A DNA stretch of 64,000 nucleotides from Pavona decussata (Eukaryota): positions 5,828,001 to 5,892,000 of the forward strand of contig CDRNST010000020.1 in assembly GCA_977016875.1 (NCBI GenBank). Reading direction: 5' to 3'. The notes beneath the pieces were generated by a model. It was not told the origin of the DNA, searched no databases, and worked only from the letters and a program-made list of their open reading frames with translations. Shown here piece by piece: positions 1 to 64,000 of the stretch. The first letter of the stretch is position 1. Each line of letters opens with the position of its first letter. Both the position numbers and the translations under genes were made by a program.

Positions 1-700
1 GAAAGAAATGTGGCTACAGTCATCTTGAACACTCTCCATTGATCTGCTAAGGAAAGTAATAAATTCCACGGTCTTCTCGCTGCATTTCCCAAACCTGATG
101 TCTTTCAGTGCAATAAGAAATTCTTCGTGTCTTTGGCAAAGGACATCTGTTAGCTTGTAGCGGTGTGTTATGGCGCTTTGGAATACTGACGAATGGAACA
201 TAAATAACCCCTCATCTAAATCGTTTGGAACGGCACGTAATTGCAGAAACTCTCCAACAAGAATCACTTGCTTTCCAGCAAAGGGACGATTACACTGAGA
301 TTCACTTAGGCACTGGTGTATGGCATTAACCAGTTCAAGCATAGGCTGACTTGACATGCTTGCTTCGTCCCAAATCAATACACCGCTTCTTCTTATTGAA
401 TCGATAACCCCACTAATTTTTGTTGACCTCTCGACAAGCTGTCCCCAAGGTATGTCGGCAATTCCTACACTATAATACGAATTCACGGTCGACGCGACCC
501 CAGGATCGTACACTCTGCGTGCTATACCAGTAAAACATACAACAGATACCCTTTTACCAACTGCATGGAGATTGTTGATTATTTCTCTACGTCAGTTCTT
601 CCTTGGCCAGTAACAAACAAATTATGTCCTTTGGAGGCTAAGCTTACTATCTTCGCTTGTCCATGTGATAACTGAACGATCATACTGACGAATAACTTAA
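1..700 (-). pseudogene. PIF1-family SF1B helicase, N-terminal half, degraded (copy 1)
   Basis: Minus-strand translation gives HNLFVTGQGRT (Walker A region), LIWDEASMSSQ (motif II) and PFAGKQVILVGEFLQLRAVP (motif III). Near-identical DNA occurs at 15340-16270 and 19478-20050. Frameshifted; runs off the left edge. Confidence 0.85.
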
Positions 701-2046
701 ATCTTTCTCAAACAAACGCTAAAAGTAAGAGATCACAGTTTGCTGATTTCAAGTTACTTTGGAAGACGGAGATGGATACTGATTAATCTCAGTTGTGAAT
801 TCTGTCAAATATTCCGAGAAATAACACATTATAACACGGGAAGGTTGAGATTATAACAAGAATTTGGTGAAAAAAAGGTGCGAAACACGAAGCTAATGAA
901 ATAAACAACACTGCAAGCGCTCTAAAATGGACATTTACTTTGGATAACACGAGCAAGAATTGGTGAAAACATAATAAAGATTAAGGTAATAAAAACATAC
1001 AATGAGGGTAGACATAAATCAGCAAACATTTTATTCACAACGATTAGTCCTTTGTTGTGTATAACAGCTCATTTCCGGTGTTCATCCGCACTTTAAACAT
1101 CCATTTCCCTCAAGTCAACTGTGATACTTTTTTCTAATGTGGGGGATATCTCTGACCTTTGCAGCGTTTCGGAGAGGAATCACGTTCATTTTCGAGTGGT
1201 CCTTTCGCCTTTGACAACATTTTTTTGTATTTCAATGAAAACCTTGCAGAACATTGACAATATTCAAACTTTGCTGTCTGGTTTGTCTTTTGATGTCCTG
1301 TCACTTCGCCTCGCTATGCCATTGGTCGCTCGTAACAATGGAGCTGTCCAAGATGCCGCTGTGGGGATGGGGTAAGTGCTGTACATGAAATCACTGTACC
1401 CCATCGGGTGGAGTTAATTTCATCTCGAACCCAAGCTTAGTGACCATTTTCAAAATCATCAGGTCTTGGAGAAAAGACGCCATCGGGGAATCAGAAGCAG
1501 AAAATGCTCATTTTCAGCCAAGTGAGTGGGAATTTTTGACAATGACACATTCACCGAGATTTGCAAATGATGGGGCTTTAGCTTTGTGTGAAAAAATCGC
1601 GACTGGGATGGATTTTCAAGGTGTAAACTGCCTCTGAGTGGACTACGTGAGCTTACGGTCGAAATCTTAGTGTGCTGCCTTGACTCCGTCTTATGACGGA
1701 AATGACAGTGATTTTAAAGAATGCCCCAAACGGTAAAATAGCCACTAACCACACAAAAATACTCCAGAGTTGAGTCAGTTTTATTCATTTTATTGAATGC
1801 GTGTTAAATTTAGCGTTTTCTCTAGCGTTACAATCGGGTGTATATTATTTCCCATACAAAGTCTTATAACGCGTTTAAATTTTCAACAGCTGGCTGTCAC
1901 CCAATACCACTTGCACTCAAAGGTCATCGTCCCACTAGTTATTAATTATCACACACTCTCTAGTGACGCAAACTTGGGCTGCCTATGCTGGCACCCTCAT
2001 TTTTCTTTCTATAGCAGACTTTCTTGAATTGCAAATTCTTCTTGGC

Positions 2047-2460
2047 GATGGAGAAGCTCTTTCGTTTTTGCTTGTTCTTTTTCTGGGTCTTTTCTTAAAG
2101 AATCCAGATATCAAATACTGGTTTCAATAGTTCACCTTCATTGTCATCGATGGTCCTGGTCAAGAGGTAAAGTCTAACTTTGGTAAGTCTGTACTTAGCA
2201 ATTTACTTTGCCAGTGTGAACTGCTCCTCTACTTCCTCGCCTTTGAAATTTCCAACTTTAAATGTCATTATATCTGTATCACCAGATCTGGACATACCAT
2301 CGGGGAAATAAATCTCTTTCATTGTGCTAAGCACTTCTACATATGAACTTTGAATTGAAATATACATTTCCCTTGTTCCTCCTCCCTTCACAAGTCGTAC
2401 AGTGACATATCGCTCTTCATTTTCTATGTAATCGTGCCATCCAACCTGGATCTTTTTACC
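2047..2460 (-). pseudogene. Relic of a TE-associated ORF (KKIQVGW..VRLVKGGGTR..FPDG..RLYLLT type)
   Basis: ORF 2203-2391 extends through an in-frame stop. The motif resembles N-termini I recall from repetitive G2E3/HECT-like ORFs. The right side is cut by a LINE fragment. Confidence 0.35.
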
Positions 2461-2464
2461 AACT

Positions 2465-3420
2465 GCGAATTATTATAGTGTAAGCTGGACTGTGCTGGAC
2501 GGAAGTCACCCATATTGGTGCTTATTACAGACCACATGTAAGTGATGAGGAGAGTTTAATAGAGCTGGAAAAATCGCACATTTTGTTCAACAGCAGCCAT
2601 AATATCCTCCTGGCATGGGAGTGGAAAAGTCATCAGCTTAAGCCAAGCTTACATGGAAACCTTGACAACTTTTCCTCTGACTTGTTGGATTACTGTGGTC
2701 TTGTGCAAATAGTGGAAGAAGCGACTAGAGGACAAAATTTATTAGACCTAGTTGTAACTAAGAACTCCAACTAGAATCTGCCAGATAGACTTTGTATTCG
2801 GCATCTCTGACTATGTTTGTCCCTTGGTTGAATTAAATATCAAACCTATAGGCCATCGACAGGTCCCATGGAAAACCCCCCCTCTATAGCAAAGCCCAGA
2901 GGGGTATATTTGAGGATGACCTACATGCCACATTTGAGCAAATTTAGGCTAACAAAGACACAATGTCAGTGAATGATCTGTGGTTTTTGTTTAAGAATGC
3001 CATTCACAAAGGCGCCCTTAAACATATCCCACATAAGACCTGAAAAAGGAAAGATAATTTACTTTGGATAAATCATGTGATTAAATGCCTTTTTAAGCAG
3101 AGAGAGATTGAACATCAAGCGGAAGAGAGCTTGAGTACAAAATGACACAAACTATTTCCACCAACTTCAATTGAAAATGAAGGATATTAAGAAAAAGATT
3201 CAGAAAGAAACAAGAAGAGGATTTTGGCAATCTGTCGAATCCATTATTACTCCTAAGGAGGATGATTCTTATCAGTACTCAGGGATGAAGAGATTTTGCT
3301 CCTTTGTCGAACATCAGAGAAAGGACATGGGAGTATCAGCTTTAAAAGGTGACGATTGAACCATATCAGATTCCAAGGATAAAGCCAATGGCCTAAATAG
3401 GCATTTCTTCTCAGTGTTTA
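2465..3420 (+). mobile_element. Non-LTR retrotransposon relic (APE endonuclease C-terminus and linker)
   Basis: Fragments LVQIVEEATRGQNLLDLVVT, GISD, WIN, RFCSFVEHQRKDMGVSALK and DKANGLNRHFFSVF are typical of LINE ORF2 between APE and RT. Many stops. Confidence 0.7.
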
Positions 3421-4164
3421 TAATGAGAAATACCGAGATGTATGTTAGCTACCAAAAATACCTATCAGTACGAATAGTGTTAATGACTAGAAGAGACGCT
3501 AACAAACACAATGAATCAAAATTTGTCACTTTTTATCAGTGATAAATGTTCAAGGTGTCCGGTGATAAATACGACAGCATGACATTAATGTTTTTTTTTT
3601 GTCAAAAATAAAGACATAACTTTCATATTCTTCATAATGATTAACTGCAGGACATTGATGTCGGTGAGATGTACAGTGTAGCGAAATCTTGATTTTTTCT
3701 CGACTCGAGCTGCTCAAAATGGGGTTTGGAATTTTAACAAACCGACATAGAATGAGATTAAATCACGTGCAAATTTTAGCAAAAATACGTAAGAAATAAC
3801 CTTGTGTGCAACGTGCAAGTTCTGAAGCATTTTGAAAGTTCTGAGATCGTACACTGTACCATTCTAGGGTCATTTATTTAGTTACCTAACTCTATGTCAA
3901 ATTAAGAGAACACAGATTTCAAACGTTTCATCCTCGTGACCTTCCGATTCCCACACAAGCCTACAAAATGTCCTTAGATTCTATTATCTTTTCACAACAA
4001 CAGCACCATATGCTTGGTGTGAATGTGAGTCAATGTACAAAACACTTGGTGGAATTAGCACAAACAAAGAGGCTTTCTAGCTAATTATAATATTTACATA
4101 GTTTACATAAGAACTTTTGTAGTTTTAGCTTTTTTGCTTTTATCATTTTTTTATTTTATTTTAT

Positions 4165-4370
4165 TTTTTTATCAATTTGAAGTTTTTAACCCCATCGATG
4201 ATCATTAAGTCTTTGTAGTTTCAGCTTCTAGTTTGAATTGCTGTTTTTATCATTTTGTAATTTTGTCTTATATATTGTATTTTTTAACCTTTTGTATATT
4301 TAATCTTTATAGGACCTTTCTGAAAACCACATTTAGTGAATGAAAGCTTCCTAATAAAAGATTATTATTA
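4165..4370 (+). mobile_element. 5'-truncated L2-type LINE 3' UTR with (TTA)n tail
   Basis: About 200 bp closely matching the LINE 3' UTR at 37530-37730, from ttttatcaatttgaagtttttaacccc to cctaataaaagattattatta. Confidence 0.85.
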
Positions 4371-4429
4371 ATTAATTAAGTCGCATTTAACAAATTTAAT
4401 TGCCCCCAAACCGTGGACAAGTGGTGTTC

Positions 4430-6364
4430 ATCTTCCAATCTAACTGGCAGTGACTCATCTACAGAAATGCTCGTAAAAGATGAGAGCGGAAGCTTCTTGA
4501 ATCAATAAATATCTATTTGGGAGACTGTTCCAGCAATTGTCGTAAATGCGATTACCAAGCTCAATACATCCACACAAGATTTTTACTAAATAAGGAGGTA
4601 AAAACCCTTCTGGTGGAATGTGAATATCTTAATCTAAATTTATCTAAATTAGACTACATGCGCTACTACCATTGCGTTGGTTAAAGAGGCTTTGGCATAT
4701 TTGTTGGGGTAATTGCCAAGCACACACCTTGTCACGAAGGGACACTGAACACAGAGGAGCTAAATCATCTAGTTCATCTAAGATCATGCCGAACATTAAA
4801 AGTTCATTGTCTCTCGAGGTGGCAACTTCGAATGCTTGTTCCTCAGCTTTCTCATCTTCTTCATCCTCCTCATCGACCCCTTCTCCTTGTTCCTCCTCCC
4901 TTTGTGATTCATCAGTAGGGCCAATCCCTCTTTCCACCTCAGCTGCACCCCCTTCAGACTGAACACTCAGCACGTGAAAGGCATCTAATTCATCCGATGA
5001 AACAGAACCGAATGCGTTGATGCCTGACGCAATCTGTTTTAACCCAAAGTCTTTGCCTTCTTCCAGTAGAGACAACAGCCCTCTCCTGGCATTTTTGGTT
5101 GGAGTCAAAGCAGCATAACCTGGAAGCTAAGTAAATACGAGTAACAATAAACAATGTTGTTAGCTGTTTCAACCTTTTGGGTCTCATCAGCATGGCGTAG
5201 CCTTGATTCCAATGTGAGGTGTTGGAAGTACTCTCAATTGTTAACACTCAGGCAAAGTCCTTGAATGGAGTATGACTGAAGTTATTCGGAAATGGGTAAC
5301 AAGAAGGGTACTAAGCAAAACGATCTAGAATGCATCCAAAATGAACTGACCATTGAAATCATGACGGAAGCAATGGACAGCTAATGCTTCAGTGATAACT
5401 AGCGATAACTAGTTTCGTAATAATGATAATGATAATGATAATAACTAAAATAGAACATCGTTTAATACAACGTTTTCCCGCGTAAAGCAGGTTAAAAGTC
5501 TTTCTATTTCAGCATAAGCAACACAGAAATTGTAATCATCGATATTTTTCACTTGCGGGCTTGCTATCTATAGAGGCTCTGTACAACATACAAAATAAGA
5601 AGGAATAGTTCAATACATGTAAATGAAATAGAACGCCAATAATAAGAACGACTACAAAGAAAGAAAATTCCTAGTAAAAAGTTAAAAAAACAAATAAAAA
5701 TTCCCTATACATAACAATAGGAAGAATGGAGTTAAAGCTCACTTTCTTGACATAACTGTTTTCATTTTCATTTTCCGTTCTGGGACTCTTTGTCCAATAA
5801 ATCAAAAACAACCACTACCACAAATACAAAATAGTTTAAAATAAAAACGAGCTTGAAACTTCGTACTTAAATATAAAATAATAAGTATAATTATACAATA
5901 AAACAAGCGGCTTAGGTGTTGTACGTTACAAGAACGTATGTTGTAGTGTGTTTGAAATGGGCGCTGTTAAGAATGTGAGCTTCCAGGAATTATAATCTTT
6001 TACAAATTAACCAGATGGAGAACAGTATTACATGTATAACTTGAAAGAACACACAAAATGTGCTGATCTGCCAAGTTGAAAGGAAAACGTCGACAACCTG
6101 TTTCAAACCATGCATTGCAATGTTTCATTATTTAATTATGGAGAACAAAGATAACAAGCACAAAGAAAGGAAAGGAAATATATAGCTAGTACCACTCAAG
6201 GAAGCTTGTAATTTCGTTTTCTGTTCTGTTATCGATGGAAGAATACTGTCCTTATAGAATGACATGAAGCCCATCATTTCTTTCTTCAACAAAACCAGCT
6301 CCTGGGTATATCTCTTGACTTCCATCTTTTTGTCCGCCACTAACTTCTTGGTACTTAGAGGAAC
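4430..6364 (-). pseudogene. Spliced TE-gene relic: KDZ-transposase-like C-terminal helix, acidic linker, QS..NGSSAC domain
   Basis: Exon about 6364-6192 (KRYTQELVLLKKEM, flanked by AG/GT) and an exon from about 5118 (GLLSLLEEG, acidic tract, WQLPQQICQSLFNQRNGSSACSLI). The family link is motif-based inference. Confidence 0.4.
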
Positions 6365-6526
6365 TGTATTAAGGATACAAAAACAATGTCTCAAATGCAA
6401 TTAAACTTTCCTTTTGAGAGAAAGTTTGAGAAATTGAAGAATTAAGTGCGGCTGCCCGTAAGAATCGAGAATTCGCCGTCAACGACAAATTTAACGAATA
6501 GCTCATATTGTGTCCAAAAATACTCT

Positions 6527-7820
6527 TCAGCTTGCTTCCATTGTCGCATGGCGAAACATCACAGTGATGTGGAGGCTAGCCTTGTTGACGTCTAAGTATT
6601 GGGACTGTACTTCATTTTGTCCCCTGCAGGCACAACTCTCCGAATAGTCATGATTGCAGACGACATTCCCGGTAGGGAGATTTTCCAGCAGATCATCAAG
6701 CTGCTTCTTGTGCCAGACGGCCATGAACTGCTGATGGGGATAGGCATCAAGCAGCTTGAAGTACTGGAAAAGTCCCTTTGGCGGAGTGTCCTTTTGTACA
6801 AGGGCGATTTTCTTCTGTTTTTCCCCAGATGATGTCAGCTTTCTAGTCTCCACATAGTCAAATCGCCTCCACTTGACCATACCTCTCTCTGAGCTTTCTT
6901 CCAGTAAAAGCCTGAAGAGACGTGTTCCACAGTTGACACGTTCTCTGTTTATGCAAGAAAACTTGTGGAACTCATTCCCTTCAGGCTTTGGACACAGAGT
7001 TAGTTCCACAGCTTCTTTGACTGACAGTGGCACTGGTGGATTGTCAGCGTGGGCGACTTCTTTCAAAACATTTTTTCGAAACTTTATGCACTCACTAAAG
7101 ACCAGCTTTGCTTCCTCATGCTTCCGGTACAGAAAGGATCGCCTATCCCTTTCTGTAGCTCCTTTCACAAAGTACGGCTTCAAGTGTTCAAATTTGTTAT
7201 CTCAGGATGCTTTGAACGAAAGTTGAAAAATGCTTCACTTTGTGTCTGCCCCAGCACCTGCATTGTATGCTTTAAGTACTGCTTAGGACCAACACGTTTT
7301 CGCACAATATCCTTTTTATCCCCATTTGGCCTGCTTGCCTCATAGGTCCAGAAATGACATATTGTCTGCTTTACTTCTTCTTCATTCACTGAATTAATTC
7401 TGGGCTTTCTCTTGGTGAACAGCCAGCTGGGTTCATCTCCCTTTAGCACATCAGCCCTGCGTTTTATACCCTTGCTGATACTCCGTCTATCAAGAGAAAC
7501 CAACTTTGAAACAGTGGAGGTCATTCTTTTTAATTCTTTTAGGTCAGTCTCATTTTTTCTTTTAAGCTTCCTTTCTTCTTCTTTTTTCTGTCTCCATTCC
7601 TTTGTGAGATTTTTTGCGTTCTTCGTGTCTCTTGTAGCGAAAAAGCCGAAAATTTACACGAAACTGGAAGTTTCCTTCCTTTGGTCAAGGACGGAACATC
7701 ACTTCCGGCACACCCCGTTAAAAAGCCAGGTTACCAAGGCTTTCTTTTACGATCAACTTCCCAAAAGAAATGGCTTCCACTTTCGAGGGTTTGGACGATT
7801 TCCTCACTTCAGATGCTCCT
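6527..7820 (-). pseudogene. Sola-like DDD transposase fragment (copy A)
   Basis: ORFs 7180-7524 and 6527-7183 contain a Cys/His cluster and HDYSESCACRGQNEVQSQY..LH (D-F/Y-SENY..Q.E.QS motif). It duplicates 17565-19470 but lacks about 0.5 kb and is truncated before the second catalytic D. Confidence 0.6.
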
Positions 7821-8784
7821 GATGTAACAAGATACAGCTTAAGGATGGCGGAGTTGGGAAATGTGTTCGGTACGTCAAATTTTTGCTCTAGAACAGTATG
7901 AACACGGCACAAGCCAAATGCTCATGCCATATGGTGTAACGTGTTATGAGCTCTTTGTGGTGGGGTGCGCCATGTTACGCGTTACATCGCCAAAATGGAT
8001 GCTTCACGTGAATAATAAAATTCGCAAAAATTTAACTCTTGGTATGTTTCCACAATTTTGGATTTGTTGAATGTAACATTTATTTATTATCCTGGAAAGT
8101 TTGAATTCATTTTGTATAAAGGAGAACTCACAAATTGAGTTTTTTTTTTGTGCTTGGTACTAATTGAGCACATGGATTGTGCTACTGATCGCTCAGTTTA
8201 GAAGAGTTGAGAAATCGTGTTTTAGTGACTCGTAGTTCGCTTGGATCGGTCGCCTTCATTCAAGGCGAAAATTGAACGAATTTGCTTTTCAAGCGTGAAC
8301 ACAGGTCTTTTCGATTAAATTTTTCAATGAAGAAAGCTAATTGTCTGTTTATCTGTGTGTCTTGATTCACGGAATTTCTTCACCATGAGATCTTATGTAA
8401 ACCATGGGAGAGCCAAACCATATCTATACAAGCATCAAGAGTTTCGCGCTTGCGGTTGTGACACAATGCATTATGGGATAGGCTCTCCAGAAAAGTGGGC
8501 ACCAACCCTCGAGTGTCCGCCATAATGAATATAGCCTGTTCCGATCGCGTTTGTTTACCGCTGATTGATACTGCGTTTTTCCACCGTCGAATACTCCTGT
8601 TAAACCTTGAATATTAGTCAGCAATCATATAAATTGGTGAGTTAATCTATTTTGTGGCTATTGGTGTTTTTCTTACAAAAATAATGCGATAAAACTACAT
8701 GAATTTCGAGTGGGATGTTTGCTGGCGATCATGATCGATATGCTCCACGTCTAAAATCATTCTGTTTTGATTTATTTTCCAGGT

Positions 8785-10380
8785 ATGGGATTTGGGCACC
8801 AGAATTGTGTAGTTATTCGATGTCCCAACAGCTGTAAAAGGATGAATAAATGGGCCAAACAAACCTGCACTGTTCATGAATGTTTGAACGGGACACAGAC
8901 ATGCGACTGTGAGCCACCATTCAAGCTGTTTCCCTTTCCCACGGAGAAAAAGGATAGCAAAGGAAGAAAACGATGGACAGAGAACCTCAAAAGGGAAATA
9001 AGGAAAGGAAAACTCTGGACTCCAAACAAATGTTCGAGAGTGTGCAGCGTGCATTTTGAAGACGTTCAACCTACAAAGAAAAATCCTGACCCAACAGAGC
9101 ATTTGGGATACGACTTCAAGCCCAAAGTAGTGGAGGGAAAGGGAAAGAACCCTTTTCGTAGATCTGAAATTGTCCCCAAAAAGAAGCCCAGAAAAGGAGA
9201 ACAAGAAATATCGAATTACTCGGACACATGTTTGTCTGAAAATACTGCAACAGCACCTGAAACCAGCGCAAACTCCTGAAACTGCAGCAGTGAACCAGAA
9301 GGAGAGGTCTTGGCAAATTATTGTTGTCCAGACAAAGACTTAGTCATCAAGGAATTGCAAGAGCAGCTTCAGAAAGCTGAAAGCAAATTGTCAATTATGA
9401 AAGAAAAGCTGAAAAAATCATGGAAAAATAAAGGATTTCAATATGGTGACTTGAAAACTGACAAAGAAGTGAATCTTCTGACTGGAATTCCCACAAGGGC
9501 AGTATTTGATGCATTGTTTGATATGGTTAAGAAAAATGTAAAGAGGTTAAGATACTGGACTGGTCCTATGAAGTCAACACAGAAAGGAAGAAATTTCAAG
9601 AAAAGTCCTAAGAAGTTTGGCCCAAAAGGGGAGCTTACCCAAAAGGACGAATTTTTATTAACTATGATGAAACTTCGCCTTGGCTCAACAAATGCCGACT
9701 TGGCTTAGCGGTTTTCTGTCTCTACCATAATAGTGACAAATATATTTACTACATAGGTCAAACTTTTAGCAAGCGAACTGAGGTGTCTTATTTACAATCC
9801 ATCATATGATGTTTTCAGAAAAACATTGCCTAAAAAATTCCATAAGCCTGGTTATTTGAAAGTAAGGCATATCATAGACTGTGCAGAGGTCTTCATCGAA
9901 ACGCCAAGTGAACCAGCTCTAAAAGCTGCGACTTGGTCCGACTACAAGCACCACAACACTGCCAAGATATTGCTGTCAATAACCCCCAATGGTGCCTTCA
10001 ATTTTGTTTCTAAAGCATGGGGAGGTCGAACATCAGATGTGCATGTTACAAGAGAGTCAGGATTCTATGATATTTTGGAGCAGCGTTATGAGGTCATGGC
10101 CGACAGAGGCTTTACTATTTCTGAGGATTTACTTCTTCGGCATGCAAAGCTCCATATACCACCCGGGAAACGTGGCCAGGAACAATTTAGCAAATCAGAA
10201 GTAAAGAAAACCAAGGAGATTGCCAACTTACGGATCTATGTTGAGCAAGCGATACGAAGATTAAAAACATTTCGCCTTATAAAGAATGAACTACCAATAT
10301 CTATGTTGGGCAACCTAGACGATATTATTATTGTTTGTGCTGCAATTTGTAATTTATAGAAATCATTATGTAAGCCATGA
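8785..10380 (+). pseudogene. THAP + HTH + DDE_Tnp_4 transposase of ISL2EU
   Basis: THAP (CVVIRC..FPFP..RW..VCSVHF); IIDCAEVFIETPS, MADRGF and RIYVEQAIRRLK carry the DDE triad. In-frame stops at 9277, 9706 and 10357. Confidence 0.9.
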
Positions 10381-10579
10381 TATACGTTAACAGACTATGT
10401 GCATTCCAATGAAAATAGAGTAGGATCCCATTGAAAATAAATTTCTAGGGGGCAGGGTGACTTGGTATGTATGAAATTGACACCACCACACCAGTTTGCG
10501 AAAAATGTAAGAATTTATTTTACCAAAAAGTAGAGAATCCCTGGCAACAACAGCTGAATTCTACATGTATTTATTGCTT

Positions 10580-12548
10580 TCACTTTGTAGCAGCCTTCAA
10601 ATGATTTACATAAAACCACTCTAAAGAATCTTGTAGTGAGAGCCAGTAATCCTTGTCTAGTTGGATACGCTCCAGATGGTATCCCGTCTTGGTATATACT
10701 AGGAAATGGCACCATTCTCTCTTAGTTACTGCCAATTGCCCTTGAACTTGAGCATAGTAGGAATGTTTCCTTTTTAAAGTAACCTCATCATTTATTCTCA
10801 CAAGGTAATCCAAATTTAAGTGTGTGGGGATGTCATTTGCAATGCAGAAAGGACGTTTAACTTCAAGGATTCCTTTTGCACAGCAAGAGCATTCTACTAA
10901 CAAATCAGGTGATGCCCCTAGAAACTGTTTGGTCTCATGAATAAATAGTTCACATTCACGATACTTTAGATCTTTATGATTTCTTTTGAGGATCTCTAGG
11001 TAGAAGGCCTTAGCAACTGGTTCGATTTCCCTGCCATATTTTAATGCAGGGAGATCCCTTGGTGGTGCACATTCACCAATCAAACTGGCCACAAGTTTCT
11101 CAGCACTCACAGCATTTTTGTCATCTTTTCTCAAACTTCCCACTTTTGTTTTAACCTTATAAAAATTGGAAGCAGTAATTCTTGCTTTGCGGTGCATATG
11201 CCACAAAGTATTTTCTGCTTGTCCCACCGTGGCCTGTTTAATTTTTACTATTTTCTCTGCAGTGAGAACTTCACTGACAGAGGGAATTGAGAGAGGCCTA
11301 TATGTTTCTTCCACTTGCTCAGCATTTTGCATAACCACAAGCCTAGAGTCAGGCACTGCATGTTTGAGGCCATCATATAATTTTGCCCGCCATTCATTTG
11401 TATTAGTTACAACCCTCTTTTCTTCAGGCTCAAAAAGTGAGCGTCTTCTGTCGACAGTTGGTCTGCTTGCTTCTAAAATAGGAAATTATAAAAAAAAAAT
11501 TACTCATAAATTTTAAAGTATTTTGTGGCAGATCCTCCTTTACTATCAGTGCAATGCCAGGAATTTGAACTTCTTTCTCTACATTAAAGGGAAAACATTT
11601 TTATGTAAGGGGCTTGCTAAATAAGATATTATAGCTGTGGCCCCTATGGAGAAATGCAATGTAACTACCTTTGTTGAGCTTGGATGCTTTCCAAACCATC
11701 TCAGAGATCTTGGGTTGCACCACTGTTTTGGCTGCAGGACCGCTCCATACACACTCCCTTGATGTATAAGCTGGGTTTGTAAGTCCATTTCTGATTGCCG
11801 CTTTAATCCGAAAAAGTAAGGCAGTCACATGGATACAGCAGGAGCTCATCTGCAATGGAAACATATAATCCGGCCCAGGGAGTCAAATTAGTCTAAACAA
11901 ATTCCCAAATCTGGATACGAATATTGCATTAAGGTAAATTACTTACCCAGCCACACAAGTGCAATAAGCACTAATAATCTTCCCAGATTTCTTGCCAGCA
12001 GCGATCCAAGCGGTGTGAGGTGTGTCCCCTATTTTCATAGTATGAGTACAATTTGTTTTAAAGAAACAGTACTCTGAGGCCGTTGATATAGGGTGCCAGT
12101 AACTTTTTTTGAGCCAAACGGATTCATAGACTCAATATGCCTTGCCTTCCTTATATTCATTCAGAACACGCTCATGTCAAGCCATGTCCTTTCCTGGGTG
12201 ATCTTCCATAAGAAATACGGTAGTGTCACTAAGAAAAATTGGTGGCCAGGAAGTTATAGCATCTCTTTCACAAAGCCAGTCTTTGAGAGTAGATGGATCT
12301 GGCAAAGAAGATCCATTTCCCATATCTAACAACCAAGATTTCTTGTTCGCAGTGGTTGCGATCCTTTCTTCAGCAGTTGGTTGGACAGGAATTCCCATTT
12401 CTGAGGCTGCAAACACACGAGCAACCAGTTGTTGCTTGCTTGCAGAAACTTTCGAGCCTCGTTTACGGCAATAAAGGTTTAGAGTGTCAGAACGCCAAGT
12501 TTTAACTTCTTCGTAAGTTAGAGACTCCTCACAACTCATTTCAATCAC
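10580..12548 (-). pseudogene. SAP-SWIM-YqaJ (lambda-exonuclease-like) accessory protein of ISL2EU, spliced
   Basis: SAP-like LNLYCRKRGSKVSASKQQLVARV; SWIM (AYCTCVAG/SSCCIHVTALL split by an intron at about 11946-11851); YqaJ motifs RITASNF, GASPD, LEVK and YYAQVQGQL. Confidence 0.88.
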
Positions 12549-15339
12549 AAGTTCTCGGCCTGAAATTATGACTTAAAATGTAATTGTTTCCCTCAAACTC
12601 ATTCACAAAACTTCACTTGAATCTTAAGCCGAACTTAGCTGATTACGAATGCCAGTAGACGAATTATAGAAGCAGAAATAAGCCAAGATACAAGGTAAAG
12701 AAACGCGACCGGATGTATTTACTATGGTGGACATTCAACAGTTGGTGCCCACTTTTCCGGAGAGCCTATCTCATAAGGCATTGTGTTGCAACCGGAAGCG
12801 CGAAACTCTTGATGCTTGTATTACGGTCCCCTGTGTATTAAAGTGGAAACAAACCAAAACCCTCCAGCGCATACCAAATTCGCCTATTTGACAACACGAT
12901 GAAATTAAGCTGCACAATTTTGGCTCTGAGTGGAGCTGTTCATTCACCCCTCTGAATTTTATACAACTGCAATATTCTACAAAAAGAAAGCAGTAGCCAC
13001 ATGCAGTCATAACTGTAGACTGCCTTTTATTTAAATCCAAGGTAAGTTACCATAGAAACACTACCTGTAGTTACCATTTCCCTTGTTTATGCTATATAAA
13101 CAGGCTTGCTTTCTTAGTAGTTTTCCTGTGAAAGTCAAAAGTTTTAAAGGAAACACTGACACTGTGTTTTGCACAAATATCTAATCTAATCCCGGGGATC
13201 TAACACCCAAAAGTTGCCAAAACTGTTTATTTCTTAAAATTCGTTGAGACGATCACTTTTTTAATTCTTTGGTAAATATAATGAATTTGATATGACTTTG
13301 ATTTGATTTTGATCGAAAACTTTGCACTTTTCCATTATGTCGCACCATGGCCATACCACAGACTTGGCAATTGTAAATCCACTGTTGGTAAATGTGATTC
13401 CACCATCAGTGGCATCTATAGAACGGATGTACACAATTTAAGGTTACTGCCATGTTTCGCCAGTGCCTTCAGGGAAATCTAGCTTACGCGTGCTGCTTTC
13501 GATAAAACCACAGAAAACTATATATCACTGTAAAGCTGCTAAATTGAAGTTTTTTGAAAATATCAATTGTTTTGTACTTTGTTGGATACATAAGTGCTCA
13601 AAGGACTGCAAACTCAATAGTAGCGACGTGTACTTAACTGAATTACCCACTCTCACGTAAAGGTGCAAAACCTAACAGACAGCACAATATCAATCAGGAG
13701 ATAATAGGCTAACAAAGTGTGTCAGGCTTTTTCTTTATTCCTATTAGTTTGTGAGAAAACCCATCGTAAAGATGGACAATGGAAAATGTTTGTAGTCCCG
13801 GCAGATGTTAACATGTCACGGGAAAAATATTTTGAATTTTGTAAAAGCCTGACACAGTTTGATGCATTAATATCTGATGACCGTTTTGGGCAAATTTCGT
13901 TGAAATCTGGTAAATCTACATACCCTATTAATTCATTTGAAGATGGGAAATTCGCGCAAAAACAAAAGCCGTGTTTTCGGCCTTGAAACATTTTCTGAGT
14001 TTTTGCACCTCATTAAAATACTTGTCTATGCGCTCACGCCACCGGCCAATCAAACACAAAGAAGCATTCCCTGGGGAGTTCTGTAAGCATTTAGTGTTAC
14101 TGTAATATTTGTATTTAGCGATTTCTTTATGGAAAACGTTAAGTCTGGTGCGAGAAAGCCACCGGCGAAACCAAAAAAAAGAAGAAAACGGCAGATAGAC
14201 AGAACATGAAACTGGCAGCCCCCAGCGGAGTTGACACGAGAAACTTCTCACCGCTATCAGTACACGAGGCTGCGCGCTGAGGTTTGCTGCTTATTTTCAG
14301 CCGGTCAACAATGTCGAAAGTGGCTGAATTGTCGCCGGCATCTTCGACTCTCCACTTTGTGATTTCTCGTCCTCGAATTTCTCTGCTGCCGAGGCAGTTA
14401 TAGAAAATCTGACTGGTAGTACCAGGAACCCTTGTTGCTCTCTGCCAGCTGAAGTTTTTTGGCTTCGTCGAATGATTTTTCGAATGCCTTCTTTGGGCCC
14501 TGTTTTTTCTTAACTGTCACCCAAGGCGGCTTTTATAGTTTCGCTTTCCTCATAACAACCTTTTACGCAATGCTTGAATCCAAAATGGAATGCTGTTTCA
14601 CAGTAAAATTTTACATACAACCCCGTGACATGCGATGAACACGATGTAGACAAAAATATGCTAATTTGCCAGTAATTCGAGATCGCGGGTAAATTTTGCC
14701 GCGTAATATCTCAACACAGTCCTGCATAAATTGGATTATGACACCTTCACTCGCTCACCGCTTTTCCTACAAAATATTGTTTTTCAGATAGCTCGCGTTC
14801 TTTTTTAAATTTCTAACGGCTGTTTTCACGAAACTTTGCATCTGTTTCTTGTTTCAACAATTATCTAAAAAAATTTATTTGAGAAAAGTTCAACTTTCCT
14901 TCCCTATAAGTAACCTTAAATTGCTAGAGAAGCATTCTGGATTTGGAAGGATCTAAAAGCAGATCTATCATGTTATTCTGAAGCGTGAAATTCACCTCTA
15001 AAGGCCATTAGCTATAAGATCAGCAAAAATGAAGAAAATAGAATAGGCATAAGGCTTGGAGTGGAAACAGTATCTTCATTCAAAGGTTGCAAAAGAGGCT
15101 AAAGCAAAACAGACAAAATCACTCTGTGCCTCATTTCCAAGAAGAATCACCTTTGATGAGTCTAACGTTACTGAACTTACACAGCAGTATTTCCAAGAAA
15201 CAGAGATGCTTAGACAGTGAATTTCGGAACTGGAAAAAAAGCTTGATGAAAAGCCTGCAGAAGTTTTTAATCTTTTAAAAAGCGATGAAGCAAAAAGCAA
15301 AAACACAAGATATGCAAATTATAAGAGGCCATGAATGGA

Positions 15340-16270
15340 CTCAAAAACAGAGAAAGCCTGTGGAGTCCACCAAAATACCGTTTTTAAGTTCGTTGTTTAA
15401 ATTCCAAACCAGCATGACTGGACAGCTTGGCCTTAAATGCAAAATTGAAGAATCAGGCCAATTCATTCCTTTAGTTAGATTTGTGTTCTCACCCTTGAAA
15501 GTAAACTCTGGAAAGGGAAGATTTTGTAAGGCCAAACGATTGGGTAACGCTAGCGGCAACCTTTTGAAATAAATGTGGCTCAAGTCATCTTGAACACTCT
15601 CCACTGATCTTCTAAGGAAAGTAATAAATTCCAGGGTCTTCTTGCCTCATTTCCCAAACCTGATGTCTTTCAGTGAGGTAAGAAATTCTTCGCGTCTTTG
15701 GCGAAGGACATCTGTTAGCTCATAGCGGTGTGTTGTGGTGCTTTGGAATACTGGCGAATGGAACATAAATAACCCCTCATCTAAATCGTTTTGAATGCAA
15801 TTGCAGAAACTCTCCAACAAGAATCACTTGCTTTCCAGCAAAGGGACGATTACACTGAGATTCACTTAAGCAGTGGTGTATGGCATTAACCAGTTTAAGT
15901 ATACGCTGACTTGACATGCTTGCTTCGTCCGAAATCAATACATCGCTTCTTCTTATTCTATTGACAACCCCACTATTTTTAGTCGACCTCTCCACAAGCT
16001 GTGTCCAAGGTATATCGGCAATTCCAACACCATAATACGAATTCATGGTCGACGCGACCCCATGATCGCACACTGTGCATGCTATACTAGTAGAACATAC
16101 GAAGAATACCCTTTTACCAACTGCCTGGAGATTGCTGATTATTTTTTCTAACCACAGTAGACTTTCCAGTTCTTCCTTGGCCGGTAACAAACAAATTATG
16201 TCCTCTGCAGGCTAAGCTTAATATCTTCGCCTGTCCATGTGATAACTGAATGGTCACACTGACGAATAAG
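15340..16270 (-). pseudogene. PIF1-family helicase fragment (copy 2)
   Basis: GHNLFVTGQGRTGKST, DEASMSS, GKQVILVGEFLQL and CPVMLVWNL..ELKNG. Several frameshifts. Confidence 0.88.
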
Positions 16271-17560
16271 TTCCATGATTTTTGAAGACCCATCATGGTT
16301 TTTGCGACAGTCATGTGGCTTGGGCTTATCCTCTGCCATCCTTTGCTTATCCTTTGCATATTCAACACATTTTGCATCTTGTGGCAAAGTCTAATACCTT
16401 CCCTGTTGATAACCTAATACCGCCCCATGACCAGCAGAGGAATTGTGTGCCTTTCCTCTTTTCTGCCACCCCATATCGTGTGACACCAAAACACCAATTA
16501 AATCTTGGTCATCACCCTGCACACCTGCTGCTACTGCCCTCTTTCGCTCCTCAGTACAACTTTCCAAGCAACTTACCTCTGCCACACTTTCAATTGCTTT
16601 TCCAACTTCTCTTTCTCTTACTTCAAAAGTCGTTTGATTAACAGAAGGAGCATTTAGACGGGAAAATAAACTATTGACATGTGTTTGCCCTATACCAGCA
16701 TTTAGAGCCCCCAGGGCTATTCGTGTATTAATGTCATAAGCCATGGGCCAACGCTTCCCTGCTCTGTGTTGCATTGAAGTTGACACTTTGTTTATTGCTT
16801 TGCAATATCCACATCTGATGGTAAATATGCTTGCTGCTCCTTTGCATTCACTAACAAAGTTCTTCCATGCCAAGGGTCTTTTAGGTAATAAAATAATTTT
16901 GTATCATTGGTTGTCCTGAAACAAGTATTTTTTTTATACATCTCAACTTTTGTAGGGTTTTACTCTGTTCCAGAGTGTAAAAGAATGTAACTAGTATTCA
17001 TGGTATATTTGCAATGCATTTGATCTCCAAATACTGTTGTTTATGTGATCTCAGTCAGAAAAAAAAAACTAAATAAATGTTATTCGCATAAAGCCTTTTT
17101 TGACGAATTATACATTATCCAGGGTCTTATTTAGTTTATAGTGTGAAGCGACTGAAGCTATTTCAAACTCCGTACATGTATTTTTGTCAAGTTAGAAACT
17201 TTTTAAACTGTATAATTACTTGTAGTTGTTGGAGTTAAATAATTGGAACTTTTTAATGCTTTGTTGTAACTATAGGCGAGTTTCTTTTGAATAAACCTTT
17301 GGAAATCGATGTAGAATTGTACTAGTAAAAACTCAAACGAAAAAAGCCGAGCCTCAGTAGAAACCGTATTCATAAAACAATGCTTACCTTTTTCACAAGT
17401 TTTACATCTGTCAAACCCATCTGCTAGTGCCTCCATGTCAATAATTCTTGACCCGACTACATGTTCTTTTTGACTGTTTTCTTTGTCTGACTCCTGTGTG
17501 CACATAAATGGTTGATTTTGAATGTTTTGCAATATTTTGACGACATTAAACAGCCACACA
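16270..17560 (-). pseudogene. Mutator-like (PF20700-type, possibly Kolobok-related) transposase N-terminal fragment
   Basis: GSRIIDMEALA..CKTC, then an intron, then C..C, YDINTRIALG..GIG, VSHDMGWQKRGKAHNS.AGHG and CRKNHDGSSKIME. Truncated and abutting PIF1 copy 2. Confidence 0.75.
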
Positions 17561-17564
17561 ACCA

Positions 17565-19470
17565 ACTCGTGCATTTTGTTTACTTTTATCTTCAGATCTT
17601 GGGTGAGGTAGTTTGGGATAAGTGACTGGCATGATGTACAGAGTCAAAATCCTGAACCAGGTCATCGCTGATCACAAAGACATGTTCTTTGATGACAGCA
17701 GGTTCCTCAGCAGTGCTCTCCTTTCCATCAGCTTCCATTGTGGCATGGCAAAACATCACAGTGATGTGGAGGCTAGCCTTGTTGACGTCGAACTATTGGG
17801 ACTGTATTTCATTTTGTCCCCTGCAGGCATAACTCTCTGAATAGTTGTGAATGCAGACAACATGCTCGGTAGGGAGATTTTCCAGTAGATCATCAAGCTG
17901 CTTCTTCTGCCAGACGGCCATGAACTGCTGATGGCGATAGGCATCAAGCAGCTTGAAGTACTGGAAAAGTTCCTTTGGCGGAGTTTCATTTTGTACAAGG
18001 GCAAATTTCTTCTGCTTTTCCCCAGAAGATGTCAGCTTTCAAATCGCCTCCACTTGACCATACCTCTCTCTGAGCTTCCTTCCGGTAAAAGCCTGAAGAG
18101 AAGTGTTCCACCGTTGTTACATTCTCTGTTTATGCAAGAAAACTTGTGGAACTCATTCCCTTCAGGCTTTGGACACAGAGTTAGTTCCACAGCTTCTGTG
18201 ACTGACAGTGACACTGGTGGATTGTCAGCATGGGCGACTTCTTTCAAAACATTTTGTCGAAACTTAATACACTCACTATAGACCAGCTTTGCTTCCTCAT
18301 GCGTCCGGTACAGACAGGATCGCCTATCCCTTTCTGTAGCTCCTTTCACAAAGTATGGCTTCAAGTGTTCAAATTTGTGCGGTGAAATTGTTATCTCAGG
18401 ATGCTCTGAACGAAAGTTGAAAAATGCTTCACTTTGTGTCTGCTCCAGCACCTGCTTTGTATGCTTTAAGTACTGCTTAGGACCAGCACGTTTTCGCACA
18501 ATATCCTTTTTATCCCCATTCGGCCTGTTTGCCTCATAGGTCCAGAAATGACATATTGTCTGCTTTACTTCTTCCTTCACTGAATCAATTCTGGGCTTTC
18601 TCTTGGTGAAGAGCCAGCTGGGTTCATCTCCCTTTAGCACATCAGCCCTGCGTTTTATACCCTTGCTGATATTCCCTCTATCAAGAAAACCCAACTTTGA
18701 AACAGTGGAGGTCATTCTTTTCTTTTCACCGTTTCTCCAAATGCCAGAGACTTCATAGCTCCAAAGGCAGCTCTACCTTCAATTTTGTTGTCACGTTTCA
18801 GAATCTTTATAGCGCTGCTTCGGTCAGTTGCTACTGCTGTTAACGCCTCAACTTCTTTTTCCTCTTGAGATTTCACCAGTCCCTTTTACTGGAGGGCTGT
18901 TCTGGTTTGAGAGCTATTTACTAGGTTCTCTATAATTTCAACCTTTTTTCTGGCGTTTTTGGGAAATTGTTTTGGTTTTGTCAACAGCCCTTGTTTTGGC
19001 CCTTTCTTTTCTTGTCTCTGAATATCTTTTGTCTTTCCTGTGCTTTTTCTCTTCTGTTTTGTTCTTCTTCCTCTTGATTCTTTTTAACTTCACGCTTTCT
19101 TTTAGAGCCAACATCACGAAATTCTTGAGCTTTAGCCAAGCCACATGCTTGAACTGTCTTTCGAGTTTTGCCCTGTTCTCTGAGCCTCTTCATATGGTCT
19201 CCTTCCTTTTCCTTCAAACTTTCTTGATTTTTATCGTACCATTTGTTCTTTTAAGCTTCCTTACTTCTTCTTTTTCCTCTCTCCATTCTTTCGTGAGATG
19301 TTTTTAGCATTCTCTGTCTCTTGTACCGAAAAAGCCGAAAACTCGCGCAAAACTGGAAGTTTCCTTCTGTTGGTCAAGGACGGACCGTCACTTCCAGCAC
19401 ACCCCGTTAAAAAGCCAGGTTACCAAGGCTTTCTTTTACGATCAACTCTCCAAAAAATTGCTTCCACTTT
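17565..19470 (-). pseudogene. Sola-like DDD transposase (copy B, longer)
   Basis: Lys/Arg-rich N-terminus (18938-19217) and ORF 18032-18715 nearly identical to copy A. Continues to EHVFVISDDLVQDFDSVH and KMHE before truncation. Confidence 0.62.
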
Positions 19471-19477
19471 TGTTTTT

Positions 19478-20050
19478 TAAATTCCAAACGAGCATGACTG
19501 GACAGCTTGGCCTTAAATGCAAAATTGAAGAACTAGGCCAATTCATTCCTTTAGTTAGATTTGTGTTCTCAGCCTCGAAAGTAAACTCTGGAAAGGGAAG
19601 ATTTTGTAAGGCCAAACGATTGTGTAATGCTACCAGCAATCTTTTGAAATAAATGTGGCTCAAGTCATCTTGAACACCCTCCACTGATCTGCTAAGGAAA
19701 GTAATAAATGCCAGGGTGTTCTCTCCGTATTTCTCAAACCCGATGTCTTTCAGTGAGATAAGAAATTCTTCGCGTCTTTTGCGAAGGACATCTGTTAGCT
19801 TGTAACGGTGTGTTATGGCGCTTTGGAATACTGGCGAATGGAACATAAATAACCCCTCATCTAAATCGTTTAGAATGGGACGCAATTGCAGCAACTCTCC
19901 AACAAGAACCACTTGCTTTCCAGCAAAGGGATGATTACACTGAGATTCACATAGGCAGTGGTGTATGGCATTAACCAGTTCAAGCATACGCTGACTTGAC
20001 ATGCTCGCTTCGTCCCAAATCAATACATCGCTTCTTCTTATTCGATCGAC
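19478..20050 (-). pseudogene. PIF1-family helicase fragment (copy 3)
   Basis: ORF 19442-20134: DVLIWDEASMSSQ, PFAGKQVVLVGELLQLRPI, CPVMLVWNL. Its apparent N-terminus is antisense Penelope sequence. Confidence 0.88.
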
Positions 20051-20420
20051 AACAAGCGCCTCTGCCATCTTCAAACATCTGGAGACTTCAACAACATGTC
20101 GCTCTGCATGCTCCCGCGACAATTTTGCCATCATCGATCAGTCATCCATGCGGTTTGCCCTTAAAATCAAAGAGGTGTTACACATAATTTGGGAAAAACC
20201 TACACTCAATGCACAAGTCAAACACGTTAATCTAAGACTTTCTGTTTAATTTTGTATTACTATTGTTATGGTCTTAAATATTTCTATTATTATTGTGATT
20301 TTTTTAGCATTTATATTCCACTGTAATTTGTTACAAGTTCATTTCACACTGAAGATGGCAGAGGCAACTGCCGAAACATGTCTGTTATAAAACTCAGGAG
20401 TGTCATGTTTTTCATAAAAT
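20050..20420 (+). mobile_element. Penelope-like element 3' end (GIY-YIG C-terminus and pLTR)
   Basis: SAIFKHL..C..NFAIID..LKIKEVLHIIWEKPTLNAQ followed by a hammerhead motif. Confidence 0.82.
20346..20385 (+). ncRNA. Minimal type I hammerhead ribozyme
   Basis: aca-CTGAAGA-t-ggcag(aggcaa)ctgcc-GAAA-catGTC-tgt: complete core, 5-bp stem II, palindromic ACATGT stem III, 3-bp stem I. Confidence 0.8.
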
Positions 20421-20707
20421 TAAACACTTGGGTAATTTTACTCAAAATAACTAACATTTAGGTAATCAAGCTAATACATCAAATAATAGGTTGGTTAGCA
20501 ATAATTTATTAAGTAAAAACGTTCTTGCTGTAAAGTTATAAAAGATCTTTCTGAGGTTTCTGTAGCTTTTTTAAGCATTCATGTCAACCCTTTCCCTTGT
20601 CTAACATAAGCAAAATTAATACATTGATTAAGGAAAAAACAGGGTTGGCGCTGAAGCGAGGCTTAGTGGCCCAGCCGCGGGAAACATAAAGGTTACCCGT
20701 GTTTATT

Positions 20708-22660
20708 ATGGCAGATAAAGTTAAATTACCTCCCGAAGATATACCCGGGGCAGCCATTGAAGATGACCAAATCGGAAAACTCACCGTAAATCAATTAAGT
20801 TTTGGTTGAAATGTCGAAGGATAAACCAAAGTGGAAAAAAACAGACTCTTTCAAAAGGTTATTGTCATCTTTTTCTGTTATTTTCCGTTTTGGTCGCATT
20901 CTTCTTTATTTCTTCTCTTCTTGTTAATCTTTTGGTTTACTTTTGTACAGGGTCAAAAGTCTCAATTCTATGTTAGAAATTTGATGTAAAGTTTATGATC
21001 CAGATAAGAACAAGTTATACACAAATGCCAAAGAAGATAGTTGCAGAAAAACTGGAACTGACACTGGGTTTGCTGATGCAGGTCCTTCTTCTACTCTTTC
21101 AAGTTTTCCTTCTGGCGACTCTGCTTTTAACGAGCAATTTAACTTTCAGTCCTTCCCGTTTTTTGTGCCTAACGCTATGCCTGACCTTCTAATAGAATGT
21201 GGCAAAACAACAAGAAGGTGACAGCTGCTGAGGTTGTTACTGAAATTTCGAGCATGAAAGGATTCTGGTTACTACCATTTGTGCATGACCTGTAAGTCTC
21301 TAAGCCAGTTGACAACAATGTTATTGTATTATGAAACCGCCGTGTCTCTACTGAAACAGGACCCGATGTTGCACAAGTTTGCTGACGAGATTGACAGATG
21401 ATAAAATGATAACTGCTAATGTGCGATAAATTGGCCACAAAGTGACGCTTTGATTTCACCCGACATCAAGAACATCGATATAATAAACATCATGCAATCT
21501 CTTAAGCAAAGGTGGGGATAAATATCGGCGAAGAGCCAAGTATGTATTAAAAGGCAACAAAAGCTGGAAAAGAAGGCCCCGAGCATAGGAAGGGAGCTGG
21601 AAAATTCTTCTACAGTTCCGGAAATCTGTGTTTGGATGTTAACATGACCGGTATGAAGGCGAGAAGGACCAAGAGATAATCTCATTTTACCTATAACCTC
21701 GGTGTTATTAGATCTGACCTCATTTGATTGGCTTAAGTCCTATGATTGACAACGCTCCTTGCCCCATGCAACGGCACACCTAAACACTTACTATGACGGG
21801 CCTTGAGATAAAATCACACTATGCTCATATCATAATGTTGGCCTTTATGAACGAGCTCTGTATTGGGCATCTTATAAGAAAAGCATAAAATATAAAATCA
21901 GAATGATTGTTAAACTGAATGGAAAGCCAAATATCACAGCAGCTCTGTGTGATTCGATATGTCCAGCTGATAAAAGTGGCTGTTGTTGCCATATTATGGC
22001 ATTCATATGGAAGTTGGACGAAATGTCTAGAAACAAGTTTGCTAATAAATCAGTACAAAGACTACCATCCCTGTATGTCAAAACCAAGAAAATGGGGTAT
22101 TCCGTACACATAGAGCAGGTACATTCCCTTCAAAGATTATAAAGGAGTTTTTAAGTTATAATAAGAGTGTGCAAACAAAAGCCACGAGAGAGGGAATTGA
22201 AAATGAAGATCTCATAATTTCTCAATATACAGAAAATATGCAGAAAGGGTCAATTCATGTGCATTTTTTTGTATATTGTATATGGATTTTTAGGAGCTTC
22301 ACCAGATGGGGATCAGTGAGAATTCCTTAAAGCTGGTAGAGGCAAAAAACATAAAGTAAACAACTTAGAGAAAATGGGAGTCTAGCAGCTGCTTTGGTAA
22401 GAAAAGGAATTTGTACAAAAGATGAAAACATAAAGAAGAGTCACCAGTACTATTATCAAATTCAGCAACTAGAATTTGTTCATAACAGAAAATGGTGTCA
22501 TTTTCTTATTAGTGGTAGCAATGGAGAAGTGTTCTGCAAACAGGTTCCTTTTGATCCACCATGGTGGCATGAGAAGTTACTTCAGCTTAAATTTTCTTGA
22601 CAGATGTATTTTACCTGAATTAGTCTACCCAAGATTAAAATATGGTCTCGTCAGATATAA
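20708..22660 (+). pseudogene. Second, heavily decayed SAP-SWIM-YqaJ gene (ISL2EU/Kolobok-type accessory)
   Basis: MADKVKLPPEDIPGA..LTVNQL (SAP), CDSICPADKSGCCCHIMA (SWIM), GFLGASPDG and HQYYYQIQ..WCHF (YqaJ). No partner transposase seen. Confidence 0.72.
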
Positions 22661-22674
22661 AAAAACAGGAAAGA

Positions 22675-23250
22675 TTTATTGCTGCTCGACGTTTCGGGTT
22701 CATCGTGACTCTATTATCAAGAGACTAGTTAAATAGCATGCAAACAAGGAAAGGTACAAGATAAGCATAAATTACAATAAACGGCCTAAACAAACACCTT
22801 GGCGCGGAGGGAATCCGTTTGCACGTTCAGTGTTGGTTTACACATGTGAATGTATAGCATTTCTTTAACAAGGCAATCAAATTTGTCGCTACATTTCGCC
22901 ATGATGTGAAATTGCTTGATGAAGCGTTCAGGCAATTCGCTATTGTGTTAGAGGTTGTAATGTTTGTAGATCAAAGATGACTTTCTAGTGTGCCCCTCTC
23001 TACGCACTCATGTAAGTGAACACGTGTATAACCCACATACCCTGCATCACACAGGTTACATTTAAATTCATAGACGATACATTGTTGGTTGACAATAGGA
23101 GGCTTAATTTCGTGTCGCTTAAGTTGTTGCTCCAGCTTAGGGCTTACAAACACTGGTTGAACAGTCACGTTCAACTTCGAACTTAGATTGTTCGGTTGTT
23201 GCTTAACATAATTAGCTGAAGACTGGTCCTTGAAGGTCACTTGCACTTGC
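22675..23250 (-). mobile_element. Penelope-like element 3' end with GIY-YIG endonuclease
   Basis: KPPIVNQQCIVYEFKCNLCDAGYVGYTRVHLHE, then DKFDCLVKEML and PTLNVQTDSLRAKVF, followed by a hammerhead-like motif and AATAAA. Confidence 0.88.
22685..22723 (-). ncRNA. Variant (U3-A8) minimal hammerhead ribozyme, stem II decayed
   Basis: Minus strand reads ctc-TTGATAA-tagagtcacgatgaaccc-GAAA-cGTC-gag. Confidence 0.6.
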
Positions 23251-23790
23251 ATGAGGAGGCTCTTGCTTAGTTAAAGTTGCAGCAACTCGAGAAGAACTTC
23301 AATTTGCAGCAAAGATGTGTGGTACTACAGCAGGAGGAGTGATTGGAGGTTGAAAATAAAATCGAACAAGCGTGTCTAAGGGTACAAATTTTAGAGAAAG
23401 GAGAAGGTTCCAAGGATCATCTTGAGTATTCCCTCAAGCCAAGAGCCAGGACCCACAAACTGCTACTTTTTGTGGACACCGGTTATGAGGCGAAGTCTGC
23501 ATTTACACATGCGCCTCTGGCATAGAAAGTCGAGACCAACGCATTATGCGCGGTTCTGATTTAGATCCTGTGTCTCAATGGAAGGGCTTATGGTGACCCT
23601 TATACTAACCTTGACCATGGAAACCCTTATTACTCTAAAAACTTCGAACAATTATTGCATCAGCAGCAACAAATGATTGGGCTTCAACAGAAGACCTTCC
23701 AGTCAATGGTGCCCATTATTAAGCAAGGATTCTCCTTACCAAACCTGACATTTAGCAAGTTTGATGGAAATCCACTTGATTACTGGAAGA
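23250..23790 (+). mobile_element. BEL/Pao LTR retrotransposon gag fragment
   Basis: Coiled-coil, Q-rich region then LPNLTFSKFDGNPLDYW, typical of the start of Pao Gag (DUF1759). Confidence 0.65.
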
Positions 23791-24684
23791 ATGGAGAATT
23801 TACTTTGATTAGTCAATTTGATCTCTCATTGGTTTTATTTTATTTATATCAAATATTTTATACAAACACTTAACAAAACAACGAAAAATGTGAATGGCAG
23901 ACATCGGCCACCATATATAACCAGGCCTTAACAGATTCAAGTGCTGATATTTATGAGTTAACTAAACTACCTGCTGAACTCTGTTCATAAAACCAAACAT
24001 TTCTTTTTACGCTCTTGGTAGTTGGGTTGTGAGTTTGTTGATTGCACGACACTATCAAGAAATTTAGAATGCCCTTTTGTGGCCAATTAGGTGGGAACTT
24101 TCAGCAATTGTACAGTCGTTCACTGTAGTGAGTTATGCTAATATGTCTTAGGATAAGTACCTGAACAAATATCGGGAATCGTTCTCCATGGTGGACATCA
24201 CAAAACACAAAGGTTTGTAAAAGATAATCCTTGATAGTTGGTTATTAAATCTGAATAAAAGAAAAACCAAACTAGTGACAAAGTTAGATTTTTTGCAGTC
24301 TTTAAATGTTCGGTATTCAAATTTCGTCTCATAGAATTTAAATTTGCATATGTAATCATTATTCATTGTCGAGACATTTCTGCACCTCTTCTTTCGTGGT
24401 GAAAAGTGCAATTCAGTATTAAAAGCGCAGAGGTACATACCGGATCTAAAGGTCGTGAAATAAATTGTCCCTTCAAGCATGTGCCTCTGGTAAAAAAGGA
24501 GTTCCCTCCTGTTGTGTTGCGATATATTAACATAAAGGAACTGTGATCAATTACTTCTTTAATGGCCTCTTGTGTCGCACTGTAAAAAAGGGAATTGATC
24601 TATCAACCAATGAATTAATTGGGCTCCTTCATTTGTGGTGGTTAAACACAGTTTCCACTTGGAATGGTATTTACATCAGATTTT

Positions 24685-24935
24685 CAACTGATAGATAGCA
24701 CCAAGTTGGCTATAATCATCTCATATGCACCAAGCACGTGTAGAATAATTGTTTTATTAAAAGCAATCAACAAATATTGCCAGATCTTCTCTGATTTTGG
24801 TCTGCAAGAACAACCAGAAGACCATTTTATGGTCCCCATTTCTCCAGCATGGTATAATGGCTCATATACCATGGCTGCCAAGCCAATCAAATCCCTGGAT
24901 TTGCATTATACAATGATCCAGTTTTTTATAATCTC
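24685..24935. repeat. Short interspersed non-autonomous repeat (possibly Crypton-type)
   Basis: Contains ataatcatctcatat..agaataattgttttattaaa and ggtataatggctcatatacc, which I recall from common coral repeats. A similar-class repeat lies at about 29478-29680. Confidence 0.35.
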
Positions 24936-25823
24936 ATATATTCTGCTTGAATCATTCCTTTTTGTAACTCTCGTAACTTTTGCCCATTTTGAGGGGATTT
25001 GAAGTAACAACAGGTCTTTTGTGTTGGAGTTTATTTTGAATCTGGGTATGACTACTCCGTCACATTCTTCAACTAAGAACAAAACTTGACGAGTTTCAAC
25101 TTACAGAGAGTCTTTCTCTTCTTCATTTTGCGCGTAGATTTCAGAATGCACCAAAAATACGTGATATCCTTTATCGTGATATCCTATAATAAAGAAAATG
25201 AAATCAGCAAATACTTGGCTTTTCTCGAATTTGTGCCTAAAAAGAAAACTGCATGTGTCAGTTGTGCTTACCCACATATACTAAACTATCTGCCACGTTG
25301 ATATGGCGTTCAGTAGGCTGTGGCATGGCCAAAATATGAAAGCATGATTTCGGTCAGTTTTAGTCTTGGTTCAGTAAAAGCAATCGATACTTGACATGTC
25401 ATACGTTTGGTATTAATGAACTACTGTTGTTCTAAAAACATTGTCGAACTTCGATTTTTGTACCCTATAACTTTAAGAAAAGTAAATATCACTTGAGTTT
25501 ACCTTTTTCAATTGCAACAGGTGGTAAGTCTGGAATGACTGAAAAAAGTAAAAGAAGAAGTACCGCACAAACCGTCATTTATAAAACTAAAATGATTAAT
25601 AATTGCATTTTTGTACTTTAGAATACCAAGGAAAGAAAATATCACTCAAGTTTATAAGTTACAATAAAAGGGAGCTCTGGGATGACTGAAAGCGTAAATT
25701 AAGATGTAAGAGGTATATGATGGCCAATGTTTGCCATTCACATTTTTCGTTGTTTTGACATAAATCAAAATTAAACCAATGAGAAATCAAATGAACTAAT
25801 CGAAGTTAATTCAAAATTAAATT

Positions 25824-25930
25824 ACCATATTTATTCCAATAACCGCCCACCTCTGAATAAGCACCGACCCTGAAAGCCCAAAAAGTTAATAAGCGCCCAC
25901 CCTCAAATTAGCGCCCACCCCACCCTCTCC
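25824..25930. repeat. One end of a pogo/Tc1-type MITE, followed by (CAA)n
   Basis: TA-ccatatttattccaataaccgccc with repeated AATAAGCGCCCACC subterminal motifs. No second TIR found. Confidence 0.5.
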
Positions 25931-25997
25931 CAACAACAACAACAACAACAACAAACCATTTCTGTACTAGCCCAGCATGAAGTAAGAGGAGAGTCAG

Positions 25998-27641
25998 TTG
26001 TGTTCCAAAATGGATTTAAGATACGGTAGTCAATCCACATTTTGCCTGGTTCAAGCCCTTATTCAATACTGCCAATTGTGGGGACATGGTTCTGGTCCGC
26101 TTTTGTGTCACGCCGATATGAGTCCAATTTCTGCTCACCAATTCAATATCGAACTACAGCGGTGCGTAGCTTATTGTGGTTTAGACACCAGTCGCTATAA
26201 ATGTCATAGTTTTCGTATCGGCGGTGCTTGTCATGCCGCTGATCGGGGCTATTCTAATGCGCAAATACGTGCTCTGGGTCGTTGGAAATCCGATGCTTTT
26301 AAAGTCTATTTGAGGTCGGAAGTTCTTCAGGCGAACTAATAATCTTTGCGCATGGGGCTTTTCATGCCAAGCCTTTTAACATGGCCGTTATATACAGCAT
26401 GTTAGTTCAGACAGGGGCTGCTATAATGCTGTCATTACCCGTTTTGAATTTGTTAGACATTCAAAGTCTGGATGCCTGTTGAGTCGGTCAGACACTGGGC
26501 TGCGACTCGGCTTGCATTATCGCTTCTTTCCTGATTTTAATTTTATTTCTTTTGCGTTCACGTTCGTTCTACCTTAATTGACTATGTTATTCTATATGTA
26601 TTTCTGTTGCCCCAAGGGAGCAACGTTTACGGCCTTCAGTTGTTGTTATTCTTAGACTTTTTGCGTTGGTCAGTCATTGGGCTGCAACTCGTTAGACATG
26701 TATCTTTTGGTCTCAAGTGATATGTCACTTTTGGGTTCTATCCGCAGTGGGTGGGGATGCCTGTGGAGTTGGTCAGACAATGGGCTGCGACTCGGCACGC
26801 CTTCTCACCTCGTTACATTGCCATTTCTGTGGTTGAGTGCGAGCTTTGCTTTTCTTTGGGTCTTAAGCCACATAGTGTGGCTTGTGGCGAAATTTAGTCG
26901 CCCCATTTATCAACAGGAGATTGTACTTTAATTTTTATTGCTGTTTTATGAGTTTAATAATTTGTTCAATTAAACTTGCCACAAACCGTGGCCAAATTTA
27001 TTCCAACAAAGTTGTCTGTTATTCTTGCTTCTGGGAAAACTGCTAGTAACAGTGTTTTCAACAAAGTTCGCGCTTTAACTGCACCTTTTGTTTAATGAGA
27101 AGATGCATCGATATAAAACCAAACATTATGGCCCGACATAATGTAATTTATATCGAGGCGTGGTGTTCACGTGATAATCCAGTGGAGGTGGGTCATACCA
27201 GGTGTGGATAGCACCGTAAGGTAGCCAATGAGCTTAGAGCAAATGATAAAGCATGGTTATGAAATAGAAATTTTTCTGAGGTAGTCTTCCTTCTTCTCCT
27301 CGCCATCAGATTGAACAGATCCCCAGAAATCTCTTTCTCACCTCCTCTCCATTTTCACCACCTGTTACGTTAACGTTTTTTCCTGATGCCTGGGCAGAGT
27401 CCAACCCAGGCGAAATTTTGTCGCCCCATTTATCAACAGGAGATTGTACTTTAATTTTTATTGTTGTTTTATGAGTTTAATAATTTGTTCAATTAAACTT
27501 GCCACAAACCGTGGCCAAATTTATTCTAACAAAGTTGTCTGTTATTCTCGCTTCTGGGAAATCTGCTAGTAACAGTGTTTTCAACAAAGCTCGCGCTTTA
27601 ACTGCACCTTTTGCTTAATGAGAACATGCGTCAATATAAAA
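25998..27641 (+). mobile_element. DIRS/Ngaro tyrosine-recombinase retrotransposon 3' end with split direct repeats
   Basis: YR C-terminus HSFRIGGA..IRALGRWKSDAFKVYLR (25998-26339). About 230-bp direct repeats at 26886-27118 and 27409-27641 flank a unique 290-bp segment. Confidence 0.85.
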
Positions 27642-28166
27642 GGGTTTTAAAAAAATTGGCTTTCACGAGTTACATGTGAATTAAAGTATGGGACGTTTTT
27701 AAACAAAGCATATCTGGAAATTTATTGGAATACAATCGTGCACAAAACTTGTTGAAGAAAACACTGCCTGGAAAATACCAGAGCTTCACTCCCCCCTCCC
27801 CCTGACTCAATGTTTCTATGAACGCCGGTTGATGACCCAGCCTCTTTTTCAGCAGTACAGCAACATTGATGAGGGGGAGGGGGGGGGGGTGTTGTTCACG
27901 TATCATTGTACACTGTAGTGCTCGAATTTGAAGATTAACTAACAGTTCCTCATCAGTTTTGTCCACGATTGTGGTAAGCCTATAAAATGACTTTTCTCTC
28001 AATTTCTGCTCCCATAGAGGCCACTTGCAAATGTCATCCACACATTTGGTGAGATTCCAATCCGTCCTTTAAAAGTGTTATGTGACTTATACTTTGAATA
28101 TAATTCACTCTTGTTTCGGAAGATCTTCAAGTTTTTCACACTTAGTCACAGTACAATCAATTGAAC

Positions 28167-28700
28167 TAGTAATAGTAGGCATCCATCAGTCTCGGGAGAT
28201 GATGGCGTGCGCCCTGTTGGGTCAGTCTTCCTGTTGAGAGCAGCACCAGATGTGGCTCAGCAGTCCAATCCTAGGATGGCAGTCTGCCACAATTGTTGTA
28301 CGCAAAGTTGGATGGCTGGTTAGGGTCCGCGGTTTGCTGTCTCTCTTTATGTTTTGTTCATTTGTTCTCCTGCTAGAGGTTCCTCTTCTCCTCTCCACTC
28401 CTGACACCCTTAAGAATGGCATGACGCCAGCCGTCTCTGTCATCTGTCGTCTTTTCCCAGCTGTCTGGTTGATATCGATTAGTTTGAGGTCTCGCTTGCA
28501 GACGTGCTTGTAGTGGAGAGCTGGGCGCCCTACAGGGCAGCATGCTGAGGCCAGCTGACTGTACAAGAGGTCCTTTGGGATGCGACTGTCCTCCATATGG
28601 TGCACGTGTCCCAGCCACCGTACTCAAGGCTGATAGCGCATGAGGTGCATGCTGAGAAAGCCTGCCTTCTCCAGAAGAGCTGTGTTGGTGACTCTGTCTC
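28167..28700 (-). mobile_element. RTE-clade LINE 3' fragment
   Basis: WLGHVHHMEDSRIPKDLLY..GRPALHYKHVCKRDLK..DRDGWR; ends CGAGACTGATGGATGCC followed by a (TAC)n-like tail. Confidence 0.88.
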
Positions 28701-30411
28701 TTTTGACGGCTGTGATACCATGCTTCTGAATGAAGAAGTGCAACTGGTGGTGGCTTGTTTGTTTGCCAACAGAGCGGTCCTCCATAATTGTTGGAAATTT
28801 GGGGTGATCATTCCGTTCAGTTGCAACTTGTTTCTGCTGCAGCACATGCTTCCTGTGTTCGGTTGTCTTCTTTAAGTTGTATGAACGGCGGAAATCTCTC
28901 AGAAATTGGCATGTGACCATCTTCATGTACCTTGTTACTACACTCATCAACAGCTGATCCACTAGAACCTTAAAAATAGAAAATGTGTAATGTTGATATT
29001 ATTAGTTGTCAAACATTGTTAAATATTATCTAAAGCGAGCAATGTACAATGGTGCCATCGTTAATTAATTAGTAATTTCTTTAAGTTAAGACTGTCTAGT
29101 TATTCATGTTTCTTTTTTTTAATTTTTTTTCTGAAACGTGAACACTAGGTCTAGGTGAATGGCTCTTGGCTCATTTGGGGTTACACAGTCAGTATTTTGT
29201 GTAATAAGTACTACCTAACATTTGCATCAGATCAGAATCTGCTGTGCATTTGGTTTCTTTTGCTGCATAAATCACCTGTCATGACAATGCTGCATAAACC
29301 CCTGACATGTATATACAAATAGTATATGATTCTCCTCAGAAATATTCTCTATAATATCTTTTAATAGCGCGGAGCAGTGAAGCAATAAAGATCTGAGAAG
29401 GAATTTGATCAAATTCTAGTTTTTGCTTTAGTTTAATTGGGTATCTGGTCTTAGTATACATGTATACCACAGAACTGAATAACACTTTACACACTCTCTA
29501 ATTGGCTACTCAACCTCCAGATATCTTGTGCTATTCATCTTCGAGCAAAGCAGCAGACTAACTATCAATATTTGCCAAAAAAAAGACAAGATTACTGTGT
29601 GTACTTGCTATTCACTTCTGTGGTATATACTAAAACAATAATATTATCCACCTCAGTGTCTGTGAATAGTGGTGGATATTGACCTTGCTGCTTTGTCTGC
29701 TGATTCAGAAATCTCTAAACTTATGCATCAGTGCTCACCTCTTTCCATGTGGCTGCAACAGTTGCATAATCATCTTCAATTACCTTGAAGCATTCAAAGG
29801 CCTCGTCAGATATGTGAATCAATCCACGCTCTCGGTACTGGCGATCCTCAGTGACTTCTAAGGTCCCTGGAGCATCTGTGTTGTCCTTCAGCCAAGAGTA
29901 CTGCACAATAATATGTTCCTCCAACAGCTCACACTTTGCATAAGTCACATGCACATTTTGGCGAGTTTCACTTGACTGGGAATGCATATTTTGCCTAATG
30001 TACCTTATACAGCGCTCAAGCTCCTTCCTGATGGCCCAACCAGAAACATGCCTTAGCTTTGCCAGACCTTCCACACGAATGTCGGACACACGGAAATTAA
30101 GCTCCCCTGTTTCATGGCGATGGTCGACCTTGCTCGCCAAGTGATGTATAAAAAAAGTAAATGTACCTAAGCACAACATTGAGCCAAGTGACAAATGTGC
30201 TTCAGACAGATCATCAACTTGGTAGAGGGCACGGAGCTCACGACGGTACTCCACCCAACCGATGACGTCCACATAGAGGTGGTGTGTGAGGTCAGTTAGG
30301 TACTTTTGTAACATTCCCTTTCTTACAACTTCATCTGCATTGCTTGAAAGGTGGTCTTCCAGTAATTCATAAATTCTATCCCACAAAATCGGTGAAAACA
30401 GCTTTAATTGT

Positions 30412-31671
30412 CACAGGACGAAATGTCAAGAATCCGCAAACTGAAACATTGCGGAAACGCATGAAAATGTTATGGAAACATAACGGCTAACACGTGTTTC
30501 CGGTAGTGGATACATGACGTTAATTTATGTTTCCGCCGCTGCGGTAACAGCAGAACTGGACCACTTTTTTGTATGTTTCCGTGAGGTTTCCTTTGAAGGA
30601 AATGCATGTTTCTGTTAGCGTATTTTCGTGATAGCACTTGGGGAAACATGAAGTAACACTACCGAAACGAGTTTTTATGTTTCCGCCAACGTAGTTGAAT
30701 GTTATATATTCGCGCTAAATCGCGATTCCGCATCGGAAACCTCCAATTTCAAGGTGATTCTTCCGTTTTCACTTCTCCAGAAGGTCTGTTTAATTTGTGG
30801 TTGTTGTTTTTTTTTGTCTTCCAGGTTCTTTTTATATCACAGTGCTTTGTGATCAGCACCTAGTGCAATCGTTTCCTGGTGGATGTTCTTTCTAAATCTA
30901 CGGAACTGTGCGTTGCTTCTCTTTCTTCGATCTTATGTCTTATTTGCATTAGAAAAATTGCTGGGAAAAATAGGAAGTCCGGCGGGACTACTGATGGTCT
31001 ACACTAAATTAAAACACAGCATTGCACTAGAAGTCTACTTATTTATTGTCTGTAATAGCCACATTCGCAGTACACATACCAACTTATCGATTTTAATACA
31101 CGAAGTAAAAAGAGAAAAAAAGTCACATCAACATGAATTTTTTCTATTGACTTGAGCTGAAAGGAACTTTTTGAAGTACAACTTAAGAAAGGTTCAGCTA
31201 ATGTCATTAATCACTACAAACTGCCCAGCGAGGGCCTTCATTTGGGCAGGGACAAGTTGACACTTCGTCTCCCCGACAAACATGTGCAGTGGTGCGTCGT
31301 TGCCTCTCGCTCAGGCCTTTGAGATACTCTTCATCCAGTCTAGCCTTAATGTTCCTAAGCTTACTCCTTTCCCACTGTAGCTTTTTTTATTTTCCTTGGC
31401 TTTGGGCCGTTTATTCTTGCTTCTGTTTCTTCTTCGCTGTTCTCTGAAGACATGTATGACAATGCTTGAGGAGAAGAAAGAACCTCCCGCGCCTTAGCTT
31501 TGTCAGCATCCAAAAGGATCGTCGTTGACCTTTCTAGGGTTGAGAGGCGTCTAGAAATTTTCAAAATGAATACCCAAAAAAAGAAAAATCATTAGGAAAG
31601 GGACGTAAATTAGTATTTTCATGTTTCCGTCAGGTTTCACAAAATACGGAAACTTAGATTTTCGTCCTGTG
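30412..31671. mobile_element. Non-autonomous CACTA/EnSpm (CMC)-type DNA transposon
   Basis: CACAGGACGAAA...TTTCGTCCTGTG termini, TGT TSD (30409-30411 and 31672-31674), many subterminal GGAAAC/GTTTCC repeats, and an internal accessory-ORF fragment YMSSENSEEE (about 31250-31550, minus strand). Confidence 0.85.
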
Positions 31672-33184
31672 TGTGGCACACTGTCAGTCAAAACTTTGGA
31701 GATTGCAGCATTGTTTGCAGTACAGAATTTGTTTCCCTGCACAGGCTCAGGGACAGTTTGATTTTGCAGGACTTTGCAAATGTCAAAATCATTAGGTGAT
31801 TGACTAAGTTCGTTCTCACCTTCATCTAAGTCGAGGAAAACAGCACCTAAATCTACAAACTTATTGTCATCCTCCCTTTCAAAATAAGACGAAACCAGGC
31901 CATCTGAGTAGCTGTCGACCGGTAGTATCTCGGAAGCCTCTCCATCTCCCTCTCCAAACTCTGCCTCCAAATCAGATACTTTGAAGAAGTCACTGGTCAA
32001 GTCCCGATTGACACAACATGATAAATCAGAACACTGTGCTTGGCTGTTTTCACAGACACGTAGCCCCTCATCTGACGGTTTGAGCAGTTGGTCACACTTG
32101 AACCTACACACCTGGAGATCATCTGGATGGCGTACCCGAGAAATTGCAACATAAATCAGCCTTGAAACAAACTCTTTAGAACAGTGCACCACAGCCCGTG
32201 CAACATGGATATTTCATCTGAAATTGTTAATGAAAATTTGCTTCTTTGAATAAGTTTAAAGTCAATGAGAATGAGACAAACAAGTTTCCAAGGCCACGAA
32301 ATGTTTAAGTACTCAAATGTTCAAATCAAAGTTAAATGCTCAAACTAGGGTTTCGATTCATCTCAATGTTTACATTGTGCACGGTATAGTTGGAGAAGAC
32401 TCAATTTTCATGAAGGAAGTTGGGTTGTTTTTTGCTATTTTTCGTCCATTTCTGGGGAAACGAAGTGACAGAAACCTGACTTTGTCTGATTTGAACACAT
32501 CATCTTATGGACACATGGCCGTGCTTATGTTGGGAAATGTACCCTGATGATGCCAATAGGAATGAGACAGGGAAGCATGCCTGCTATGTTATAAACTCTT
32601 ATTGATAATCGCTACGAGGCAATCAGTGTGTGGGAATTTTGACAGTAATTGTAAAAAGAAAAAACTAATTAAAGGATTATACCCCCATTTACTTGGCATA
32701 AAATTTTAGGCAAGGCTCAGATGAAAGTGGTACGCATACCGAACTGAATAGTACTGATTACTCATTTACACATCCTTTTTTCTACTGTGCCAAACGATGT
32801 GAAATTATGATTTGGTACGGGTAAATGGCTCAACATCTCGGCCAGCGTACTCGATTCTTGCCTAGTGTGCATACTGCTTCCACTGTAAAAACATTGTAGA
32901 CGAAAAATTCTTAGAATTTCTTCTCTTAAGAAGACCGTGTGTGTTCCAGCAGGAAATTCACAAATCAACCTTTCTCTCGTCCGCCCGCTTTACAGAAGAA
33001 TGCAAAAAGGCGATGGTACAGGTTGTTATTTATTGCATCAGTTCTCTCGTACTTCTGTTGAGCGACGGTGTTGGACACTGACATGAGTGGTCAGTGGTTT
33101 GAGATAGTGGAGACAGCGTTCACGGAAAAAGAGTGGTATGACAAATTCCTTTATATCAACATCAAAAAATTCTTGTCTAACACT

Positions 33185-33238
33185 TACAAGTTCTCCCTGA
33201 ATATTTTTTCGCGTACAAGTTCTCCCTGAATATTTTTT
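33185..33238. repeat. Short tandem duplication (about 29-bp period, 2 copies)
   Basis: tacaagttctccctgaatatttttt occurs twice in tandem. Confidence 0.85.
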
Positions 33239-36209
33239 GACGATGATTCAGCTGTCTCGACGCGTTCAGTGTTTTTCTTAAGAGTAGTTCTTAATAGGTG
33301 AAACTTTTTCAGCAAATCAACTGGACATTTGGAGACTACTTCTTTGTTGACCTTTTCCTTTTGTTCCTTTAGAAATTCAGTTTTCTTGATTGTCCAGGCT
33401 ACATTTATAGCGCCCTGAATTTTGCCAGGCTTGAAACTCTTTAGGGCACTAGTGCTGCAAAGCTCCTCTGCCTTATTGTTCAGAACTCTCGGTATGCCTT
33501 TTGCATCCCTGAACTCTCAGTGGTTTCCCTGGCACTAAATATCTTTATTTTTCTTGCTATTGCAGCTGAATAAGGTTGTGGAGGTGAACGGGCAGCTGCT
33601 GATCTTTTCAGCAAAAACAATTCAGCGAGTGTGGGTTGCCGAGAAATCTTTGCTTTTTTTATTGGCGAGACTTGCTTGTTATGTTGGCTGGTATCTTGGG
33701 AAGTGCTGGGTAAATCCCGGGTTCTTCCGCTACTTCCGCAGTTGTTGAAATTGTTTCCTCACGAACTAGGTAAATCGCGGCTTCCTCTGACTGCTCTATG
33801 CACTGTCTCAGTTTAAGAATGTTTTCTTGCTCAAGTCCAACAACGACACGTTTGTTGGAAGCGAAGAACATCATCGACTTGCGTCTCCAAAATTTCATGC
33901 CGAAACGTGTCTAAACTGACATCAAAATTTTCAAGGCCGTGTTACTGTTTCATCGGTTTTCTCTTGATGTCGAAGTGCAAAAATTGAATGCCCCAGGGGG
34001 CACCCAGGTAACATCTATGAGTTATTTTATCGTTTATTTACAGTTAAATGGTCCTTAACGTTTCAAGACCAGGGGATGATATAACATTTTTCCTTAGTTT
34101 GTCAAGAAGAAGCGGGAGGCATTGCGTGACAACTTGAATAAAGGCGCCGAAAAAATCATAAAGATACATCTTTTGTGAAGATCATAATTTTTGCCAAGTA
34201 AATGTCACTTAGTTACTTTATGGTCACTACTAAAGTTCTGTTCCGCGTAAAACAATGAAATTACTAAAGGAGTCTAAAGAGCTGCTATGCTGCAATGATT
34301 TCAGCAAATTCTGTGCAATATGTGAGGAATGGAAAGGCGAAAGTGGATAATATCAATTTTGAAACACATTTTAGATCAAGCCAGGTCGACAACATTTCTC
34401 GGCATATCGTTCATTCAATTTATGCAAGTTATGCTTCAGTGGCTTCTTCTGGGGATGGCAACTGTCATCCTGCTAGCTTGGCGGTTTGTCAAAATGAAAA
34501 CTTAGCATTTGAACTTCGATTACGCACATGTTTTGAGCTTGCCAGAAACAGAGAGTTCTACAGAAATCATCCTTTGTTAGTCAACGCTAAAATTCCCTAC
34601 ATTGGAAGAAAAAGTCCCGGCAGTGTTATGTCTGTGGAATCGTTGTGTGATCCCTGCTGTTTTGCTTCAAGTTTGTCGGATGTTAATTTGAAACAGGGTT
34701 TTGAAGCAGCATTCAACTGTGAAATCATGAGAACAGCCATTGACTATTCATTTTAAAGCCTTTTTTAGCCTAGACCGTGGTCTAACCCTTCAGACTCCGC
34801 AGTTGTGGCAATCCTGTGGACCAGTACAAATGATTGGCCAGATCGCTCAAAGGAGTTTGTCGTAAATCATTTTGTAACATTATTTAAACAGAGTGACAAA
34901 GTTTTCTTGACGCAAGATACAGCTACAGCGACAACCTGCTCAGGAACTGCAGTAGAAGAAACTGAAAACCTGTGGCATACTTTCACTACAAGGCGGAGGT
35001 CAAAACAACAGGAAAGGGAGCACGACACAAAGAAAACGCCAGCAAAGGAGGAAAAAAACGCGCAGCCGCAGGTAGTTTTGGCAGGGTAATAGTTGAAACG
35101 AGCAAAGAAGAACATGTGACATCAGTAATAGAGGGAACAGAGAAAATACTTGGCATGTTGTCACAAAGAGGAGAGGTTCAAAACAACATTTAGATAAGCA
35201 GGCCACTCAAAAAACCACACCAACGGACAAAAAATGCACAAAGAAGCAGCAAAAGAAAAGTAATCTCGGCAAAGGTAGAATGGACAAGCAAGAGAGTCGT
35301 ATGTGCGAGGAAATGGGAGCGGAGCAGTGTAAGGAGGAAAAACAATATGGGAGTAGTGATAAAGTAAAGGATGAAAAAGAAGGAGAACGGAGAGAACGCA
35401 TAGAGGAAAGGAAAGAGGAAGAGCACTGTTCTGACACGGAGCAAGGGAGTAAAAACGTTAATGTTTGCCAAGAAAAAATTGAAATTGAAAAAACCGAAAC
35501 ATATGAGGGAAGTATTACTACAGATGACACTAAAAGGCACAAATGCGAATCCCATGGAAAAGTCAAACTTGAAAAGCAAGTGGATGATAGCAAAAGTTCG
35601 AGGTAAAGTGAACTGAGTAATGGTACAAATGAGAACAGAAAGGAAGAAACAAGGGAATGAAATTGGAATGCCTCACCAGAAGAAAGAAATAGAAACTCCA
35701 GGAAGAGAAGGAATGTCAGTGTTTCAGACAGCGAAATGAGTTCAACAGTAAATAGAAAACCGTCTATAGAGGAGCATCAAGGCTACATACACTGTTCTTC
35801 AAATGCCGCAGTACAGTACATGAAAGACCGTTCTTCTTTGCCATTTCCGGGTGCATCTGGGCGCGTTTACGCAAGGCAGAATAAAAAAGCAATCACAAAC
35901 GCAAAAAGAACTCGACAACGTGAGCAGTTGCCAGTTACACGGGATGAAACGAAACTTGTCGTTTTGCAAAGAAGCAGAGTTCATGGGCCCCTGGAACAAA
36001 ACATTGACGGAATGAAAAGGGAACTAATTTGCTGCAAAAATGGAAAAGAAAGGCTGAACTTCGGGCAATAGCTGATGTTGGAGAGGAATTGGAGACATCG
36101 CAAGCTGCCGAAATTTACAGCAAGCGAAAGCATTTATAGTAGAAGGAAAAGAAACAGACATCAACAGGGTTGTAGAAATTGTCAGTGTTACTATGTCTAA
36201 ACTACCACC

Positions 36210-37745
36210 CAATCTCTATACTGCCCACTCTTAGCAAGATTTTAGAAAGAGTGGTCCACTCCCAGTTGCACGAATATCTGAATTCAAACAATCTGCTTTC
36301 AAACAATTAGTTTTGTTTTTCCTCGAAACGCTCAACAGCCACTGCATTGTCTAGCTTTGCTGATGAAGTCCTACTTAACATGGAGAAAGGGCACATTTGC
36401 GGTGCAGTTTTCCTGGATCTCACTAAGGCGTTCGAAACGGTGGATCATGGAACGGAATCTTGATGTCCAAGTTGTCATCAGTTGGAGTCCCTGCCAGTGC
36501 TTTGGAGTGGTTTACGTCATGCTTGAGTAATCGGAAACAGCGAACTTCTTGTGAGAATGAATTATTTGAAGCTCTACCCGTCACTTTCAGTGTTCCACAA
36601 GGAAGCATCTTGGGTCCGCTGCTGTTCCTTGTATATATTAACAAGCTCCCTGCTGTTATTGAACCTTGCGAGGTTTCACTGTACGCTGACAACACCGTTC
36701 TCTTCTGCTTTTCAAAAGAGCCACACCAGCTGGAGAGCAAATTAAATGAGGATCTTTATAATGTAGCATTGTGGCTAAAGGCGAACAAACTTACACTAAA
36801 CCTCTCAAAGACCAAATCTATGTTAATCAGAAGTAACAGAAAATTAGTTAATGTTTCCTCGCTGTCTGTATCTATATTTGATTGTGATCTTGATAGTGTA
36901 AATAAGTTAAGTATTTAGGGATTATGCTGGCCTCAGACTTCACATGGTCTGATTATGTAGAGGATGTAATTTCTAAAGTTAATCAGCAACTAGGTCTTTT
37001 ACTTAGGATTAAACATTTATTACCTTTCTTCGCTCGCCTACTATTCTACAACACTCTTGTTCTTCCAGTTTTTGGTTATGGCGATCTTGTGTGGGGCGAC
37101 AAGAACAACGTGACTCTTATGAACGACCTACAGGTTTTGCAGAACAAGGCCGCAAAAATTATTCTAGACAGGCCACTTTATTCGTCAGCTACTGATGCCC
37201 TGGTAACTTTAAAGTGGCTGAACCTAGAACAACGTAGATCTTACCATCGTTGTATATATATTTACAAGTGCATTAATGGACTTATGGACCACTCTGTGAA
37301 TTTACTAACAAATAGTGACATTCATAATTATAATACAAGGAACAAATACATGCTCAGACTACCCCGTGTTACCAGAAATTGGGGAAAGCAGAGAGTTTGC
37401 CATCACTCTCTAAAAGACTGGAATGAATTAGAGAGAGAGACCAGAAATGCACCGAATATTGCTACTTTTAAGTGAAACATGTTTGCCAGATTTTTTAATT
37501 AACCCTATCGGGCTTCTTTGCTTTGATCATTTTTTATCAATTTGAAGTTTTTAACCCCAGTGATGATATCTTTGTAGTTTCAGCTTCTAGTTTGAATTGC
37601 TGTTTTTGTCAGTTTGTAATTTTGTCTTATATATTGTATTTTTCTAACCTTTTGTATATTTAATCTTTATAGGACCCTTCTGAAAACCATGTTAAGTGAC
37701 TGGAAGCATCCTAATAAAAGATTATTATTAAAGATTATTATTAAA
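36210..37745 (+). mobile_element. 5'-truncated L2/CR1-group LINE (RT, 3' UTR, (TTA)n tail)
   Basis: PISILPTLSKILE, FLDLTKAFETVDH, VPQGSILGPLLFLVYIN, LYADNT and C-terminal DWNEL. Tail attattattaaagattattatt. Confidence 0.92.
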
Positions 37746-40143
37746 GGATGGTGCTGTGAAAGGCTTCGTGCATTCCAACTTGAAGAATAATTTTAATGAC
37801 ATTTTAAAATATCTCGACAGCAAAAGGGACAGGGATGTGTTGGAGGCCATTGTTGCCAAAATAACAAGTGTTAAAAATGTCGTATCACTCAAAGGAACCC
37901 AGCTCAAGGGCAGTGTAAGTGGGCACTGAGCAAACTTGAATGCAAAGCTAAAAAAATTCAAGGACATTGAATTTAATTTACTGACTGTGAGAAATGACAT
38001 GACTGTTTCTCAGCAGCATAGTCACATCCAACGCACAGCAAAGAAGAGGAAAGAAGAGAATATTAGGACAATTGCAGAAGGAAGAGGAAAAAAAGCTGAA
38101 ATGTGAAGAGTACCTAATGTTTACATTACCTTTTTATTGACGAAAGGAGGAAAAGTGCCATATTGGAATGACCTTCTTCTTTAAGCCTGAACTTTCAATT
38201 TCAACTTCATTCTTATATACATACACCAACAACTATCGGAAAGGCACAACACAAATAAAGCGACACCATCACGGACGGGAAATCAACGCTGATGTGTCAC
38301 TCCATAGAGCTCCCAATACTTCCGAGGAGGTTGCATCCACTAAACGCACATTGGATGTCGTCACATGTTAATTATCTTGTTGACTCTGCCGCTGAAAAAC
38401 CGAATTCTTTCTTTATCGACTCTAAGTATGCAAAATGCATTATTTGTGGAGACGTTCAGCCAGTTCTAAAGCCCGGGAAAACGTGGAGAAACTTTGAAAC
38501 TCCAGATCATACATTTGATCAATCACGAGTGAATGCAGTCACCCCAAGAAGTCATTTGTTTATGGAAGTTAGATAACAACCGGAGTTGGATAATGCCAGC
38601 CTTTTAATTCCAAACACAGATGTTGTTATTAATGTCACGAGAACTGGGAAGGCTGTGACCCCCGTAAACCTTTCTTTAACTGAACCGGAGACGGTTTTTC
38701 GTGTTCTTAATGAACTGTTTCTTCTTACAGTATGTCAATTCCAAGCTTGGACAAGTACTTCCGCAATCAGGAAACAGGAAAGCTAAAAGAAATAATGGGT
38801 TTCATTGTAGACAATGGTCCATCAGAAGCAGCAAGCAATTTACTAGTCCAGATGCTGCTTGTTCGGTTTCTCAATTTCCTTGATCTGGATAAAGTAACTC
38901 AAAGATCATTCGCAGAATATTTGAGAGAAAGGAACTTTGTTGAACGTGTACACACAGTTAAAAACAAAGTTCTTTCAGATCGTGGCCCGTTTTCCTCTCA
39001 CCATGTACATGAGCAAGCATCTCCTGGAAGTAAAGACCACAACAAAAACATGGAGCACATTGCTAAAGAAGTTATCGATTGCATTTCAAAAGGTTTCTTT
39101 AGCAAAGAGTCTATTGAGTGTTTCTGGGGAATTGGAAGCAACAAAAACTTCATATTTAACAATGAAGTTGGCTTGAAATCTCTTAGGCTGCTATCTGAAG
39201 AAGGGAGAAAAGAGGATGAAACAATTTATCAACCTATGAAGGGTGAAATTTTGAGCTATTTGGAAAATGTGTGGTGGGCAAAAAAGAATTTAAGGGAACA
39301 TATGGCGAAGATTATGTCGCACTTAACTTCTTCGAATAGACCTTACATTGATAATTGCAGCACCTCGATATTTCGGGCATGTGAATGCTAGAGAGGACAG
39401 AAACCACTTGAACGTTTTGACCCTCAGCCTTTGCCAGATTTTAAACTCTGGGAAAAGCTGGGTGAACTACATTACATGGGTTTTGAGGAAGGACGGGACT
39501 TCCCAGTGGGACCATGGGATGAATGTCCCGCTCATTTTTTGTCGGAAAAGGTCCTTAGCCCCTGCTTTAGAGTGTTACCACAACCATCAAAAGGAACCAT
39601 GAAGTCTATCGCTTTTCTCGCTTGGGTGTCGCCTGATGAGGCCTCTGCATACTTCATCAGTATGCACGGGAAACTGCAAGCACAGAAGAATGACGATATG
39701 AAGAGAGAAACATGGAAACACCATCCTTTATATCGAGAGAGTAAAGAAACCCTTGTCAAAATGTGCAGTGAATCTAAGCTATTTCCCTCTGGAAAAAAAC
39801 ACGAACTTGTACAACGGATTGTACAAAACCACCCAAGCAAGGAGGATGAAGCGCCCTGTCTAGACGAAGTGAAACTGTATGATGGAAAGATAGAGTCCAT
39901 ACCAAACTCTAGTGCTGGGCTAATGCGATTGTCTTTTGCTCAACTTACTACGAAAACCACGGATGCGTGGAATGGGACCGAATTTTGGTATCACCACCCT
40001 GCCCACTTTCGTTAACAAATTCCATAAATTCCTGGGTCCCTGTGACTTTGCCGCCATTGAAGTGTTGCCGCGGCCGCTTGTCTGAAGTGTAGCTGCTTGG
40101 CGCCGTTTCTATTGTACTAGTAGAAAAACACATCGCTGAAATC

Positions 40144-41555
40144 ATGGAAAGATATGTCTTTAAAATTGCGGGTCCAAGTGGAAAATGGATAAAGATTTTT
40201 ATGAGTACAAAGGAGGGTAAAGCTTTGACTATGGAGGCCTTGTTAGAACAAATTATTGAAAGATTTCCAAGCCTAGGAAAGCGGAGTGTTGTAGGTTTAA
40301 AGTACCTTGATGGGAATGACTGGTTCGAACTTCTTGCGGATGATCTAGATTCCTTCATAGATATGATTGAGACAGCAACAGTAGAAAGAGAACACTTGAA
40401 ACGAATAACGCTAAAGGTGAACGAATTAGCATTAATGCCGCCCAGGTCGGAAATTGCTGGGAGAACATCTCAGAAGCGTCTTCGAACATCAACATCGCCA
40501 GTTGCTAATTCCGAGAAAAGTACAACAGGTGTTGACAATGCAAGAAAGAAGCAAAAGCGAGTCGCATTGAGGTGTTTCGACGAACAATTATCCACTACCG
40601 AGCCCGTGTTTCAGTACGAAACGGCAACTCAAAAATTCTTCAACAAACTTGACTCAGAGAAGAAACAACAGCAAGAAATAATACCGAAGAAAGAAAATGA
40701 ACTTTTGGATCTTGAAATGAGTTTCAAGGTGTTAGTTGCAAATACCAAGCCGTTGTGTTCCAATTGTCATACCTCGGGGCATAACAAGACAATGCGTTCA
40801 TTTTCTGCTTGCATTTCTGCGCAATCATTCTTATTATAATTTGTAAAGACATAAAGAAACATTCCGAGGAGGAAAGATACTATAAATCGTTGCAAGCTGA
40901 GCTTAAAACCAGTAAGACCAAATTGAAGAAACTGGATGAAGATTTCGCTTCAAAGGAGGAACGTTTTGCCTCTAGTATGAATACATTTGCCGCTAAAGTA
41001 CAATCGGATCTGATTAACAGCAATAAAGCAAAGTATTTGCGGCAAACGGTGACCGGCGAAAGAGTTCCCAACTGGCTCGTAGTAAACACTGATATAAGAA
41101 AACTAGAAAGAATTTGTCACGGTAAAATTCCCTCTCAAAGTGAAATGCAGCAACTGTTAAATGAATACAATGAGAGCTTCGCTGTAACTTTGGAACCGTC
41201 GAGAAAATCAAAAGATCGCTCCATAAACCGGGTGCAAGACTTGTGGGAGCAAAAAGGAATCAATTTTCCTTGCAAAGGCATGCTGCCCAACAGTTTTACC
41301 ATTCGACACAGTCAAGGCGTAATTTACGGAAGACTTACTAGCAGCAGTACTAGCACAGCTGCTGTCACCGCATGCGGTCCTCAGTTACTGTTGGATGAGC
41401 CTACAACTTTGAAAGAAGAAAATCGCCACCTGGAGTTGGGACTGAAAGAAAGTTTAAAAATGTGCCCTTCAAATGTGTTAAACAATCATGATTCCAGTCA
41501 GGATTATGGCCTTTCATTGCTATTTGAAGCTGCAAAGCTTGTAAGCGTTGACTGA
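40144..41555 (+). pseudogene. ORF2 of the DD37E element: PB1-like, CCHC knuckle, coiled coil, UIM-like
   Basis: Two ORFs joined by one frameshift at about 40830; motifs LKYLDGNDWFELLADD, CSNCHTSGH and EENRHLELGLKESL. Confidence 0.65.
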
Positions 41556-41994
41556 ACGGAAACACTTCGAAGAAAACAATTTCAGTTCTCTGTTGTACTA
41601 CCTTGTGTTAGTTTTGAAATATTATTGGAATAATCACAGAGATGAAAGACTTTCCATAGTATAGCATTGCGTGACATTCGAGTGCAGTGTTGTGGCAGTG
41701 TTAAGTTGTTGTGTTTACAGGTGTTTTACTATCAGTCATAAACTGTACGTTCTTTACTGAGTTCAACTTCAATTAACAATTTCAGAAGTTGAGTTTCAAA
41801 TAAATCAGTTTTTTTTGTTTCTCGATGCGCACAGTGTACGCGCAGTTAATTAACACTTTACATTGGCAGACTGATGTCTCGCTCAGTTATTGCTTCCCAT
41901 TTCAGACAATAAATATTTACATGTTAAGTCTGCCTTTTGATCATAGAATGAAAAGCTGGAAAGAATGAGAGTTTCTTCACGTTAAATGTAGCCA

Positions 41995-43010
41995 CTATAG
42001 GCAAAAAATCCTCTCATATCTCCAGGCATAATTCTTCACTGCTTCGTGAACTGCCACATGCAGACTGTCTCTCAAAAGTTCTCCATACTCGAAGCGTCTC
42101 AGGGTCGTCTTTAGCTTGTTGAAAACATGTTCGGCTGGGTTGAATTCAGGGGAATATGTTGGTAAATAGACGGCTGTGCAACCAATGTCATCCAACCATT
42201 CACCAAGGGCCTGTCCTGCCCGGTGACGATGAATTGGCGCGTTGTCAAAAGCTACATTATCATCATAACTGTACGCCGGTGTACCATCGGGAAGATAAAC
42301 AGAAGCTGCTTCTTCGAAAAAATTTAGAAAAGTAAGCGCATTGCTGTTACCATCAACCGTGTTGGCATAAAGAATTCTGTCAACACCACACATAAAATTT
42401 AGTGTGATATTTGGAGAAGTTGCATACCGCACGATCTCAACAGCTGGAGTGCCAATAAGAGAATGACCATAGTTAGGTCTTCCAACATCTGGAAGCTTGA
42501 TTCCTGATTCATCAAAGAACTTAAGTTTATACGGGTCAACTGTGGAAATATAATTAACATAATGCTGACAATAATTAATGTTGTCTTGGGGTGAATTTCT
42601 CTGCAATGGGCCTTGTTAACTTTTTCCAGGTCCGTTTTCCATCGGTCATTGTGTTTCGGAGTACTCGCCGAATAGCTGTATTTGATGTTCCTGTAGCAAT
42701 GTTACAATTGTCATTCGTATGCTTATACCACTCACCAGCAGTCATTGAAGCTCTATCAGTCTTAAGAAATCTTGTAAAGTCAATATCATCCTGCTGAATT
42801 TGCTTTACGCCAGCTGCACGCGTTTTTGTAATTCCTGTATCGCCTTTTTCAACCACTTCTTTCCAAATTTTCGGCACAGTATCGAATTTGACCGTTTCTT
42901 TCAGCAATGGCTAAGAAATTCCCGGGGAAAAAGCCAGTTACAAAGTCACCGCCATCTTCAACAATATCTTTTATTTTTCTTCTCAAATCAAGTTAAAGAG
43001 GTCTCCCGTT
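41995..43010 (-). pseudogene. DD37E transposase (DDE_3 / IS630-Tc1)
   Basis: FFDESG, FDNAPIH and YLPTYSPEFNPAE, with 37 residues between the second D and E. Frameshifts near 42590, 42900 and 42025. Confidence 0.9.
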
Positions 43011-43990
43011 GATATAACATCTACCTCGTTTACTGGTAACTTCCGCCATCGCAACAATGGCTCTCGTGTTTGTTTTTACTAGTAAAAAAAATCGCGCAAA
43101 CTTGCCGCCCACCGCCAGTATCCAGGAATTTGTGGAATTTGTTAACGAAAGTGTGCGGGGCAGTGATACGAAAATTCAGTCCCATTCCACGCATTGGTGG
43201 TTTTCGTAGTAGAGCAATTTTAAGAGGACAGCGAATTTTAGAAGTGGGCACAAAGGAAGAGCTAATTGCAAGGGTGGGGCTTTTAAAGGCAGGTTTTCCC
43301 GAGGCTGCCTTCTCAAGAGAATATTTATGTATACTGCATATTATTGAGACAGCTAAACTAATCACAAAACCTCAAGGTGAGCTGAATATGAAAACTGTTT
43401 GTCGTCGCAGAACATTTTCTCATGGGTAAGACAATACCGTCACCACAAGAACGTCATGTCTCAAAGACATGCTCTCTCTAAAAGCTCCATCTATTGAGGT
43501 TGAAAACATGCAGAAAAGAAATGTTGAAGATTTTCTTGACGCCTTAAAGGTCATTGTCGGCAAGGACGAAGAAATTTCGCGGCAAATAGTTGATGAACTT
43601 AAAAAGAAAACTAGAAAATTACAGGGCAGTGAAAAATGAAAAGTCAACAACGACAGCATGTAAATCCAAACATGAAAACATTGTTAAAGCAGAATGATGT
43701 GAGGAAAACGTCAGACAATACTCTGAAAGAAAGTGAAAGATTCCAGCAAAGCTTCGAGAGGGAGGAGGAACAGAGGGTAGAAATTCTTCGCGGTAGGCCA
43801 GACGGTGGAGGTTTCATGGAATAAAAAGGATTTAGAAGGAACTAGCTGGAAACCGGGGTGGTATAGAGGGGAAAAACAAGGAATCGACGAGGAGAACGAT
43901 GTTGTTTTCATTTGGTACTTTAAGGATCGTTCTGTGTACAGTCTTGATGCTACTGGGTCTCTCGTAGATGGCATTATTCGTCCAGTTAAT

Positions 43991-44224
43991 AGAGAGATTT
44001 AGCATCGCTTTTACGGCAAACGCCAGGCTGAAATTTTCTCTTTGATGAAAAACAATGAAGCTTTTTTTGGTTTAAGCTGATCCCCACCCAGTCGGCGACA
44101 GCTATCAAGCAAAAACGAAAAAGAGAGAAGCGAGTATGAGAATCAAGCTTATGCATTTTAGCGCAAAGAGCGATTTGTCGTTTCCTGTTTGGCATTAGTC
44201 GTAAACGGGAAGCTAAATCTCTCT
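43991..44224. mobile_element. MITE, PHIS (Harbinger/Pangu)-type
   Basis: TIR AGAGAGATTTAGC..TTTACG / CGTAAA..GCTAAATCTCTCT; AAT TSD at 43988-43990 and 44225-44227. Confidence 0.85.
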
Positions 44225-44921
44225 AATGAATCGTAGTGACCCCTAAGAACTAGCCATTTCCTTGACTTCTGCTGCGTGTATATACTTTTATGTAACGTCT
44301 TTATTTTCTACTTTCGTTCTGTTAGCTTACATGTACATAATCAAGAAGATACAATTTACCGACTGCACGTTACCCAGATTAAGGGCCTCAGTGCCATAGA
44401 ATATTTAGTTTTGTTGTATACAGTGCAAACAAATGTTTACGTGTTGATATGCGGCATTCTTCTTGGAACATGTTTGATTTCTCATTCTCTTTCCTTGCTC
44501 AACCTCTGGAAGGCCTGCCTGCTTAACACTAGCAGTGGCGAGAACGTTTTGAATGTAATATCTCTTTAATTTATAAAAGTGCACGTTATTTGTTAATGAG
44601 CACGCTGGAACACAAGTAAGGTATAAAAAGTAGCGTTAAGAAAAGTAAACAATATTTCTTTTTAAAATTTCAGCAGCATTTTATGAGTTTACATGATTGT
44701 CACCGAAAGCGTACATTAACACTGGCGGTTTTTGCAAGGTGATAGAGATAATTTCTTGAGCACTCGGGAAAGTTTTAAATGTAAACTATGCAACATAGAA
44801 TTAAACCGTGTTTTGTTGATGTAAAAAATCGACCATTGGAGTTTTGTTTTTGCTGAAATAGTTTTAGCAAGAGAATAAACAAGTAAAATGGGGAAGTATT
44901 GTAAATAGCTGAACGAGAGTA

Positions 44922-45481
44922 NNNNNNNNNNNNNNNNNNNNNNNNNNNNNNNNNNNNNNNNNNNNNNNNNNNNNNNNNNNNNNNNNNNNNNNNNNNNNNN
45001 NNNNNNNNNNNNNNNNNNNNNNNNNNNNNNNNNNNNNNNNNNNNNNNNNNNNNNNNNNNNNNNNNNNNNNNNNNNNNNNNNNNNNNNNNNNNNNNNNNNN
45101 NNNNNNNNNNNNNNNNNNNNNNNNNNNNNNNNNNNNNNNNNNNNNNNNNNNNNNNNNNNNNNNNNNNNNNNNNNNNNNNNNNNNNNNNNNNNNNNNNNNN
45201 NNNNNNNNNNNNNNNNNNNNNNNNNNNNNNNNNNNNNNNNNNNNNNNNNNNNNNNNNNNNNNNNNNNNNNNNNNNNNNNNNNNNNNNNNNNNNNNNNNNN
45301 NNNNNNNNNNNNNNNNNNNNNNNNNNNNNNNNNNNNNNNNNNNNNNNNNNNNNNNNNNNNNNNNNNNNNNNNNNNNNNNNNNNNNNNNNNNNNNNNNNNN
45401 NNNNNNNNNNNNNNNNNNNNNNNNNNNNNNNNNNNNNNNNNNNNNNNNNNNNNNNNNNNNNNNNNNNNNNNNNNNNNNNNN
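44922..45481. other. Assembly gap (560 N)
   Basis: Run of N characters. Confidence 1.
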
Positions 45482-45779
45482 GGTTTGCGGAATCCCAAAG
45501 CCTGGCTTGGACCTGCCAGGAACTAAAAAAACTACTTAAATATATGTATAAGTCTTAATTTTTTAAAGCTTACTTAACGTAACAAAATTTCAAGAACTCA
45601 GGAATATAAAATATCCGTTTGCTTTGATGTTATGACACAGGCCTCCTTTTCGAATTGAATACGATCAAATGTCCTTGAGGCCTGTCTAAGTTTTGGTTTC
45701 AAAAGCTATAGGGAAGAAGCATCCTTGATGGCTTTAGGTAGCAAATTCCAGACAATGGGCCTTCTGTACCTTGCACTAT

Positions 45780-45965
45780 TTCTACCAAGGTTACTGTTAC
45801 TGTTATTTTCATTCTCACTTCCTCTCTGCCATTAATTTCCTCCAATGCTTTAACATATATTGAACTTGTTCCTGTAATGTGCTTTAGTACTTTTGCATTC
45901 AGTTCCTGGCCAGCCTGCAGCTTTATGGGTAAAATGTTGGAACCAATGCTCTTGACAAACTCCAT
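45780..45965 (-). pseudogene. Exon relic of a repetitive ORF, probably the same gene as 50700-51400
   Basis: EFVKSIGSNILPIKLQAGQELNAKVLKHITGTSSIYVKAL after an AG acceptor. Resembles N-termini of G2E3/HECT-like repetitive ORFs; no HECT domain visible. Confidence 0.3.
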
Positions 45966-45988
45966 TCTGAATAAAACAAAACTTAAAG

Positions 45989-46072
45989 GTTACAATTAGT
46001 TGAAGAAACATATCCACCCCACACTTTCTTGTTACAATTAGTTGAAGAAACATATCCACCCCACACTTTCTT
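45989..46072. repeat. 42-bp tandem duplication
   Basis: gttacaattagttgaagaaacatatccaccccacactttctt occurs twice. Confidence 0.9.
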
Positions 46073-46955
46073 GTGTACAGTTGGAATTGGATGGCATGGG
46101 TCTGGTGATAAATAAATAAAAAAAACTTTAAATGCTCAGGTCCATCAATCTAACTGCGCATGTGAAACAACGAATGTTACCTGATTAGTAGGCATTTATC
46201 GTTCCCACCAGTATTGATTATAAAAGTGTCTTTGAGTATTTATGTCACATTCCGACACTTATTTTTCTTTACATACCTAAATGCATACTTAAGTAGTACA
46301 AACAAATATACTCAGTGCTATGTTGTGTCCTTCACTTTGTTTTCCCCCACGAAAAGGTGTTTTCAAAATGTATGCTATTTTACTGGTTTTGAGTACCTAG
46401 GAGTACCTGGGTCCTGTTTGACACTACTTGCAGACCACAAACAATTTGCTCCTTTCTGTAGGTTGCAGGAAGTTGTAAATATAGCAAGCAAAGTTGAGGA
46501 ACTTGACCACCATAAGTGAATTTCTCCAACCACAGAACACAAACCCACCAGGGCCCTGCTTTTTTTGAAAAACAATTTTTAAGATATATTCTGCAGAATA
46601 TCAGTGTTGAACAACATTCGTGGATTGAGAAATAAACTCCTTAGTTAAGTTATTACCGGCCTTAAGCAACCTTGGACGGTGATCCCGAGGAGGTCAACCA
46701 GAAGTCAAGATTGCGTTGTTGACTGCAATTTGCATAATAGTCGAGCCGTCCACCTGATGTCGCGGCGGTCGTTTTCACCAGTTTGGCGGTGTCTCGAGAA
46801 CCTGAGTTTGTTTTTGAATGTTAACTTTGAAATCCGTGTCTTTTCCAAGCCTAATCTGGATTATATTCTAAACTACCGATATTAGGTCGCATGAGCAAAA
46901 GGTATTGATTTTTTCTTTCTTCTTTCCAGTGCAAAAACGCAAATTCACAGCGACT

Positions 46956-47845
46956 ATGGCGAATCCTGGAAGTGAAGTTCCCGCCATTGCTAAAAATGGG
47001 TAAATATATCTTTTCTTTTCATGGCATTTACCTCGGCTTTCTCCGAAATGTACCCGATTTTCAAAACAAAGCTGATAGGATTATTTAAGTAACCTTGGAC
47101 ATGAAAAGCTCAATTTATTTGTGAGCGATTTTATCTCGCTAACTTCATTTTATTTCAATTTATAGGTCAAATATCATGGAGTGGACAGAAAACCACGATG
47201 TTATTTTGTGCCGAGAAATCCTAGTTAGCGAGCCCTATAAATTCAAACCTCGAACATTGGAGAGAGGGAAGGTATGGGACGAAATAGCCGAAAGACTCAA
47301 CAACATCAAGGATCCAAAGTTTAAAGTCTCAAAGCGATCGATCCGAGAGCATTTCCAGCTTCTGCTTTCAAAGTTCAAAACAAAAATGAAAACCGAGCAG
47401 CGGGCGTCTGGCATTGAAGTCGAAGATACCGAAGTTGATAAGGCCATGGAAGAAATTTATGAGAAATGGGAGGCTTCAGAAGGGGAACAACTGAAAGGAA
47501 AGGAGAACACGAAGAAAAAAGCTGAAGTAGCTAGAGCGAGTGCGGAAGAAGTATTAAAGGCTCAGAGCGACGGAAAAATTAAGCGAAACGAAAAAGAGAA
47601 AGAACGCTGAAGAGGGCTGTGCTGTCAAACCTAAGAAAACACGAAGAAACGGAGGAGAAACTGTAGAATTCCTAAAAGAAAAATCACAGAGGGATTACCA
47701 GTTTCGACAAGAGGAGTTGCGAATAAAACAGAAAGAACAAGAAAATCTGCAAAGCATTCAACAACAACAACTGGAAATGATGAGGATGATGCAACAGCAA
47801 AATAATGCTATGATGCTTCTTATGTCTAAATTTGTAAACAAATAG
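46956..47845 (+). pseudogene. Myb/SANT-like DNA-binding protein of the Harbinger-type element
   Basis: Short exon 1, intron 47000-47165, then MEWTENHDVILCREIL..GKVWDEIAERLN..ASG. One frameshift at about 47555; Q/M-rich tail. Confidence 0.85.
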
Positions 47846-48155
47846 ACATTCCGTGCATTTATTAACTTGCAGACTGATAAATTGTCTCCGTTAAAACTTG
47901 TTGTCGTTTAATATGTACAGCTCGTTGTACTTAATACTTTTATATGGGCTGTTCAGTTGAGGTTGTAGTTGTGATAATGATAATGTTTATTTGTGCTTTT
48001 TTTCTATTTACATGTTGATTATTACAATCTTTTAGTGGTGTTATATAAATTAAATTATATAAATTCATTGTGAACAATGATCCTACAATTGTGATCTGAC
48101 TGCATGTAAGAACTTTTGAAGCTTTGAAAATTTGTACACAAATTCACACAGTTTT

Positions 48156-49406
48156 TCAAATAAAGTAGTCTGCTAGTGTTGGAGGATCAAGGTGAAAGAA
48201 CTCAGATGTAGCGTTGCCGTAAAGACATGTAAGTGCGTTTCTCAGTATAGCACAAACTAGATACATTTTTCCAACACTGCTGAGGCCAATTTTAAGGTTT
48301 TTCTTGTAATCTATAAACTTGAAATAGTTCACTATGTCCCCAAACAGCCACTCCACTGCAACTCTCACTTCACTCATGGAGGTGTTGAATGCTTGCATGT
48401 CAGCCGTCAAGATAGCATTTCTGTATGGGGCTTGAAGTTGCACTCTTGGAGGGTATGCTGGATCTCCGTAGATACACATGGGTTGACCGAGGGGAGATAC
48501 AGCATGTAGCTGCAACTGATGAAGCAACCCAGAGTCTGCAAGCATCCCAGCAGCATGCTTTCGGCCCTCTGAAAACAAAAGTTCACAAGATAATTGTCTC
48601 TAAAAAAAAGGAAACTAATAACTTTCCCGGCAATTTATATTTTTTTATATACGTTACCGTCGAAAATCAAACGTCGGCTCATATAATAGCTCTCCGACAG
48701 CTTTTCTTTGATGATAAATCGTATTAAAACAAGATACTCACCCACGGGTCCATACATGTTGGCAATCAGACCATTTGGAAGAGCCACAGACTGAAACTTC
48801 AAACCATGCACGCGTTTATGCCCGTTGTATACAATTCGCTGCATGATGTTCTCCTGGTCGGCTAATTGGCCTCACAGTGCCATCTATGAAGCCAAAACAA
48901 TTATCAAGGGCCGCTCCCTTTATGTGGATTGCATTTGCGTATTCTTGAAGTTGCGCTGGCTGTAAAATAGTGGGATTCCATTGCCTGATTTGGTGGCTGT
49001 GATTGTTGTAAATGTAATCTATCACCTCATTGGTAATCATGCTTAGTACCGGTGTGGGTCTTCCAAAGCCCGCTATCATATCCGAGTATTGACATGGGTA
49101 AGCAAGTCTCCTCAGAAGCATGCAAAGGCCTTCCATACCACCGCTGATGGAACGCTGTCGGCATTTGAACACATCTGGAATCTGAAGGGCTTCAGCTAAA
49201 GCAGGCAGGTCATGTTTATTTACTCTAAACTCGGCAACACACTCTGAATTTTCCATCTCATCCAACTCAAATGTAAATTCGTCGTACGGCAAATCAAGGT
49301 TTTTGGAACGGTTCAGATCATAAAGAAGTAAATACTCGTCTTCTGAAATCAAATCATCGCACAGCGCCGCCGTTAACAAGTTTCTCGTATCCCTAAAAGA
49401 GGCCAT
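48156..49406 (-). pseudogene. HARBI1-like DDE transposase
   Basis: GFIDGTVRPI, YNGHKRVH, YGDPAYP and RVAVEWLFG. Intron at about 48739-48570; frameshift at about 48845. Confidence 0.92.
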
Positions 49407-49761
49407 AGTGAAGCGAAACCTGACCGACGCGACCTCTGCTTGCTTAAGTTTAAACTTTGCGCGCCAAAGGACGGCGTTCTAGCCCCATTCCCCCTCGTCA
49501 TGGGTTGCCGTCCTCGTGCTCGCCGTCCAGGGTTGCTTAAGGTCCTTATTATCTTGGATTAGGGTTAATTGTCTTAAGAACAACTGGGGCCCAGGTGCTT
49601 AGCCAAGTTCACCTTTACCCTTTAGGATCCTTTTTTAATAACTATTTACACATTTTCCATGTCTTTTTAACCAAACAACCCAGCTTAAAAAGTAAAACTT
49701 ATTTTTCCTGCTCTTTAGAACCCTTGGTAAAGGGTCCTCTCTCTTAACCAATCAGCGTTAA

Positions 49762-50514
49762 GGTGGCCGAACACAGTTTTCCAATATACAGGTGTTTGTA
49801 AACATTATTTGAAAACTATGTACTCCTGAGTGCCCGAAATAAGCATGGTGCAAGATTAACTTAGAAGGAATGAATTTTGATACTTCTTGTTGAGCAAGGT
49901 GCTGTTGCCATGACAATGCAGCAAGCCATGAAACGTCCACAAATAATGGTTTTCCTTAATTTTTAGAAAATGCACTCGTTAGATTTTGTCCATTTTTTGT
50001 ATCCAGAAAAACTCACAAAATACTGACACAGTGACGCTGCTTTCATGTAATTTTAACAGAGAGATCTCCTGTTAATGCTGGTTTTGCACTTTAGTGTTTT
50101 TTGAAGATACCCTCTGTTATATTTTGGTTTTTGTTTGTAGGCAAGTTATGCTTTTAGAGAACTACTGTTTTGTTAAATTTCACGAAATTCTAAAGAGCGG
50201 TTCCTTAGAAAACAGTTCATTTCCATTAAAACAACCAGTCACAATTTTTTGCGTGGCTTTTAAGTTTTCTCAGCAAAGGTGAAAAGCGTACAAAAAGGCT
50301 TAGCTCTTCGTGAACTCACTTTCTTTGTTCGGCAATAAATGAACAAGGTTTCGCAAACGAGAAACTAAGTTATTTTAAGAGCAAAACTTACCTTTGTTAT
50401 CCATTTGGTATAAAATTGAGGGATCGATAGTATTTGCTTACCACAACCCTAGCTTGCATTTAGTAGCATCACTAACAGAATCTGTAAAGGGCGCGCAAAC
50501 TGTGTTCGGCCACC
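49762..50514. mobile_element. Kolobok-type non-autonomous element
   Basis: Perfect 18-bp TIR GGTGGCCGAACACAGTTT with TTAA on both flanks. The GG terminus argues against piggyBac. Confidence 0.85.
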
Positions 50515-50699
50515 TTAAGTAATTTTACTCATTAGTTACAAGAAACCGAAATACTTGGCGCCATTTTTGTTGCCGGCGCTACAGTTTCGGACCTTCATAA
50601 GCCGCAAATTTAAATTATCAGTAAAACATCTTTGCTTTTTTTATGCAGTCAACTTCAAATGCACTGTTTATTTTTTATATATGACGGTACTTATAAATT

Positions 50700-51400
50700 A
50701 GCTCACCTTACATTATCACCACTTGGGTTTTTCAGAGCAGATCCAAAAAGATTATTGATCTCCGCTGTCAAAGTTTCCGCACTCCAGTCTTTAATCACTG
50801 GCCACGCATCAAGTAGTGGTTTTTCCTTATCAAATCCGCTTTAACTTCTCCATGCGGAACCTTTTCCCATTCAGGACAACCGAGAAGACAGACGTCTTTT
50901 TAAAACACACTTGGTTCAGCCACATCTCGTGTTGATCTTTGGTTTCCGCAGGGACGGTGTGGCTGAAAACGCCCATTGTGGGACTGTGGTCTCCCTCGAC
51001 TTTCAGAACCTCTTCCGGCCCTTCCTTAATTGGAAGTGGCTGAAAAGTTACTCTCAACGGCTCTTATAGATGCCACCATCGACGGCAAAATTGCCTGTTG
51101 ATGTCCGTGGTATTCAGAAGGCTCGGTTTAGTTCAGAAGTCACTGACACCTCGTCAGTGGAAGTACTTGTTGCTGAGGTTTGATTTTCTTGTTGGGGCAC
51201 GCGGTTCAAGTTGTTGAGGACCGCATTGACAAGTATTTGTTGAACAGAACTTGCAGAATGCGAGTGAACGTTCATGTTTGCTGCTTTGAGGAATTCCCAC
51301 GCGAAGAATTCTCTTATTCCCGTATGCATAGCACATCACTTCCTGTAATACTGTAAAAGGATATCCTCCTTACATCTGGTTGAGGCGCAAATCAGTTTCT
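50700..51400 (-). pseudogene. N-terminal exon relic of a repetitive ORF
   Basis: SELNRAF and VFKKDVCLLGCPEWEKVPHGEVKADLI..KDWSAE; ends at a GT donor near 50706. Frameshifted. Confidence 0.3.
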
Positions 51401-53105
51401 GCTTCCTCTCGACTATTTTTTTCGGTGTTGATTTTTCCGGTTGACTGACTTTTTGCGTCAGACATATTTTTTAGAAAGTCAACTCGAGTTTTAGACTTTG
51501 AACTAAATTTTTTCTTAAATTGTGGACCATTATTATTTTTGGAAGTAAAATTTTCAATTCAGCGACCTCAGTTTTTTAATCTCACTCTTTATTTCTCCAA
51601 GTAAGTCACTTTTTGTTAGGGAATTTTTGTCCGCAATGAAACGCCATACTTGGCAGCCCTGCTAATGAAAGATGTGCCATCTTAAAGGCCGGAAATGTTG
51701 CCCTTGTCACACAGTAAAAAAAAAGAACTTTTGGTAAGAGAGAATTTGAATTTGGTGCCTAATTGTTGCTTCTTTTGCAATATTTGGGTTCATTTAGCTT
51801 TTTTTTGTTTTGGTCTCCAGTAATTGATAATTTGTTATTCCAGAGAGAAGGCTATAGTTCTTATTATCTCATGTTAGATCTTCCAGCTATTACTTGCATA
51901 AATTAATATATGAGTATTTGATAGTCTAAGAAATATTATTCAGCTACTTAGATACCTGAGGCAGCTATGTGATCTTCAATTTAAATCCTTTCTTTCAGTC
52001 AACTTCTAATTTGTGTATAGGAAGTAAAAATGCTTCGCAGTAACAGCATTCTTCGACCAAGCTCTCTTTTGCCCATTTTTTGACAGGGAGAATTCAAAAA
52101 AGGCAAACACTTTTTAATGTACTTGCAAAAGACCTGTCAACCTGAAAGTCCTGATTAAAAAATGAACAATTTAATAGGAAGCATGATTGGCCTTATTGCT
52201 GGCTTGAACGAAATGCCCTGGGTGTAGGAACAAAAGAAGGCTATGGTCATTTTACCTTATCAGTAAGATATTACACTAGCCAGTGTTGCCATAATGCCTT
52301 TTGTTGTTCGTCTTCTTGCAGGGCTGGTATCTTAATTAACACTGGTGAGCAGTGGCAACCAAAAGTGGAATGTTATGTTTAACGCCAGCTTGGACCAGAT
52401 TATATTACCTAGGTCAAAGCTATCACTGGCTTTGTTACAAGAGGGAGCCAGCAAGAACTTCAGAAGCAATATGCCTTATCAAAAACATTAGTTACATTCA
52501 TTTGAAAACATTAATGTAACCATGTTTGTTACTCACAAGAATGTTGTTAGATTTCAAGTCACACTGGAGGAAGCTTTTTGAGTGAATAATTAAAAGGCCT
52601 CCGTTGTTTGTCAACATTGCTTGTAGATTCTGTAATGTTGCATTTTTTTCTCACATGGTAATGGTTTACTTATTGTCACACGTGTTCTGTTCCCCTTGAC
52701 ACTCAACAACTTAATGATATGGGCTTGTTTTTTCAACTGTACGCCAATTATGCTTATTTGTATGGTTAATTGCTTGCTTAATTTGATCCTTCAGGATCTC
52801 CCTGGTATGTCTCAACTAGATTAAGGCATGGTCCTTGAGACATTTTGTTGACACCCCTCCCTGCCCCACATCTGTTGCATGACAATGGCTACCTAAAGAT
52901 GACTACATCTTGACAGTGAGTTTCCGAAAAATGACTGCATTTTGAAAACTCAGTAGTGAATTCCATAACAAACTGTAATTTGCCTTCACTGTGCTACATT
53001 TGAATTGTGTGCCCATTTAATCATGATAATTTCAAAGTTTAATTTGGGGGCAGCATAGAATTTGGAGTTCTATTAATTATACCTGAACAGGTGTGGGAAC
53101 TGCAT

Positions 53106-54165
53106 TCATTCTTTGCAAAGGGATACATTGTTTTCAAGCTGATTGAGAAGATCAGAAACAGAGCATCTTAATTTGGGATCTTCTGCCAAGCATTTTCTTT
53201 GTGCTTCAAGAAAGCAACTTTCAGATGGAATTTTGGTACTTATATCAGACATGACTAAACCAAATGAAAATATGTCAAAGGCAATAGATGGCGGTTGGCC
53301 AAGAACAATTGCAGGAGCAATGTGGCGGTACTTTTTACTGTAGCTATGTTGTCCATGTACACTGAGACACTTCCTTTTGGAAATAGCATCGATAGACTTG
53401 CCAAGATCAATGAGCATGGGATGAAATTCATGTCACGCCCTGGGCGATTACACAAGTAGGGCCAGCACAAACGCAAAGCCCAGGCTACTCTGATACATAA
53501 AAGTACACACAGACCCTGCTGTTCACATGAAATGTCTTGGGTTCTTGAATGGAAGCTTAACCCTGTCTCCAACGAAGAGGCGCAACGGGAAATCGGGACA
53601 CGTGTCTGCCCATCACTACGGAGCGAGAAATTGCTTCTGTGGAAATGTTGCCAAATCCATAGGCTCCTCTTGCATGTGACAGCTGAGAGGAGACGTAAGA
53701 GATGCCGCCCCAGACCCAGTCACGAGCACAAGGTCTCGGCTGATGCATGTGCCATCAGCCCCCTCCAACTGAGCATCACACTGGAAAACAGAACCGTATT
53801 GTAAGAGATGTTACGCGCAACCCAGCTTCTGACGTCCGAGACATCATAATACTGGACTTTATGCTCGTGCACCTCATGAAGTACCGCATTGTCCGCAACA
53901 ATTGTCACATCCAGTATGAGGGTGGACCTAGATGGATGATGGAAGATTAGGTCTGGTCTACGCAGGCCTGCTGTAGTTGGAATGGCAGGCTTTCTGATAC
54001 AAGACCACTCGGCTTTAGCCGCAGCGGTCTGCACCAGGGAGACAATTTTATCGTGTCTGGAGACTTTTGAGCCGTGAGTTCTTGGACAAACTTGGACGAT
54101 GTCACGATGCAGCAGTTGTTTCATTTGAAGGTGCTGCAAAGCTTGGCCAAGTTCTAGGGTAATTT
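53106..54165 (-). pseudogene. Protein kinase C-lobe relic interrupted by an R2-like fragment
   Basis: ALQHLQMKQLLHRD (about 54100-54150), then after the insert MLIDLGK, HIAPAIV, DIFSFG and CLAEDPKLR (53106-53417). Confidence 0.78.
53430..54100 (-). mobile_element. R2-clade non-LTR 3' fragment (restriction-like endonuclease and 3' UTR)
   Basis: IVQVCPRTHG..RHDKIV, GLRRPDLI, ILDVTIV, HKVQYYD and LSWRG. Confidence 0.82.
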
Positions 54166-54719
54166 TGTGCTTTTAGGCATATACTTTGGGGGGGGGGGGT
54201 GGTGGCAGGGTGGAGACGGTGATTAAGTATACAATGGCAACTGAAACTTGGAAGGTTTTCTTTTACGTCTGAAAAACGAACTAACTATTCTGCAAACAAT
54301 TGCTGCGAAAAATAACAACTTACAGCAATTTATGGAAACGTGGGCCCTTGTGCTATAAGGCTACTAGGATAGGTGTACTTTTGTCCGTCTTCGCGTTTTT
54401 AGTTGTGTTTTGTTCGTTTGTTTCTTTTGTTTTGCTAAAGAAAAGAATTGAATAACACAAGAAAAGGGAAAGGAAAAAAATAAACAAATAAATGAATAGG
54501 AGAAAAAATCTCTAAATAATTTTGTAAGTAGTAGATAGCTTTTGGTAACAGATGTCAAGTATTGTTAGCTGCATACAAAGTTTATTGAAAGTCAAGTATT
54601 CTTAGCAAAGTATTGTAAGCCGTGTAGTAATAGTAGTGTAATTTACTTCTTTACAAATGTATTACCTCTTAATAAAAATAATAATAATAACAATAATAAT
54701 AATAGTAATAATTGATAGT

Positions 54720-55215
54720 ACTTTATTAGTAGAAAACAAGCAACAAATACAGAAAGGTGATTAAAAATATCGGTATCGGAAAAAAAAAAGAAAAACGCTT
54801 CATAATTCTGCAGTTCATACTAAGAATATCCATACAAAAACTTTTTCAAAGACGTTGATCGATCAACAACATATACAAAGTTAAAAATCTTAAAAAAAGA
54901 AATAAAAATCAACATCAAATGGAAGGCTACCGAGAGAAATAAGAAAAACTAAAAAATAAAATTATGTTCTCAATGTTTTTAACGAATACTTGCATGTCCT
55001 TTCTCGATGTCAAAGTCAATGTCCGTCAATTCTAGATGGATCCTCCTTGTAGCTCGCGAACCTCTTAAGCATAGTAATGCTGAGCTCAGCAACGCAAAGG
55101 ACACCCTTGCCCTGATCCATGACATAGTAGTCGCACAGCTTTCGCCCTTCTTTGAAGCAACTAACTCGGCAAGCCTACTATGATATCGCTTGCATTCCAT
55201 CACCATTCCACCTGT
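54720..55215 (-). mobile_element. CRE-clade non-LTR retrotransposon 3' end
   Basis: [25 protein letters not shown]...[24 protein letters not shown] followed by a T-rich 3' UTR. Confidence 0.7.
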
Positions 55216-55217
55216 AT

Positions 55218-55262
<45 letters not shown>

Positions 55263-55272
55263 GTATTATTAT
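55216..55272. repeat. (TAA)n microsatellite
   Basis: Direct trinucleotide run; a shorter imperfect run lies at 54677-54712. Confidence 0.95.
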
Positions 55273-56153
55273 TAAAAAGATGCAAAGAATACTGAAAATT
55301 TACAGGTAAGTCTGTTTCCTTAATTTTTATTTTAAATATTAAAAAACGTTTGTCATAATGAAGCTCAATTTGGCTTAGTTGAGTCGCACCGAGTCTTTCC
55401 ACAGTCTCTTTTCAATTTTAAGTCAGGTCCGTGTATGTGAGGTCTTTAATCCAAGCACTACGCATTCAACGTATATGTTATGCACTCTAGTTAAGCTTTC
55501 AAAAATAATGTAAATCTAAAACTGCAGAACGTTTTTGTGTTTTGACCCCCCCTTCCCACACTTACTATCCCGAAGAGGTTGGGGCGGGGGGTAAGTCAGT
55601 ACAGAACGCGTTGTGAGAGGCAATTACTACATGTATACAATAAGAACCGATAACTTTATTTAGACATAGTAATTCTATCAGCTACATAATTAACTCACTA
55701 TCTACCTAACTAAAATTACGAATCTCAAAGTAATAAATAAACAATAAATGCTGCTTTTCTTGGGGGCCATGTTTAAAATTGTACCTGAAAAGTTTTTATG
55801 ATGAATCAACTTAGCCTTAAAATCATTCAAGGAAGTCAGTATTCGGTGTTTTAGGCAGTCATGAATTCTGCTTATAGGGCAGTCGTTTTCAGAGGGGTAT
55901 TCTATTTCTAGAGTTTCTTATCCCAATGTTTTAATTGTCAAACCCGCTCCTTCAAACAAAGAAAGAACAACAAAAAGATACGCCCACACACAACGACAGA
56001 GAGATTTGGCTTGATTTTGTATATCTCAGATTATAATCTATGTTTCCTTTTTTTCTAATTCACTGCCTTCAACTACTGCAGTGTAAATAATTTTAGGAAA
56101 TTACACTGTATTTTTCCAAACCAAAACTAATGTACAATGTTTACACATTTTAA

Positions 56154-57595
56154 TTAATACAAGTGCACAGTTATGTTCCAATGCTTTAGCAATTGCTTGC
56201 AAAGTCGTAGTGCAATGTATAATGTGTGGCCTTCCTTGTCTTTACAGATGTCTTCCAGAGTCGGTTCTTGGCAGTTATTTCTGGACGTAAATGATGTTTC
56301 CCACTCTTTGTAGTTTTTCTTCACATGTGAATATCTCGCAAGGACTTGTGATTGCACATAAGCTAGCTGGGTCTGATAATCTTCTTGCAGAGCCTTACTG
56401 TTTGGGCTTTTGCGAAGCTCATTCCTGTACCTGTAATAATTTTCCGAGAAAGACCAGGTGAATTGTCAGCTATCTGTGCTTCAAGGTTTTGGGTGAAAAT
56501 AGCTTCACTTTCCTCTCTCTCTGATACTGTAGCCAAACCCTCTTGTTGTTCATCCTCATCCAGAAGGTCTTCATCAAATTGAACAATGCTAATGACATTA
56601 TTTTCATCTTTATTTACTTCATCATTATCATCATCATCATTGTCATAATCATCACCCTCACTGATGCATTGGTTTAGCCAACTGTTATCTTCTGTGCTCT
56701 CTTGTTGCTGCCCCAGTGAATGATTAATTCCACTCTCAGAGCTGTCACCATTGCTGTCGCAATGATCTTCATCATCACCGTCATCACTCTCATCATCTTG
56801 CAGGAACCTGGTGTGAATTATATGATCAAGGTCACCTCTGTCATCAAACACTCTTATGATGTGGTGGGGTATTTGAACCTCAGATGCCAAACACTTCTTC
56901 CAGTTATCTTGAAGGTACTGGTCTTCAGATTTCAGTGTGTGAACGGAAATGATGCAAAGGTGGATCACTGTCAGCTCCTGACTGAGATATATTTGGCTTA
57001 GTAATGTCAAGAAATTCAACGCCACTTTTAATGTGCCTCCACCAAACCCCCTCACCACAAAGAAGGAAATCTGAAATGCGCTCAAGGTGTGCCTGATAAG
57101 CATCCTGGTATTTAAGAATGACTCTGTGTGGGATGATGCTGTTTTCTGGCGCTGCTAGACACTGATAATTTGCTTAGACGGGATTTTTCTTCTTTCAGGG
57201 CACTCCGTCTGTTAATGTCATCCCCCTTCATTTCAGTTTGCGTTGCGATTATCCCAGGTGTAATAATCTCCCCAAGTCGTCAGCTGGATGTTGCCAATGA
57301 AATGCTTGAAAATGTGTTGAAATGCCATTCTTGTTGTTTGGTGTTTGTTGACCGTGAGCAGATGTTGGATGGGTGCGTGGCAAACCAATGAATCTAGGTA
57401 GCGGCCATAAAATTTTCTCTGTGTGAGAATTACAGGCCTCCCAATAACCTCCTCACATGCAATGGCATGGAGAAAAGGTTGATTGTGAAGCCTCAAGATG
57501 TTTCTTTGACAGTGCTCATTTCCCTTTGCATATAGAATGTGGGTAATCTCTGTCATAGTGTCCAACAAGAGCTGAACTATTGCGTTGACAAAACC
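56154..57595 (-). pseudogene. C-terminal exon of a putative RAG1/Transib-like transposase with an acidic tract and an Sld2/RecQ4-like tail
   Basis: RNILRLHN..H..C..FYGRYLDSLVCHAPIQH resembles the Y.H....H.P motif; D/E-rich tract; KKNYKEWETSF..PTLEDI. AG acceptor at about 57595. Confidence 0.4.
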
Positions 57596-57846
57596 TGGTG
57601 ATGAAGTAAAAAATCATAAATAATCACTTCATTCTAATATAGTAAATGTCCTAAAACTAAACCAAATTTTTTTCAGTTAATAGAAAATGCAGTAATTTGA
57701 ACTTGTTTTTGGGAGCTGGATACCATTAATTATATTTAGCCCTTTAATGGTCATCTATATCTAGGTACACATATCTTGCCCTGATATTTTGGTATTTTTG
57801 TACATGTACAGTGTTATTAGTACATTGTTAGCACATGTATACATGC

Positions 57847-58066
57847 TGTAGCATTGTCATTTATTGTTCTAGACAGAGATGTACTCACTCATTTCACATG
57901 TGTAATTCTGATCTTTATTGAACGTGGTTCTTCTACTTACTCAGTACAGTTTTAAGTATACTCAGGAATAGTAGTTTTACAGCATGCAGTAGTTAAAGTA
58001 CCATTACACAATATTTGCACAGTATACATGGTCTGATGCAGTTGTTATGGTAATCAATACACTACA
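57847..58066 (-). repeat. Gypsy 3' LTR (220 bp)
   Basis: TGTAG...CTACA termini, internal AATAAA, immediately preceded on the minus strand by the polypurine tract GGGAAGGA (58067-58074). Confidence 0.85.
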
Positions 58067-60634
58067 TCCTTCCCAAGCAACGTTCAAAAACATCAATCAA
58101 ATATTCACTGAATCATAGGCGAATCTACTCACTCAAAAATAAACAAAATTGGCCCAGTACTTGGTGGACTTGGCTATGCGTCCTGATCTAGTTGCAATGC
58201 TATGTTGAGCATTCTGAGCGGCTTGATCGTCAGAATGATCGCTTTCCATACAAGCATCAGAATTTGTCGATTTAGGATCACTACTTTCCCCTACTTTAGC
58301 TTGAAGCTCAACAGTCTGTTGACTCATTGTTGTCAGTAATGACTTCGTTAGCAGGCGCATGCTTTAAGTATTTTGCATTGCGAACTAGAGTGGTACTGTG
58401 GAAGCATTTACAACGCTGAAAGTGTCCCTCCCTTGAGACCTAATGATAACCTGCTTAGCCGGATTAAACTTTGAGTCTAATTTGTTTGGCTTCATATTCG
58501 CACAATACACAATGTTGCCGACATGAAAGTTGTGCGGAGCTGCGCGCTGCTTAGCGTCGTGATAATCTTTCAAGTGGCTTTGATAGGTTTCGCATCCTGC
58601 CTGATGTTCTCCATCGAGTGCTACGTTGTTAGCAACGCTTGCAATATGAGGTACTTTCATGCGTATTTCGCAAGTCAATAACAACATTGCGGGTGATTTT
58701 CCACTGACCGGATGCGGGCTTGCTCGATAAAGCATAAGGATTTTGGGCAATTCATCTTGCCAAGACTTGCCTTTAGTTATGACTGCTCAAAAATTCTTCT
58801 TGAGATACCGATGAAATCTCTCTAATTTCCCATTGCTACGCGCGTAATACAGATTCTTCTTTTATTCCGCTGTAGGCTTTTAGCTTCTGGTCATTCGACC
58901 ATTTTGCACTTTGAATTTCGCTTAGTAGCTTGCTTAGCATGACATCCTTGCTTGTCTGCGCCTTCATGTCAGAAAGAGTGACAGCTTGCAAACCTGACAT
59001 GTTTGAAGAGTACACAAATCGTACATTATTTTCGCAAATAAAACCACTGTCCGATAAATCGTTGCTTTTGGACGGTAAACGTGACAGCGAGTCTACTGTG
59101 TTAGAAGTTCCGGAGATGTGTGCAATTTGAAAGTTGTTTTGGTGCAGATGCCATGCCAAACGCTGAATTCTAGGTGGCAGAACTTTGCTTGAATGCGGAG
59201 CAACCATGCTTGAAAGCGGCTTATTGTCGGTCAACAGCGTAAACTTGATACTGAATAAATAATTGTGCAATTGTTCTACTGCCCAAACGCAACCTAAAGC
59301 TTCGCGCTCAATCTGCGAATACCTTTGTTCTGTCAATGTGAGAGATCGACTAATATACGCGATAGGTTTGGGTTGACCTGCACCCTGGTCTTGTAGGAAA
59401 ATACCACCTAAACCGACTGGACTGGCATCTGTCACAACAAAAGGAGGAGCATCTAAATGGAAACAAGCCAAAACAGGTTCGCGAGAAAGCGATTTCTTCA
59501 AGGCTTTGAATGCCTTAGTCTGCTTATTTCCCCAAGACCACTTCTGTTCCTTTCTAGTGAGCTTCCTAAGAGGCTCAACTAAGTGCGCGTAATTAGGTAT
59601 AAACTTTGCAACATAACCACATGTCCCGAGGAAAGATCGAAGATTGGATACGTCATCGGGCGGAGTTGTTGCCTTGATGGCTTCCGTTTTCGCCGGATTG
59701 GGCTGAATGCCATTCGCAGAGACAACATGGCCTAGAATAGAAATTTGTGAAATGCCGAACCTATACTTGCCTTTATTTAGCTTTAAGTTGTATTGACGGC
59801 AACACTCGAATACTTGCCGGAGACGCTTCACCAGTGTTTCCATTGTTGGCACGTGAATAATCACGTCATCAATCGAAATGTGTACGCCTTCGACGCCAAA
59901 CAGTTTTTTGTCCATCATTTTCTGAAAGGCTTCGCTTGCATCATTAAGTCCGAAGGGAGTGCGCTTAAACCGATAACAGCCCCGTGGCGTAATGAACGTA
60001 GTAATATACCGCGACTCTTCAGCCAGCATGAGGTGAAAGAAGCCACTCTTGGCATCGATTTTTGCAAAACACTCAGAGCCGCGCAATGAATGCAAAGTAT
60101 TGTCAACCTTAGGCAAAACATAACGCTCCCTAATTACGGCCTTGTTAACTTCATGCAAGTCACAACATACCCTTAGTTCCCCCGATTTCTTTGGGACGAT
60201 AACTAGATTTGAAACCCATGGACTTGGCTCAGTGAGTTCTTCAATAATTTCTTGCTCTAGCATCCTGTCAAGCTCTTGTTGTTGACTGACAGTTACGCGT
60301 CTTAGGTGTTGACTCTTAGGTTTGACCTCTGGGTCAATGGTAATTTTGTGTTCAAAGTCGTTTACTTTGCCTAATCCCTCGAAAATGCCACTATATTCCT
60401 TAAGCAGTGAGTTAAGCTCAGTGTTGCTACTTTCAGGAGTGACAGAATTCACCTGCGTAAGTACCTTTAACTTAAAGATAGAGTGACGTCCTAGGAGTGA
60501 CTCGGCATTACCCTCGATTACATAAACATTCGAGTTAATGACATTTTCGAGCACTCGAATTACAGCGTTAAAATACCCTCTACATTTCAATGGCTCTTTC
60601 TGGCCGTACGCTGTGAAGCGTTTTTCTGTACTGT

Positions 60635-63600
60635 TAGTCCAGCTGCTAATGACCAGAAATGTTCGTTTTATGATAAAAGCTTGAAACTTGGCAGGCTTAC
60701 TAACCTCTGTAAGAGAACTATTTCCTGATATGGAGCCATCCCAAATTAAGACCCAGAGTCACGTACAGCGCATGTCCAAAAATGGCATATAAAGCCTTCA
60801 CATGGAAGCGAGGCAGATGTAACATGCTGATTTCCTGGCGTTGCTTGGACAACTATGTTTAGTTTCTTGCTTTCTATTTTTAGAGCACGTTATATCATAC
60901 AGTGCTTATGAATATAAAAGCAAGTCATATGACTGATCACGTGACTGTTTTGCATTCGATTAACAGCATAACATTAAGCAACTAGTAAGATTTAAGAATC
61001 CCTCTTTCTCAATGGAAATTTCTTCGATGCCAGGTGATTTGAAATAATTTTCGACCATTCTATGAATTCTGAAATAAAGTCATTAAAAATGTACACCTAG
61101 AAGCACACAATTATGCATGCACAAAATTGGATCGTCTGGAATTGTTGAGATAATCCGCTTGGATAAGGCCCTGCGCCTAGGAAACGATTGATGATTTCCA
61201 GCTGAAAAAAAAAATTACTGATTTTTATCCCCTGAGTAGAGGTTACCAAATACTATTTCAAAATAAACTCCCTCCTGAAAGTCAAAGCATTATACAAAAG
61301 AGCTGATATCTTTTCCAGTGAGCCATCATCATCATCATCATCATTGTTGGCCTCTCAAGGTCGGGACGTACGCAAACTTCACGATCCACCATAGCGTTCC
61401 CGAGATCTGACCTTTCTATCCCTGATTCCCTGGCAATCATGTCAGGAAAGGTCAATCTTCTTGAGTGGATAGGGCCACTTGGCTTCCATAGTAAGAGGGA
61501 CTGGGTAATCTCACCCATAGCTCTCTGGCAATGACCAGTGAATTGAAGTTGCGACTTGGCAAGCTTCTGGGAGAGTGGAAGAAGATTTCCGTAAATGCTC
61601 TTGTGAATGTGTGGCGTGCCCAGAAAAGGGAATGTTTTAAGCATGTGGGAGTAGATTGGTATATGTCCCATCAAGCCGTTGTTGTTGAGGCGAAGTTAGT
61701 GTTTACGTCTTGGGACCGTAAAGCAGAATTGGTTCAATCAACATTTTAAGCAAATAGATTTTCTCTTCATTGGCAAGGTCGGATTGTTATATCTTGTTGA
61801 GCTTATTACACGCAAGCTAAGGCTTTACGGGACTTCACATCCTTTTGTCAGTAGATTATGTATGGGCCGAGATATTTGAAGTCGTCGACTTGAGTGATCA
61901 TTCCGCCTGCTAGTGAGCGCAGGTGACACTTTGTAGTAGTGGAAATGACATGTTTTGCAATGTCATCTACAAAATCAAGATCTGTTGGATATTTTGCAGG
62001 GTGCCTTTGGCTACGTTAAGGATAGATTTGTAGGCCCTGTTCATTGATGGTGTGTAGTGAGAGAAGGAGAACATAGTCCAGCACAGTGATGAATAGGAAT
62101 GTCGCCAAAGTTAGCCGGCAATTTCTGTGAAGGCACGGCGATCAAGCTCATCTTGTATGCCTGGACCCTTAAGGGAAAAGTGTGGGTTTTTTTCCTGTGA
62201 TAAAGCAGACTCCCCGTCAGGACTACGTGCCCATTTAAATCTTGAAGTAGACAATAAAGTGAGAGAATGTGCCATCCTCTTCAACGAAGTTTTAAGCAAA
62301 GTTATCTATTAGTGACATACGATACCAAGCGCCAGGTCTCCCTGCACAATCAGACGAGGCAGTCAAAGTCCCCCAAGGATACCACCTACAGATCCATAGA
62401 AGAGATAGCATTTGCTGAACTGATTGACAATTGCAAAGATTACCGAAGGTTAACTGTGTTTTGACCTTGCAAGACTCCACTCAGCCAAATTTGAAGAGCT
62501 TGGAGTAGAACCTGCCAAAGTCTACACTTCAGATTTAAAGGATAGATAATTATCAGCCCTTCCAGATCTAAACACTCCCTTTCTCAACGAAGAGACATCC
62601 TTTATGCCTAAGGCATACCATCTTGCAAGCTGCGAGTAGATATTCTGCAGCTTCAGAAATTCTTTGAATGAAAGATTTCCCACAAACTGCCAAAGTGATG
62701 CTATTCCATCAACTCTCAAGACTCTTGTAAACATGATTATCGAAGGCCCCACAGTCCATCCGTAGCCCGGCCTGTAGAGAGTGACTCAAATTAAGCTGGT
62801 ATGACCCTCTCTCATCTTTTCATCTTTAACAGCATCTCAAGCGATCAAAATCCCTCTTCTGTAGTGTAGTTTCCGCCACGCAAGAGAAAGGAATGTCCCT
62901 TCCTCTCCTAATCTATGCCTTAAAGATTTATGGAGCAACAATGAGGCGACTTTTTTTTCAATGCTATGTTTGGCGTGGGCTTTGCATTTCTTGTGACAGA
63001 CCTCTTGCTTTTCCCGATATCGCAAACAGTGTTTGTACACAGTTTGAAAAGAATGGCGTTGCATGTCCTTCGGAACTGTGAGATGGTCTGTTTACAACTG
63101 CTGGACTTTGTTCTTGGAAAATATAGATTAAAAGCTAAGCTCCACAAGTGCACACGATTCGTTCCTTGCAACAGCTGTCTCTCTCTCTCTCTCTTGTGCA
63201 GCTTCAACAAATGAGGAACCCGGGGTGGATAGTGGGATAACTATTGTACCTTTACACACTGTACACTGTGCAAATACTGTTCCTCCAGCCTCTGAAGCTT
63301 CCAAAGGGGCACAAATTCCAGCCCCTTTTCTTGAAGTGCCTTCAGCAGTTTTAAGGGAAATTAACTTAAACAGTTCCCAAGACTACAAGTCATTGAAAGC
63401 CAGATCTTGACATTTTGGCAAGCACATCATATCAATTAAACGTCAGTAACTCGATAATGTATCTCAGCCTCGATTTCATGCATAGTTCCAATGTGGCACT
63501 TCTTGTGCATGCGTTAATATGTGTTTCTGGGTGAATATTTCTAATAACTTAAAATCAGAATTCAGTCAGAGAATGGTCAAAAATTATTTCAAGTCATTTA

Positions 63601-63986
63601 GCATCCAAGTACTTTCCGATGAGGAATCTTAACCATGTAATCAGTTGCTGATGCTCTGCTGTTCATCAAAGACAAAACAGTCACGTGACTTTTTTTTATA
63701 TTCAAAGGCACTATATTATGCGCTCTAATGATAGAAAGTAAGTAACTTAACAGAAAAGCCAACGAAACGCCAAGAATTCAGTATTTTACATCAGCCTTAC
63801 TTCCATGTTAAAAGGCTTTACGTGCCATTTTTCTGACATGCGCAACACGTGGCTCTGGGTGTTAATTTGGGATGGCTCCATATCAGAAAATGTTTGTCTC
63901 ATAGAGGTTAGTAACCCTGCCAAGTTTCATGCTTTTTTCATGAAACGAACAATTGAACCATTTTTTGGTCGTTAGCAGCTGGACTA
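60635..63986. mobile_element. Academ DNA transposon, internally deleted
   Basis: About 370-bp TIRs starting TAGTCCAGCTGCTAA.GACC; TGT TSD at 60632-60634 and 63987-63989. Plus-strand transposase relics at about 62115-63110 (FFSCDK, IAFAELI, GLCISCDR..IANSVCTQFEKNGVACP, GLFTTA). Confidence 0.88.
61322..62112 (-). mobile_element. RTE-clade LINE fragment inside Academ
   Basis: FLFITVLDYVL, DLDFVDDIA, DDFKYLG and QFTGHCQR; (ATG)n tail at 61325-61345. Confidence 0.85.
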
Positions 63987-64000
63987 TGTTCAGTTCATAG

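Follow-up and report, generated by a model that had tools for sequence, protein, structure and literature searches.

Organization of the element

The window, a 64,000-nt stretch of Pavona decussata contig CDRNST010000020.1, harbored at positions 39948-43209 a 3262-bp transposon bounded by inverted repeats and a duplicated TA target site, nested within an ORF of another repeat. It is a decayed full-length copy of a coral-type two-gene DNA transposon of the IS630/Tc1/mariner type, with a DD37E transposase gene on the minus strand and a second, convergent gene (ORF2) on the plus strand, separated by a spacer (41556-41984) defined by the gap between the mapped genes. The element borders read TA-CTACGAAAACCAC...GTGGTTTTCGTAG-TA. 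An inverted-repeat arm search recovered 90-nt arms with 90% complementarity (39946-40035 and 43122-43211); these take in the flanking TA, so that the terminal inverted repeats (TIRs) proper measure 88 nt (left, starting with CTACGAAAACCAC, 39948-40035, plus strand; right, 43122-43209, minus strand). The CTACG terminus is common to an intact relative (L034), whose arms (98 nt, 95% complementary) likewise have TA-CTACG ends.

The two copies of the target-site duplication occupied positions 39946-39947 and 43210-43211. Two empty sites with paralogous surroundings (L036 and L037) read CAACT-TA-GAGC without the insert, and since they possess one TA where the filled site has two, the boundaries at 39948 and 43209 and the TA duplication are exact. 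TA also flanked 11 further ends of family copies, including 836-910-bp deletion derivatives. The family is extinct in this genome, where all of its copies are dead, and the window copy therefore does nothing now.

The transposase pseudogene (41985-43049, minus strand) was mapped with tblastn, using the intact 356-aa transposase of a relative (L033), and with the DDE_3 profile. It consisted of four frame pieces (43049-42894, 42889-42590, 42609-42034, and 42035-41985), each 57-70% identical to the L033 protein, with one internal stop within the first piece. The match to Pfam DDE_3 (PF13358) had an E-value of 7e-17, compared to 2.8e-19 for the intact relative, and a hand count on the window translation placed 37 residues between the second catalytic D (FDNAP) and the E (NPAEH). 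No sequence match was found between the window-type transposase and any solved transposase.

In bivalves and hexacorals, elements of the L31 group are reported to have a second gene, ORF2, with no assigned function. The window element shares with them the DD37E signature, the TA duplication and the TIRs, a likeness of features drawn independently of L31 reference sequences, as well as a transposase far from classical Tc1 and mariner. L31 is a Mariner-31_CGi-like DD37E group of IS630/Tc1/mariner (Puzakov et al. 2018, cited by both PMC7325037 and bioRxiv 10.1101/656579). The hosts listed in PMC7325037 are bivalves and a nematode, whereas the named relatives of the window element come from anthozoans and hemichordates.

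ORF2 was recovered as two open frames on the plus strand. Part A (40144-40821, codons 1-226, 74 homologs) encodes a PB1 domain, a basic/Ser-Pro linker, the first coiled-coil helix and the start of a zinc module. Part B (40836-41555, about 239 codons and the stop, 22 homologs) encodes the end of the zinc module, the second coiled-coil helix, a small helical/beta domain, a UIM-like helix and finally a C-terminal helix. The gene totals about 465 codons with a single frameshift, caused by a 14-bp insertion (approximately 40822-40835, plus strand; the alignment permits a shift by a few bases) that is missing from two same-family copies (C104 and C45). The preliminary description of this DNA had read the locus as a 3262-bp TIR/TA-bounded element whose DD37E transposase is accompanied by a convergent ORF2, some 470 codons long and bearing one frameshift; the empty sites and arms, the DDE_3 match with the spacer count, and the single insertion bear out all three points.

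Conservation of ORF2 as a transposon gene

At least five further assemblies, that of Oculina patagonica among them, contained intact relatives of ORF2 (415-502 aa) convergent to intact transposases. Loci with an intact ORF2 convergent to a DDE_3 transposase were L033, L034, L039, L040 (Oculina patagonica), and L057-L061. Between L033 and L034, ORF2 showed 45% and the transposase 56% identity, the two genes diverging in step. The dN/dS ratios of ORF2, which rest on the two unsaturated pairs only, were 0.22 (dS = 0.82) and 0.25 (dS = 0.13). On these sequence comparisons, ORF2 is a real transposon gene whose family is conserved and under purifying selection. The ORF2 copies of the window's own genome differ by 36, 28 and 41 changes at the three codon positions, indicating neutral decay.

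Across the family, the PB1 domain is followed by a basic Ser/Pro linker, an antiparallel helical hairpin with an eight-ligand zinc cap, a small helical domain, the UIM-like helix and an acidic tail that closes with a phi-phi-x-A-A-x-x-phi helix.

Domain architecture of ORF2

The N-terminus of ORF2 (about residues 1-96; 40144-40431, plus strand) is predicted, with good support from modeling, fold and profile searches and conservation, to be a PB1-type beta-grasp with basic and acidic faces. The AlphaFold2 (AF2) structure is that of a 49%-identical homolog (P0024), taken in place of the window's own sequence; its residues 1-96 were modeled with pLDDT above 90 and the topology bbabbab. The best Foldseek matches of this model were the PB1 domains of NBR1, p62/aPKC, MEKK3, and Par6. 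With VIA-align 2, the best four among 48,161 PDB chains were all PB1 domains (Z = 10.4-11.9), the closest being that of NBR1 (Z = 11.9, rmsd 2.1, 85/86 residues). Profile comparison matched the ORF2 N-terminus to the PB1 domains of NBR1 (AtNBR1) and Cdc24 with the OPCA regions aligned. At a lenient threshold, Pfam PB1 (PF00564) matched 19 of 34 members (best E = 1.7e-5), and two relatives exceeded the cut-off of 23.6 bits, P0204 with 24.9 and L064, a paralog from the window's genome, with 25.9. For the first 100 aa of the window copy there was no Pfam PB1 match, even up to E = 10.

A Lys on beta1 characterizes type B PB1 domains, and an acidic OPCA motif on beta3-beta4-alpha2 characterizes type A. 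The window copy keeps the beta1 lysine (Lys7) and an OPCA-like motif (Y54 x D56 ... D59 W60 ... D66 D67 x D69 S F). The lysine was kept in 26 of 29 sequences and the acidic motif residues, in order, in 32/33 (Y), 33/33, 29/32, 33/34, 30/34, and 33/33 (all D), and in the P0024 model these positions fall on the expected structural elements. PB1 is a module usually linking proteins head to tail. A complex prediction of PB1 self-association returned a score of 0.00, a verdict in neither direction.

In relatives, the zinc module (40756-40862, plus strand) reads CX2C-H-X3-H-X4-C-X4-C-X5-C-X5-H, with each of the eight ligand columns kept in 23-28 of 26-30 sequences, and the knuckle CX2CX4HX4C is complete in relatives and in C104 and C45. 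In the window, the fourth knuckle ligand is an Arg and the 14-bp insertion splits the module. Pfam zf-CCHC families gave no match above noise for the ORF2 family. AF2 models contained a long helical hairpin, and the central domain was modeled with a pLDDT of 88; fold searches with it gave no recognizable match.

The candidate UIM-like helix (EENRHLELGLKESLK; 41414-41458, plus strand) follows the pattern of an acidic run and then phi-x-x-G/A-x-x-x-S, and was predicted by AF2 as an isolated helix. A canonical UIM has phi-x-x-Ala-x-x-x-Ser-x-x-acidic behind its acidic run, all within one helix. Alignment of C-terminal sequences placed it in 10 of 13, the exception being the P0013/P0009/P0019 clade; most members have Gly instead of the canonical Ala, which occurs in P0012 and the SAM-type paralog. 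It had no Pfam UIM match.

The C-terminal amphipathic helix (DYGLSLLFEAAKLVSVD, phi-phi-x-A-A-x-x-phi; 41502-41552, plus strand) was found in every full-length homolog and was modeled in P0024 with a pLDDT of 65-80. Two patterns are described for binders of the Sin3 PAH2 domain (Sin3-interacting domains, SIDs), phi-phi-X-A-A-X-X-phi and phi-Z-Z-phi-phi-X-A-A-X-X-phi-n-X-X-n (PMC1557813). The segments LLFEAAKLV, LLFRAASFL, and LLFSAAQFL match the former, as a pattern match only, and the helix fits the first 11-12 positions of the latter. The pattern is degenerate; by a rough estimate, about one protein in 15 of similar length would contain it by chance. The genome encodes a Sin3 with PAH domains, its PAH2 being split over three exons. 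As in the PAH2-binding SIDs of Mad1 and the Sp1-like (KLF) factors, the ORF2 helix is short, terminal, amphipathic and pattern-matching; however, the Mad1 SID is N-terminal whereas that of ORF2 is C-terminal, and the trailing acidic positions of ORF2 fit only partly.

All of the motifs named in the preliminary description are present. The proposed N-terminal PB1 domain was recovered by the AF2 and Foldseek run, by the best four VIA-align 2 hits and by the two relatives above the Pfam cut-off; the coiled coil is conserved among aligned homologs; and the terminal LLFxAA helix is present throughout the full-length homologs and fits the published SID patterns. The CX2CX4H knuckle is present, and is extended to CX2CX4HX4C in relatives, but its last Cys is replaced in the window, while the UIM-like helix is conserved in most members but is absent from one subclade and from the Pfam matches.

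A sister family with a different N-terminal head

The same genome contained a sister DD37E element (L053:2285-5954) with TIRs 98% alike and at least four open copies. The window-family and sister-family transposases were 36% identical, and the latter also had a 37-residue D-E spacer by hand count. IS630/Tc1/mariner transposases have a bipartite, paired-like HTH domain for DNA binding at the N-terminus, and the sister transposase matched PAX (PF00292; 35.1 bits, cut-off 22), a match also precomputed for several relatives; in a Pfam profile search, PAX was not detected in the L033 transposase or the window copy. The 407-aa protein of the sister element aligned with P0024 over residues 124-372 (E = 2e-17) and differed at its N-terminus, where the sole PDB matches were SAM domains, at weak E-values of 0.12 and 0.63, and SAM families made up three of the six best Atlas feature matches (scores 0.82-0.84). 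The eight zinc ligands were also present in the SAM-type paralogs. A SAM domain thus probably replaces PB1 in this sister family. SAM is another head-to-tail polymerizing module. Polyhomeotic-type SAM proteins combine a zinc finger with SAM, much as the sister elements pair the probable SAM with the ORF2-type zinc module, although the sister protein lacks an FCS finger and is unrelated to them in sequence.

Possible roles of ORF2

The module order of ORF2 is similar to that of p62/SQSTM1 and NBR1, namely an N-terminal PB1 with basic and acidic faces followed by zinc module and coiled coil, with a ubiquitin-related motif close to the C-terminus. Identity is only 13-17%, however, and the modules differ in kind: ORF2 combines a CCHC knuckle with HCCH where p62/NBR1 have a ZZ finger, and a UIM-like motif where they have a UBA domain. 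Unlike p62/NBR1, ORF2 is transposon-encoded and without conserved LIR spacing.

The explanation that accounts best for these data, and which we consider reasonably probable, is that the ORF2 of this dead two-gene transposon was an accessory adaptor of the element, self-associating, holding nucleic acid and docking to the host. ORF2 would self-associate head to tail through PB1, a reading suggested by the probable SAM, likewise head-to-tail polymerizing, in the sister elements. The zinc module would hold nucleic acid, and the two C-terminal short motifs may dock host factors, the best guesses being ubiquitin and a domain with a helical groove, for example the Sin3 PAH. In so doing, ORF2 would govern the sites or the level of the element's expression or transposition. 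What suggests binding to ubiquitin or Sin3, polymerization and any anti-silencing effect is the resemblance of motifs.

PIF/Harbinger elements require a second, DNA-binding protein. They resemble the window family in that a second non-catalytic gene (there a Myb/SANT-like protein) is kept under selection beside the transposase and in that non-autonomous derivatives keep the ends only, but they differ in transposase superfamily, in target duplication and in an accessory protein unrelated to ORF2. It is possible, though a good deal less probable than the adaptor explanation, that ORF2 was a cofactor of this style, bringing the transposase to the nucleus and the TIRs, with the zinc module binding the ends and the C-terminal helix or PB1 binding the cognate transposase. 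The strict pairing and joint divergence of ORF2 and transposase are consistent with such a role, as are the basic, NLS-like stretch in the linker and the deletion derivatives, which keep only their ends and would thus be mobilized in trans. However, fold searches recognized no DNA-binding fold in ORF2, CCHC knuckles usually favor single-stranded nucleic acid, and the transposase alone suffices for most Tc1/mariner elements.

The conserved SID-like and UIM-like helices, the supported PB1 fold and the Sin3 encoded in the genome would also suit the role put forward in the preliminary description, a polymerizing anti-silencing factor, here taken as one that titrates host Sin3/HDAC and ubiquitin signaling or redirects it off the element. 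We regard this role as unlikely. What speaks for it is at the level of motifs, recruiting repression to the sites bound by ORF2 is a simpler expectation for a SID than relieving it, and one clade dispenses with the UIM-like helix. An origin of ORF2 from a retroelement, as a nucleocapsid/Gag-like RNA chaperone acquired by the DNA transposon for RNA handling, is more improbable still: the CX2CX4HX4C form of the knuckle, the long helical hairpin and a weak Atlas shape match to a Gag polyprotein (TM = 0.31) point that way, but a capsid-like fold was absent, sequence and fold searches gave no significant match to Gag, the knuckle belongs to a larger module of eight ligands that Gag does not show, and PB1 or SAM heads are foreign to Gag. 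That ORF2 is a passively carried host gene fragment without a role for the element, for which the neutral decay of the own-genome copies and the cellular protein NBR1 as nearest PDB fold of its PB1 might be cited, is disfavored to the point of being scarcely credible, given that several divergent lineages retain an intact full-length ORF2 next to an intact transposase, that dN/dS is low and that the same core is retained with different heads.

It is conceivable, if rather doubtful, that anthozoan Tc1/IS630-type transposons of the DD37E and related groups encode a class of accessory proteins not described before. These would be head-to-tail polymerizing scaffolds in which a common two-zinc coiled-coil core bears either PB1 or SAM as an exchangeable head, and their UIM and Sin3-SID-like helix would connect the element to host ubiquitin signaling and the Sin3/HDAC co-repressor. 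If so, the ORF2 class would constitute a chromatin or condensate module, encoded by the transposon itself, through which the activity of the element is set.

Element boundaries, copies and transposase

The limits of 39948-43209 set in the preliminary description for a TIR/TA-bounded element proved exact to the base. Its inverted repeats are 90 nt long each, with 90% complementarity, and its ends read CTACGAAAACCAC and GTGGTTTTCGTAG, each adjoined on the outer side by TA. The element is nested inside a long open frame belonging to another repeat (window 38181-39947 and 43210-44036). Two paralogs of this host repeat on other contigs (L036 and L037; C256 and C96) run uninterrupted across the site as CAACT-TA-GAGC, their likeness to the window being about 73% and 65% on the two sides. 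Carrying a single TA and no insert, these empty sites fix the element boundaries to the base and show that insertion duplicated the TA. The host repeat itself possesses SAP-like helices on either side of the insertion (weak PF18953 match, E 9e-4).

Searching the whole 602-Mb genome recovered, besides the window's copy, long copies on contigs C104 (element positions 1-2618), C45 and C369, the latter two rearranged. About ten MITE-like deletion derivatives of the family (L008-L015, L019 and L023; 836-910 bp) retained only element positions 1-274 and ~2658-3262, with TA adjoining eleven of their ends, and divergence among copies was ~8%. Two of the derivatives, L014 and L015 on C233, have identical flanks and look like a segmental duplicate.

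The transposase, located by tblastn with an intact 356-aa relative (57-70% identity per piece), occupies 43049-41985 on the minus strand, where it is broken into four frame pieces and interrupted by one internal stop. It matched DDE_3 in Pfam (E 7e-17), and the 37-residue spacer counted from FDNAP to NPAEH identifies the triad as DD37E, as initially described. Its named relatives belonged to Scleractinia, Octocorallia, Actiniaria and two hemichordates. Its comparison with PDB sequences gave no match to Mos1, Sleeping Beauty or other transposases.

Among DD37E elements, those of the L31 group are reported to carry an ORF2 of unknown function. A literature search on L31 returned two mentions, in which neither a description of ORF2 nor sequences were found. 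The group was defined from the oyster element Mariner-31_CGi (PMC7325037; bioRxiv 10.1101/656579), and the PMC7325037 supplement, a list of host species only, names bivalves and a nematode for it.

A decayed second gene in the window

Tc1/mariner-type elements are textbook single-gene transposons. The element in the window possesses a second gene, ORF2, convergent to the transposase and occupying 40144-40821 and then 40836-41555 on the plus strand (~465 codons); the single frameshift noticed earlier corresponds to a 14-bp insertion that is absent from the C104 and C45 copies. The four long copies are each broken in their own way, and the differences between the window and C104 are nearly evenly distributed over codon positions (36/28/41), which together indicate an extinct, drifting family in this genome. 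The window copy is itself a fossil; the protein family and its intact relatives are where the interest lies. Pfam searches with the window's ORF2 pieces returned noise alone (Rubrerythrin and others).

In three runs of one sample, for which the RNA label is a guess, short low-depth contigs were found over 39983-41903, covering ORF2 and its 3' flank. The transposase half (41910-43209) was represented in the same runs only by 42073-42247, in one run, and a DNA run covered both halves of the element. This bias towards the ORF2 half may reflect ORF2-side transcription of family copies, or chance. Transcription cannot be demonstrated by contigs, and the reads are not counted as evidence here.

Intact relatives and selection on ORF2

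A search of 1.8 billion representatives gave 74 homologous proteins for the N-terminal piece of ORF2 and 22 for the C-terminal piece, and a full-length homolog used as query retrieved a dozen intact proteins of 415-502 aa. The only named homologs came from the stony coral Oculina patagonica, where they are annotated as hypothetical proteins. At every relative locus with enough flank, ORF2 was followed by a convergent DDE_3 transposase, including L039 and L040 (the latter on an Oculina chromosome). Both genes were intact in L033, a 3201-bp contig, and in L034, which is bounded by 98-nt TIRs (95% complementary) with CTACG ends next to TA. These two loci share 45% identity in ORF2 and 56% in the transposase, the two genes having diverged in step. 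An identical 453-aa ORF2 was present in six Logan runs of one series (L057-L062; SRR26904552-59), with five element-length contigs (~3.1-3.2 kb) from five runs, one of them carrying a 354-aa transposase, which suggests that the organism sequenced has many copies of an element that was active recently.

Two ORF2 pairs gave dN/dS values of 0.22 (dS 0.82, 450 codons) and 0.25 (dS 0.13, 331 codons), the ratio being drawn from these two unsaturated pairs only, as the remaining pairs were saturated at synonymous sites (pS ~0.8). Neutral evolution of ORF2, which the preliminary description named as counting against its reading, applies among the copies of this genome. Judged from the pairing with transposases and from these substitution ratios, ORF2 is a real transposon gene elsewhere, evidently under purifying selection across divergent lineages.

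The N-terminal domain of ORF2 is a PB1 domain

An AlphaFold2 model was made on the intact homolog P0024 (94-row alignment, mean pLDDT 75). Residues 1-96 were modelled at pLDDT >90 with a b-b-a-b-b-a-b topology, and PB1 domains ranked first in Foldseek, with NBR1 as best match (E 8.6e-4, TM 0.74), followed by p62/aPKC, MEKK3, MEK5, Par-3 and Par6. With VIA-align 2, an independent aligner run all against all, the four best of 48,161 chains were likewise PB1 domains, namely NBR1 (Z 11.9, rmsd 2.1, 85 residues), Par6 (Z 11.6), the AtNBR1 filament (Z 11.1) and p67phox (Z 10.4), with TFG and p62 next. The domain profile compared with solved structures matched PB1 domains alone, save one chance row, the matches to AtNBR1 and Cdc24 (E ~0.05) being aligned over the OPCA region. 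In Pfam, 19 of 34 members matched PB1 at a lenient threshold; the curated cut-off (23.6 bits) was exceeded by P0204 (24.9 bits), whose PB1 was the only match above any cut-off among the full-length homologs, and by the own-genome paralog L064 (25.9 bits). When P0024 was compared with the ESM Atlas by features, no usable match resulted.

The beta1 lysine was retained in 26 of 29 sequences. The positions of the acidic motif Y-x-D-x(2,3)-D-W-x-x-L-x-x-D-D-x-D-S-F were retained in 88-100% of sequences; the exception is the leading position of the D-D pair, at which 26 of 34 sequences have Asp or Glu. The motif sits on beta3, beta4 and alpha2 of the P0024 model, the location of OPCA. The window copy possesses the beta1 lysine and every acidic-motif residue, with no Pfam match to PB1. 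Taken together, the fold matches, profile matches and retained residues identify the N-terminal domain, previously described as PB1-like, as a PB1 domain with both a basic and an acidic face. Complex prediction for two copies of the window's domain scored 0.00, which counts neither for nor against binding. A literature search retrieved no paper that connects PB1 domains with DNA transposons, which is not proof of absence.

Zinc-module core and C-terminal helices

In the P0024 model, a disordered, basic, Ser-Pro-rich linker (residues 99-147) separates the PB1 domain from a central domain (residues 150-345; pLDDT 88 when modelled alone), consisting of a long antiparallel helical hairpin with a zinc module at its tip and then a small helix-strand domain. 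The zinc knuckle recognized earlier was borne out, being ancestrally CX2CX4HX4C according to the other copies, with the last Cys changed to Arg in the window. The module has eight conserved ligands, in the order C, C, H, H, C, C, C, H, which would be enough for two zinc ions. The central domain had no PDB match in Foldseek at E <= 0.001, TM <= 0.37 in the Atlas shape search, generic helical hairpins only in VIA-align 2 (Z <= 9.6, within helix noise), and chance matches only when its profile was compared with the PDB.

Two short predicted helices follow the central domain. The first (EE-x3-L-E-x-G-x-x-E-S-L-K) has the UIM pattern with Gly replacing Ala, although Ala is present in one member and in the SAM-type paralog; this helix had no Pfam match and is absent from one clade. 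The second, G-L-x-L-L-F-x-A-A-x-phi-phi, ends every full-length member. Both motifs of the preliminary description are thus present and conserved among homologs, save for the loss of the UIM-like helix in that clade. Of the SID patterns quoted in PMC1557813, the C-terminal helix matches the Sp1-like one, phi-phi-X-A-A-X-X-phi, and the Mad one, phi-Z-Z-phi-phi-X-A-A-X-X-phi-n-X-X-n, over its first 11-12 positions. As the SID pattern is loose, this resemblance is treated as a lead rather than a finding. A Sin3 gene is encoded at G000:C104:1921378-1923871 (minus strand), with PAH1 and PAH2 each split by introns and PAH2 spread over three exons. The DYGL/YEGL stretch was considered as a LIR and discarded, as the aromatic-to-aliphatic spacing varies between clades.

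Related families on the same zinc core

The central-domain profile matched 32 places in this genome, four of which possessed an uninterrupted 426-codon frame. One sister DD37E element, apparently intact, lies at L053:2285-5954 (G000:C24:160284-163953) between 116-nt TIRs that are 98% alike, with further copies on C6, C239 and C88. As at least four copies have the 426-codon open frame, this family looks young. The L053 element encodes an ORF2 of 407 aa and, convergent to it, a transposase of up to 377 aa. This transposase combines a DDE_3 with a PAX domain, has a D-37-E spacer and is 36% identical to that of L033. The alignment between the L053 ORF2 and P0024 (E 2e-17) spans the hairpin, zinc module, small domain and UIM. 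The L053 protein shares the eight-ligand zinc module, has a UIM of canonical form (EEEEQLCMARQLS) and terminates in EAANILL.

The first 70 residues of the L053 ORF2 are other than PB1. Compared with PDB sequences they matched SAM domains only, both at full length (EphB1, E 0.12; ARAP2, E 0.63), and SAM families made up three of the six top matches in the Atlas feature search (scores 0.82-0.84); Pfam gave no SAM match. From these similarities, the head is probably a SAM domain.

The same zinc core was found in further lineages of the genome, one with a textbook PB1 domain and others with SAM-like heads. The former (L064:3257-4300, minus strand; G000:C354) encodes a 348-aa protein with a PB1 domain bearing the OPCA motif YRDEDGD and the zinc/coiled-coil core, but neither the UIM-like helix nor the C-terminal one that characterise the family in the window. 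At L065 (G000:C22), a SAM-like and zinc-module protein (3198-4289, minus strand) and a DDE transposase with a counted D-to-E spacer of 38 (891-1673, minus strand) are arranged in tandem rather than convergently, so gene order varies among these two-gene elements.

Possible role of ORF2

PB1 and SAM are unrelated folds, each building head-to-tail polymers. As they have apparently been exchanged on one conserved core, self-assembly is suggested to be what selection keeps in ORF2. The earlier proposal, in which ORF2 would polymerise and act as an adaptor for ubiquitin and a co-repressor, is a reasonable, putative reading of these modules. Some natural relatives are intact, which makes direct bench testing possible. 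A selected second gene whose modules serve cells in regulated polymerisation and in the docking of co-repressors or ubiquitin points to an unstudied layer of transposon-host interaction.
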